From Negaprion brevirostris (Eukaryota), in NCBI GenBank assembly GCA_030324005.1, contig JARDVH010000059.1:53468817-53532816 (forward strand): 64,000 bases of DNA, given 5' to 3'. The notes beneath the pieces were generated by a model. That model was given only the letters and a program-made list of their open reading frames with translations. It was not told where the DNA came from and searched no databases. The translations under genes were made by a program, and so were the position numbers. Below are positions 1 through 64,000 of this stretch, one piece after another. Position 1 is the stretch's first letter, and every line of letters begins with the position of its first letter.

Positions 1-257
1 GCCTTACTGAAGTCCATGTAGACAACATCCACTGCCCTACCCTCATCAATCATCTTCATCACTTCCTCGAAAAACTCGATCAAGTTCGTGAGACACGACC
101 TCCCCTTCACAAAACCATGTTGCCTCTCACTAATACGTCCATTTATTTCCAAGTGGGAATAAATCTTGTCTCAAAGAATCCTCTCCAATAATTTCCCTAC
201 CACTGATGTAAGACTCACCGGCCTGTAATTACTTGAATTATTCTTACTACCCTTCTT
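1..257 (-). mobile_element. CR1 LINE reverse-transcriptase fragment (runs off window start)
   Basis: Minus strand reads KKGSKNNSSNYRPVSLTSVVGKLLERIL*DKIYSHLEINGRISERQHGFVKGRSCLTNLIEFFEEV...VDVVYMDFSK, with the YRPVSL, QHGF and D-F-K motifs of CR1 ORF2. One in-frame TGA. Confidence 0.9.
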
Positions 258-429
258 GCTATCCTGCCATCCTATGCACGATCTTTAATTAAATTTTAAA
301 TAAGTAAACCTGATTGAATTGCATTAATGCTCTACTGTCCAATATCTGATCCAGCTTACTTGTTGCAATGTCCCTTTTGTGGCAGAACTGTAAATTTAAT
401 TCATTGCTCTAATAGTTAAATTCCTTTTG

Positions 430-720
430 TGGCCTCAGTCCTCTGTAATCCAGTGCTACAACTTTCCCTATCCAATGTTCCTCTGAATCCAGCTGTAATG
501 CATCTCCCGACCCTTTGCTCTATCATTATCATTTGTTGTTTTCTGTTGCCTAGACACAATCATTTGGCATTTTCTCCTCAAACTCCTCCATCTCTTCACT
601 CCTCTCTGCCCTGTCACATCCTCCTTAAAACCGACCTCTTTAATCAGGTTTCTGATCATGCCTCTAATAGGTACTCCTCTGGCTCAGCACCCATTTTTTG
701 AATGCTTCTTGTTTTTTTTT
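430..720 (+). mobile_element. Degenerate L2-like LINE 3' fragment
   Basis: ctccttaaaaccgacctctttaatcagg resembles the LLKTxLF end of L2 ORF2. Highly decayed. Confidence 0.35.
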
Positions 721-2534
721 CTCTGTTAATAGCACTTTGGAAATGCAAACTATTGTTTTTCATTACTCATCCTGTCTATAGATATTCATTGACCTACTTG
801 TCATGTTGATGAAAATTGTTAATTATGTAACTAGAAACACACCGAGGATTAAATCATACCTTTCTCTGCCTAATAGACTTAATTGGTTAATTCCCAATAT
901 TAATTGCAACTTACCTATGCCATTATCATGATCGTGGTTCATACATAAAATATGTAAACCAAAGATTAGCCAGAACTATGACTGTCTCTTTTTTCAGACC
1001 TATCTCATAAGTTTTTTGCACAGGAGGAAAAGAGTGAGCAAAAATGTTTCAAAAATCATAAGAAGAAGCAATCTTATACTGTCCTAATAAATTTTAATAA
1101 TTTTTGGAAAATATTTCACATCAGGGCTTGAAGGAAACTGGCCCAAAAAAAAACCAAGAACGTGTCAATAGAGCAGAAGGAAAGCCTGCATCTGCAATTA
1201 GTTCAAATTTGCTTATTGTGGTCTTGCTTAATTCGTACCTTAAATTAGTTCAGATGCAGTCAAAACGCATTTTAGCGTGTGGTTTTATGGTTGGAGCTTA
1301 TGGGGAGCTTATGGTTGGATAAGTAATTCTTAATGCATTGTAATTGTCCTGTTTCTCAGACTTGATTACTTTAAAGAATATTTTACATAACACATTTCTT
1401 TTTACATGATAGCAGTATATTGTAAAAGAAAGTATTAAACTTACGTTGTAAAGTTATAATACTGCATGTTTAAAAATGAGCGATAAATGTTAGGAGATGC
1501 ACTATCTGGTCAATGAGGCAAAGAAAATTGCACTTTTCTCTATTCATCAAAATAACATGCAAGTTTCATGATCCCATAGTATATTTGGAAGCTCTCACAA
1601 TGGTTTCCAAGGCCTGGAGATTTGCCAGGAGGCAAATTCTCTGCCGAGTTTTGCTGATGGGGGAAATGCTGTTGTGAGGTTCAGAAACTCAGAAGTATAG
1701 ATTTTCCAAAAGTCCTGCAGAATATAAACGCAAGGCTCTTTTGAAATGGGGCGCCTGTTCACAGATGACCTGATTGACAGTCGGAAGGCCTTTTCAGAAG
1801 GTAAACCTGCTTCACAAGACTGAAGTCTGAGAGGTGCGTTGGGGGAGTGAGGGAAATCATGGTTGGGAGTGGGATTTAAATTAATCAGTGGAGTGAGCTG
1901 CATTGAAGGATTGCAAGGGGCACGAGTGAGAGAATGCAATGGTTGTCAGGAGGAGCAGAGAGATCGCAGTGGACGGGTCGGGGGGATTTGGATTATCTTG
2001 TTGGACCAGGAATGAGTGAGCACTTCCTGGCTCACAAGCAGTAATGTCAAGGCACTTATCTCCTCAATTCAACCCTTCTTATCATCTTTAGTCTGTTGGA
2101 TTTCCTGGGCCTGAGAAATTCAGCATCCTGTATTTAAAAATGGAACAACAGTTGAAACTGAGACAGGCAGCCTCAATATAATATAATGATCAATCTTCAT
2201 CATGTACATAGATTGGTCACTCACCCATTGTCCTATCTCTGTTAAAACTTGAAGTGGGTGGTTTCAAGGCAGATTCAATTCTTGTTTCTGATCTTCAGCA
2301 TTTTGACCTCTGGCTCAACCCTTGTTCACCTCTTTGTGGGTAATTTATGATTCAGCCCTCAATGTTGCAGTGCTATGTCTGTAAAGAATCTTATACATGA
2401 TTTGCATGCTGTCAGAATAGAGAAAGAAATCAAGTTGATTTGATGAAGGGGTAATCCAAACTGCTTCATGTAGAGGAGCAGATGTGTTAATGGATCATTC
2501 TAATCTTTTCCATTTGCTGCACAAATTGTAATAA

Positions 2535-2830
2535 CAATAGAAACTATAAGCAGGAGTAGGCCATTCAGCCCTGAGACTGCTCTGCCATTCATCTTGATCA
2601 TGGCTGATCATCAAATTCAATATCCTGATTCCCCCCTTCCTCCCATATTCTTTGATCCCTTTAGCCCCAACAGCTGTATCTAATTTATTCTTGAAATCAG
2701 ACAATGTTTTGGCCTCAACTACATTCGGTGGTAGCGAATTCCACACATTCACCACCCTCTGAGTGAAGAAATTTCTCCTCAGTTCTAAAAGTTTTACCCC
2801 TTATCCTCAAACTATGACCCCTGTTCTGGA
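2535..2830 (-). mobile_element. CR1 LINE 3' end
   Basis: ORF 2495..2755 reads VNVWNSLPPNVVEAKTLSDFKNKLD (CR1 ORF2 C-terminus), followed by the CR1 3'UTR motif gaatggcctactcctgct. Confidence 0.85.
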
Positions 2831-4384
2831 ATGACCCTCCATATTGAATACCATATTGAATGTTTTTCACTATGCTAAAAATGTGGATATTTGTTCACAA
2901 TATATGAATTTATTTAACTCTTATACAAAAACCAATCTGTGGTCTATTGACTATGAGTGGCAATAGTCATTGAGTTGCTGAAACTCTGATAATGACTCAC
3001 TGGGAAGATTGATCAAAGGGATTCATATAAAATGCATGATTCCCCATCGACTGATCATGATGTATTTAACTTTATATACTCAAAATTTTATGGTTGCAGC
3101 TACGTACTTAATAAAAAAAAGTGTTGATATATAACCTTTTGATTTGCATGTTATGAAATGAATCTGCTATCTATGACAAAAATATTTAACTCTTTTCACT
3201 TGCATGTTGAATTTTTCAAAAAGATGCAAATTCTGTGTGAGAGATTCAAGTGCAATGGAATTCCTAATCCCGGTTTCATTTTCTGCGAGATCTCCATTTG
3301 CCCAATGGGAGTTGTAATTCTGCACTTGTTCCAGATTTTCCTCTTTGAGTTGGGAATTGCAAGCCTAGCCAAATACCAATGTCTGCCAGTGCCTGCCCAT
3401 GCTGACTTTATCATGAGGTGGTATGAACAGACTGGGGTGACGCCATTACTTCTGGAAGCAGGCCCAAGGTGGGAACAGGAGCAGAAGGGAACCAAAGTGG
3501 GCAGGATAGAAGACCCACCCCCTTTCACTGGAACAGCAACCCAATTTTGACGTGAATATTATGAGACACTGTCCTTCGCTCATTTGTTCTGATGGGGAGA
3601 GAAGGCTAGCAGGTTGCTGCTAACTTGAATCCAGGAACCTGTTGCCAAGCATCCATATTGCTGTTGTCTGAACTAATTTAGTTAAATTATCTGTTAAAGG
3701 CAAGTGACATTTTATACTCTGTATCCAAACCATCTGAAAATAAATACATCTGACCTTGTTGAATGTTTTTAAATTTTAGTTCTTTGTCATGAGAGTATTT
3801 TAGCTGCACTCTGGAAAACAATCCAATCTTCTGTTTTGAAGGGGACATATTTCACCAAACTATTGTTTGTTCGTATTTTTATAAACAATTCTACATCATA
3901 CAGACTAAGTTTCTGTGGCAGGTGTATTATTTCCATGTTGATGGAATTAATGCTTTGTACAAATTGTATTGAAAATCATGGCATAAATCTATTTGCATGT
4001 CAGCTAGAAGGCAGTTATTAAATAAATTAATGAAAGGACTTATTTGGATTCTGGAGAACTATAATTATACAACAGCACAGTTTCACCATAGTATCTCCCT
4101 CAATATTATTTTTGGCAAGCACTTGTTCTAAACCAAATTAGTTTAACCCCATAAAGATGGCTGCTGCTCCTGTGCTGTATAAAAGAAAGATGTTGGAAGT
4201 CAGAAATTCAAGTGAGGGGTCAGAAAACAGAACAGTCAAAATTAGATTTCTGTTTTGCAATAAACAAGCATCTTTCCAATATTTCACTGTTATTTCTTCA
4301 TATTGTTAGCTGTTTTCTTGGATTGCTCATGTTTTTAAAAATAGTGCTTGTGAATACAAAATAAGGGTTTAATACTTAATTGCA

Positions 4385-4615
4385 GAGTTTATTACAGCGC
4401 TCAGACCTGGAGTTATTACAGCACTCAGTCCCAGTGTTATTAGAATGTTCAGTCTCGCAGCATCATTACAGAACTCTGTCTCACAGTCATTACAGTGTTC
4501 AGTCACTGAGTCGTTACAGCATTCATCACAGAGTAATTACAGCACTCGGTCAAAGTGTCATTACAATGCTCAGTCACAGAGTTGTTGCGGCACTGCCACA
4601 GAGTCATTACAGCAT
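4385..4615. repeat. Degenerate ~24-bp minisatellite, about 10 copies
   Basis: Units such as gagttattacagcgctcagacctg, gagttattacagcactcagtccca and gtgttattagaatgttcagtctcg. The array abuts a CR1/HE1-type tail at 4600-4650. Confidence 0.8.
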
Positions 4616-5417
4616 TCAAGGAGGCTGTTCAGCCCATCAAATCTGTGGTGACCTTTTTACTTATATTTTGCCTTTTCCTTCCATTAGGTGGTGTAGATCC
4701 TTGTAGAATTCAGTATCTCAAAAATATAACATGTTTAGATCACTCCAGTAGTACAATCACTGGTTTGTGCTTAAAAAAATGAAATGTATTCTTTTTGAGC
4801 TGCTTTGTTGATATTATGATATATATGATATTTGACTTTTAATGTTTGCACCCTTTCTCAAAGTAGCGTTTAATATAATTCAATGTGGTTTTTGTTCTTG
4901 CTTTTACACTTACTTTAAGAGTGCAAATTAAATTTAGTATGTCTACCAGGTTGCTACAGATCTTGAATTAGGTGCATTTTTTGCATTTAGCAAAATCTCA
5001 GAAGCATGGACCTATATTAGTGTTTGATGCATAAAAACTATATGCTAACTTAAGCTTTGTAAATTCAACAACTACAATAGGTTGCATACTTAATTTAAGT
5101 CTCATTGCTTAAGTATTAACAAATGGAAATATCAAGTCACATGTCTAACAATGTAATTTATGCAGATGTTTGATACTGATCTTGTATTTTGTTGAGCTTT
5201 TCTGATATCTCAACATTATATAAACAAACAGACCGCCTCACTTTGGATCCTTGGGTCTCGCAAAGTTTTACAACAATCGTGGAAAAATTAAGGATTGCTT
5301 TAATGAATTCATTTTTCTGAAAAGGAAGTTCCACATCCCACATAGTCCAACCTGTGAAAGAGACTGATTTCTGTTTTCTAAATCGTTTATCCTTTATCCT
5401 TGGTTTAATTTATTCAG

Positions 5418-5489
5418 GTTACTAGATGGGGTGAATGATGAACATGCTATTATTCAGCAGTACGTAAATGAGCTTATGAACAAGTCATG
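5418..5489 (+). CDS. DTNA: Alpha-dystrobrevin cassette exon with an extra syntrophin-binding-site motif (exon 11b-like)
   Basis: ttattcag|G ... TG|gtcagt, 72 nt, phase 2-2. Encodes LLDGVNDEHAIIQQYVNELMNKS, with the DEH-x-I-x-x-Y motif shared by the two downstream SBS exons. Confidence 0.8.
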
Positions 5490-8400
5490 GTCAGTAATGG
5501 AGACTAAGCTTTTATTGATTAGAAGCTGNNNNNNNNNNTCTGTGATGAGTTTAACAATTAATATGTGAGTATCCTTTTGTTGACATGAGATAACAAAGAT
5601 TTCTAATTACTTTTATGGAATCTAACAAATGTGGAAAAGGAACGCCTCATCAAAAACTCTTACATGGGTTTGTAGTACTGTTAAAGAATTGACATTGCTA
5701 AGTCATTCCAGCACTTGTTTTGCTGTCCCCAAGAGTGCTTGATGCTTCAAATGGGCAGTGATAATTCTTAGCTTTGTTGCTTATCTCAGTGATAAGTCTG
5801 TTAATGTTGATGTTTAAGAGATTCAACGTTCGTTTACACAACTTTTGTACAATTTTGTTACCTCAAAAAGGAAACTTTCAGTATTAATTGGTAGTATGTG
5901 TACTAGTGTTTAAACCTACAGACTCTCCTGCTTGCTTATTAGTGTACTAAACACTCTTTCCACACTTCGAAATTAATAAGATGATATTCTCTCTGTAGGA
6001 ATGATAGTATGCATTCTTGTCAATGTTGGTTGGTAAATGAAATGTTGACAGCAAGGGAATTGAGAAAAAGCTCTAAATAATTATCTGATTAAATGCTTTG
6101 CGAATTAGTCTGTCTGCCTTTGTAAGTAGATTATAAAGATCGATCACGTGGTTGAAGCAAGATTGAATCCCTACAAAAGATTACTTGTCTGAACAAGTGA
6201 TGAAGAATATTTCCTGGGGTTAGTTAGAGATGGAATCACAAATAATGGAACCCAGTGATTACTTCTGATCTTCAACCGTTTCTGTAGGTTTTGAATATGC
6301 ATAAATGTGTAGTTTTGATTTTTTTTAAATGACAGTTACTTGCCTGGCATGTGGAAATGAATGTTGATTATTTATATTTGATACAGGGATAATTAATGAT
6401 AACTCACGCCAGGGAAATAAATAAAAGACAAATTACACCTTTAAGAGACGAAGGAAGTAAAATTCCTTGATGTGAAGGATGAATTTTGGACTCAGCCACA
6501 TGGTGGAGTCAAGATTATGGATAAAATCCAAATTGAGCAGACTTCCACTCTATTTCCACTCGATCCTAAATTTCAGATGGGTGGATAGGAAAAGAATAAT
6601 TTTACCCAGTCCACGTTATCTAAGCTTAGAGCTTGAAAGTGCATCCAGACATGTTTTTAAGCTACTTCACAAATTCTGCCCATTGAGCTGTCCAATAGAC
6701 CCACAGGACTAGTAGCTTTTTAGTTGATAGTTTAGGAAAATGAAGAACATTGCAAAATTTCATGGCCCTTTGCTGGATCACAGTGTCTGTGGTAGGGGTG
6801 AAAGGTGCAACACCTCTTCCTTGGAGTGGGGCTATGCTGCCCCTCTGATAAAATCTAATTTTGAAACAATTAACATTGTACAGGTTAGTAAGTTATATCA
6901 TTCAGAAGAAGACCTGATGTGTCCAGAGTATCGTGCGTTGGCAGATTTCAGTTTTTTGTTCCAATCTCCATTCTGTACTGTTACTCGGAAAAAAAGTTTA
7001 ATTAAAAGGAGACAATTATGCTATGCTGGCTTGAACTTGATAAGTGATATCATTGTAGTTATTTACAGAATGAACAAGAAGTTCTCAGAGGATTAAGTTA
7101 TTACATGAGCTTTTTAGCACCATTTAACATATTTGTGGCAATTTCCTCTGCTATTTTAATATGTCTGCGGAAGTATATTTTAAATGGGTCAACCTAGCAC
7201 AGATAGGATCACATTCATCAGTATACCAAAAACAATAAAATAAAGAAAATTAAACCTCCTAATGTAGTCATGGTTTATGGCTTGTGGTGACCAGTCAGCA
7301 AACAACTCAACCTCAGTCACAATGATTATTTTTTGTTGATGAAAGCCATTAATGGTTTAACAGTAATGGCTAAAGTGGAAAAAACAAATGGGGCCAGACT
7401 ACTTGTATGGCAGGATTTCCTGTCCCTCTACTCAAAGGGTCATTCAAGTGCTTATGGACTGGAGATAAGACTTCCATCCCTCACTTGGGCACAAAATTGT
7501 GGACAGGTCAGGGGCAGGTAGGAGGATTGTTGGGAGGCTCCTGAGGAATTTTACACCCCCCACCCCTTGCCAGTGAAGGACTAAGTCTCCATCCATGTAA
7601 ACACAGTAATGAAAGGTGGTACGGACTGAACGGTGGATTGTTCAAATTTTTAAATATTTGTTTATTACATATATTTTGCATATTTCCAGCCCTTTTTATG
7701 GGATGAGGATTTTGGTGCCTATTTTTGATATATTTGGTTTTTCTCATTTTGATATTTCATGGTAGGAGTAACAGTGGAGTCTATTGTTGTTCTCTGCCAT
7801 AGGGAATAATTAAAATAGCAACTTCCAGCATCCACACATCTGCAGTTAAATGCAGATATCTGGGAATTGCTCCTTCACAAACTTTGTTACACCGGCACCT
7901 TTCCTTGAGACTCTTCTCTTCTGTCTTATTCATGCAAGCTGTAGTGCTTGCATACTAGGGGGATAATTCTCTGGATCCGCACATCCAGGCACAAATCACA
8001 GTATGGCTGGAGAATCATGCACAGGGGCCAAACCTCTCTTGAGATTCTCCTCACCTCCAACTAATGATGTAATCTGGTCCATGCCCTTGCTGGAGGTATG
8101 TGGAAGCTGCGAGAGGTGGTTGTAATCTGGCAACATTGATAAGTGTGCAAGGGTGAAGTGGACTCTCTGAATATTGTCCTTCAGTCCTGATTGATGATGG
8201 ATGAGTGATAGAGGTGTAGTTCATTGGAGCTGTGTTAGAGGTCATTTGAAGATGTATTCACTGATCTTTGTTATCTGTGCAGGGTCTCTGCAGAGTATGC
8301 AACCACTGCGTTTTGTGCTGGGCTGCAAAGTACAATCATGTTGATGACTGGGCAACACCAAGTTTGCGTGCTGCGTGCCTCAGTGAGACCAGGCATGATC

Positions 8401-9571
8401 TGTGTGCTCAATATCAGACCTAATTGGATTATTTCCTAAATGTGTTTGACCAAGGAGAAAGCCCATTGTTGTTTGCCCTACTCTCATAGGTTTCGGATCT
8501 TCTGTGGAGAGAGCTGTGTTGAAATGCATCCTTAATTATCAAACTTTGCAATGTGAAAGCCCATAAAAGTCTGTGCAGTAGTTCACCACCATGTTCTTGG
8601 GCAATTAGGAATGAGCAATAACGTTGACGTAGCCAGTGGCACCCACATCTCTTGAACAAATAAATAAAAACAGTGACATCATTTGTTTGCACTGGCCACA
8701 AAATTTGAACTATAATAAAATGTAACTTAATTTAAAAGTGTAGTAAGGAGTGCTTGCATCGATATTCAGATGTTTGTAACTGGCAGTTAAATAAAAACAT
8801 TCAACAAAGGATATCTGCTGTTCATTCACTATAGGAAGTTACCTGTGGAGAAGGAATGGGATACTCGGCACTGTACAGTGAAAACAGAATGCACACCAAC
8901 AATCAAGGGATATGTTTTAATTCCTACTTGCCCACCTGAAATTGGTATTCATGTTTCAAACTAATACAAACTCTATTTCACTGTTCGCTGAAAATTATAC
9001 AGAAGGCGGCTGGGACTAGTTTCAAACATGAAATATAATTCAGGAACTTCCACAGAGCTGTTCCTGTTCTAACACTGTAACCTTGCTGCATGTGCAGCAG
9101 AAAAATTGGCATGTAAATGGGTGTGCAGTAAAGTTACAGTGTTGGGGCAGCAATAACTTTGAGTAAGTGCCCAGCCCAAGCTACTGCTTAATCAGAATTC
9201 TGAAATTCAAGTCCAGCAGACAGATGGGGATTTTCCTTTTCAGTAGAAGTTGTCTCTGCAGCACATTAGCCTCACTTTGAGAAATGCACATGGAATTTCT
9301 TGAGAAAGTTTCATTTCTAACTAATCCTAGCTATTATTAGCCTTGGTCTTAAAAGATCCCATTTAAGCAATTACTGTTTTGATTAGTCTGATTCTGATTT
9401 TTCTTGCGTGCTGTATATTTTATTAAATTTTTCTATAATTTTATTCATATGTATGTGCTTTCTGTTTTTTAGTACGTGATTACACTGCAAATCCTGTTCA
9501 CAATCTTTCTTTAATGGGTTTCCCCAGTATTATTGCTTTTTTTTGTTCAGTCTTCTTATCTCATTAAATAG

Positions 9572-9649
9572 CTTTCCTGTTGAGATCAATGAAGTAGAGC
9601 AGAACAAACAACTGGCTAGGGCTGCTCCAGCTTTGCTAAAGGGCAAAGG
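9572..9649 (+). CDS. DTNA: Alpha-dystrobrevin vr3 cassette exon (exon 12-like)
   Basis: aaatag|C ... GG|gtgagt, 78 nt, phase 2-2. Encodes FPVEINEVEQNKQLARAAPALLKGK (human ..EVEQNKLLARAAPAFLKGK). Confidence 0.93.
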
Positions 9650-10859
9650 GTGAGTATTAAGGAAAATGTGCAGTAACCGGCATGAGCTACTAACACTACA
9701 AAAATAATCGATTTGTTATATATCATGTTAACAGAAATACTTACAGATATCTCAGGCTTCTAGCAGCAATAAGTAGATGTACATTGATTCCACAAGGCCA
9801 GAGCGCATTGCAAGCCATTGTTGGACTGGGTTTCCTCAATGACATTGGTGGCAAATACTGTGCAGGTATCAGCCCAGGGTGCTTGCCTGGCCCTAGGAAT
9901 TGATGTAAAACTGCATAATGCCACCAGCATTCTCCCCCAAATATCTCAGAAATGCAAGCAGTCGAAGTATACTGCTTCACATCTGTAGGATTAATTCTGC
10001 TTTGTAAATGTAGTATTTAGAAGTAATGCATGTACTCTGAGCTTCATTGATTAGACAATCCTATTCATAAACTATGCATTGAAGCCAGGATTTTATGGGA
10101 CCTCAGGAAGTGTGATGGGAGGTGGTAGGTGAAATGTAAAATTGGGAAGGAAGGCTGAGGACTGTGCCCATCACTTTCTAGCCACCGCTGGCGTTTTATT
10201 ACCAGCAAGGAAGATGGTGGACCCAGCCTTGGACCAATTGAGGCCTTCAAGTGGTCGACTCAGGGCAAGGGCCATTTTCTGCCACTGCTAATAGAATGCC
10301 AGATTGGGCACCCTCTTGCTCACTAGGGACTCCCTGGAGGCAAGGGCTGCCCCTGCAGCAAGATCTCCACCTTCATGAATGACCTCACAGACAGTCCACC
10401 TCCAGCATCACACTCGATGATACTGGTGAGACTAAAGGGATGGAGGCCCTCCAATCTTTGGGGTGGAACCTCATCCCTTAAAGGGATGTAAGTCCCAATG
10501 CCAGGCAGTTAATTCCCTGACAGGCATTAAATACTGTTGGAACTTCCATGACCTGTCGAGATGTGATTAGCCCTGATTTTCTGGTCAAGGAAGAGAGTAA
10601 CCATCATTCTATAAAGTCCTGGCCTCAATCTCTTTAGACCCAGCCCATGCTCCAATCAAGGAATTAGGTCACATCCTAGTGGAAAAGCACAGTAAATTAT
10701 AGATTGAATGCTTTGAAGCAGAAGAGATGATAATGTGTATGTGCCTGTGCAGATGTATGGTTCCTTTTTGCTTCCTTTTTTAATTTCTCATTTTTTTTTA
10801 CAATGTTTTCTTTTTTATTCTTTGTTTTGTTGTTTTTGTTCACATTTCCATTATTCTAG

Positions 10860-10952
10860 GTTGCAGTACAGCCTTGATATTGCTGATAGACTGGGTGATG
10901 AACATATTCTCATTGGGCTATATATCAACCTCCTCCTGAACAATCCCTCACG
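10860..10952 (+). CDS. DTNA: Alpha-dystrobrevin vr3 syntrophin-binding exon (exon 13-like)
   Basis: Long U-rich tract, ttctag|G ... CG|gttagt, 93 nt, phase 2-2. Encodes LQYSLDIADRLGDEHILIGLYINLLLNNPS (human IQYSLNVADRLADEHVLIGLYVNMLRNNPS). Confidence 0.95.
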
Positions 10953-11467
10953 GTTAGTCGAGGTTTCTTTTACCAAATGTGGAAGTTTGGAGAAATGTCC
11001 TTTGGTAATCTTTCAGTTTCATTGACCTAAAAATGGACAGAACTTAGATTACGTGGTGAACATGGTCATTTATTGAATATCCATATGACCTTATGCCCAT
11101 GCTATTTATGAAGGCTTTTAGACTCCAGAGTCTCAGATGTTTATTGGTAAGAGAAAATGCAAATTTAAAGTACGTGGAGTGTTCTGTGTGCAGACCACTA
11201 CAAGAAAATCTATTGTTATCAGTAAGTTTACCTGGTAAAGTATTAGCATCAATCTCTGCTAAATATCATGGTAGCTTTCCCGATTTCTGATCATTGGATT
11301 TCTCAGTTTGCCATTGCAATTCATTCTCTTTCAACTACTGAGAAAAAAGATCATAATGTTTGATAAGATAATTGGGAAGGGGTTTGTAAATGAAGACTAC
11401 AAACAGATATGTAGAAAATGGTGTTAGAATAGATAGCTCCAGTTGAAGACCTGGCTTTTTTGGCATG

Positions 11468-11740
11468 GTAAGAAGTCTCACAACACCAGGTTGAAGTCCA
11501 ATAGGTTTATTTGGTAGCAAACGCCACTAGCTTTTGGGGCTCTGCCCCTTCNNNNNNNNNNNNNNNNNNNNNNNNNNNNNNNNNNNNNNNNNNNNNNNNN
11601 NNNNNNNNNNNNNNNNNNNNNNNNNNNNNNNNNNNNNNNNNNNNNNNNNNNNNNNNNNNNNNNNNNNNNNNNNNNNNNNNNNCTGGTGTTGTGAGACTTC
11701 TTACTGTATTTACCCCAGTCCAATGTCGGCATCTCCACAT
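11468..11740. mobile_element. Penelope-like element terminal repeat pair in inverted arrangement, spanning a gap
   Basis: gtaagaagtctcacaacaccag (11468) and its reverse complement ctggtgttgtgagacttcttac (11683). The partial hammerhead-like stem ggggc..gcccc runs into Ns. Same family at 22606, 38734 and 40188. Confidence 0.65.
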
Positions 11741-14127
11741 CTTTATTAGCATGCTCAGTGCCTGTTCCATTCAAGACAATCCAGTTTGGCAAGGAGTTCC
11801 TGAAACAACAGCTTAATTAATATATGTAAAGTGCCTAACACCTGGTGGCTGTGAGAAGGTCCAATTTCTAATATGTTTGGCAAACATATTTACCAACCAC
11901 ATTTTCAGGATTCTGCAGTCTGAATATGAGTACGTATTTGCGGAACTCCAATTACTAATTGCCTTTTTTTAAATTTTGTTAGCGTTGGTATGTTTTTAAT
12001 CTCCTCAGTTGTGATTTGTTACTGTGGAATGAGTGACATTTGAACTACTTAAGTCCAAATATGATGGGACGAGCTTAACTTGTTCAATACTGTTGGAGCT
12101 CTCATGACACCAGTCAGAAGGCAACTTTTTCTTGTGTGTTTTCATCCTATTACTTTGCTCTGTTTATCTTCTGTTTTGTTCTCTGTCTTATCATCTGTCT
12201 CACTTCCCTACTCCGCTTTTCCTTCATTCTCTTGCATTTTTGTTCGTCTTGTGCTTCTGCTCTTTTATTTTTCTTGCTATTCCATCTCCTTGTCTTTCTC
12301 GTCTCTTGCCTTCTCTCTGTAAACGTCTTTTTCTCCTCTTATCTTCTGTGTTGGTGTGTAACTGATGCAGACAGGGATCCAGGTGATGGGATGCAGGATA
12401 TCATACAGAGGGATCTGGCCAGAACCAGGGTCGTGGGCTGTGATGTATGGCAGATCAAGGATTAAGAGAGGAGGAATTCAGCTGAGGCTACAGAAAAGCA
12501 ATACAAAGAGGTGCTTAGACATTGATGTAGGAGGGGATTTCACCCAAAGCCACAGTCTATTATAACAAAGGTACAGTTAATTAAGTGGTGGTGTAGAGAA
12601 TTGTGCCACAGCAGTATCTGCTCCCAAAAGACTAAAAGATAAGTAATGTAGAAAGCATATTTTACAGCTTTAAACTACTGAAAACCATAGCACAGAAGTA
12701 ATGGTTCGGAAGCCTGAAAACTTTAAATATGGAGCCCGTGAAAGTGCTAACAGACTTAAGTGTAATTTTCAGCTGGAGCAAGTTTAGAGAGTTAGGAAAA
12801 TTGAACTCAACTGTAGGCACAGTTTAGCCACCACTGGAAAAAGAATCTAACATTCCGTCTTTGTNNNNNNNNNNAATGGGAGCTTCTCCATCGTAGAAGC
12901 TGAGAAGTATAAAACTGAACTATCACACTGCCAACATTGGGGGAAGTTGTAAAGGAAGTCGAGAGAGAAAAAGAGAAGGCAAAAAGTTGCAAGAGAGGGC
13001 GATGGGATAAGATGAATGGAAAAGGGGCGGGGCAAAAGGGAAGAGATAGGAGAGAGAAGGGGTTTGTAGAAGAAGTGTGCACTTAAGTGTGCAGGGAAGA
13101 ATGTCCTGCAATTTAATTTCAGCAGGTTTAGGGGAAGAGTAATCCTTCCTACCACACCCATCTCATCATCACCTTGAGGGCAATTCAAGGTGTGCCATAA
13201 TTGCTGGGCTTTCCATGCTGTGAATAAATAAACAAACAAAAGTAATGAGCTTTGTTTGTCATGTGGATTAAATTTCCCTTCCTCTGGGCCCTGTTCTGGT
13301 TACAAATTCCCCCCAACTGACAGGAGTGCTTCCATTAATAAAACACATTTTAAAAAATTTACAGGTGAGGAACACCTTCCTTCATTTGCACCAGTCTGAC
13401 ACATTCAGTGGCTGATAAACTGATGATTTATGTGTATAAAAAGTTAGCAATACGGGCTTCCTAATGAGTGTTTAGATGATTTCTAGATCATCAGGATTTG
13501 TAAGGGGTGAAGTATGAACCAGGCATCCAGTACCTTTCCTGTAAAGGTTAGACATGCTCTCATCTCCTATGGATGGCACCAGTGACTGCCAGCATTTCCA
13601 TTTCAGACACATGGAATGAAATTTTACCCCAGCTAGCATGAAAATGGGAAAGTTTCTGATCTGTTTTTTTGGGTGAGTTTTCAAACCCAATCTTATGCAC
13701 TTCGTCACTGAAAAATGGTCTAGACCATTTGTAACTGCTGCAGGCAGTTTCCACGCATGTGCAGACCTCTGATTCTGCAACTGCAGGGGTCTAACAGACA
13801 GGGAAAGAAAGCTATCAGGGCCCTGCTATTGTAGGCAGCCTCAACCAGCTGCTTCGTTACCCCTGCAATTACGGGAGCCCATGGCCAATCACAAGCCCAA
13901 CAATACATGGGCATCTAGCCCTCTAGCCCCACTGCACACATACCCCTCCGCTCCCCACGCCATCCAGACTGATCGGGCTCCCCCCTCCCGATCCAATGGC
14001 AAGTGTGGAGTGGTAACGGCCTACTTCGTCCCGCATCCCCTGATCCAATCCTGTTGCAGAGTGTGCAGCGGATCCCCCCTCCCCTGGATCTGATCCCATT
14101 GCAGAGTGCGCAGTGTGTCCCCCTTCA

Positions 14128-14310
14128 CCAAAAGAGAAAACACTGGAAAATCTCAGCAGGTCTGTCAGCATCTGTAAGTCCAGATAACCCTTATCTGAAC
14201 TCAAAATGTCAGTTCTTTTCTCTCCTTACAGATGCTATCAGACCTGCTGAGATGTTCCAGTGTTTTCTCTTTTGGTTTCAGATTCCAGCATCCGCAGTAA
14301 TTTGCTTTAA
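14128..14310. mobile_element. Second family of Penelope-derived inverted repeat, with 13-bp target-site duplication
   Basis: ~51-bp arms 14128-14178 and 14225-14275 are reverse complements. Direct repeat gtgtcccccttca at 14115-14127 and 14315-14327. Confidence 0.6.
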
Positions 14311-15295
14311 TCCAGTGTCCCCCTTCATTTCTTACCCCCACTCCCCAGCCCCACTTCATGCCATAGCATCACCCCTTCGGTCTTGTCCCAATAGTCAACA
14401 CCTGCAGAGGTCCCACCCCAGGCACTGCCCAACAGTATGCCCACTGGGCATTGCCAAAGTGCCAGACTGGCACTGTCAGGCTGGCCCTGCCCAAGAGGCA
14501 GCGCCCATGCCCTTAGCCTCCCCAGGAGGCCTCACTGGCCTCTGGTTCCATCCATTCATGGGGAACAGGTGTTTCCCTCGCTGGAGAGAACTGGCGAGGC
14601 CATAAAGGCAAGCGATAGAGCACCAGGCTCACTAAACACGTGGAAACTCAAATTTAAATATATTTAAATAAATTATTCAGCCTTGCGCCCATTTCCAGTG
14701 AGAGGCTAACCTTGCTAGATTTCCAGCTCTCATTAAATCATGAGAGCTGAGAAATCGGGCCTGATCCTGATTTCTTGGCAATCGCACAATTTTACAGCTC
14801 TGGTAAAATTCCGCCCTGATAGAATTCTTTGAAAATTTCATAATACCACTTTCCATTCACCTAGATTTGGGGACAGAATGAGTTTTGGCTGAAGAGCCAA
14901 CAGACACTATGGGATAGATCGGGTGCTATAAAGCCCGTGGTTTAGATGCTTGAGGCCTCCATTGCAAAAATGACATCTACGATATATGTGCACACTTAAA
15001 ATGGGAAGTGTGCCAGATGCCATCTTAATTTAGGAATTTTTGCATGCATAACTAATGACCACCAGGAGCATTTAGACCAGGCAGATATGATGTCAATTAA
15101 TGTATTGGACTGGTTTGATGTCAGTATCACCACTTTTGAATGCCACACTCCAGACTATACCCTTTGTTAACCTGACACAATTGAACATGACATTAAAAAA
15201 CCTGACAGACTCTCCACCAGCATGATAGAAAATGATCATGAACTACTTACAGGTTAGTGCTGCATTATTTCTCCTGACTGTTGGTGTACTTCTGT

Positions 15296-15462
15296 ATAGA
15301 ATTCCTACAGTCCAGAAGGAGGCTATTCGGCCCATCAAGTCTGTACCGACCATAATCTCACACATGGCCTATTCCCGTAAACCCAAACATTCACCTGCTA
15401 ATCCCCTGACATTAGGGTCAATCTAGCATGGCCAATCAACCTACCTGCACATCTTTGGACTT
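15296..15462 (-). mobile_element. HE1-type SINE, 3' portion
   Basis: atagaattcctacagtccagaaggaggctattcggcccatcaagtctg...acctgcacatctttggact, collinear with the full copy at 18231-18545. Confidence 0.8.
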
Positions 15463-15639
15463 TGGAGTGTATTTTTAGAACTTTTATATACTTGACCAAA
15501 GTTTCATTGGTCTATAGAGAGTGTTTTGATTGATGCTAAAATACATTTTTATTGACTGAAACATGGTGCTCATGGATATAGATGATCTGGTAAGCCTTCC
15601 TCTTGGAATTGAAAACAAGCTACAATAAGAATGAAGAGG

Positions 15640-16510
15640 CTTTTAGTGGGAGACCATAGCCACAGAAGCTCTTTAGGGAGCAATTGTCTTCGCTCAATTT
15701 CAGTGACACCCAATTCTTGAGATGTCTTCACTTTACTAAAGAAGTTGTGGCTGAGATCTGTGCATTGCTCCAGCTGCAACTGCAGTCTCAAAGAGTAAGG
15801 ACCAACTTGTCTGTAACTGAAAAGTGACGATGGCTGTTAACCTTTATGCATCTGATTCCTTCCAAGGTACTGCTGGAGGTGAAAGCAACATCTCACAGTT
15901 TGCAATACAGTTCTGCATTGGAGAGCCTTTTGAGATTCTCCATACCAAGAGATGCTGTAAAATTGGGCTCCTTAGCACTTGCAGTTTTGATGCTATGGAT
16001 GCCATTTTGGTATCAAAAAGGCATCTATACAGTATGACCACATTTCCAGCATAACCACATCAAATATCAGCCTGGTAAATGTGGGCTTGGAACTCTTNNN
16101 NNNNNNNNNNNNNNNNNNNNNNNNNNNNNNNNNNNNNNNNNNNNNNNNNNNNNNNNNNNNNNNNNNNNNNNNNNNNNNNNNNNNNNNNNNNNNNNNNNNN
16201 NNNNNNNNNNNNNNNNNNNNNNNNNNNNNNNNNNNNNNNNNNNNNNNNNNNNNNNNNNNNNNNNNNNNNNNNNNNNNNNNNNNNNNNNNNNNNNNNNNNN
16301 NNNNNNNNNNNNNNNNNNNNNNNNNNNNNNNNNNNNNNNNNNNNNNNNNNNAGCATCAAGGTTCATGATCATGCTGCATGACCTAGCTAGAATGAGGGAA
16401 GAATCTTTGCCACCATCCCTCACTCGAGAAGCTGTGGAGGAGGAAGAAATGCATAGGGATGGAGGAACAGGAAAAATAAGGGAAGCTGTAATCAGACATT
16501 CCCTTTTTGC
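15640..16510 (+). pseudogene. Decayed PIF/Harbinger transposase
   Basis: Frames join to ..HFTKEVVAEICALLQ..VTMAVNLYASDSFQGTAGGESNISQFAIQFCI (Harbinger 'F-A-S-G-S-F-Q...ISQ' block). After the gap, SRFMIMLHDLA...EEEE...IREAVIR matches the LHN-containing C-terminus. Confidence 0.7.
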
Positions 16511-17739
16511 CTGAGCATATTTTTCATGGGAGTATCAGTAACCTTGACTGAATCACCATTCCTATCCATCCCATGCGGTGGACTTCTTACCTTTCCTTCA
16601 ACACTAATCATCATATTGTCCTCCTTCTGACAAAAAAAACCACCATAAAATGTGCATTTCAATCTAAATTTATATGTTTGATCATTATATTCTACAAACA
16701 AAACTTAACTAATAACCCTTGAGCATTTCCATGGTATCGGTCTTCCATGAGCCTTCCCTAATGCCTCTATGAAGTGCCGCCACAGTTTCTGCAGCATTGA
16801 TAATGAAAGGTTGCTGACTTGTATTGAGCAGACTGCAGATAGCTTTGGATAGTTACCATGAGCTGCTATGGGCCTAGAGGGTCTGGATTTAGTCTACATC
16901 ACCTACGGTGGTCTGGGTTGGCTGGCTGTCAGGGAACAACAACAACACTGGTGGAGTTACCGTGGTGGCAGTATAAATGTTGTTATTCTGAGGGAGAGAG
17001 AGAGCAGCCTGCTCCATGGAGTTACTGCCACTTAACCTGGACGACACCTCAGCTGTTGATCTGTGGACAATAGTTTGATGAACTGCTGTAATGCTTTCAG
17101 TCCCTTTGACTAGTTGTATCCAAAGGACAGCAGCCTGAATTTCCACTGAAGCACGCAGGAAGCTGCCACGCAATCTTTGATATTAATCATGAAATGCTGT
17201 TGGTTCAACAGGATTGCTGATGGAGGAGATCAGCTATCCCATACTGGAAAGGATATACTCCAAGATTTGTGAAAAGCTTTGATGCTGGTCTTCCCCATGT
17301 TTGTGGACATAGTGCACAAGTTTTCAAGTATATCAAGCATTTAATTGAATGTTTTTTGTAGCTTAGTTCATCAGAGTCATCATCCAAGTCCTCTACAGCA
17401 GAACTAGTGTGCACGGCAGGCTGCCCCTTTCACCTTCACGGGTATCACCTTGCAGGTATCTTACCATGTTCTGATTCATGTCTTACTTGTGTCTGAGCTA
17501 TTGGTTCTGAGCATAAGGTCAAGTGACACTGTCTGTTCATTACCTTTCTCTTCTTCCACTGGCTTGGCAGGTTCCAGGACTTTGGTATCTGAAATTAAAA
17601 AGATAGGATAAGGTTGTGGTGAGGGGAAAGAAGAGTGAGAGGTGTTTCTTTACACCACTTGAAGCTTCTAAGTCAGAAGAGATTGCTAACGTGGAGGAAG
17701 TAGGATAAGAATTGGGTTATTACATATGCTGATGCTGCA

Positions 17740-18228
17740 GTTCCAAAGGCCTTAGCGTTGCCCCATCTGATGACGTTCTTGTCCATGGGGTTAGAATATG
17801 CAGGCATGTTTTATCTCCTTCTGTTCTCCCCAGCTGCCTGGTGTAATTCAGCAGCTTCTCCTGCAAGGAACAGAAGCGTGTTTGTGAATGTCCTGCAATT
17901 TTGGCAAAACATAGCTGTCATGGTTAAGTAGCTGCCAGTATGCAAGCTGAGAGTTCTGGTTGCAAGTGTATGAGGATGAGGTTGAAGATATGAACGGTAG
18001 GATTGAGAGCTGATAAATACAATCAGTAAGTGGATTATGGGGATGTAATGACTTGAGCAGTAAATGAGACCAGTGGTGCATTTGAGAGGATATGCTATTT
18101 GATGATGAACTTACTCACATTAGCAACTCGCATGACTATTAAACATCTTCCTGCACTGTATAAAGCTTCTAGGAACAATGCTTTTGGCATTGACTTTGAA
18201 ACTGCTTCCCCCCACTGAACCCTGAGTA
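17740..18228 (-). pseudogene. Decayed Harbinger Myb/SANT-like second gene (two exon remnants)
   Basis: Minus strand: QWGE..KVNAKSIVPRSFIQCRKMFN then gtgagt donor (~18120). Acceptor ttccttgcag| then EKLLNYTRQLGRTEG..LHILTP. Convergent with the transposase. Confidence 0.65.
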
Positions 18229-18230
18229 CT

Positions 18231-18545
18231 CATAGAATCCTACAATGCAGAAAAAAGCCAAACGGCCCATCAAGTCTGCACGACCACAATCTCGCCCAGG
18301 CCCTTTCCCCATAACCCCATGTATTTACCCGAGCTAGTCTGCCTGACACTAAGGGGCAATTTAACATAGCCAGTCCACCTAACCCACACATCTTTGGACA
18401 GTGGGAAGAAACGGGAACACCCAGAAGAAATCCACACAGACATGGGGAAGAATGTGCAAACTCCACCCACACAGGGACCAAGAATCGAACCCTGGTCCTT
18501 GGCACTGTGTGGCAGCAGTGCTAACCACTGTGCCACTGTGCGCCC
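18231..18545 (-). mobile_element. Full-length HE1-type tRNA-derived SINE
   Basis: Minus-strand head gggcgcacagtggcacagtggttagcactgctgcc (A box) and gggttcgattc (B box), body tgtggatttcttctgggtgttcccgtttcttccc, CR1-like tail ending gattctatg. Confidence 0.9.
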
Positions 18546-18644
18546 ATTCTTGAGATGGTTACACTTTACTAAAGAAGTTGTGGCTGAGATCTGCCAATTG
18601 CTGTAGCCACAACTGCAACCTCAGAAAGAGTAAGGACCAACTTA

Positions 18645-18880
18645 AAGTTTATTTATTAGTCACAAGTAAGGCCTACATTAACACTGCAATAAAGTTACTG
18701 TGAAATTCCGCTAGTCACCACAGTCTGGCACCTCTTCGGGTCAGTGCACCTAACCAGCACGTCTTTCAGAATGTGGGAGGAAACAAATGCAGACACAGGG
18801 AGGACGTGCAAATTCCACATAGACAGTGACCCAAGCCAGGAATTGAACCTGGGTCCCTGGCCACTGTGTGACTGTGCCAC
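18645..18880 (-). mobile_element. tRNA-derived SINE with a different (L2-like) tail
   Basis: Head ccagggacccaggttcaattcctggcttgggtcactgtc, tail ..cagtaactttattgcagtgttaatgtaggccttacttgtgactaataaa. Same family as 43627-43886. Confidence 0.8.
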
Positions 18881-19342
18881 TCTGGGAGAAAGTGTCTGGT
18901 GGACATCCAATTTCCTTGCCAATCTCTCCAATGTCCTAAACATTTAGTGCACATTTTCTCATTTGGTCATTCAGTCTTCATTCTTTCACAGGACAGGTTC
19001 TCTTCTATCACTTCCTGCAGCTCCCAAGCACCTCCACTTTAAGAGATGCAGGCTGCCTTGAAATAATTCTAGTTACATAATTGTGCCATAAGGACTCCTG
19101 CTGATATGCACAACAAAGACAGCTGCATTCAGCCACTTCATAAAGCAGCATAAATTTATTGTGCTGCTTACAATACAGTGAAGAGGCATGGATAAATCTC
19201 ATACTGTGTGCCAGTCCTAACAAACTTTGCCCCATAATCTTTCAAAAATGCTAACATTGCATCCTCTATAAAATGTCCACCTTTGGCACCTCATTTTTGA
19301 ACAATATTGCCTCATTTGGTGAAGCAACGCAGAAAACAATTT

Positions 19343-19609
19343 TGTTTGTGGAGTTTTCACATTCTCCCCATGTCCGCATCAGTTTCCTCCGGATGCTCTG
19401 GTTTCCTGCCACAATGGATTGGCCATGTTAAATTGCCCCTTAGTGTCCCAAGATGTGTAGGGATTAGCAGGGTAAATGGGTGGGGTTACGGGGTAGGTCT
19501 GGGGGTGGACCTGGTCTTTCTGGTAGGATGGTCTTTTGGAGGATCGNNNNNNNNNNGTGCAGACTTGATGGGCTGAATGTTCTCCTTCTGTACTGTGGTG
19601 GTTCTATGA
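19343..19609 (+). mobile_element. HE1-type SINE, 5'-truncated
   Basis: tgtggagttttcacattctccccatgtc...aaattgccccttagtgtcc...gacttgatgggctgaatg..ttctatga, antiparallel to 18231-18545. Confidence 0.85.
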
Positions 19610-19917
19610 TAATACAGTAAGTGCACAATTCGTTTTACTCAGAAAATAACAGCCTTCACAATGATACACTGTTACAAAATAACATGACCTTCAAGTGACT
19701 GAACAACTTGAATACCTTTTTGAGAAAAAAAAATACAAGTGAAATAAACAGAGGAACAATGAGTGAAATTCCAGAAGCAAAGAGAAAAGCAACATACATT
19801 TATACTTTAAGCACCATTACTGATTTCTATTCGTACATAATAGAGGCCAGGATCATTCACTATGGATTTTCATATTTGTATAAGGAAATGTGACCCTGCA
19901 TTCTGATGACAACAAGT

Positions 19918-20120
19918 ATTGCTTCTGGCTAAGATCAAGCATCAGATCAAGCCCAAGATGATGTGCAATGCCTTTTCTTGTCAGCTTGGATCTTGTGTGT
20001 CTTTCTTGTGTACCATGAATTGGATTAAATTTGAATTCAATTTTTGAAGCAAGTAAGAAGTTGAATTTGGGTCTGTGCTGTCCATTATGCATATTGGCTT
20101 TGTAACTTTAAGAATACAGT
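19918..20120 (+). repeat. U2 snRNA-derived dispersed repeat, copy 1
   Basis: attgcttct..ggctaagatcaag, ttcttgtcagcttgga, Sm-like aatttttgaagcaag and gctgtccat, in the order of vertebrate U2 (ATCGCTTCT..GGCTAAGATCAAG..TTCTTATCAGTTTAA..ATTTTTGGAGCAGG..CCGTCCAC). Confidence 0.65.
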
Positions 20121-22600
20121 AAAATTTAAAAAATTAAACTTCAAATTAAAATATGAGAACTTTGAGAAACAGGGAAGTTCTTTGGTGGTCATATCTTCAA
20201 TCAGACAAGATCAGAAGGTCATTGTGAGAGATTCCTCTCCACATTGCAGCACAGTGAGGTGTACAAGAGTGAGAACACATCCAAAAGTGCAGTTATTGAA
20301 GAAATCTCTATTCTTCACAGGTCAACCATCCAGCCCCCATCCCCAATTACAGTTTCACTATTTTCCTCAATTTCTTCACTCTCCCCAGATCAGTTTGACG
20401 TAAATATTGCAAATGAACTTGGTAGTTACTGTTCTTCAAAATCTAATGAGAATTTTATCATTTTAATTATTCTTTAAAACATATGCTGTGGTCATATTTT
20501 GCATTACCTTCTTATTGACTGTGAATTGTGAGCCTGGTAATGCCAATAAAGTGCAAAACAGAATCAAGGCTCATTATGTCACTTAATTAACAGGTTTATT
20601 CCAATAAACAGCTTTGTGCTGTGTCAGTAAAAGTAGTGTACAGAAACTTAGTTGACTACAATGGTTATGACAACAATATTAGATTGTGTATTTAAAATTT
20701 ATAATCATAAACATTTCTTTGTAGACCAGCTAGTTCTGATGGACTTTACTGATAGTAAGTTGCATTCTTTTGATCTTGATATTTTCAATAATGATGATTT
20801 TTCAGCTATATTTGAGTAATACTAAGGTCACGTTGAAAACTCAAACTGAAATATGATGTTGGTAATTAGATTGACTTAGAAAATTCTTGATATATTCCTA
20901 CTATAAAGCATCAGAGATCTGCTGATTTCAGCAGTTGCATTTTTGGAAATATATGATTTATGTAGAATTTAGATGAACAGCCAAAACAACCCATTAAAGT
21001 AAATATTAATCCATTTGTTCATGAAATTGTAACGCAAAGGCATTCCCACAACAGAAGTGTACTGGCAATTTTCTTGACAGTTTACCTGTTTGGTGTAAGG
21101 GTGATGGAATCTTGGGTTTAAAGCATTATTGATATTTTTACTCAGCATGTTTTGCTACTTCCTGTAGAATAATGAGTCATATTATATTTGGAAGTTTACA
21201 GTTTGTAAGTACATATTTAAACCATACAACCACAGATGCTTTTGTTATCACTGGTGAAAATGTGGATATGTAATAGATTTAGATGGTCCCACACTTCTGG
21301 ATGATAACGATCGCTCGACCATGAGTATAAAATACACTAGATTTAGAATAAGTTTAAAAACTGCTGAATTCCATTTGTATTCAAAAATTGTGCATTGAGT
21401 TCAAGAAGTTAGATTTTATTATTGCATACAAAACAGAGCAGCATGAAATACGTGCAAAGGAAATGACTACAATTTGCAACAGATTGCTTTAGCTGCTGTT
21501 TAGAGTTTCATAGCAGCTATGTGGGAGACATGGAATATTCAAGCTCAAATTGTAGCACACCAACAGAGGAACAAGTGAAGGCAAGTAAACTTTTAAAATA
21601 CAATGCCTTTAAGGTTTAGTTAGATATTGATTGATGCTGAAGTGACTTCCTTGAATGAAGAAGGGGAATAGTTTGCACTTATAGCACTGAATTTTACCAG
21701 TCTTCGAGGAATGGGCTGGGAGTTGGAGTGCNNNNNNNNNNCCTGTGAGAAGCGAGGGGGAGCATGTTGCCTTCCCACCTCCATGGTATTTTGCCAATGG
21801 TTGGGAAGATGTAATGCTCCAACTCTACCACCCAAGAAGCCAATTGACCCAATTAAAGGCCTGTTGCTGCCATTTTCCCAGTGATGGTTGGGTCCTCTGC
21901 TGTGTGAACTCTGCCTCCCTGTAGATTGGGGAGAGGGAATCCCACCTAATCGGTATTCTGTAACCCACAGAGGTTGNNNNNNNNNNNNNNNNNNNNNNNN
22001 NNNNNNNNNNNNNNNNNNNNNNNNNNNNNNNNNNNNNNNNNNNNNNNNNNNNNNNNNNNNNNNNNNNNNNNNNNNNNNNNNNNNNNNNNNNNNNNTTAAC
22101 TTGTTGGAAGGGTAGCCTTTTCCCATGGTGTGCTTTCAGTTGGGTTCTTTTCTGGGCGAATGGTTTAAGAAAATGGTTTGTATTTGAGAAGTCAGTGCCA
22201 CACAGCCAGCTGAGCTTTACTGCTGTGGCTATACAGTCTGTAGATAAAGCTGTTAAGGGTCAGAGCTGCTCAAGGGAGCTAAGCAACTTTTCACCTTGCA
22301 AGCTGTAAGCCACCTGGAGTAGATTTCATAGGTGCACCATGATTTGTATACGAACACAGGAGAGAGACCCTAATGATGTGCAACAGGATGATTCTTAATT
22401 CTGCACATTGATTGTAATCCAACCATGAACTAAGTTCTTGTACTAAAAGCTTTTTTCCTGGATTTGGAGTTGGTGTTAATCTTTATAGTCAAACGAGACC
22501 TGAGGCCTCCCAATTTGGGGTCAAATGAGCTTGCATGAACTTCCATCCTTGTGAGTTAGGCAAAGGTAGCCCTTGCAATGTTCTTTGTCTGAGTTATATA

Positions 22601-22748
22601 GGTTAACACAGTAAGAAGTCTGACAACACCAGGTTTAAGTCCAACCGATTTATTTGATAGAAATCAAATAAATTGGGTGGACTTAAACCTGGTGTTGTCA
22701 GGCTTCTTACTGTGTTTAACCCAGTCCAGCGCCAGCATCTCCACATCA
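22601..22748. mobile_element. Penelope-derived fold-back, ~58-bp arms with 4-nt loop
   Basis: ggttaacacagtaagaagtctgacaacaccaggtttaagtccaaccgatttatttgat-agaa-atcaaataaattgggtggacttaaacctggtgttgtcaggcttcttactgtgtttaacc. Probable TSD ttata(t/c)aggtta at 22594-22605 and 22753-22764. Confidence 0.75.
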
Positions 22749-22784
22749 TCACTTATACAGGTTACACACTGAAGCCGACACTTC

Positions 22785-23170
22785 ATAGAATCACAATATC
22801 TATCAGCACAGAAATAAGTCAAATCTTCTGTGCTGACCTTTTCAGAGTGCTATCCAATTAGTCCCACTCATCTGTTCTTTACCCACAGACCTGCAAATTG
22901 TTCCAATTCAAGTGTTTTTCAGATTCCCTTTTGACAGTTACTATTGAATCTGTTCCTAGCACCATTTCAGGCAGTGAATTCCAAATCATCATTGCTGCAC
23001 TAAAAATCTCATCTCCCCTCTGTCTGTTTTGTGAATTATCTTAAATGTGTGTCCTTTGGTTACCAACCTTACCACCAGTGGGACATTTTCTACTCATTTA
23101 CTCTTTTAAGACTCCTCATAATTTTAAGTACATCTATTAAATTTCTCTTTATCTTCTCTGCTCCAAGGAG
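22785..23170 (-). mobile_element. Decayed CR1 3' fragment
   Basis: catagaatc..acagcacagaa-type tail, caggcagtgaattccaaatc (reverse of WNSLP), ctctgctccaaggag. Confidence 0.65.
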
Positions 23171-23889
23171 TACAATTTCAAAGGTCTGTCAGATCAAAAT
23201 TTTCAGCCATATTAATATAAACTAATGTAAGATTTCACAAAAGGCCATTCTTGTTGAACTTTTGAGGTCTTATAATTATTATTGGAAAACTGTTAGGAAT
23301 GCAATTTGTAGGAGTAAATATAACCAAGGTCTGAAATGTACTACAGTTCTGAGAAAATTTATCAGCAGAGCGATGCACATTGAACTAGAAGGTGTGAGCA
23401 GCGTACAACAAACCTTGATTTTGCAGTAAGTGCTTTGCTTAAACTATACAACGGGATCAAATAACAAATCATTTGGTACAGTGTTATTTTGTCACAACTA
23501 TTACTACTTTCTTCACACAGATTATAGTAAATGTAAAGAAACAATATTTAAATTCCATATGTAAGTGGGTATTCCCAGTATTGAGTTGAAATGTATTTTG
23601 CTGCAGCAACAATATCCAGAAAAATGCACAAGAACAAATTTTAATTTTAGTGAGATTGAGAATAATAAAATGATGGATCCAGAGTTACTTCTTCCCCAGC
23701 TCTCCCCCAAGGCCCTGCAGCCAATTTCTCCCCTCTTTCCACCAACGGGGAAAGTGGAAGAAAATGATTATAAGCTGTGATTAGTAATATCATAAGAAAC
23801 ATAATTACTAAAACTAGGAGCAGGAGTCAGCAATTCAGCCCCTCAAACCTCCTCTGCCATTTAATACGATCATTATCTTTTCTTAACAG

Positions 23890-23977
23890 TGTCCTTGATA
23901 GTCCAAACCGTCTAGATGAAGAACATCGATTGATAGCACGGTACGCAGCACGACTTGCTGCTGAGGCAGCATCTTCA
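23890..23977 (+). CDS. DTNA: Alpha-dystrobrevin constitutive syntrophin-binding exon
   Basis: taacag|T ... TCA|gtgagt, 88 nt, phase 2-0. Encodes [29 protein letters not shown]. Confidence 0.97.
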
Positions 23978-24189
23978 GTGAGTAGTGAACCAAACAATCT
24001 GGTTTCTTTTTGCTCCATTTCTAATATGTTTAACTTAATTGCAGCTGAACAGCTCAATATTATCTGCCACATCACAAGTATATACATTTTTACAAGTTTC
24101 TTCAGAGCAGCAGTGCAATGTAAAGCCCACCTTGTGCATTTTGTCCAGAATCTGCAAATTGATTTCATAGCATTATCAGAATCACACAA

Positions 24190-24430
24190 TGGTTAGAGCA
24201 CAGAAGGAGACCATTCAGGTTGTTGTGTCTATAGTGGCTGCCAACAAGGATTTCTCAAGTTGGCCCACTCCCCTTGTTCTTTCCTTGGAGCCTTACAAAT
24301 CTGTTTTCTGCAGATGTTTATCCAATTCTTTTGTCAGAGCCTCACACCATTCAAAGCACCTTATTTTCAGGCAGTGTATTCCAAGTTCTAACCACTTACT
24401 GAGCAAAAAAAACATTTTCTTCACATCACC
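24190..24430 (-). mobile_element. Decayed CR1 3' fragment
   Basis: gcacagaaggagaccattcagg tail and caggcagtgtattccaagttctaaccac (reverse of VVRTWNTLP). Confidence 0.6.
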
Positions 24431-25809
24431 TATCCCGATGGCCAGCCCCGATTGCTCCTTATATGCGGGGGTGTTGCTGGAGGGGCGGGATGTTGGATTT
24501 CAGTCCCATGCCTGCCAATGCTATTCAAATTGAATGCAAATTAGGATTTAAATATATTATGCAGCTCTGCACTGATTTCTGGTGCGGAGCTGATGGCGCC
24601 AGAAATCAGGCTGCTGGAGATGAGTAGAGGCTGTGGCGCCCAGCGGATGAATCGACTTCTGCTAGATCTCCCAGCTCACTACATTGCAGCAAGCTGGGAG
24701 AATCACCCCCATTATCTTTGGCTTCACTTAAAAGTCTCACGGCAAATTCCACCCTATTCCCCAGCCTCAGGTTAAGCCAACTCTTTCTAACCTTGTCACC
24801 TTATTTGGTTGATATGAGCTTCAAATCCCTTCACCACCCATCACAATTACCACCTATTGCAATACCCTTACGTTGACCATCTGCTGATGAAATCCTATTT
24901 TTTCCTTTTGTTGCTTTTTTATGCTCACGTATTCCAAAGCTCTCTGGGCCAACCTTTCATCTCCAACTCTTCATAATACTATTCAACAAGCCTCTTTAAA
25001 TACAATATATAGCACAGAAACAGGCCATTTGGCTTAACTAGTCAATGCAGGCATATATGCTCCACTTGGGCCCCCTCCCTTCTTTCCTCATCTATTATTC
25101 TAATCTCATTTTTCAATCCTCACTATCCTCACCAACCCTGTCCTCATCAGCTCTCATTTAAGAGTTTAATCTTCATGGTCTGTGACATCCCCCAGCCGTA
25201 CTATCCTATATATATTCCTCCAAACCCAGGCTGTTTTCAATTTCCCATTCTCTTTGCCCCTCCATTGCGGCTATGCCTCCAGCTCGTTGGTTCTGAAATT
25301 CTGTCTAAATATCTGCATCTCTCCATCTCATTCATCTCCTTAACCTTTCAGTCATCCTTCCTAATATTTTCTTTCGTCCTCATCCCCTTTATCTGATTAC
25401 ATCTCTGGAGCACCTTGGAATGTTTATGTTAAAGGCACCACATAAATGTGAGTTGAAGTTTGATATCTGACCTATTCTGGTTCATTCGTTTTAAGTACAG
25501 CCTTCTGGAGACATTTCATGGTATACCATTAACAAATATATTTTTTCTGTACTTTGAATTGCTAAAAATATTTCCTTTCTGAGACATTAAGAGCTTTTAT
25601 ATACTTAATCCCAGTTTCCTTCCCATGACCAGAATTAATTTAATTACATTCCAGAACTTTTTTTGTACCTTATAACTGCCTATTTCAAAGTGAAGGCTAA
25701 TTGATGCAAGAAGGCTCTGTGTTCAGCCTTTAAATTAAAATTTATATTTACATATGAAAAGAAAATAAAAGTCAAAGAAACAATGTTATTCCTGCCCACC
25801 AGCTGATAA

Positions 25810-26095
25810 CAGTGCATGAGGCGGCATTAAAATGGAGTTGTGGAGCACAACCCACCCTTCCCAAACTGTTCATGCCTTTTTTTTTAACCACTTGGTATTT
25901 TGTTCCTAATCAAAAAAGCCAATTAAGTCCAGTCAGAGTCCCTACATAAGGGATAGACCAGATCCAAGCTGACAAGACAAGATAGACATTCCATCTTGTG
26001 CTTGATCAACACAAGATTCAAGCTGACAGCTTGAGGCATCACCACCCTTCCTGGGCTAGATCTGAACTTCATCTTAGTCAAAAGGCCAAGGTGGC
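25810..26095 (-). repeat. U2 snRNA-derived dispersed repeat, copy 2
   Basis: Minus strand ttggccttttgactaagatgaag versus U2 TCGGCCTTTTGGCTAAGATCAAG, then two copies of ..tgtcagcttg(a/g)atct, then ggcttttttga and tgctccacaactcca. Shares the non-U2 insert gatcaagc.caagatg with copy 1. Confidence 0.65.
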
Positions 26096-27438
26096 TTTAA
26101 AAAAAAATTGCATCAGGTGAAGCCTTGGTTTAACATCATTGGCCACCCTGATTCTTACTCTACGAACGCAAAACCATGATCGTAGGCATCAGCAAGGTCC
26201 AGTGCAATGGGTTAGCCGCATCCTCTGCTTGATCATTGAGTCTCCCCTGCTAGCTTCATGCCGTCCTCATTTTAGCTCATACACAGCTGGGTGTCTGCCC
26301 AAGTCAAGTGGGACCTAATTACATACCGAACTACGTCCCTTGGACGCATTTTTAACTGCAGATGGGCAATGGTATGTTGTTTCATATCTTAACCTATGCA
26401 GGGAGGTTTTGATGTAACTCTAGTCTGACTCAGACTTCAAAGCTACCTTGTTTATTCTATATTCATTACATACACGATGAGCTACTTGGTAAGCACATCT
26501 CTCTTGAGTACATACTATTCCATTTCCTCTACAGAATCTCGAGCACGTGACTGCTGATGTCACTGTTACATCATGATGCACATCACTAATTCATTACCAT
26601 AACTATTAACCTATTAATGGTCTGCCCAGTCCCCAAAACCTCCCAATGAAACCTGTCAATAGAATTTTTAATGATATTCTTGTGGAACACCTCAGGAGCC
26701 CAATCCTCTGAAGATAGACTTGCCTGACTGCTCGGGACTGTCCCTTTGGGTCCCCAGTGGCAGCCTCCTGTCACCCAAAGTATGGCTTACAAAAGCATGG
26801 CCTGCACATCATTCCCATGCAAGATTTGAGATAAAGATCAATCTGAGTTGTTTAAGTAAGGTCAAGGAGTTGAAATCTCCCAAGCCCATGCTGCAGGGAA
26901 CCAGGAGGTTTGCTGATCTCAATTTCATTGCCTGAAATCTTAAGATCTCAAATGTCATTTCAAAAACTGCTCTTCAGACAGGTAACAAATTTAAACAAAC
27001 TTCTTTATAGTCTCTCATACCATTCTCACTGCAGCATCCTTGCCGCTTTAGTTTGTCTTAGTAAAGTTAAATCTCTCAAACCTTTTTGTTGCAAACAAAA
27101 CATTCTNNNNNNNNNNAACCCTTGCATTGAAATGAAAATGCTGTGCTGATATCACAACTGAGTGACGGATCCATAATCAATCCCATTTTTGATTCTAATC
27201 TTCTTCATTTGATCTGCGGTTAAGGAGCACCCTTAAAAATGGAGAATATTTTCGGTGCATTCTTGTTTTAGTACGCTCGAGGTGCTCAAGTAAAGAAATC
27301 AGCTTTCTTGGTGATAGATCTGTGAAAGAATACTAATTGTGTATCCAACATGGATGAGAAAAAAAGGGTTCTGTGATTATCTGTTTAACAAACAAATGTT
27401 TGATGCAACCTAAAATAATTTTTTTCTCAACTTTCTAG

Positions 27439-27527
27439 CAACAACGTGCTCCCACTGATCTGTCCTGTACCATAGATGCAAATAAACAGCAGCGGCAGTT
27501 GATTGCCGAACTTGAAAACAAGAACAG
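27439..27527 (+). CDS. DTNA: Alpha-dystrobrevin exon, start of coiled-coil helix 1
   Basis: ttctag|CAA ... AG|gtaagc, 89 nt, phase 0-2. Encodes [29 protein letters not shown]. Confidence 0.97.
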
Positions 27528-29583
27528 GTAAGCGATGCAATCTTGATTCCATCTTTATGTCCCTTTGATTTGTTAATCAGTATGTTACATGTCCAGTAAG
27601 GAAGGACACAGTGCTAAAAACAATTCTTGGTTATAAAGAAGGATAGCAAGCAAGCTTTGGTAAGAGAGCTCATGAGGAATAATGATTTTAATTTGATCAG
27701 CTGNNNNNNNNNNNNNNNNNNNNNNNNNNNNNNNNNNNNNNNNNNNNNNNNNNNNNNNNNNNNNNNNNNNNNNNNNNNNNNNNNNNNNNNNNNNNNNNNN
27801 NNNTTCAGTGGAATGAAATGGTTGCCAACCTCCATTTCTGCTTTGCATTCTTTGGGACTTAACGACTATGTTTCAAGACAGGGCTTCAAATCATGCAACC
27901 CAGAAAAAAATGCCAAGTGTCCAGATAAAAGTTTTTTAAACACTTGTTTGCTGCTGCTTCTTGTAGCTATCCTACCAGGAAATGTGCTGTCTTAGTATGT
28001 CACACTCAATCTGCCTTGCACCATCCTCACACATCCACTGTGGGATGTACGCCTTCCAGTTATGGTGAGGTCAACCTTTCTTTCTGCTGCCTTTGACTTT
28101 GTCCTTTAGGATAGATCTCAATAGGTTTTCAGCTCTGATCAAATGGCCGGAATGCTGACATTTTTTTATCTGGATGTCGCTTTAAGAGTTATTTTTGTTT
28201 TTGCAATTTCTAGCACATTTTAATTGATCCTGTGGTCTTTATATGGAATTTTTAGCATCCACATTCCCCAGGAGGTCTTTATTTATTGTCCAGGTTTTTA
28301 AGGGACTTTGGAAAGTGGATAGAATGTAGCATCTTGTGAGTGGTTTTCCTCGTTACACATTTGAATTTTTTGTTAACATATCTTTCATCTTCATAAAATT
28401 ACTTTTGGCTATCTCTATCCTTCTTTTAATTTTGGTACTGCATCTGCCATTGTCTGTTATCATTTGTCCTAAATAGACAAATTTATCTTTTGGTGTGGTA
28501 CCATCCACTTCAATCTTCACTCCTGTTTCTTCAGATGCTTCATTTTAACTACCATCATTTTTGTGTTTTTGATGTTCATACTTGATGCATATTCTAAACT
28601 TGTAGATTTTACTACCAATTCAACAGTTGTTTATTAGTTAAAAGATGTTGGATATTGGGGAAACAATCCGTAAAATGGTGTTCCATGAGGGTGAACATAA
28701 ATGTAGCATGTTTAGGAAAACAGGATAGTTGGAGGCAGAAAATCATGTGTTGAAACCTCCAGGAATCTGTCCAAACAAAGAGCTAGCAATGCTAGATGAA
28801 AGATGGCCTCACCCAGATTCATTGAATAGAAAAAAAATGACAGATTAAATAATTGAAAAACTGTGGGAGATATTTAAATATGAGATACATAAAATACAGG
28901 TTTAATGCATAAGATTCAAAGTCTGGAGTTCAGTGGGTAATTGAGAGGCACAAAAAAAGTGAACTCCAATAGAGGAATATGTCAAATTGAGAGAGAATAG
29001 TATTGAAGAAAACGCTTTTAAAGATACAAGTACAAAAATGAACAATAAAAGGGAAATAGGAGGCCAGATAAGAAAGAAGATTTTTAGTCTGTTTGTACGT
29101 CTTTATAAGCACAATTTCTCTTCCACAGGGATATGTGATGTTTCAGTTTGGGGAATTCCCTCTTAAGTGGTAAACCTTATTGGAAACATTGTGCACCACA
29201 TTTTTCTAAGTTAGGTAAAAGCTATTAGAATGGCCAAGTCATATGGAAAGCTGAAGGAAGGGATGCAGTGGTATCAACCTGTTGAACTGGTGGATGGGAT
29301 TTTGTTCAATAAAACGGATAATTGCACTGTTAAATTTGAAGTTTGTATTCCCCTTAACCAAAATGCACTGTTTTTCCATAAATTCTCTAGCTTAGACAGG
29401 AACATGCCAAGAACTGAACCAAGCTAATAGTTCAGTGCGAAGACCTATTTGCTGAAAGATTTGATGTGCTTTGACTAAGTTCTGAAACAATCTAATGGCA
29501 GTGCTATACCAGTAATGTAGTATATTCTATTATTAATTTGTCTGTGTCAATATAAAGCCACAAATATGTATGTCTTTTGTCAG

Positions 29584-29697
29584 AGAAATCCTGCAAGAGA
29601 TACAGAGATTGAGGCTAGAACATGAGCAGGCATCTCAGCCCACACCTGAGAAGGCGCAACAGAATCCCACCCTCCTAGCAGAGCTCCGGATCCTTAG
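29584..29697 (+). CDS. DTNA: Alpha-dystrobrevin coiled-coil exon
   Basis: tgtcag|A ... AG|gtaagt, 114 nt, phase 2-2. Encodes [37 protein letters not shown]. Confidence 0.98.
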
Positions 29698-31779
29698 GTA
29701 AGTATTTGGAAATTTAATTAGTCCGGTGATAAGGTCAGTCACTGGCAGTTGCTCTCCCCTACTTTAAAATTTTCAGTCCAACCCTTCCTCTGCCTACGTC
29801 CTTCACTGTCCCCCACCCCACCAGCCCATCCTCACTTCTACCACTGCAGAAAACTTTTTCCATTTCCACCAGAAAAGGTTGGAGAAAAAAACATGTTGTG
29901 GATTTTAGCTTAACCGTAGTGCCCATTGCACAGTTAAGTTTTGATGGCATTCTCCACGCTGTGTATGGATGGTGAGAGAGGGTCGGGGTTTCAATCTTGT
30001 TCTCTTTAGTTTATTGACAAATTCTAAAGATAAAATTGTTGAGATCCATGGAGGTGAGGAATTCACTTGCATTGTTCTAGCTAAATCAGAGTAGGATAGA
30101 GGAGATGTGCTATGATAGAACATGAGTCAGAAAACCCTTGATCCCAGTCCTCAGTAGTTATGACACACCCAACGAGTTCTTTGATTCAGGCCATTTACAT
30201 CACAGTGGTAGGTACTTGCTCCATAATGGCACATCTAGGGGCAGTAAAGTGAACTTCTGGGCAGACACTTATAGGCTAAGCTGGGGAAGAGCTCCAAAGA
30301 TTTGAAGTTATTATAAGATGGTGAATCTTACTGGTGCCAAAATTTTGAATCTAGCTCGGAAACTCTGTTATGATCCTTATTTCTATGCATGGTAGATACT
30401 GCATGTCATATTGTGTTTCGGACATTAGAGCAAAGGTATGGCAGTATGGTTTCTGAACATGGAGTCTGAACGCAAATCTGCCATCAATCAGTCATTTAAG
30501 CCAGGATTCGTCTATCAATCCTCCAAAAAATAAGTCTGCCACTAGACGTAGTACAGTTCCTTCACACAAACAGGCCATTCAGGCACAGCAACAGTGGCCT
30601 AGCTACAACCTTAGCAGCCAGCATCCAGGAGGAGAAGGACCAGGGAATATCCAGCCCAACATATATCCCGCAACAGGCTAAACCTCCTGGAGTTATTTTA
30701 TAACTGATGTTTTCATTAAAGTAATTTTCATCGCCGAGTACCATAACCATCATACCTTCCAGTGTGTTATTTTGTCTCTGTGTTTAAGACTGAACATTAT
30801 TCCCCTATTAATTCCCACTCTGTCCATGCAATGGAAATTGATTCTATTCAATAACATTTGAATTGTCTGCTAGATGGGAGTGGGTTTGTGCTATCAGAGG
30901 CATACGCTTGTCCCGATGAACCCACCTATTTCCTTGTAAGACAGTGGCGGACTTGCAATGAAACACACCATGTGTAAACACTGGGCCCATGCCAATCCAA
31001 GGGGGGTGGGGGGGGGTGCCCATGCTGACCGGCATGTGTGGGTACGATGCAGAGCCTGATAGGGTCCTATCAACAGGCAATACAGAGCAATATTGGACTC
31101 TGGTTGAGTCCCCTAGAGCAAGAAAACACTAGTGAACATTGAAGTAACTAGGAGGGAGAGAGACAGCAGTCAAGATGAAGACCTCCTGTGTTTACTGAGC
31201 AACTTTTTTGTGAATTGGTGAAAAAGCCACAAGTGAGGGAGGTGGTGGGCCAGCTGGTGGTCGGGACTTGAAAGCAAGCCATCGTCAAGGGAAATGGGGA
31301 CAACTTGTCTCTCTCTCCCCCCCCCCCATGGCAGCCATCCAGCAATAAGGTGAGGTCATTGAGGTGAGGTGCAAGGCACTGCCTAGGCCAGGCGAATTGG
31401 CAAAAAAAAAGCCATGAGGGAGATGGTGAATGAGCCAACTAGCCATTTGGAAATGATGGTTCCATCATTGAGAGCAAGGGGAGTGGGGCAACTTGACTTT
31501 TAGGGCTCAAAAGGACAAAAAAGGCTGCTCTTTTGAAAATTCATATTCATTAATATCAAGAAATATCACTTAATATGAAGTGACACTTGGCAGATAAAAT
31601 GCAGAAAATTGAAGGTAGCCAAGAGAACAATCCTCAGCAAAAGGGCAATTTGTCATTTTACTTTAAAAAGTTTGACATATTGAATGGTGCACAAAAGTAA
31701 TTCCACATTCATCCTCATCCAAATGTTTGGATGAATTATCTGATGACTTAGTCTTGCCAATTTCTGGAAAAATTACACT

Positions 31780-31990
31780 GTCTGAAAAAGTTGAACAAGA
31801 TGTGGAATCTGAATTGTTGCAGGAGAAGTTTTGATAATGCTGCAAATATGGCAGGGAGATATTCAGGTAAACAAGCAAGACTGAACAATGCAAACCCCTG
31901 TGAATTGTTCATCCCCTGTTCCAGTCACTCCTTCAAAGCTGCAGCTGAATCCTGTGAGGTTTGGGAAAAAATTGCCTGTTGCCATGCCAT
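31780..31990 (+). pseudogene. hAT transposase fragment
   Basis: ORF 31791..32003 contains SFDNAANMAGRYSGKQARLNNANPCELFIPCSSHS, matching the hAT 'YDNAANMSG..GVQ...NP..FVPC.AHSLNL' block. Confidence 0.75.
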
Positions 31991-32415
31991 ATATTCAATG
32001 TAATCCTATGGTTTATTTTTATAATGTGCAATATCATGGAGAATTGACAAGCATAATATGAAATTTGATGAATTCACAAAATAATTCTGTAAGATCTAAA
32101 GATTTCACCAAGAAAACATTAGGAAATAAGTGCTCAATTTTGCTGCTCTTGACCATGGTAAATTTGGCTGTTTCTGTGACCAAAACACGAATGTTAACCT
32201 GTTGGATCTTCACCTTTACAGCTTTCTGAAAACATCTAATTACTTTAAATAAATTTTGAGGAGTTTGTTGGCACTACAAAGTACTTTGACTAACATCACC
32301 CGTTGAATCAGATGAAGTATTGTAGATTTGTTTATGTTGATGAAGAAAGATCCTTTTAAAAGCTGATGTGAATGTGTGTTAAATTAAAAGGTAGCTTTTG
32401 ACTTGCACTACACAG

Positions 32416-32512
32416 GCAGAGAAAAGACGAGTTAGAACAAAGGATGTCAGCACTGCAAGAAAGCCGCCGAGAATTAATGGTTCAGTTGGAAGGCCTGATG
32501 AAGTTACTGAAA
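32416..32512 (+). CDS. DTNA: Alpha-dystrobrevin coiled-coil helix 2 exon
   Basis: acacag|G ... AAA|gtaaga, 97 nt, phase 2-0. Encodes [32 protein letters not shown]. Confidence 0.98.
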
Positions 32513-33017
32513 GTAAGACTTTTTTTTTGTAAAATGAAAGCTCGATTAACAAAATGCAACAGATTGATGATATTGATGACTGCAGTTATGTTCTCAAACT
32601 GGGTGTCTTTTTTATATAGTTAAAAATATATCATAGTGAAACAATTGTACAATGTTAGACATTAGCAAATGTCATTGACATGTGAAGGATAATGGATTTC
32701 TTTTCCATAATATTTAGTCTGGCTATACTGAGGTTCGGAAGATGATGTGAACTGGGAACTTTCTTGAAGCTGCTCTCACTCTGTCACCATAACTTAATTT
32801 TTTTTTTTTTTACACGGCTGAGAAATTCATCTAAGAGTATTATTTTATTCAATTTCTTTTGCCTTTATATTCACTACTATAGTTTGTTCAAATTTATAAA
32901 GATGTACTAGTTGGCTAGAAACTCACATTTAAAAATAAATTAATTCTGTAGAACATTTAAAGAATCACATGATTATGTATTGTCTAAACAATACTTCATT
33001 TTTAAACTTTCAAATAG

Positions 33018-33092
33018 GAAGAAGAAATGAGACAGGAAGTAAGTTTCCTGATCTGGTTTTGGGCAATCATTGCATCTTCATTAATTATTTGA
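33018..33092 (+). CDS. DTNA: Dual-use exon: 21-nt cassette EEEMRQE (33018-33038) or alpha-dystrobrevin-2-type terminal exon
   Basis: aaatag|GAA GAA GAA ATG AGA CAG GAA|gtaagt (human EEELKQG|VS). Reading past the donor gives VSFLIWFWAIIASSLII* with TGA at 33090-33092. AATAAA at 33326-33331. Confidence 0.85.
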   Translation, partial: EEEMRQEVSFLIWFWAIIASSLII

Positions 33093-33419
33093 GTTTTCCC
33101 TAATGCTTTGTTTTGCTATCTGCCTGTGCTGTGTAGAAGTGAAAATACTTGCTTTTACTGCAATAAGCTGAGTTTAGTGTGGCAATTGATACTAATGTAT
33201 CTGAAATTATAAAGGTTGAATTTGGATTGATATGCTTAATGATTTGTAACTAAACACTTGCTTTAGTTATGAGAGCATGAATGTATTATAAAAACTCTGT
33301 TCTTTTCTGTGCTTTGATTCTTTATAATAAATACAAGTACAGGGAAGTATATGTACATCTACTATGCCATTACTTTATATAGCTTATTTTTAATATGTCC
33401 TGACCCCTGTGTGTTCCCA

Positions 33420-34020
33420 GATCATAATAGAGGAACAGAAGAAGGAGTCTGTTCTGTCGTCTAATAAAATCATGGCTGATTCTTAATGTCAACTCCACGT
33501 TCCAGCCCGATCTCCAAATTCTTGGATTCCCCTAGAGTCCAAAAGCCTGTCAGTGTCAGCTATGAATATACTCAGTAACTGAGTATCCATAGCCCTCTAA
33601 GTTGAAAATTTTATAAAATTACAACCCTCTGAGTGAAGAACTTTCTCATTTCAGTTCACAATGTTCAGTTGTTTAACCCAAGACAAGCTGTAAACACTCC
33701 AACCAAGGGAAACAACTTCTGAGTATTTACCTATCAGATCTTCTCAGAATCTTATGAGGTCAACTCTCCAAAGTCCAGAGTATAAGCACCTTATATTCAA
33801 TACTTCCTTGCAGGACAAACCCCTCTTCCCAGGAGTCTATTGAACCTTTGTTACACCCCCTTTAAGACAAGTATATCCTTCCAAAGGTATGGAAACCAAA
33901 ATGGTATACAGTACTCTGAATGTAGTCTCACCAAAGTCCTGCACAATTGCAACGAGTTCCTTTCTCTTATACTCCACCTCCCTTGCAATGAAGGCCAACA
34001 GACTATTTGCATTCTGAAAG
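33420..34020 (-). mobile_element. Decayed CR1 3' fragment
   Basis: ataggaacagaa-type tail, acaaccctctgagtgaagaactttctc, ggaaaccaaaatggtatacagtactc (reverse of EYCIPFW). Confidence 0.75.
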
Positions 34021-34346
34021 AAACTTGGGGCTGGATTCCTGCAGTCAGACTATAGACTTTTAATAAATGGCAGGCAGGATGTGAATATGGAAGTCCCTTC
34101 CTTACCGTCCTTTGAAGAAGTTGTTTTGTAACTCAAGCTGCCCACTCCAAATGTTTTATGGTGTGGCAAACCATATTATCAAAGGTCAACTGGCCTGATG
34201 AGCCTAATTGACCCTTGATTACTTATTTGAAAATGGTGGGTTGGCTGCCGATTTTTAGTGCTTCACAACTGCCATTATACCCAAAGTTAGATGTCTTCTG
34301 TGTGAATGATATAAGTGTAGTAACAATTTTTTTTGATTGTTTGCAG

Positions 34347-34512
34347 ACTCAGGGGGCAGGATCCCCTCGCTCTTCACCAAGTCACACTATTAGTCGGTCT
34401 GTTCCTATTCCAATGCCTATCAGATCAACCTCTGCCTGCTCAACTCCAACTCATACACCTCAGGACTCACTGACAGGGGTTGGAGGAGATGTACAGGAAG
34501 CATTTGCACAGA
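34347..34512 (+). CDS. DTNA: Alpha-dystrobrevin-1 unique-region exon
   Basis: ttgcag|ACT ... A|gtgagt, 166 nt, phase 0-1. Encodes [55 protein letters not shown]. Confidence 0.97.
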
Positions 34513-35529
34513 GTGAGTCACTGTCAAAATTAATGTTGTAAAAGTAGATATTGGGGAGAAATTGGTCTCTATTGTTCCTGTTTTTCGGAGGTATGATGCA
34601 TGGAATGATCGTTTTCCTGGCACAATTTTCTGTACTTCAATACAACCCACTCCTCTCTCTCCACCAGTGATCAGAACTGCATCAGATGCCAAATTGACCC
34701 CTGGCAATATCCAATTAGTTCTGGAGCCAACCTGAACGAGGTATTAAGTACCTTCAATATGCTAATCAGAGGTTGAAAGCCTGCCCAGGACTCTTAAATT
34801 CCACAAAAACTAGGGAGATAAATCTGTTTTTCCTGGTCAATAGCAGCCAATCAGTGGTCCTTAAAAGGACCCAGAGAAGGCTAATGGAGACGGGGTAAGT
34901 TTTTCCTTTATAACTTGCCTGAATGTGAAGTCAGGTAGAGCTTTTCCTGGCCACTCAGCAACCCTGCCAGTTCAGGGGCAGTGCTAATAAGATTCAAGAA
35001 GCCTAACACCAATACCACCTTAAACATTCACACCCTCCACCATTGATGCATAATGGCTGTAATATGTACCATCTACAAATGTACTGCACCAACAAGATTC
35101 TTTTGACCAACCCTTTCCAAACTTGTAATTGCTACCACCGAAGAGAATAATGGCAGAAGAGGCATAGAAACAACACCACCACCAGCAAGTTCTCTTTTCA
35201 GCCGCAAACTATCCTGACTTGGAACTATATTGTTAATCCTTCTCTGTCACTGGGTCAAACACCTGACATCCTCTCCAGAAACACTGTGGTTGTACGTACA
35301 TCAGCTGTCAACAAGATGGCTCACCATTGCTTTCTCATGGGCAGCTGTTGATGGGCCACAAATGTTGACTTTGCTAGTGATAATCACAGCCCATGAACAA
35401 AAAAGGTTTCCTCCTCCAACACCTCACTCCTTGCAAGAACTTGGCTGTGCACTGGTGCACAGGCACGTCCAATGGCAGGGGGCAGGGTTCCAAAGGGTGG
35501 TGGAGAATGAACATTTGGAGCCAGCAATC

Positions 35530-36760
35530 CTGGGATGACTAAAGATATAAAAGGTTAAAATAAGGTGGAGAAAGGTCCATGATACATGTAAGGCTAATAA
35601 CACAGTAACACATCCAAGCCAAAAATAGGAAGTTCAGAGTGGATCTCAAAGAAAAAAAGTGTTTGAAGAAAGAATATATGAAGAAATTCACAGCTGACAT
35701 TAAAAACTAATACAAGGTCTTTTAAAAACATATAATAAAAGGAGAGTCAAAGGAAAGGTCAGGCTGATAAGTGGCTTACAGGACTAGTTCTTGTGGAGTC
35801 AGAGGACATGGCTGAGATACTAAATAAGTACTAAGCATTTATCTTCATGAGAGAAGAGGATCCTGCTAATGTGTTGACAGAGCCAGAGGTAGTATTGATT
35901 TTGGATAATTTAGTAATAGATAAAGAGGCAGTATACAAATATTAGGAGTCTCAGAATAGAAATGTCACCCAGTCAGGCTGGTTTTTGATAGAAACAGGAG
36001 GAAGAATCGCAGAGGCTATAGCCACAATCTTGCTTGCATATGGAGCTCGTGTCAGAGATTACAAAAAGGGTGAGGGATAAAGAGGGAGCAAGCAAGTCAA
36101 CCCAATGTTAGTGGTAGAGAACCTTTTAGAGACAATAATTGGGGACAAAGGTTAATTGATGTTCAGAAATATATAGTTCAATGAATGAAAGTCAGCTCAA
36201 CACAGCACAGATTTGCTCAAGAAAAATTGTGTTTATCTGACTTGAATAAGTTATTTGATGTAGTAACAGAGGGTTGATGAGGATAATGCAGTTGATGTTG
36301 CGTCAATGGATTGTGAAGAGGCTTTGATAAAGTAGTCAATAAATAGCCCTGTTAGCAAACTTAAAGCTCATGAGATTGAAGGAACAGTGGCAAAGTAAGA
36401 TACAGAATTAGCTAAGGGATAGAAAACAGAACATAGTGATGAATAGTTATATTTCAGACTAAAAGAACATATACAGTGATGTTCCCTGGGGGTTAATACT
36501 AGGACTGTTGTTCTTTTTAATATATATTAATGATCTGATCATGGATATATAGGCATAATTTCAAAGTTTGCAGATGATATGAAATTCGGAAATGTAACAA
36601 AGAATCAAGAGGAAAGTAATAGGCTTCAGAATGACAGACTGGCAAAATGGACAGACAGAAGTTTAATGCATGGAATTGTGAAGTTTTATCTTTTGAAATG
36701 AAGAATAAGGGAAGGCAATATGAAACTAAAAATACATTTTAAAGGGAGTGCAGGAAATAG
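35530..36760 (+). mobile_element. Decayed CR1 ORF2 (RT region)
   Basis: Frameshifted remnants: QHRF, VDV..MD, SDVPWGLILGLLFFLIYINDL and ISKFADDMK. The 3' end continues at about 37140-37380. Confidence 0.8.
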
Positions 36761-36799
36761 GCCCACCCTGAACACTACACTTTTCATTTTTGCAGCAGT

Positions 36800-38725
36800 T
36801 GGAATGAATGCAGTTCATGTTTTGCACATGTTAAGTTTATGGAGGCAGCTGCCACACAACATAAAGATATCATTAGCTGCTTAAGTAATGTGTCCACTGC
36901 CTGCACTGCCTTGGGGGAACCTTGCTGTACTATTTGTTGTGGACTGCTGCATCCTGCACAACTTTTGTTGTTATGAAGGCAAAGCTGGTCCCACCACAAT
37001 GTACTGTGAGCAGTTGAGGAGGGGCAAGAAGGGAGGAGGCAAACAATAATCCCCTTTCTCATTGGGCTGTCCATGATGAGCTGATCCAATTGCAAAAGTA
37101 GTGAAAGACACCAGAATTGGTTTGAGGCAGCATGCAGACATAGGATAGCTTGTCTGTGGAGTTATTTTCCCCCAAAAAGAGTGAAGGCTGGATCCTTGAA
37201 TATGTTAAAGATTGAGTTAGGTGGATTTTTGATGCACAAGGACGTAAAGAATTATGGGGGGCAAACATGAATGTGGAGCTGAGACCACAACCAGATCAGC
37301 CATGNNNNNNNNNNNNNNNNNNNNNNNNNNNNNNNNNNNNNNNNNNNATTCCTGCTGCTCCATCCCAGATTCCTATGTTCTGCTTTGTGCTGTAATCAAA
37401 ACTAACACATTGGGCCCGCTGCATCATGATTGAGTTTGCATATGTTTTCTCAAAGTAGGCCACCACTTCCACTTTCAAAAGAATGGGCTCCAAACTCTTG
37501 TGCAATGCACTGTGTGAGGTTAGTGCCAATCACTTCATGCTCCTTGGCAGTGAACACAGACTTTCTTGCAGTCTTCCAATTCACTAAACATTTCTGGGTG
37601 CGTCCATGACCACTAATTGCAGTATGTCACCCTACTGAGTTCCTCACTTAAGGTTTCTGCTGCAGAACTTGTGTGACCTTGCTATTTGGCGAGCTGGCAC
37701 ATGCACTATCGTTTCACTTTGCCCTAATTGCGATGCACTCATGCCAGGTGATGCATCACATGAAGATCCTGCTTCTAGGCCCTCCAATGTATATGGATAT
37801 GTCAGGATCTAAGCTGGTGACTGAGAGTGCAAGATTCAAAGAAACACTTGCATTTCATAACCTCAAAGTCCCAAAACGCTTTACAACAATGAAGCACATT
37901 TGAAGTGTAGTCACTGTTATATTATTGGAATCAGAGCAGCCAGTTTCATGGCTCATCATCCAAAATTCCTGATCCCAAAGTCCCCCATATCCTTTGACAC
38001 TCAAGAGTTGTATCTTAACCCTTCTTGAAAATTCACCCCAAGAGCTACATCTCACTTTTTCTTGAAAACCATTTCCTGCTCCTGAACCACTGCCAATGCA
38101 ATTTGCAGTTCTTGGATATCTAAGAAGACAAAGACACCTACTGTTATGGTGAAGGGAGGGTAACAAGCAGTGCACCCTAATTAAATCTACAGCTGGCAAG
38201 GCAGAAAATATTGTGGAATGAGGAGTAAAGTTGGATGGGAGAAGCAGGATTATGATGCTATCATCTTCACATTTTAGCCATTGCCCTTCTAGTGATGGCA
38301 AACATCATCTTCTCCATGGGCTTAAGGATGTACAACTCTATCTGTCTTTACCAGTTAGGTACTGCTGCCTGGGGTTCGACACCATCTTGTCCTGCAAGAG
38401 AGAGAGAGAAGTGTGTCAGTAAGTGTGGTGCAATATGTTTGGGTAATAGGACTGTCATTGGCTAAACAGTTAGCTTAGTATAAGATGTGAGGTGTGAGAC
38501 TTGCAGTAGTGCTTAGTGTGAGAGGGTGAAATGTAGCCACAAATGTGAGGGATATGTTTTGTTTGATAGCAATTGTTCATAGGTGAATTTAGCAGTGTCT
38601 GAAGGTGATGATTCGGATGCAAGGTTATGACATTTGAAGATTACTTCACTGAGCTAGATCACTGGCGTGATGCAGCAATGCATCCAGGTCCTCAGTCCAA
38701 CATTCCTGGCATTGACCTCTGTAGA
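36800..38725. mobile_element. Second decayed Harbinger element (transposase C-terminus on +, Myb/SANT gene on -)
   Basis: + strand near 36935: FVVDCCILHNF. Minus strand near 38720: EVNARNVGLRTWMHC. Minus strand near 38392: ctcttgcag|DKMVSNPRQQYLTG..ILKPME. Same layout as 15640-18228. Confidence 0.55.
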
Positions 38726-38733
38726 TAACTGCT

Positions 38734-38881
38734 GTAAAAAGTCTGACAACACCAGGTTTTCGTCCAACCGATTTATTTGACAGTAAACTCACAAGCTTTC
38801 GAGGGGACACCCTCTTCGTCAGGTGAATGGAGAGTTCTGGCCTCGGACAGAGCATATACAGCACAGACAGTTTAGAGATTA
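38734..38881 (-). mobile_element. Penelope-like element terminal repeat
   Basis: aagtctgacaacaccagg..tccaaccgatttatttga family sequence. The segment atatacagcacagacagtttagagatta recurs at 40425-40452. Confidence 0.7.
38787..38828 (-). ncRNA. Minimal type I hammerhead ribozyme (Penelope-type)
   Basis: Minus strand AUUCAC-CUGACGA-A-GAGGG-UGUC-CCCUC-GAAA-GC-UU-GUGAGU: CUGANGA and GAAA core, 5-bp stem II, stem I, palindromic AAGCUU in place of stem III. Confidence 0.75.
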
Positions 38882-39825
38882 AAACTCCCCCAGTGTAAAC
38901 TCAGTCTCTGATTGTAAACCTCCCCTCATGTAAACTCAGTCACTGAGAGTAAATGTCCCCCACTGTAAACCCAGCCACTGAGAAAACTCTTCCAGTGTAA
39001 ACTCAGTCTCTGATTGTAAAAATCCCCCAGTGTAAACGCAGTCACTGAGAGTAAAATTCCCCCAGTGTAAACTCAGTCTCTGATTGTAAAACTCTCCCAG
39101 TGTAAACTCAGTCTCTGATTGTAAAACTCTCCCACTGTAAACTTAGTCACTGAGAGTAAAACTCCCCAGTGTAAACTCAGTTTCTGGGAGTTAAACAATC
39201 CCAGTGTAATCTCAGTTACTAGAGTAATCCTCCTCAAGTGTACACTCAGTCACTGAGAGTAAAACTCCCCCGTGTATACTCAATCTAAAATTGTCCAACT
39301 CACCCAGTGTAAGCTCGGTTACTGAGAGTAAAGCTCCCCCAGTGTAAACCCAGCTGTTGAGTGTAAAACTTCCCCCCGCTGTGCAAACTCAGTCACTGAG
39401 AGTATAAGTCCCCAGTATAACCCGAGCCACTGAGAATAAAACGCTCCCAGTGAAAACACAGTCTTTGATTGTATTCCTCCCCTCGTGTAAACTAGGTCAC
39501 TGAGTGTAAACACCTCCAGTGTAAACTCAGTCACTGCGAGTAAACCTTCACCAGTGTAAACTCAGTTTCTGATTATAAACCTCCCACAGTGCAAACTTAT
39601 CACTGAGAGTAAAACTCCCCCAGTGTAAACTCAGTCACTGAGAGTAAAACTCCTCCAGTCTAAATTCAATGTCTGATAGTAAAACTCCCCCAGTGTAAAC
39701 TCAGTCACTGAGAATTAACCTCCCCCAGTGTAAACTCAATCACTGAGACTTAACCTCCCCCAGTATAACCACAGTCACAGAGTAAAACTCCCCCAGTGTT
39801 AACTCTGAGAGCGAAACTCCCCCAT
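38881..39825. repeat. 35-bp minisatellite, about 27 copies
   Basis: Consensus aaaactcccccagtgtaaactcagtcactgagagt, with a recurring variant ending actcagtctctgattgt. Confidence 0.95.
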
Positions 39826-40187
39826 AGCTATGAGATCTACAGCAAGGTGAAATTGCATTGCAGTCTTACAGGCCACCATAGTATTTGGTTCTAATGCATT
39901 ATGAATCATACTTTGCAGACTTGATTAGTGAATAGAAGCAATATTATAGATATTATTTACACTGCTGGAGTTATCCAGGGATAGAGAGAGAGAACAGGGA
40001 TAGAGAACTTTGTTTAATTTTTCTATGGAATTTCCTGTCTTCTCCAACTCTGGATCCAACTTCTTCCTACAACCTTTAACCTCTTTTTTGATCTCCTTCT
40101 TGCTTTGTGGTGGCCTTTCACCTAAAAGCGGTAACAGGAAAATTTGCAATGACTTTAAAATGTTTGAGGAATCTGTAATTGTTTTTG

Positions 40188-40475
40188 ATGTGGAGATGCC
40201 GGTGTTGGATTGGGGTAAACACAGTAAGAGGTCTCACAACATCAGGTTACACTATCAAGGGCAGAAGTCTGAGTAGTGTTGTAGAGCAGAAGGATCTTGG
40301 GGTCCGGGTCCACAGGACTCTTAANNNNNNNNNNNNNNNNNNNNNNNNNNNNNNNNNNNNNNNNNNNNNNNNNNNNNNNNNNNNNNNNNNNNNNNNNNNN
40401 NNNNNNNNNNNNNNNNNNNNNNNNATATACAGCACAGACAGTTTAGAGATTACTGATTAGAATGCGAATCTTTAC
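40188..40475. mobile_element. Penelope-repeat end joined to a CR1 fragment, gap, and more Penelope repeat
   Basis: atgtggagatgccggtgttggattggggtaaacacagtaagaggtctcacaac, then YTIKGRSLSSVVEQKDLGVRVHRTL (CR1), Ns, then atatacagcacagacagtttagagatta. Confidence 0.6.
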
Positions 40476-40763
40476 ACCTAACCTGCTGTTCAAGTCCTAA
40501 AAAACTGCTACCATTGCCTGTTCCGAATTTGTCTGGTTGGCCTCCTGGCCATTGTCTACCTCCTGCATCAAAGACTTTAGTGCTGCATGGGAGAGCCTTA
40601 GGGTGTTCTCTCTGCCCATGTTGTGCAATCAACCATTGTTCTCACTGCTTAGAATGTCTCCCCAGCTACCTCCATCACCTGCTGTTACTATAATGTACCC
40701 TTCTTTAAATAGATGCTTATTGACATTAAGTAGTTTATTTTAACGAGCTTTAAATGGTGGTAG

Positions 40764-40764
<1 letters not shown>

Positions 40765-40812
<48 letters not shown>
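40765..40812. repeat. (CA)24 microsatellite
   Basis: Perfect dinucleotide run. Confidence 0.98.
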
Positions 40813-40816
<4 letters not shown>

Positions 40817-40999
40817 CAGAACCACTGTGTGGAGCCACTCAGCGGTGCATTTAGTGCTGGGCTACATCCAGCTATTTTGTAAATCCACAGCCAACACCAA
40901 GTTTGTGTGCTGCTTGCACTAGAATGAATAGGCATGAATTAATTGCACATTACAACCTCGGCACTAATTTTCCCATGCTTAACTTTACTCCCTCATTCT

Positions 41000-41290
41000 T
41001 TCCATGGTAGATGAGTTTGTGTCCAGAGGGCACAGACTTGAGGCGATTGGCAAAAGAGCCAGATGTGACACAAGAAATCTGTCTTAAGCAGTGAGTTGTG
41101 ATCTGGAATGCAGTGCTTGAAAGGACAGAGAAGTGGATTCCAAGGATAATTGAACAAATACATGAAGGGGAGATATTTACAGGGCTATGGAAAAAGTATT
41201 GGGGAGTGGAATAAATTGTGCATCTCTTCTAAAGACACGACACAAACATAGCACCAAATGGCGTCTTCATCTGTGCTGTATGAATTCATG
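41000..41290 (+). mobile_element. Decayed CR1 3' fragment
   Basis: agagggcacagacttgagg..atctggaatgcagtgcttgaaagg..ttacagggctatggaaaaag. Confidence 0.6.
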
Positions 41291-41425
41291 TTATAGCATG
41301 ACTTTTTATTTTAAAAAGGCAATTATATCTTGGTATGAAAGTAGTATGAAAAATTGTAGCATTACTTTACCTTTGTATATTGTCATGCATTTATTAAAAA
41401 CTAACATACACTGCTCTCTTTGTAG

Positions 41426-41515
41426 GTTCCAGGAGAAATTTGAGAAATGACCTGCTGGTGGCAGCAGACTCTATTACAAATACAATGTCATCTTTGGTAA
41501 AAGAGTTGAATTCAG
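41426..41515 (+). CDS. DTNA: Alpha-dystrobrevin-1 exon
   Basis: ttgtag|GT ... G|gtaagt, 90 nt, phase 1-1. Encodes [29 protein letters not shown]. Confidence 0.98.
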
Positions 41516-41649
41516 GTAAGTGATCATAATCAATGAGATCCTATTAGCAGTATATTCTTCATATTATCCTGATAGTGATTTTATTATTAGCCTTGAGGTT
41601 CTCCTCATTGGCCTTTTATGATCTCTGTCCACACTTCCCACTGCCTCAG

Positions 41650-41953
41650 CGAAGCAGCCAGCATAATTAAGGACCCTGGACGTTCTCTCTTCCATTGGGA
41701 AAAAAATACAAAAGTCTGAGGTCAAGGACCAATCGATATAAGAACAACTTCTTCTCTGCTGCCATGAGACTTTTGAATGGACTTACCTTGCACTAAGTTG
41801 ATCTTTCTCTACACCCCAGCTATAACTAACACTACATTCTGCACTGTCTTGTTTCCTTCTCTATGAACGGTATGCTTTGTCTGTATAGCACGCAAGAAAC
41901 AGTACTTTTCACTGCATGCTAATACACGTGACAATAATAAATCAAATCAAATC
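41650..41953 (+). mobile_element. Rex1/Babar-like LINE 3' end
   Basis: YKSLRSRTNRYKNNFFSAAMRLLN, then a 3'UTR ending gtgacaataataaatcaaatcaaatc. Confidence 0.7.
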
Positions 41954-42214
41954 TTATCTTCCAACCAGATTGATGGCTTAGGGAACTCTTATCCTTAACA
42001 TAGATAAACAACCTTCCCAACAAGTTAAAAAACAGAATATGTGGTTTGCGCATCAGGGAAAACTCAAGATCACATCAGTTCACTGCAAGACAATCTTATG
42101 GAATTGCAGTACCAATGGGAGATTAATTTTGTTATCAAAATGCATACAACCAACAAAAAGGATCTACCACTAGATAGCTTTAAGTTCTGTAATCAAATTT
42201 TCCAATAAGTTGAC

Positions 42215-42600
42215 ACACAGACTTACCTAGGGTCCAGCTTAAAAACAATCTTCAGTGGAGATTCCATATTCAGTAGATGACATCCAAAGTAAACAGGTAT
42301 CTCAGGTTTCTGAGGAAAGTCTTTAATATTGCAAAAAAAAATCAGTGACAATTTACCAAACATTCGTTTGTCCAGTCCTAGAATATATAAATTGTTTCTG
42401 GCAACTTTTATGTTGTAAGAGAACTAAATCAGATTGAAGCAATCCAAAGATGAATCAGTGTGGGATATATATCAGTATCACATCCTGGACCAACGATTTG
42501 AAATGAAAATCACTGCAGCAAAGGAGAGAGGAAAGTTGACAGACCATGTTGCATAAAATATGGAATGGTCTGGTGAGAATTGGCAAAACATGTCACATGA
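42215..42600 (+). mobile_element. Old CR1/L2-clade LINE ORF2 fragment
   Basis: Remnants YLG..NNLQWRFHI..SKVNR..YQTFVCPVLEY..NQIEAIQR. Confidence 0.5.
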
Positions 42601-43626
42601 ACCCATTCATTTTACTTTAAAGGCATTGTCCAAAAACTTAATAATNNNNNNNNNNNNNNNNNNNNNNNNNNNNNNNNNNNNNNNNNNNNNNNNNNNNNNN
42701 NNNNNNNNNNNNNNNNNNNNNNNNNNNNNNNNNNNNNNNNNNNNNNNNNNNNNNNNNNNNNNNNNNNNNNNNNNNNNNNNNNNNNNNNNNNNNNNNNNNN
42801 NNNNNNNNNNNNNNNNNNNNNNNNNNNNNNNNNNNNNNNNNNNNNNNNNNNNNNNNNNNNNNNNNNNNNNNNNNNNNNNNNNNNNNNNNNNNNNNNNNNN
42901 NNNNNNNNNNNNNNNNNNNNNNNNNNNNNNNNNNNNNNNNNNNNNNNNNNNNNNNNNNNNNNNNNNNNNNNNNNNNNNNNNNNNNNNNNNNNNNNNNNNN
43001 NNNNNNNNNNNNNNNNNNNNNNNNNNNNNNNNNNNNNNNNNNNNNNNNNNNNNNNNNNNNNNNNNNNNNNNNNNNNNNNNNNNNNNNNNNNNNNNNNNNN
43101 NNNNNNNNNNNNNNNNNNNNNNNNNNNNNNNNNNNNNNNNNNNNNNNNNNNNNNNNNNNNNNNNNNNNNNNNNNNNNNNNNNNNNNNNNNNNNNNNNNNN
43201 NNNNNNNNNNNNNNNNNNNNNNNNNNNNNNNNNNNNNNNNNNNNNNNNNNNNNNNNNNNNNNNNNNNNNNNNNNNNNNNNNNNNNNNNNNNNNNNNNNNN
43301 NNNNNNNNNNNNNNNNNNNNNNNNNNNNNNNNNNNNNNNNNNNNNNNNNNNNNNNNNNNNNNNNNNNNNNNNNNNNNNNNNNNNNNNNNNNNNNNNNNNN
43401 NNNNNNNNNNNNNNNNNNNNNNNNNNNNNNNNNNNNNNNNNNNNNNNNNNNNNNNNNNNNNNNNNNNNNNNNNNNNNNNNNNNNNNNNNNNNNNNNNAAA
43501 GGTCATTCATGCAACATTTTTGACTGTTGTGTTTCAGAGAGGTGAAAGAAATCTTTGATATCAACTATTAGAGCGTATGATTATTGGTACATTGGAAGCA
43601 AATCACTTCGTGTGCAGTAAGGGCAG

Positions 43627-43886
43627 TGCCAGGGACCCGGGTTCAACTCCTGGCTTGCGTCACTGACTGTACAAAGTCTGCATGTTCTCCATGTTTGTAT
43701 GGATTACCTCTGGGTGCTCTGGTTTCCTCTGACAATCTGAAAGATGTGTTGGTTAAGTGCGTTGGCCGTGCTAAATTCTCTCTCAATGTACCCAAACAAG
43801 CACCAAATGTGGCGACAAGGGGATTTTCACAGTAACTTCATTGCAGTGTTAATATAAACCTACTTGTGACTAATAAATACATTTCA
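43627..43886 (+). mobile_element. tRNA-derived SINE with L2-like tail
   Basis: gccagggacccgggttcaactcctggcttgcgtcactg ... cagtaacttcattgcagtgttaatataaacctacttgtgactaataaa. Confidence 0.85.
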
Positions 43887-44412
43887 AACTTCTAAACTTT
43901 AAGATCTTAGGATGCATTACTGCACCAATTCAATTTTCCTGAAGGTAATTTTTCCATTCCAATTCTCTTCCTGTGCCTAGTGGTGCACTAAAACAGAATT
44001 TTGTCTGTTTCCATTGCCAGTTATTCCTGAACTGGTCACTACTCCATCACTTTATGCGGTGCTCTCAATTGTGACTGACCAGGAGTCTTTTCCACTCTTA
44101 ATGCCAGCCATTGGCAAGTTGGAAGAATTTGCAGATTTTCATGCTCAACCCTGTTTGACCACATTATAGACTGTCCTAAAGGTCATTCATTACTAGTTCT
44201 TAAGTGTTTCATCTTACATTATGTTGAAAACAAAACAAATTATATTCCTATTAATAAATGATATAATTCTCAAGCTCCCATATGCTTTGTAAAGTTGGAC
44301 CTTAATAACTTGGTACAATAAAAGTGCACCCCATCTCAATTTTAGACATGTTGGCAGAAGAACTGAACTGTTTGTCTCACTGCTCATGGAAGTTTTGCTT
44401 TCAATCCAGCAG

Positions 44413-44581
44413 AGGGTGGCAGTGAGACAGAAAGCAATGTGGACTCAGATTTTGGTCGCGCTCATTTAGATGACATTGTTCTTTCACCAACTTCTGAGAA
44501 GGCCTTTCTAGCTCAGATCAATGCCAGAAATCCGAGCTATGCGCACAGTGCAGCTGCAACAGGAACAATTCAAAGTGATAT
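44413..44581 (+). CDS. DTNA: Alpha-dystrobrevin-1 exon (tandem CAGCAG acceptor; alternative start 44410)
   Basis: ccagcag|AG ... AT|gtaagt, 169 nt, phase 1-2. Encodes GGSETESNVDSDFGRAHLDDIVLSPTSEKAFLAQINARNPSYAHSAAATGTIQSD. Confidence 0.95.
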
Positions 44582-45309
44582 GTAAGTATGAATAATTAGT
44601 ACTTTTGTTTTATCTTGTCATGAATACAGTTTTCAAAAGTTAAGCACACAGATGTTTGTAACAGTAAGTTATACTCTTATGCTTTTTTTCAGTAATTCTT
44701 TGGCTTTGTTTCTTTTCCTTCACTGCATGCTGCTTTTCCCAACCACCCCCACCCAAAGAAAAGTTTAAATAAAGCAACTAACTGAATCATCCTGCTGTGA
44801 AAAATAAATGTTCACATTTCTGACAAATAGTAGACATTTCTGTTAATTTGCTTTAAACTTATTCTTGCATTAAATGTTCAACGTATCAGACTTACTTTCA
44901 ACAAATGAAACTGTAATGACTCAGGAAGCCTGCCTGGAAAGGAACATAGTTTATTACAGAATGTAAAGTAAAATCATTACTGCGGTTATACACACATCTG
45001 TCCCTCTCTGGGACTAGAATTCAGCGGGCCCAGTCCTGGGGCTGTCTTATAACAGACTCAAGTAATGAGTTCCATCTGGACAAGCCACTGCCTGTTATCA
45101 GGGGAACTCGTACTCCACAGAGAGACCAATCAGTGATTCTCCTTGGACCTTGTGGGGATTATCACAAACACAACTTTTGGCACATCTACTGTAGTACAAC
45201 ATTGAATTCAAACTGTCAAATGAAGAGAGACTACTTACTCGTAAATTTTAGACAGGATTGGCTACGCATAATAACAAGCGGTAACTCCATCTCCAAGAGC
45301 GTTAGATAA

Positions 45310-45552
45310 ATAGAACATAGAAAATAGAAAAACTACAGCACAAACAGGCTCTTCGGCCCAAAAGTTGCACTGATCATACCTCTACCTACTAGACTTACCT
45401 ATAACCCTCAATCCTATTAAGTCCCATATACTCATCCAGAAGTCTCTTAAAAGACCCTATCGAATTTGCCTCCACCTCCACCACCACCACCAATGGCAGC
45501 CGATTCCACGCACCCACCACCCTCTGAGTGAAAAACTTACCCCTGACATCTC
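45310..45552 (-). mobile_element. CR1 LINE 3' end
   Basis: atagaacatagaaaa..ctacagcacaaacaggctcttcggccc tail and ggcagccgattccacgcacccaccaccctctgagtgaaaaac (reverse of FFTQRVVGAWNRLP). Confidence 0.85.
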
Positions 45553-45692
45553 CCGGAGCATTACAAATACACTAACAATATTAGAATTATATGAGCATGT
45601 ATTTGACTGAGGAAAGAGTGAATTTCCTTCTGGTGTACTAGTACAAATTAAGAGGCAAAGATGCTGCTATTTACAGTTTCAATCTTTGTAAG

Positions 45693-45825
45693 TGTTACAG
45701 AAGATGGTGAATCATACATCAGAACTGATGATGAAAGTTACGAAAATGAATCTGTTCATCAACTTGAACATGAGTTGAAGCTGGAGGAATACCTGAAGCA
45801 AAAACTGCAAGATGAGAGCTATCAG
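45693..45825 (+). CDS. DTNA: Alpha-dystrobrevin-1 tyrosine-phosphorylation tail exon
   Basis: ttgtaag|T ... CAG|gtgaga, 133 nt, phase 2-0. Encodes VTEDGESYIRTDDESYENESVHQLEHELKLEEYLKQKLQDESYQ. Confidence 0.93.
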
Positions 45826-48049
45826 GTGAGACAGGCCAATATGAACAATTACTAATGCTGAGGATCTGCTGCATATCATGTTTGTAGCAGCCAATTTGGC
45901 AAGAGAAAATGAGTATACATGACTTTGCCGAAACAGAGTAATTTTCAAATAGGTTACTAAATCTCAGGTCTGTAGGAAAGGTTCGACTCAGAGGACACAT
46001 CTCATCCATAAAAATATGTGCATGTGACCTGGTTTATATAAGTTGCCTTCTGAAAAGGAATTGGGAGTTTCTATCACTAGTTTGCATTTTACATGGCATT
46101 TTGCTCCATGTGGTATTTGGTTTGCAGGAGTGGTCTGCTATTTTTGCATTTTAAGGATGGGGACGGGTACTAGTGGGTCTTCCTGTTAATTATTCACTTT
46201 ATTATTTATTGGTCGCTGCTTGAGGAACCCGATGCAGGTTCTGTAAAACTTCACTGACCATTTGGAACTGACCATATCTTCACAATGGTAGAAATCATTT
46301 TAAAAAGAAATCAATGCTTTCTTTAACAAATTTTCATGTCCATTGAGTTGTTTCTATATATTCTGGTCAGCCAAAGCGAAGCTATCAATTTTGTGTTCCA
46401 AATTTGAAGACTTCCCAAGAACTTTGTTATTGAATCTTATCAGCCTGATATTCAGTGAAAAAATACAGAATTGTAGCAATGAAACAATGATCCTGAATTT
46501 CCTCGCAGTCTTTTACTGTGTCATGATTTTGCTGGAATTACAGGGGGGTTTGCACTGAACTTTTGCTAAAGTAACACAATAATAGAAAGTATTATGAACT
46601 TCATAGCCTATGCATACCTGAATTACTTGAAAATTGGTTCCATTTATCTCTATCTTCCCTCACCCCACCAGCAGCGTGTTTTCCAGCAACAAAGGCCGCT
46701 ATCAGGATCCTCCAGTCTCGCAAATGTCTACACCATTTTGCTTGCTGGGGAACTTACCACGGGGGGTTTGCCTTAATTGGGACTAGAAGATCCTCCCAGC
46801 AGAAGGACTGGAAAATCTCACCCACAGTCTCCACAAAGTAGATCTATAGGGTGTTAAAAGTAACTGGAAGACATTTGTATTAGGAGCATGGAATTCCATT
46901 CGGAAGAGCTACCCAAATTTGGAATCAATCCAACAGAATGTGGTGTAACATGAAATCAGAAATTATTAATTGTATTTCGAGTTATTTCGATAATAGAATT
47001 TAAAGTGGGCTAGTAGTTGATACTCGGCAGCAATAGCGCTGCGACGTGTCAGGCATCAGTGACTAGTATATGCTGCAATACCCATCTTGTACCTACGTGC
47101 ATTGTTCACAAATCCAATGTGAAAGTGCTGAAACGCTTTGAGCCTGTGCACCGTTGTCCATTATGCTCACTAAAACCCAAATTTCAAACAAAGAAGGAGA
47201 AGCCTCTTTAAGGTACTGGACAGTGCTCTAACTGGATGTTTCAATTAAGTTTTGCCATCAAAGATGCACTGCTGTTTTTATGTACCTGTTTGCAAATTAC
47301 TGAGGGTCATTACTACTTTCACCACCAGGGCAGCAATCTGATGGAATAAAGTACCTAACCATTCTGCTGTGGAACCTACCCAATTCCTATTCGCATCAGA
47401 TGACTTCTACAATAGTTGGGCAAACTAGACTTGCTGAAAATGAAATTTATTGCCATCGCTATGTTCTGTTGTAAAATAGAAAGTAGTGAAAGTTTATTAA
47501 GCCTTGTTATTCGTACTTATGGGTCCTGTGAATGATGCCAACCTGTGAGGAGCTATGGGTATGGCTACAGACTTACCACTTCCAGGCTCTGGAGGAGGAA
47601 AATCATAGGAAGCATGCACTTCTCAGATACAAATGCTACATTTTCTCAAACAAAGCTTTGCTTTTATTGTTAAAATAGATTGAATTAGAAAAATACCAAA
47701 CTGAAAGAGAAATTTAACTATATATTTTTAAGTAAGTTTTCATTCAAACTCCTATTTTCCTTTCAAACGATCGTCCTTTCAGAGCAAAGGTGCAGAATCA
47801 ATATCCATTCTAGATATTTTACACTTTCTTTTAACTTGCATCCTGCTTCATCAGGTGTGTAATCTATGGCGCTTACTGCTAGATCACTGTGCCACATATT
47901 CTTTTATTCTTTTCACCACATTTCTTATTTGAAGTTTCAGATTTTATTTGCACATCCCGCCTTTAAAAACACCATCATTCTTTTAAGTGGTCACATAACT
48001 TACTCCTTGGGCTCTCTCTCTTTTTCCTTATTTTATCTGCTATTTACAG

Positions 48050-48067
48050 GTCAGTTTGCAGGGGTGA
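48050..48067 (+). CDS. DTNA: Alpha-dystrobrevin-1 last coding exon (VSLQG*)
   Basis: Long pyrimidine tract, ttacag|GTC AGT TTG CAG GGG TGA, identical to the human C-terminus. Donor gc|gtaagt at 48088/48089. Confidence 0.92.
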   Translation, partial: VSLQG

Positions 48068-49609
48068 ACAAACTCTTCTGTGTCTTGCGTAAGTAATTTT
48101 TATCTATCATTGTTGCATTGGCTCTCTCAGCTGCTTTCTGATGCATATTTTGTAAGGACTATGGTTCTGGTGAGGCGGTGCACCGAATTTGTTGAAATGT
48201 GACAGTATCCTCTACAGAATAGATCATTCCACCTCAAGTGTTTATTTATTTTAATCCTTATTGTTTGGCTGAACCTTCCTTCAAATTGCATTGTCACTTT
48301 TGGTTACTGAGGATTGAATGTGTCTTTTGACCACCTGCCTGAATATCTCCTTGGAAGACTCAGTTGGGTGGGATTTTCTGTGCCCCCAACCCCGTGTTTT
48401 GTGGCAGCAGAGGTAGCCTGCCTTTGCCAGCAGTGGGATCTTCTGGTTCCGCTGTCGTCAACTGGGTTTCCTAATGTATGCATCCCCTGCAACCAGGAAG
48501 TTTGTGGTGCAGGTTTGCTGTTAGTGAGACCAGAAGATCATGCCAGTAGGAATGGTTAAAAAATTCTAGCCAATGTCAAATTTTGCTTGATAAAACCTTG
48601 GGATGTTATATTACATTGTAGGCATTATAGAACTGCAAGTTGTTGTTGAATGGGCCCAAATTATGCATATCTTTATGGATTGCATGATCTTGTTCTTTGT
48701 CACAAGAAGTAGTTGCATAGTGGAGTAAAGGTCCCCTGTCAAATAGTTTATTGTCAGTCGCTGACAAAAATAAACTTCCAAAAGAATTTGAGTGTAAAAG
48801 TTGGATTTGACTTGCAATTACTACCCATTTTTAGGCAAGTTTTGAGTACTAAACTGAGTAAAATTGGGCAGTAAGCTCCATCAGCCCAAATTTCCTCCAA
48901 AAGAACTGAGGAATTTTTGTCTTTAAAATCTGCAAATTTTCCTTTTAACATCCAACCAGTTTCTGCCCGGTATCCCTAATGCAGTTGGGCGAGTGTGGGC
49001 AATGATCCCATTACACCTTCCTCAATTTTCACCCCAGCCTAACTCCAAGTATTACTATCACTTCAGAAATGACAGTTCAAACAACACAATTGATCAAGCT
49101 GTTTTGTTACTGGAGCTAAATATTGAAATTATTTTTTTCAGTTCAATGGTGATCTGGAGGATCTGTTAGCATGCCTTCCACCATATGTAGTTAATGCTGC
49201 AAAGACTCATACTAAGGACATAGATTTTTTAACAGGAAAGAAGGATGTGGATCTTGAAAAGACATTATTGTTTTTCCACATATAGGTACCCTGTCAAAGT
49301 CTGTCTTGGATTTCTGTACTATCACAGCCTCAGAAGGCTGGAATTTGCTCAGAGACAAAAGAAAACCTGCAGCCCACATCTGTCACAGCCAAATTTAGTA
49401 ATGTCCTTGTAACTGGATCCTTCCAAGCAGTATCTGATGGTCTTCTTCAGAAGGAGAGCCTCTGATGTACTTTTCCAGTTTGGTTCTCTGCCCAAAGGCA
49501 GATCTGAACCACTACAGAAGGGGCAAGAAGCAGATCCTAAACCCACCACAGCCACATTGGCCATATTCTAAAAGAAGTGGTTGCTGTAATAGTAGGTGCA
49601 CTAGTTTTA

Positions 49610-50310
49610 ATTTTCCAATATTTCCTCAATGCAGGAAAGGCCCCCTCCGATTGGAAAATAGCAAATGTGACTCCTCTATTCAAAAAAGGACAGAGATAAG
49701 AAACAGAAAACTACTGGCCAGTTAGCTAAACATCTGTCAATGGGAAATTGCTGAAATCTATGGTGGACACTTAGAAAATCTCAATGCAATCAGTCAAAGT
49801 CAACAGGAATTTGTGAAAGGGAATCATGTTTGTCTCATTTATTGGAGTTCTTTGAGGAAGTAACATGGGTAAGAGAGAACCTGTAAATGTTCTGTACTTA
49901 GATGTCCAGAAGACATTTAATGAGATGCCACATCAAAGGTTATTGTGCAGAACAAGAGCTCCTGGTGAAAGGAGTAACATATTAGCATTGGTTAGCTTAC
50001 ACAAAAAAGACCTTAAATGTATCATTTTTGAGTTAACGTAATGTGACGGGCAGAGGGATCAGTGTTGAGACCTTAACTATTTCCAATTTACATCAATGAC
50101 TTGGATGAAGGGAACGAATATAGGGTTGCTAAATTTGCTGATGACACAAAAATGGATAGGAAAGTAAATTGTGAAGGGGACATAGGAATCTGCAAGTGGA
50201 CATAGGTTAAATAAGTGGGCAAAAATTTGGTAGATGGAGTACCATATGGTAAAATGTGAATTTGTCCACTTTGACTGAAAGAATGCAAAAGCAGCATATT
50301 GTGACATTTA
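49610..50310 (+). mobile_element. Decayed CR1 ORF2 (RT region)
   Basis: DWKIANVTPLFKK, NYWPVS, SQQEFVKG, LLEFFEEV, VLYLDVQKTF, IYINDLDEG, AKFADDTK. Confidence 0.85.
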
Positions 50311-51799
50311 AAGCCCCACGTTAGAATCCCCTCAATTTTTTCAAGACTAAATTCATCCAATTCCTCAGAGATACAAGTCTATAAAATAATGAACTCAAAA
50401 TTCCATGTGGTCAAGCCACATTTAGCCCTGAACAACAATTACAGAAAGGTGGTCACAAATCCATCCCACCCATAACTATTTCTTGCCACCATATCTACCC
50501 TTTGTAACAGCTTACTTATTTTGGCCTCTATTACTTCTGTGACATGCACCCTGTGTTGCATGATTCCTGTAGCCTGTAGAAAGTCCACTTGTCCATTCTT
50601 AGCCATATATATAGGCCATGATTTAACAACCCTGTTTATCATGGGCGCAAACTTGGAATGTCCATTAAATCTCACAAGCGGCTGAAAATGGGTTTTGCAC
50701 CAGTGAGATGTCAGTTTGAGATATTCCCTGCCCCCACCAGTGATGTGATCAGAATGGGCATGAACCTGAATTCCATAAATTGAAGTAAATTAATCTCTAC
50801 TTACTCGCCTTGATGTCATAATATCTGCCAACACCTTATCCTCCTGCCCAGTCGGCGTAACATCACGCCATGTGAATCAGTACTGGTTCTCAAAAACAAA
50901 AACTCAGTGTGATTGGTGAACATGTCTGGGTTTGGAGATAAGTATAGCCCCTGGGTCATGAGGGACATGGTCACTGCCCCAAACCAGGGTGGCAGTGGCC
51001 ACCTGACCTTAAATGCAACTTTTGAGAATCCTGCCTTTGTGCTTAGATTCCACCCCATCCAGCTGACTATGATTCTTGCCAGTACTTTTAAACGGTACAG
51101 AATGCTGATAAATCTGACCAGAAAAGGATTCTGTGAAGCAAATTTCATACAGCTTTTCTCACCTGCTCCAACACTGCGCAATTTTGAGAAAATTGCACCC
51201 ATAGAAACAATTTCCACTACTTCAAAAGTTCACTTGTCTATTGTTAACCATATGCATAGAAACTATTTCCACCACTTACAGTGGACAGAAGTATTAGAAG
51301 CCTTGATCATTTGTGCAGGTTGTGCTTTGAAAAGTACCTCACCACCATCTTCCTGTAGTGTGGCAGTTCAAGGCATGATAGATATTGCATGCATTGCTTT
51401 AGAAACCTCCCTCCATCAGGCCTGAACTAATTTTGTAAAAGTCTTCACTTTGAGCATTCAGACAATAAAGCAGCATAGATACATGATGCTCATGAACCTT
51501 CCTGCCGCAGCTGGAACTGCTGTTTTCTCAGTGACTGGGCTCCTGGTCTCCAGAAATACATTTAAGTATTGATGAAAAAGGAGACAAGCTTTTTGTCATG
51601 TACTCATCTTAGCACTTTACAAGAAAACCAGTGTAAAGGGGAAATGATATCTTTCATTGCGTGAGAAGAGAACAATGTCAAAAAAACTTTGACTGCCAAA
51701 ACGATTGTAAAAGTTACTTTTAATTTAAAAACTTTTCACATGTAAAGTAAGATCATATTAAAGAAAAATCTGTTTTTTTAAAAGTTAAACATAATGGAG

Positions 51800-53190
51800 T
51801 AGAAAGTTGTATTCATTGCACCTATTTCTCATGCATACAAAGGGAGAAAACCATACCACGTTAATAATGTGGCATCTTAAATCTCACTTGCTATGGATAT
51901 AGTTCCAAGTGCAATGACAGCAAAATGGTAGAAATATTGAGTGGTTACTTTGCCTCAGTATTTATCAGGGAGACTGGGGTGGTCATGACATTACATGAAG
52001 TGCTAGAAAGGATAATAAGACATTTAAGATAGAAAGGTGACAGATAACTAATGATCTAATCAAACTTAGGATAAACCTCTAATTTGAATGGATTGCTTCC
52101 ATGTGTATTAAAAGATGCTGAGAGAAGATAGCAAAGGTACAATTAGATATATAAAGAAAAATCATGGGAAAAGAAAATAATACCAGTAGCATGTTAACGA
52201 TATTCATATGTTTAAAACATTAGAATAGGTTCAAGGAACAATAAATCAGTTGCTTAACCTCAGTGGTATGAAAGATGGACCATGATTTGCCTATCCAGCT
52301 GCGCTACTTTTTTAGCACAGCTGGCTGAGAGATTCTTGCATCGCAGGGTTTCGTACTCTGCTAGCATCTTGCAGCACCTGATTTCCAGTGGCATCAGATC
52401 TGTGCTGCCAATCGGTGAGGGGGAGGGCAAAGACCATTTAAATGGTGATTTGCATAGAAAATAACCCTCCCCCTCCAGTGTAGTTCCCTCCAGGGGGGTT
52501 TGGAGTAACTCTCCACTAATGGGGAACTAGTGGCCCGACCCTGCTGGAGTGAAGGGGGGCCATTGGGGCCTCCAGGGGGTCGGGTGGGAGGGGGGTGCGC
52601 TCTGGGCATGGGCACTGCCCATCAGGCACTCCAAAGGCATGGGGCAGGTAGGGACAAGGCTGAGGGAGCTGGGCCTAATGGTGTCAGGACCTAAGGAGCA
52701 AGAGGTGGGTGTGTGGGGTCCCAGTCTGCAAAGGGATTGGTGGGGGAACAAAGGAGGGCCATGATTAGGGTGTAGTGGGGTGTAGGGAGTTACCTGGGGA
52801 GGGCGGTCAGCTTGCTGGGGGTGTCGGCAATGCTGGGGAGTGGGGAATCAGGGAGGNNNNNNNNNNNNNNNNNNNNNNNNNNNNNNNNNNNNNNNNNNNN
52901 NNNNNNNNNNNNNNNNNNNNNNNNNNNNNNNNNNNNNNNNNNNNNNNNNNNNNNNNNNNNNNNNNNNNNNNNNNNNNNNNNNNNNNNNNNCGGGAGGCAT
53001 TCAGTGTGGAGCCACTGTACATGTGCCGATCTCGGCACTGACAGATTTTAACGAGGGCCATGCTTGATCAAATGTGCTGAGTTATTTGAAGAAATAATAG
53101 GTTATGTGAAGGTAACTTGGTAGATATAATGTATTTGGATTTTCAAAAGGCCTTCAATAAGGTACTATGTAGTGAACTCAAGAATAAGTT
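51800..53190 (+). mobile_element. Decayed CR1 ORF2 interrupted by a GC-rich non-autonomous insertion (~52280-53065)
   Basis: CR1 remnants before 52275 (YFASVFIR..SVA*PQW) resume at about 53070 (EYFEE..VDIMYLDFQKAFNKV). The intervening segment is G-rich and unrelated. Confidence 0.55.
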
Positions 53191-53588
53191 GTTCCAGTAC
53201 AGCTGTATCATTCCAGTACAGCATCGACCCAATAATTTGAAAAATTGACCAGCTATGTCCTTTTCACAAAAAGCAGGACAAAACCTCTCTGTCCAATTGC
53301 TAATCTATCAGTTTACTCTTGATAATCAGCAAAATGGTGAAAGGCATGTTGACAGTTCTACCAAGTGGCACTTGCTCAGCAATCACTAGCTCACTGATGC
53401 TCAGTTGGGCTTCTGACAGGGCTACTTAGCTCCATGGCCATAGTCAAAACATGGACAGAAGAGCTGAATTCCTGGGATGAGGTGTTAACACCAAGCCATC
53501 AATGAACATGGCGTCAAGGAACCTTGAACTTTGGGGAATTAAACCAGTGGGAATCGGGGAAAATTCTACTTGTTGAAATCATACCTAG

Positions 53589-54721
53589 TGGTGTAAATAT
53601 CTAGTTCTTGGTTCATGTGTTTTAGAATATAACTTTCAGGTTTAGGAATTAAAACTTTAACCATAGAAAATGGGGTACGTGCAATTAAAACAAGCTTGTA
53701 GTTTGTTATATTTAAAAGGTTGAGGCCATGTTGATCTGAGAGCTTTATGGCTAGAAAGGTAAGATCATAAAGGAGCAGATGGGCTTACTTAGCGAAAGAA
53801 CTGGAGATGTGTCATCCGCAATGCATTCAGTAAAGACACATTCAAGGATGTTTTGGGAGTTACAGCTAATTTAGTTTGAAAGTATTGTGAATCCTGAAGG
53901 GTTGTAAAATCTGTTTATTTCATAAGTTCAGAGAAGGAATTTTAACCAGAAGATTTATTTGAGCACATCCCAGAGTATGCCACATCATTGTGGAGTGGGT
54001 TGAGGTTAGGGAACTTGTCCAGTTTTAACTTATCTGGGCCTTTAGTGAGAGGGGAATTGGCAGCTTGGACCTGGTGTGTGCAGTTTGCAGCTCTCTGAGA
54101 GAGGACAGCCATGGTACATGATTGTTAGTTAGACCTGAACTGTAGGCAGAAAAATAAACTTAACTTCTTCATTCAATTGTGGAATGTAGGTGAGGCTTAA
54201 TTTCAGTTCGAATTTTGTAATGGAATAGAAGCTGAATGATTGCCAAGTATGAAACCAGTGGGAGAATTTACAGTCCTCCTCAGAGTCTTGTGGTAGAAGA
54301 AAGCACCCAGAAGATTAGTTTTGAAGCATTGAGAAGAAAACTAGAACTAAGGAGTGAGACATCCACAGTCAAAAAATGGTAAATTAAAGTATTACCTCTG
54401 AAAATAGCTGGTGTTATGGAGCATTAATCATCTCCAGAGGAGTGGTATTCTGATGGCGGTTTTCCACAGAAATAAATAGCTTTAAGATTAATGTGTCTTT
54501 TGCGAGAATTCTTGGGGGAAGTAAATAAAACTTGAGTGCATAGCATATGTAGTTAGAGTGTTTTGTGTGTGTAATGCTTACTTTGTTTTGAACGTTTTAT
54601 ATACAATAAAATTTGCTTTTGTTGAAAAACGTGAAATAATGTCATGTAGTTCAGTTGGTTAACATTAGGTATGCAGACTTCTCTTTAAATGTTAACAGTT
54701 CCTAACCAGATCATGTTAACA
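53589..54721 (+). mobile_element. Probable solo LTR inserted in a LINE fragment
   Basis: About 1.13 kb bounded by TG..taaCA, AATAAA near 54606. The flanks atcatacctag and caaaaaggaagattgttgtggtt rejoin as LINE-like sequence (..SYLA.RK.VV). No clean TSD seen. Confidence 0.45.
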
Positions 54722-54787
54722 GCAAAAAGGAAGATTGTTGTGGTTATATGCCAAATCATCTCATTTCCAGATATTGCTGCAGGAGTT

Positions 54788-54859
54788 ACATAGAACATAG
54801 AACACTACAGCACAAACAGGCCCTTCGGCCCACGAGTTGCGCCGATCACATCAACACCT
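54788..54859 (-). mobile_element. CR1 3' tail (runs into gap)
   Basis: acatagaacatagaacactacagcacaaacaggcccttcggcccacgagttg. Confidence 0.75.
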
Positions 54860-54959
54860 NNNNNNNNNNNNNNNNNNNNNNNNNNNNNNNNNNNNNNNNN
54901 NNNNNNNNNNNNNNNNNNNNNNNNNNNNNNNNNNNNNNNNNNNNNNNNNNNNNNNNNNN

Positions 54960-56950
54960 GAAAGACATTCTGCACGATCTAAGCTTATTGACCGTAAATG
55001 CTCAGTAAGTAGAAGAAACTTTGGAAACCATGTGGATGCACTCACACTATTTCACTTCTTGAGATTGGTATTACACCGCAAGACGAATATTTGGCGAACA
55101 AAGCGATGGCTTTCTGAGAAATTTGAAATCCAATTTCGATTTACCCAAAATGCTCCCCCCAACCAGATTGGCTGTTTGCCTCATCTAGGTTTTATTGGGA
55201 AAAGGATGCAGACGTTGAGGGCCATTTGGAAAGGATCGTGCATTTCTTCCAGATGCTTGGGTTATCGGGATAGACCCAATGCTTCAATTCCAATAACGGC
55301 AGTATGGCTTTGAGAGGGAGTCTGAAATCGAATGCAGATTTGCCCAAAGTGCTCATCGCATTGACGTAAGCACATTGCCGCTACTTTACTCATTAACTGA
55401 TCAACACTGGATGGCATTGTGAGGAACATCACGAAAAGAAGGTGTATGTGCTCAAAATGTTCTTCGCATCCAGATAGGCAGATTACCGTGACATTGTCCT
55501 TTTGGTAAGGACACTCCGTGGCAGCTCAAGGAAACATTGAATTCCAAAGTCAATTTCCTCATAATGCTCAACTCATCCAAGTAAGACATTCTTCACGATC
55601 TAAGCTTATTGTCTGTAAATGCTCAGGAAATAGAAGAAACTTTGGAAACCATGTGGATACACTCGGAATACTTTACTTCTTGAGATTGGTATTATACCGC
55701 CAGGCCAATTATTTGGCGAAGAACGCGATGGCTTTCTGAGAAATTTGAAATCCAATATCGATTTACCCAAAATGCTCCCCCCAACCAGATCGGCTGTTCT
55801 GGTTTCATCGAGGTTTTATTGGGAAAAGGATGCAGACATTGACGGCCATTTGGAAAGGATCGTGTATTTCTTCCAGATGCTTGGGTTATCGGGATAGACC
55901 CCATGCTTCCATTCCAACAACGGCAGTACGGCTTTGAGAGGGAGTTTGAAATCTAATGTAGATTTGCCCAAAGAGCTCATCGCATTGACATCAGCACATT
56001 GCCGCTACTTTACTCATTAACTGATCAACACTGGATGGTATTGGGAGGAAGATCACGTAAGAAATGTGAATGTAGTCAAAGTACTCATCGCATCGGTATA
56101 GGAACTTGGCAACGACGTTGCCTTTTTGGAAAGAAATCTCAATGGCATTTAAAGGAAACATTGCTGAGATCGTGGAGAAAGGCACACCTGGCTGAGTTGA
56201 GCATTAAGACTAAATCGAGATTTGAATTCAATGTTTCCTGTAAATGCCATTGAGACGTCAAACCAAAAAGAACATATACCGACAGATTGTTTTTTTCAAC
56301 GCGATGAGCAATTTGAGGAAATCCTCAATCGTTTCGCCATGTTACTCTCAAAGCCATTGGAAGTTTATCGGTCGAATGTTGCTATTGCTCTATTGAGCCC
56401 ATCCTGATGGGCCAAACACCTTGAGGAAATCTGCAATCCTTCCTAACTGGACTCTCAATGTCCTGGAGACATTTCTCAATAAAACCTAGATGGGGTCAAA
56501 CATCCTATGTGGATGAGGTGAGCATTTTGGGTACATGGAGATTGATTTCCAATGTTTCTCATAATGGTATCGTGAGCCATTCTCAAAATAGTCGATATTT
56601 CAGTAACGTGCCAATCGTGGGGAGATAAGATGATATACTGGGGTTTCGTGATCTCATAGTTCAAGATAGTTCAGGATCTATTTTCTATTGGACCAATATG
56701 TAAAGTATGTCATTTGTAACATTTTTGTTTCGATTGTGTCCAATTGAGCTGCAGAATTGTAGAACCAGGATGATTTTGTTTGTCTGGCGGATTGGCACCT
56801 CTGAACCATTGTGTCGAAAAATTATCCCTTGCTAGCAAGTAAAATAAAGACAATCTGTCGGTTAAGTATCTCGTGTTAATGTGTGTTTGCATTAAAGTCA
56901 AACTCGGAAGTCGAGATTTAAACATTATTCGTTGGAAGTTCCACCAAGAT
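54960..56950. repeat. Satellite-like array: 621-bp duplicated unit built from ~200-bp monomers, polarity inverted near 56180
   Basis: aagacattct..cacgatctaagcttattg at 54962 and 55583. Monomer motif ggc..ga.a...tgaa.tc.aa....at.t.cc.a.a.tgctc near 55109, 55306 and 55520. Reverse-complement motifs at 56195-56250 and about 56515-56570. Confidence 0.8.
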
Positions 56951-57710
56951 CGCTTGCTTCTTGCTGGTGAGTGAACAGACACAAGCACACTGCCTTACTG
57001 GCCAGTTAAAAAGCTAATGCTTTAGTCATCAAAGAGGCCCTTCCTTGAGTAGTTCAACGTGCAGTGTGTTTGTCCCGACGGGTGTACTGCAATATTTGAC
57101 TTATTTCAGTAATCTTTTAAATCACTTCCTCTTTTTTAGCTTGACGACAAAGAGGGACAGATTCTGAAATTCCACTCTTGAACAGACCGGGCAGATTGTG
57201 TAAGTGAAACTCAAGCAAAGACATCACAAGAAAGTCTCTGTTTCTTCTGGGAGAGGAACAAGCCCTTGTTTGATAGGACGAGAAAGGTAAAAGGGACAGC
57301 AAGGGTTCTTGTGTTCTCGGATCATAAGTGAGATTAAGTGAAGTGTATAAGCTATTAGAGTTTATGATGTGTTAAAGGGCCTGTCTGTAGTGGTGAACAA
57401 CGCAAAGAATTTATATGTTTAATTAAAGTATCAGTTTGCACTGTTTGTGATATTTGTTGTGAGTTTTGTACTTTACGTTCCTGTCGATCTCTTGGGAATC
57501 AAATCACTGGGAGGCACGTCACACAATAAATCACCTTAACTGATTGCATTGCAGTGATAATCTGCTGATCGGCAAATGAATGACACATATCCAACAAATA
57601 TCTCAGACACCCAGACCTAGCCGGAATTAAGATCCCAAATGGGTGAGAACACTGGTTGGAGCAACGGGACTGTAATAGCACGATCTGCGCCAACTCATTC
57701 AGTTCGGAGA

Positions 57711-59355
57711 ATGGGAGCTAGTGAACTTCAAGTAAAATCCCCCAGAAGGGAACACCAGCTTACTTTATGTTTCACAATTACGGTCAGTCATCAATCAGTG
57801 ACCTGCAGAAATGGGTAGAATGGACCAAGAATAAGAATAAATCTTTCCCACCTGATGGTACATTCAACCTCAATAGAATAACCTGTCTAAGAAGAAGGCC
57901 TTTTGAACAGAGATCCTGGGGAGGAAGGGGGAAAAATAAGGTCAATTGGTCAGCTTTTGGAGATTGGAAAAGGGAGGCAGACCGTAGGCGTACAAAAAGT
58001 ACTAAGGAGGATCAGAGGGAGAAGAAGACAGTCGATAAAGTTATAAGTCGAACAGAAAGTTATTATCAGCTGATGGGTAGAAAGAAAGGTGGCTACAACC
58101 CTATAGTGCTCCTCCGAAACACGAGGACGATGATTACCTATCATTTCGGGTTTCACCACCCTATTAGCAGTACAATGAGCCAAAAGAATCAGATCCCGCA
58201 GCTTCTCCTGATTTAAATCAAGGAAATATTGTTGTCTACCACACTTGACAACAGGAGGCACTTAGAGGAACTCAGCAGGGAGTGAAAAGAACTCAGTGGC
58301 TCCTCAGTTAGATCCCCCACCAGATATTTTTAGATATTTTCTTAGATATTTCCCCAGTCCCCAGGGTGGAAAACCAGGCAGCTGTGGCTGTGGACCGATC
58401 CTGAACCCCATCTAAATTAGGGTCCATTTTAGATAATCTCCCAGAACCCAGAGTGTAGCTGGACACCTCATTAGATAAACTCTGCACCATAGTCCTGTGC
58501 TATGAGCATAATGGACATGGAGATCTTGTTAAAAGGCTGGTTAAAAGAATCAGGATTTAAACAACTTGAGGGAAAATTCAAGGGATTTCATGATCACCGG
58601 ACAAGAAATAATCACAGCCCCACTACACAGCCCACTAACCATGATATTTGACCAAATTGTTGGAATGCGCGGACTGAAACCTTCCCTAAAAAACAAATTG
58701 GGCAAAAATTATGGAGATCACCCAGAAAAAAATGATGTGAAAAGCTGTATGGTTGGGAGAAATTATGGATCAGTGTTCAGGCACGACTATAGGACAATAT
58801 GAAGTTCCATTGTTAGTGCTATCATTAATGGCCTCAGACCTGAACTCAGAGACCCACTTAAATTACTTCACCTTGGATGGCGCCAGAAAAAAACTCTCAG
58901 AGTTGTTGTCCATCCTAAAGGATCTGGAGGAGTGAAATAGAGAAAATAAGGGCAAGCCTTGCACCCTTGTGGGGCAAGCCACCAAACCTGTGATAGCATT
59001 TCAACCAACGCACTCCTGCCCCCAGGGCCTGCCACAACACCGTCAGTACCTCAAACTAATAAGGGTAGGGGTTATGGACCTCGAAGAGGAAGACGAGGCA
59101 GAGGCTGGGGTCAGGGAAAATGAACTCAGTCATTGCTATAATTGTGGCCAGGCTGGTCACTGGACGAGAAATTGCCCATCACAGCAGCCATCTGGGCAAA
59201 CGTGGTAATACGGGCATTATAATGAAACACAAGCCCAGGTTCGCACCAGACCTCGGGCAGATTTTACTATCCAAAGGCCGTGGGGAAATGCTAATAATAG
59301 GTATCAGGAGGGAGACCAATACGGCTTAAAATAGATGCACTCCTATTCCTCATGA
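57711..59355 (+). pseudogene. gag: Endogenous retrovirus gag (decayed)
   Basis: ATG GGA start (MG), MA-like KWVEWTK..FPPDGTFNL, single zinc knuckle CYNCGQAGHWTRNC at 59134-59175. Multiple stops and frameshifts. Confidence 0.85.
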
Positions 59356-62270
59356 CTCTCTCAGCCTAGCCCTGACCAACTGTGTATCTGCAGGAAAGAG
59401 CGAAGAACTCATTATAGTTGATACAAGAACTACATTTTCAGTCTCGACCAAAGATTATGCAAATGGGATTCGAAGTGTGCCAGGACAGGCGTCTATATTG
59501 GGACTCTCCGGGACTTCACAAGCAATGCCATTCTCAGAGCCATTAGATGTTCAGGAGACTAAGGATATGCACACCTTCCTACTATCAAAAGACACCCTGT
59601 AAACCTATGCACTCAGGACTTGCTCTGCAAAGTGCAAGCTGTGATTAGTTGCTCTGAAAAGGGGATAGGGGTCGAGGTTCCCCACTCCAAGTTACAAATT
59701 CCCCTTTTATACATGTCTGGTGTAATTATACACATATAAGTAAGATTCACAAACACCTTCTGGGATCCCTCCATTTGGGCCTCACAAGCAGCTTCCAGCT
59801 ATCAAAAGAATTTGCATTTGGGTCACTGAACTTTGAAAATACATTGTATGGCCTTTTACAATGTCACTGGTATTGACTGGGAGGAAAGTGTCTTTTACAA
59901 GCAATTTTTACAAATCTCATCCTGGCTGAAGGTTCAGACTATTCTGGTGAGACCAGGGGGTGTCACTGCAATAGTCATCCTGCCACGCAGGCACAGGAAC
60001 TATTCCGAATAGTGCCCCGCACTGTACATTGGCCATTACTGAAGGATGGGTGCCCCAGGATTTAGGACTAAGAACCAAGAGGATGAAACGTTTAGAAGTT
60101 AATGAACACGGGCAAATGCAAAAGTACACTCTTGTGCAGTATGAACAAGGACAAGGGCTTGGTCCACCCCTCCACGAACCCCTTAGTTTTGAGGCTACTT
60201 TTGAAATGTGGGATGCTGAATCTGGTCATTATCTTCTCCAGCCAGAACTAGAGAACCTGTTAGACAAGGTCCCCGAAAACCTATGGGCCAGTCACCTTGA
60301 TCACGTCCGGCGAATGTTAACTGCACAACCCCACAAGGTTATTCTCAACCCCTCAAGACCATTGCCACATAAACCTCAGTACACTCTGTCGGTCTCAGCC
60401 ACTCAAGGGATTGCACCAGTAATCAAGTCATTACTGGATCAGGGCATCATAATACTGGCAAAAAGTCCCTGCAACACACCAATTCTCCCTGCTCAGAAAC
60501 CAAATGGGAGGTGGCAATGAAGCAGTTTTTCTTACATATCCAGTTGCTCCCAATCAAGCAACTATTCTTACTAGTATTCCTGCTGGGTCTCCCTATTTCA
60601 CAGTCATCGATCTCTTCGCCTTTTTCTCTGTACCTATACATCTAGACTCTCAGGTCCTTTTTGTGTTTACATGTGAAGAATCCCAGTATACATGGATGAG
60701 ACTCCCACAAGACTCTACTGAGAGCCTCCCAATTTTCTCCCAATGCCTGAAGAGAGATTTAGAAGACATAGTGTTACCTCAACCCTGACACAGTATTTAG
60801 AAGACCTTCTATTTGCTATTGTCACACATCACTGCATAGTTGAAGTTGCAGCATTACCAAATACTTCTTCTGCCCAGTAGGCAAAGTTGTTTGCTTTAAC
60901 CCTAGCATGTATTCTGGCTACAAGATGAATTATCAATATTTACGCTGACTTATGGTATGCATTCGGAGTAACCCATTGAGCAGATTTAGAAATACCAAAG
61001 GTACGTAACCTCAGCTGATTGGGCTGATAACCTCCTACTTGCCAGAAAATTACAGTTATTAAATGCTTAGCATATACCGGCCACCAAGATGAAGTTGCCT
61101 TGAACAATGGAAGGGGTGACAGGGCTACATCAAGGGCCAGCACTCCAGGTGTCTGCTTACATCCTTAAATGCACTAAACTCATTGATCCAATGCCCATAA
61201 TTAATGTTGTACTGGCCTCACAATCGCAGGCCAGCACTAAGGAGTTGTTAGCCTGGGAACAGGAAATGGGGATTCCCCATGATGGCTGCGTGGTGGCATC
61301 CAGATCCTTATTCCCATGGATTGCCCCCAGTGTTCATACTTTCACACATGCGGGCAAAGGGGGGAATGGAATATTTTAAAAACATGGTATTTCGGCAATT
61401 GAAAAATAACTCAGTGAAAGATCTGTTACCTGTCAAACCATGAATCTTGGAAAAACAGAAAAAGTCTGCCCCCCCATCCAAATCCAACAGGATCCTTGGT
61501 AAATCTGTAAATGGATTTCACTGAATTACTCCTCTATATGGGATGTATTCGTAAATGTAGATATACTTTCTATAGGATTGAAGCCTTTCCATGTAAAAGA
61601 AATGATGTTGCTAAATATTTGCTAAAAGAAATTGTGCCACAATTTGACAAGTACAGCTTTCAAGTAATGGATCAGATTTTGCCGGGACAGTTATGAAAAA
61701 AATGTGCCAAGCATTGCAAATCAAACAGCATTTTCATTGCAATTATCACCCACAGTCAGCTGGATTGGTAGAGAGATATAATGGAATTCTGAAGAACAAG
61801 CAGGCAAAACTGTGTGCCAAAACTCGACTAAAATGGGTTGAACTGTTACCCCTAGCATTAATGGTAATGCAGTCAGCAACAAACAGACAACTGGGATATC
61901 ACCACACGAAATCATCATGAGGCGCCCCCAACATTTGCCTTTTCCAGCACCACTTACTGTTAAGCAGATGAATATCCACAGAATGGAAGAAAAAATGCTA
62001 AACTATTTTATTGCTTTAACAAAATGTTTCCATTCCCAGGTAAAGGAAGCTCAGACTGATTCCACAGAAGGGAGATAGCACAGCTTAGAGCTGGGTGACA
62101 TTGTTCATGTGTAAGTGTTTGAAAGAGAGAATAGTCTTCACCCAAGATTTGAAGGCCCTTATCAAGTTTTGTTGACCACCAACACTGTGGCCAAGATGAA
62201 GAAAAACAGACATGGATTCACACATCTCACTGCAAGAGGGATCCATGTCCCAAGGAAAAGGAATCACCAG
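59356..62270 (+). pseudogene. pol: Endogenous retrovirus pro-pol (PR, 2H domain, RT, RNase H, IN; decayed, RT partly deleted)
   Basis: PR: IVDTRTTFS (59420) and PVNL..DLLCK. RT: SPCNTPILPAQKPNGRW, FTVIDL.AFFSVPIH, QYTWMRLPQ, QYLEDLL. RNase H: SAQ*AKLFAL, NIYAD..YAFGV. IN: HTFTH..C..C, MDFTE, YHPQSAGLVERYNGILK, FEGPYQVLLTT. Confidence 0.92.
59833..60095 (+). pseudogene. 2H phosphoesterase (CNPase-like) domain within ERV pol
   Basis: IHCMAF (59842; HCT>HCM by one C>T), ILVRPGGVTAIVIL, then after a frameshift SAPHCTLAITEGWVPQDLG (60020). Parallels CNPase LHCTT..LFVTP.T.GA.V.L..AHITLG. Confidence 0.7.
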
Positions 62271-62299
62271 CCTCACCGATGAAGGAAATTGACATTAAG

Positions 62300-63480
62300 A
62301 CTATTTTCTTGTGATATTCATGATACCTGTATTGTCTGAATTGTATATAAATACCTTCAAGCACATGTCACACATCTATGTCAAGGATATCAACACTTTC
62401 AGGCTGTTGGGTGTTTACACATGTATGGATACACTCAAAATTCCTTTAAGACCAATTCTTTTCAATGAATCAGAAACAGCAGAATGGTGGCTGAATCAGA
62501 AAAAGGTCACCCAAAATCAGAACAATAGTATTTCTTCAGGACAGACTAAGGACAGCAAGGAACATTGGGAATCAGCTGGGTATAATATGAATCAGTTTAA
62601 GGGGTGGTTACAACCTAATTATGACCTTTCTCAGAAATCCTTACGAACATCATGGAATTGGGGGACCCAATGGGACAATTTGTCTGCTCAGTATACAGAA
62701 ACAAGTCAGTGTAACCATTCACTAATCCTCACATCTGCAAACACTATAACTGAAGGAAAAGTTTACAAACCTTAAATGGAAATACTTTGTGTGTGGACAC
62801 AAAGCATATGCCTAGTTGCCATTAAATTGGGAAGGGGCATGTTACCTGGGATATGTAATATCTATCATTTCCCTCCCTAACACATCAACTCCTTTATCGG
62901 TCTAAATGAGCCCTTACAAAAACAACAATTCCTTTCGATCCTTTATCCCTCTGTTGGAGTGGGATTTTCCTCAGTTGAAATCGTAAAACTGGCTAAATTA
63001 CTAAAAGTGGTGTCAAATTATACTATAAAAGCTATAAAAGGGTTAAGCAATAAGATGACAGCCATAAGAATAGTGACTTTGCAAAACAGGATGGCCCTAG
63101 ATTATTTGTTAGTTGAGAAAGGCGGGACATGTGCTATGATAGGGTTTGAATACTGCACATATATCCCTGACCATTCTGAGGAAACAGGTAGCTTGGTGGA
63201 CAATATCTGTAAAGAGGTTAAGAAGTTTAAGGAACCAGATTCTTGGGGAATTTTTGGTTGGGCGAGGGGATGGTTAGGTCAGTCCCTAGTACATGAGTTA
63301 ATTATATTTTGGCCATTATCTTTACTCTATTTGCCATGATGAAGTATTGTTGTGTACAGCTTGGAAATGCAGTAATTCCAGGAGCTGCAACCACTATGAT
63401 GACAGTAACAACTCCAGAAGTCTCAGAGAATGTAGTAGAAAAGGAAACGGAGAAAGTTTACAAGATTTGGCTAGATTGAA
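62300..63480 (+). pseudogene. env: Endogenous retrovirus env, gamma-type (decayed)
   Basis: CWVF (CWxC remnant, ~62405), furin site RSK* (~62898), immunosuppressive motif LQNRMALDYLLVEKGGTC followed by degenerate CX6CC (CAMIGFEYC), then a hydrophobic TM segment. Confidence 0.9.
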
Positions 63481-63501
63481 ATTGTTGTTCTTGAGAAGGA
63501 C

Positions 63502-63513
63502 AAAAGGAGGGAA
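63502..63513 (+). promoter_or_regulatory. Retroviral polypurine tract
   Basis: aaaaggagggaa just after env and directly before TG. Confidence 0.75.
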
Positions 63514-64000
63514 TGTAGAAAGATAGAAAAGAAAAGGACTACTTGAAGATTGGCAGACTGCTAGGGTTTTTGATTCACTTTATATCAACAGGGAGTAAGT
63601 CTTTAGCAATAGAGTGAAGTGTTTTAAAGGTACATGCAATATCTTTAATTAGTCCGTACATATAAATATATTTCTACACATTTCAGAAATTAAACAAAGA
63701 AACTTTGATGAGTGCTCATTTGATACCAAACATATGTCAGATACATTTCTTTAAAGAAATGAAGTGTTGGAATCACAAGGCCATAAAGGACATTAATTGC
63801 CTCACCAGACACCTTATCTGATACAACAGTGAGTTTTAATGAAGCTGCTTCAATGAAGCTGCTTTAATGCTTTAATGAAGCTGCTTTCACAGTTCTTGGT
63901 CAAAACAGAGTCAGACAGACATTAATCTCTTAGCTAACGAAAAAGTGATGGTAGAGGACATAGTGGGAACTGACAAGAATTAATGGTAACATAATGACAC
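63514..64000 (+). mobile_element. ERV 3' LTR (U3, truncated by window end)
   Basis: Begins TGTAGAAAG after the PPT. Contains 14-bp repeats aatgaagctgctt(t/c) at 63838-63887. Confidence 0.7.

Follow-up and report, generated by a model that had tools for sequence, protein, structure and literature searches.

Dispersed shark retroposons built from U2, U1 and U4 snRNA sequences and their probable spread by a Tx1-type LINE

In this work, the element at positions 19918 to 20135 (copy 1) of the window, which is the whole 64-kb stretch of Negaprion brevirostris DNA that was analysed, was confirmed to be ~215 nt long and derived from nearly the whole U2 snRNA. The data support its membership in a dispersed A-tailed retroposon family with a common derived structure (F1). 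This family is probably one of at least three retroposon families built from U1, U2 and U4 sequences, spread by a Tx1-type LINE and transcribed from snRNA promoters. A second element in the window, copy 2, belongs to a longer chimeric family (F2), and a third family (F3) was found elsewhere in the genome. The features of copy 1 are as follows.

19918..20135, plus strand: copy 1, family F1, ~215-nt near full-length U2 derivative with a hairpin insert and an A/T tail (alignments, HMM)
19918..19939, plus strand: U2 head (U2 nt 1-31), from which copy 1 alone has lost 9 nt
19944..19993, plus strand: 50-nt hairpin module replacing the branch-point site
19970..20115, plus strand: U2-derived body (U2 nt ~40-169; body alone, 0/500 shuffles as high)
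20039-20047, plus strand: Sm-like T run in the body
20096..20135, plus strand: F1 3' end and A/T-rich tail (conservation stops in the A/T run, 30 aligned loci)

The Rfam U2 model had no match at E<=1 anywhere in the 64-kb window, and a local scan of copy 1 with it reached 12.9 bits (E 2.6; gathering score 46). Because this model fails to score copy 1, the genome's own U2 (L031), U1 and U4 genes were used as the snRNA references. Rfam scans were rejected as the sole proof of a U2, U1 or U4 origin of either copy, since they were unsupportive whereas the comparison with the own genes succeeded. Copy 1 aligned with the U2 gene over U2 nt 14-169 with a score of 97.5, a value reached by none of 500 shuffles (39.8 +/- 5.8). 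The F1 consensus scored 135.5 against the same gene, and the F1 body without its head still scored 108, with shuffles at 32.4 and 0/500 as high. The collinearity with nearly the whole of U2 that the preliminary description had proposed is thus borne out, and the Rfam check that it had suggested gave no significant match to copy 1. The name "U2-headed" is right about the head and too narrow for the rest, as F1 is U2 along nearly its whole length. The proposed start at 19918 was retained, and the proposed end at 20120 was moved, as the tail reaches near 20135.

The layout of F1 is U2 nt 1-31, a 50-nt hairpin, altered U2 to nt ~169, and a tail. The 30 fetched F1 loci aligned from the U2 head to the A/T tail and diverged beyond it, and all 30 carried the same derived insert and tail. 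The insert that had been proposed at the branch-point recognition sequence does take its place, this sequence being intact in 0/30 F1 copies; the length first given was ~25 nt, and the hairpin module has 50 nt. The left arm of the copy 1 hairpin resembles a repeat of U2 nt 24-31, and the right arm is altered U2 nt ~45-62. The Sm-like motif reported earlier stands for copy 1 and does not describe the family, in which the canonical Sm pattern was present in 5/30 and missing in 25/30 copies. By the branch-point site, the Sm site and the Rfam gathering score, copy 1 and F1 fail as functional U2. The HMM match on copy 1 extended over 19922-20124 (E 6e-59, with a model whose alignment includes copy 1), its identity to the F1 consensus was 87.6% with CpG excluded, and no target-site duplication was recognisable around it. 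Copy 1 is an old, dead insertion with no sign of present function. Mean identity of the F1 copies to their consensus was 91.2%, a value biased upward by their being the best matches to one query. The three family consensus sequences are 219, 376 and 310 nt long, hence all below 500 bp, and all are A-tailed.

Both copies are probably intronic, judging from a single exon that lies between them:

23843..23950, plus strand: dystrobrevin exon between copy 1 and copy 2

Several other features were seen in the window. Just upstream of copy 1, at ~19340-19610, lies a common short repeat that seems to resemble the tRNA-derived shark SINE HE1. A long palindromic repeat at 22597-22728 was matched by unrelated miRNA models under their cut-offs; similar sequence occurs in L102, L196 and L286, and it is therefore a common dispersed repeat. 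Tandem arrays were found at 38875-39805 (35 bp x 27) and 4383-4618 (24 bp x 10), and at 57725-63339 on the plus strand there are broken ORFs whose translations resemble, by eye, pieces of retroviral gag, pol and env.

Copy 2 lies on the minus strand with the following parts.

25877..26254, minus strand: copy 2, family F2, U1, U4 and U2 pieces, two hairpin modules, A tail (alignments, HMM match 26256-25892)
26178..26252, minus strand: U1-derived head (U1 nt ~10-95, with an 11-nt deletion typical of F2)
26122..26146, minus strand: U4-derived piece (U4 nt 23-47)
26067..26087, minus strand: U2 head fragment (U2 nt 11-31)
25960..26063, minus strand: two tandem hairpin modules (26063-26014 and 26008-25960)
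25877..25956, minus strand: U2 stem-IIb-like segment, T run, and tail with an A run
25869..25876, no strand: target-site duplication, 3' side, 8 bp, perfect
26255..26262, no strand: target-site duplication, 5' side

A second, diverged copy of the same element had been placed at 25810-26095. The shared insert is indeed present there, and the element is not a diverged copy 1 but a longer F2 element at 25877-26254; its F2 relatives extend ~165 nt further upstream than the limit first given, and 25810-25868 is unrelated flank. The F2 consensus runs in the order U1 nt 5-95, U4 piece, U2 head, two hairpins, U2 stem-IIb-like part and tail. Its positions 5-84 matched U1 nt 5-95 with 82% identity (E 2.5e-15), and its U4 piece was identical to the genome's own U4 gene at 23/25 positions (E 9e-6), with 0/2000 shuffles scoring as high. 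A second U1 piece was hinted at by single F2 copies and was not significant in the consensus. Mean identity to the F2 consensus was 90.4%.

The third family, F3, was discovered via the search for the Keno site described below. It opens with U2 nt 1-40 and a leader, after which come a second U2 head, two hairpins and a tail. The leader is homologous to the U4 region of F2 and, taken alone, no longer matches U4 (325/2000 shuffles as high). With 96.0% identity to the consensus among 30 copies, F3 is the youngest of the three families. Pieces of U1 and U2 have been added at the 5' end repeatedly: F3 itself has two heads, extra U2 heads were flagged in 5/90 copies, and further cases were seen beyond that set. 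These re-added U2 heads stop at variable points (nt 34, 35, 42, 49 and 52), which points to template switching and agrees with it at least as well as with insertion into U2 genes. In a separate observation, the SINE copies at L013, L048, L064, L197 and L215 each form a tandem with a further member of their superfamily.

The copy number is high. With copy 1 as the query, 2,890 candidates were obtained in the 2.69-Gb genome, and the 40 that were scored comprised copy 1 itself and 39 others at 79-83%. The F2 search with copy 2 gave 1,088 candidates (40 scored, 30 fetched), and the F3 search gave 3,103 (40 scored). A 16-mer of the right hairpin arm had 3,106 exact matches in the genome and its control had none. 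The first 30 of these loci by position, all on one contig, were fetched; 30/30 matched a family consensus, and the 29 distinct ones were 14 F3-like, 11 F1-like and 4 F2-like. Moreover, 120 evenly placed 10-kb stretches (941,853 non-N bases) contained 6 copies, with 0 in the reversed control, and extrapolation from this sample suggests a genome-wide total of ~13,000 copies (95% range 5,000-29,000). At L297:7022-7748, an assembly gap has the same privately mutated element start at both edges; it is likely a false duplication, and such gaps may slightly inflate the counts.

The copies are dispersed. Among 90 query-selected copies, the 200-bp flanks gave 20 and 11 similar pairs, compared with 11-51 among random stretches, and no preferred target repeat was found in these flanks; the end of an abundant SINE lay directly upstream in 2/90 copies against a background of 0.7%, which is too few to use. 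Many copies are 5'-truncated. Full-length copies start at the snRNA start with no common upstream extension: 6/30 F1 and 13/30 F3 copies begin <=3 nt from the consensus start, and 10/30 F2 copies begin <=7 nt from it. A loose search for target-site duplications was rejected as not clearly above its control, and a position-constrained search was used instead. In the same 90 query-selected copies, the latter found duplications at the strict cut-off in 6 copies versus 3 of 870 mismatched pairs (p 4e-5), leaving 84 without one, and at a looser cut-off in 10/90 copies versus 19/870 control pairs. Its tail filter misses the duplication of copy 2, which was seen directly, as was that of L097. The proposal of an amplified family instead of independent U2 pseudogenes is therefore upheld by the shared derived structure, the high copy number and the unrelated flanks. 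In the checks proposed earlier, the copy number came out high, A/T tails are present, and some copies have duplications, copy 1 not being among them.

Contigs of four other related organisms (4/4) enter copy 1 from the unique flank on both sides, and the most distant of them differs at ~8% of sites; among the contigs listed, none covers the whole stretch. Each related organism had 2,293-2,720 contigs on the copy 1 stretch, with the depth heaped on the element. As copy 1 occupies the same site in the four organisms, it predates their splits and the family is common to them. The ages of the families correspond to about 9% and 4% divergence from consensus.

A link to a LINE was found at U2 nt 39. 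The pattern of an A run joined directly to U2 nt 39-58 gave 4 matches at 3 loci, with 0 in the control. Two of these are LINE 3' ends (L137 and L139), one is an F3 copy, and the fourth is a bare T/A run that lies within U2. The LINE has a reverse transcriptase domain, a zf-RVT domain in its homologues and a piece of an APE-type endonuclease, for which the Pfam match (PF03372) was 20.4 bits (E 5e-4), under the curated cut-off of 24.5; the GDFN, RID and SDH motifs visible in this piece are presumably features of the APE type. From these domains, we take the LINE to be a putative Tx1/Keno-like element. The closest named relatives of its protein are from sharks, Cetorhinus (74%) and Hemiscyllium (70%). 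The LINE is mostly dispersed: among 20 loci, only 1/14 located tails was followed by U2, so its targeting of U2 is weak and it is not strictly specific for U2 genes. An F3-type element directly followed the LINE tail at 2/20 LINE 3'-end loci (p ~1e-5), at the SINE loci L015 and L195 a LINE tail immediately precedes the element, and the truncated LINE copies L137 and L181 bear U2 heads. A 10-nt terminal motif is common to the LINE and, among the families, only to F2; a hybrid tail pattern designed for a LINE with an F1-like tail gave 1 match, which was itself an F1 copy. Because the LINE and one SINE copy abut U2 at nt 39 and the two occur in tandem, the Keno-like Tx1-type LINE is likely the mobiliser of the snRNA-derived SINEs. 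The condition named earlier, that the segment might be an internal part of a known element such as a Keno/Utopia target flank, did not hold, as the LINE appears as the likely mobiliser and not as a container. A divergent U2 variant is arranged in tandem in units of 492 bp (G000 C157:37.35 Mb; L036-L038, L289), and at L137 and L139 the LINE is inserted at nt 39 of related units.

With regard to transcription, the families have no Pol III head; their heads are U1 and U2, and internal T runs are present. The tRNA, 5S and 7SL models of Rfam did not match copy 1 or copy 2, and with their U1/U2 heads the families do not have the make-up of a classical Pol III SINE with an internal promoter. One locus (L288) contains the U2 upstream region (89%), U2 nt 1-40, an F3-like leader and a piece of the LINE endonuclease region that is 86% identical to the LINE at L137; this piece had no Pfam match, so its identity rests on DNA similarity. 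The locus is broken, and its downstream U2 part was not found. From this one locus, transcription from captured snRNA promoters is plausible. The U2 upstream region had 4 matches in the genome, only one of which continues into SINE-like sequence and is broken, and the upstream region of the variant array gave 8 matches, none with a SINE. An intact source gene, in which a U2 or U1 promoter precedes a complete SINE, was not found, a negative result that is weak as the snRNA arrays look under-assembled. No U2 promoter precedes the F3 copy at the junction with U2 nt 39-110. This copy either inserted into a truncated U2 pseudogene or was retrocopied from a read-through transcript of a source in a U2 gene. 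Furthermore, at 4/12 U2 loci (L039-L042), full-length U2 retrocopies carry ~40 nt of the downstream flank of the gene and none of the upstream flank; therefore 3'-extended U2 transcripts have been retrotransposed. Two further observations were made at U2 loci. The U2 genes L032, L033 and L034 score highly, have one additional A near nt 30 and differ strongly in their 3' half; they may stem from a parasite or contaminant whose DNA entered the assembly. At L298 (G000 C115:~0.50 Mb), the U2-promoter/LINE locus adjoins an exon with a DQHAAHER motif, which we take to be MutL/MLH3-like.

The five versions of the hairpin module have alike predicted folds. At the consensus level, 8 outer pairs are invariant, distal pairs are mixed, and 3/5 inner pairs of the core have double changes that preserve pairing. 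Across 28 modules from actual copies (5-6 for each version), 90.6% of the cells pair and 6/17 pairs change on both sides; this pair count is reached by 42/500 shuffles, and the cells do not represent independent events. The consensus RNAs of the three families fold better than shuffles (z -2.5, -6.0 and -5.2), and copy 1 itself does not (z -0.2). The pairing changes in the modules are modest evidence that selection may have acted on the source RNAs, and palindrome-templated repair could yield the same pattern.

We hypothesize the following origin. A U2 gene would have been changed at the Keno cut site (nt 38/39) or beside it, with the loss of the branch-point site and the gain of a hairpin. 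Tailed RNA made from the promoter of this altered gene would then have been reverse-transcribed in trans by the Tx1 machinery, and template switches onto U1, U2 and U4 snRNAs would have supplied new 5' pieces, so that, together with module duplication, F2 and F3 could arise. The element has no promoter of its own, and occasional landing in U2 genes would give it back an external one. A more specific proposal can be made only tentatively, namely that the sharks hold a long-lived superfamily independent of the crocodilian one, promoter-less and drawn from three spliceosomal RNAs, in which Keno-like re-entry at nt 39 borrows the U2 promoter and a selected hairpin, standing where the branch-point site was, serves as the signal for the LINE. 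If this were true, there would be a general route from Pol II snRNAs to SINEs wherever U2-targeting Tx1 elements exist.

The same families could also have been produced from sources transcribed from unrelated upstream promoters or introns, the snRNA heads being scars of template switching and the landing in U2 incidental. We regard this as unlikely, and several observations are nevertheless in its favour: the variable ends of the U2 heads (nt 34-52), the U1 and U4 pieces, which are impossible from insertion at the U2 site, the failure to find an intact promoter-linked source copy, and the known human LINE-1 chimeras with U1, U2, U4, U5 and U6; upstream promoters are likewise proposed for SINEU in the available text of Kojima 2015 (PMC4494074). 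On the other hand, full-length copies start at the snRNA start, although a switch to the 5' end of an snRNA gives the same result, and at L288 the F3 leader directly follows the U2 upstream region.

It is very improbable that the copies are piled-up processed pseudogenes of a variant U2-like RNA gene that is functional and in which the host selects for the hairpin. The better-than-shuffled folding of the consensus RNAs and the compensatory pairs in the hairpin would fit such a gene, but the branch-point site is lost in 30/30 and the Sm pattern is missing in 25/30 F1 copies, several structurally different families succeed one another, copy 1 folds no better than its shuffles, and a conserved single locus was not seen. 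Independent U2 pseudogenes, or passengers in a larger element or segmental duplication, have practically no standing left. Ordinary U2 retropseudogenes do exist in the genome and most copies have no clear duplication, yet the same derived insert and tail in 30/30 aligned F1 loci and the unrelated flanks, with 5' truncations, A tails and some duplications, speak against both, and they are refuted by these aligned loci, the 16-mer count and the flanks. An origin from U1, U2 and U4 snRNAs with spread by a Tx1-type LINE and transcription from snRNA promoters thus remains our preferred reading.

The closest known systems are the SINEU families, which the available text of PMC4494074 describes only from crocodilians, with none detected outside them, and for which it leaves open how a promoter-less SINE is transcribed. 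In structure the shark families belong to the same class, being short, A-tailed, true families with a U1/U2 5' part and recurrent 5' addition. According to that text, SINEU-3 resembles F1 in being short, A-tailed and made from U2 alone, with a U2 5' piece of ~32 bp, a break in the branch-point region, more U2 and then a non-U2 3' end, and also in having no internal promoter and an inferred Tx1-type mobiliser. However, SINEU-3 has a deletion of ~50 bp (PMC4494074), whereas in F1 an insertion forms a hairpin and the U2 sequence continues to nt ~169. The hosts are of different classes, and 90% of SINEU-3 copies are associated with Mariner-N4_AMi (PMC4494074), whereas no common target repeat is seen for the shark copies; the flanks of the 90 copies are no more alike than random ones. 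SINEU-1 and SINEU-2 share with the shark families the U1+U2 chimeras, recurrent U1/U2 5' addition, partial duplications, snRNA heads also on Tx1 elements, occasional duplications of ~10 bp and thousands of copies (PMC4494074). In contrast to what the main text of PMC4494074 describes, F2 bears a U4 piece, the common core of the shark families is itself U2-derived (the hairpin module), and a link to U2 nt 39 is seen. By the comparison of structure, the shark families work like SINEU, and they are probably of independent origin.

The literature searched, which leaves out most subscription papers as well as Repbase and Dfam, yielded no account of snRNA-derived SINEs from cartilaginous fishes, and it is quite possible that the shark families are already catalogued in Repbase or Dfam. 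The literature used for comparison also includes the available parts of PMC5381603 and PMC8143547. Section 6 of PMC4640811 states that the U2 flank 3' of Utopia starts at nt 39, identical to that of Keno, and the partner LINE of the shark SINEs has the APE-type endonuclease and the U2 junction at nt 39 in common with these elements. Compared with Keno and Utopia as presented there, the partner LINE is mostly dispersed (1/14 tails followed by U2), and the shark SINEs are non-coding and have at most a short terminal motif in common with the LINE. In mammals, snRNA pieces are likewise joined 5' of a retrotransposed RNA in chimeras with LINE-1; these arise singly, each in one event, according to the accessible part of bioRxiv 2025.02.02.635956, whereas the shark chimeras became amplifying families. 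The shark families could confuse the annotation of U1, U2 and U4 genes, and, being of different ages, they could be used in shark phylogeny as presence/absence markers. The question of how such SINEs are transcribed becomes testable in long-read shark genomes. A second and probably independent origin beside that of the crocodilians, with about ten thousand copies, a member that bears U4 and a link to the Keno cut site, suggests that SINEs arise from snRNAs repeatedly wherever these are handled by Tx1 LINEs.
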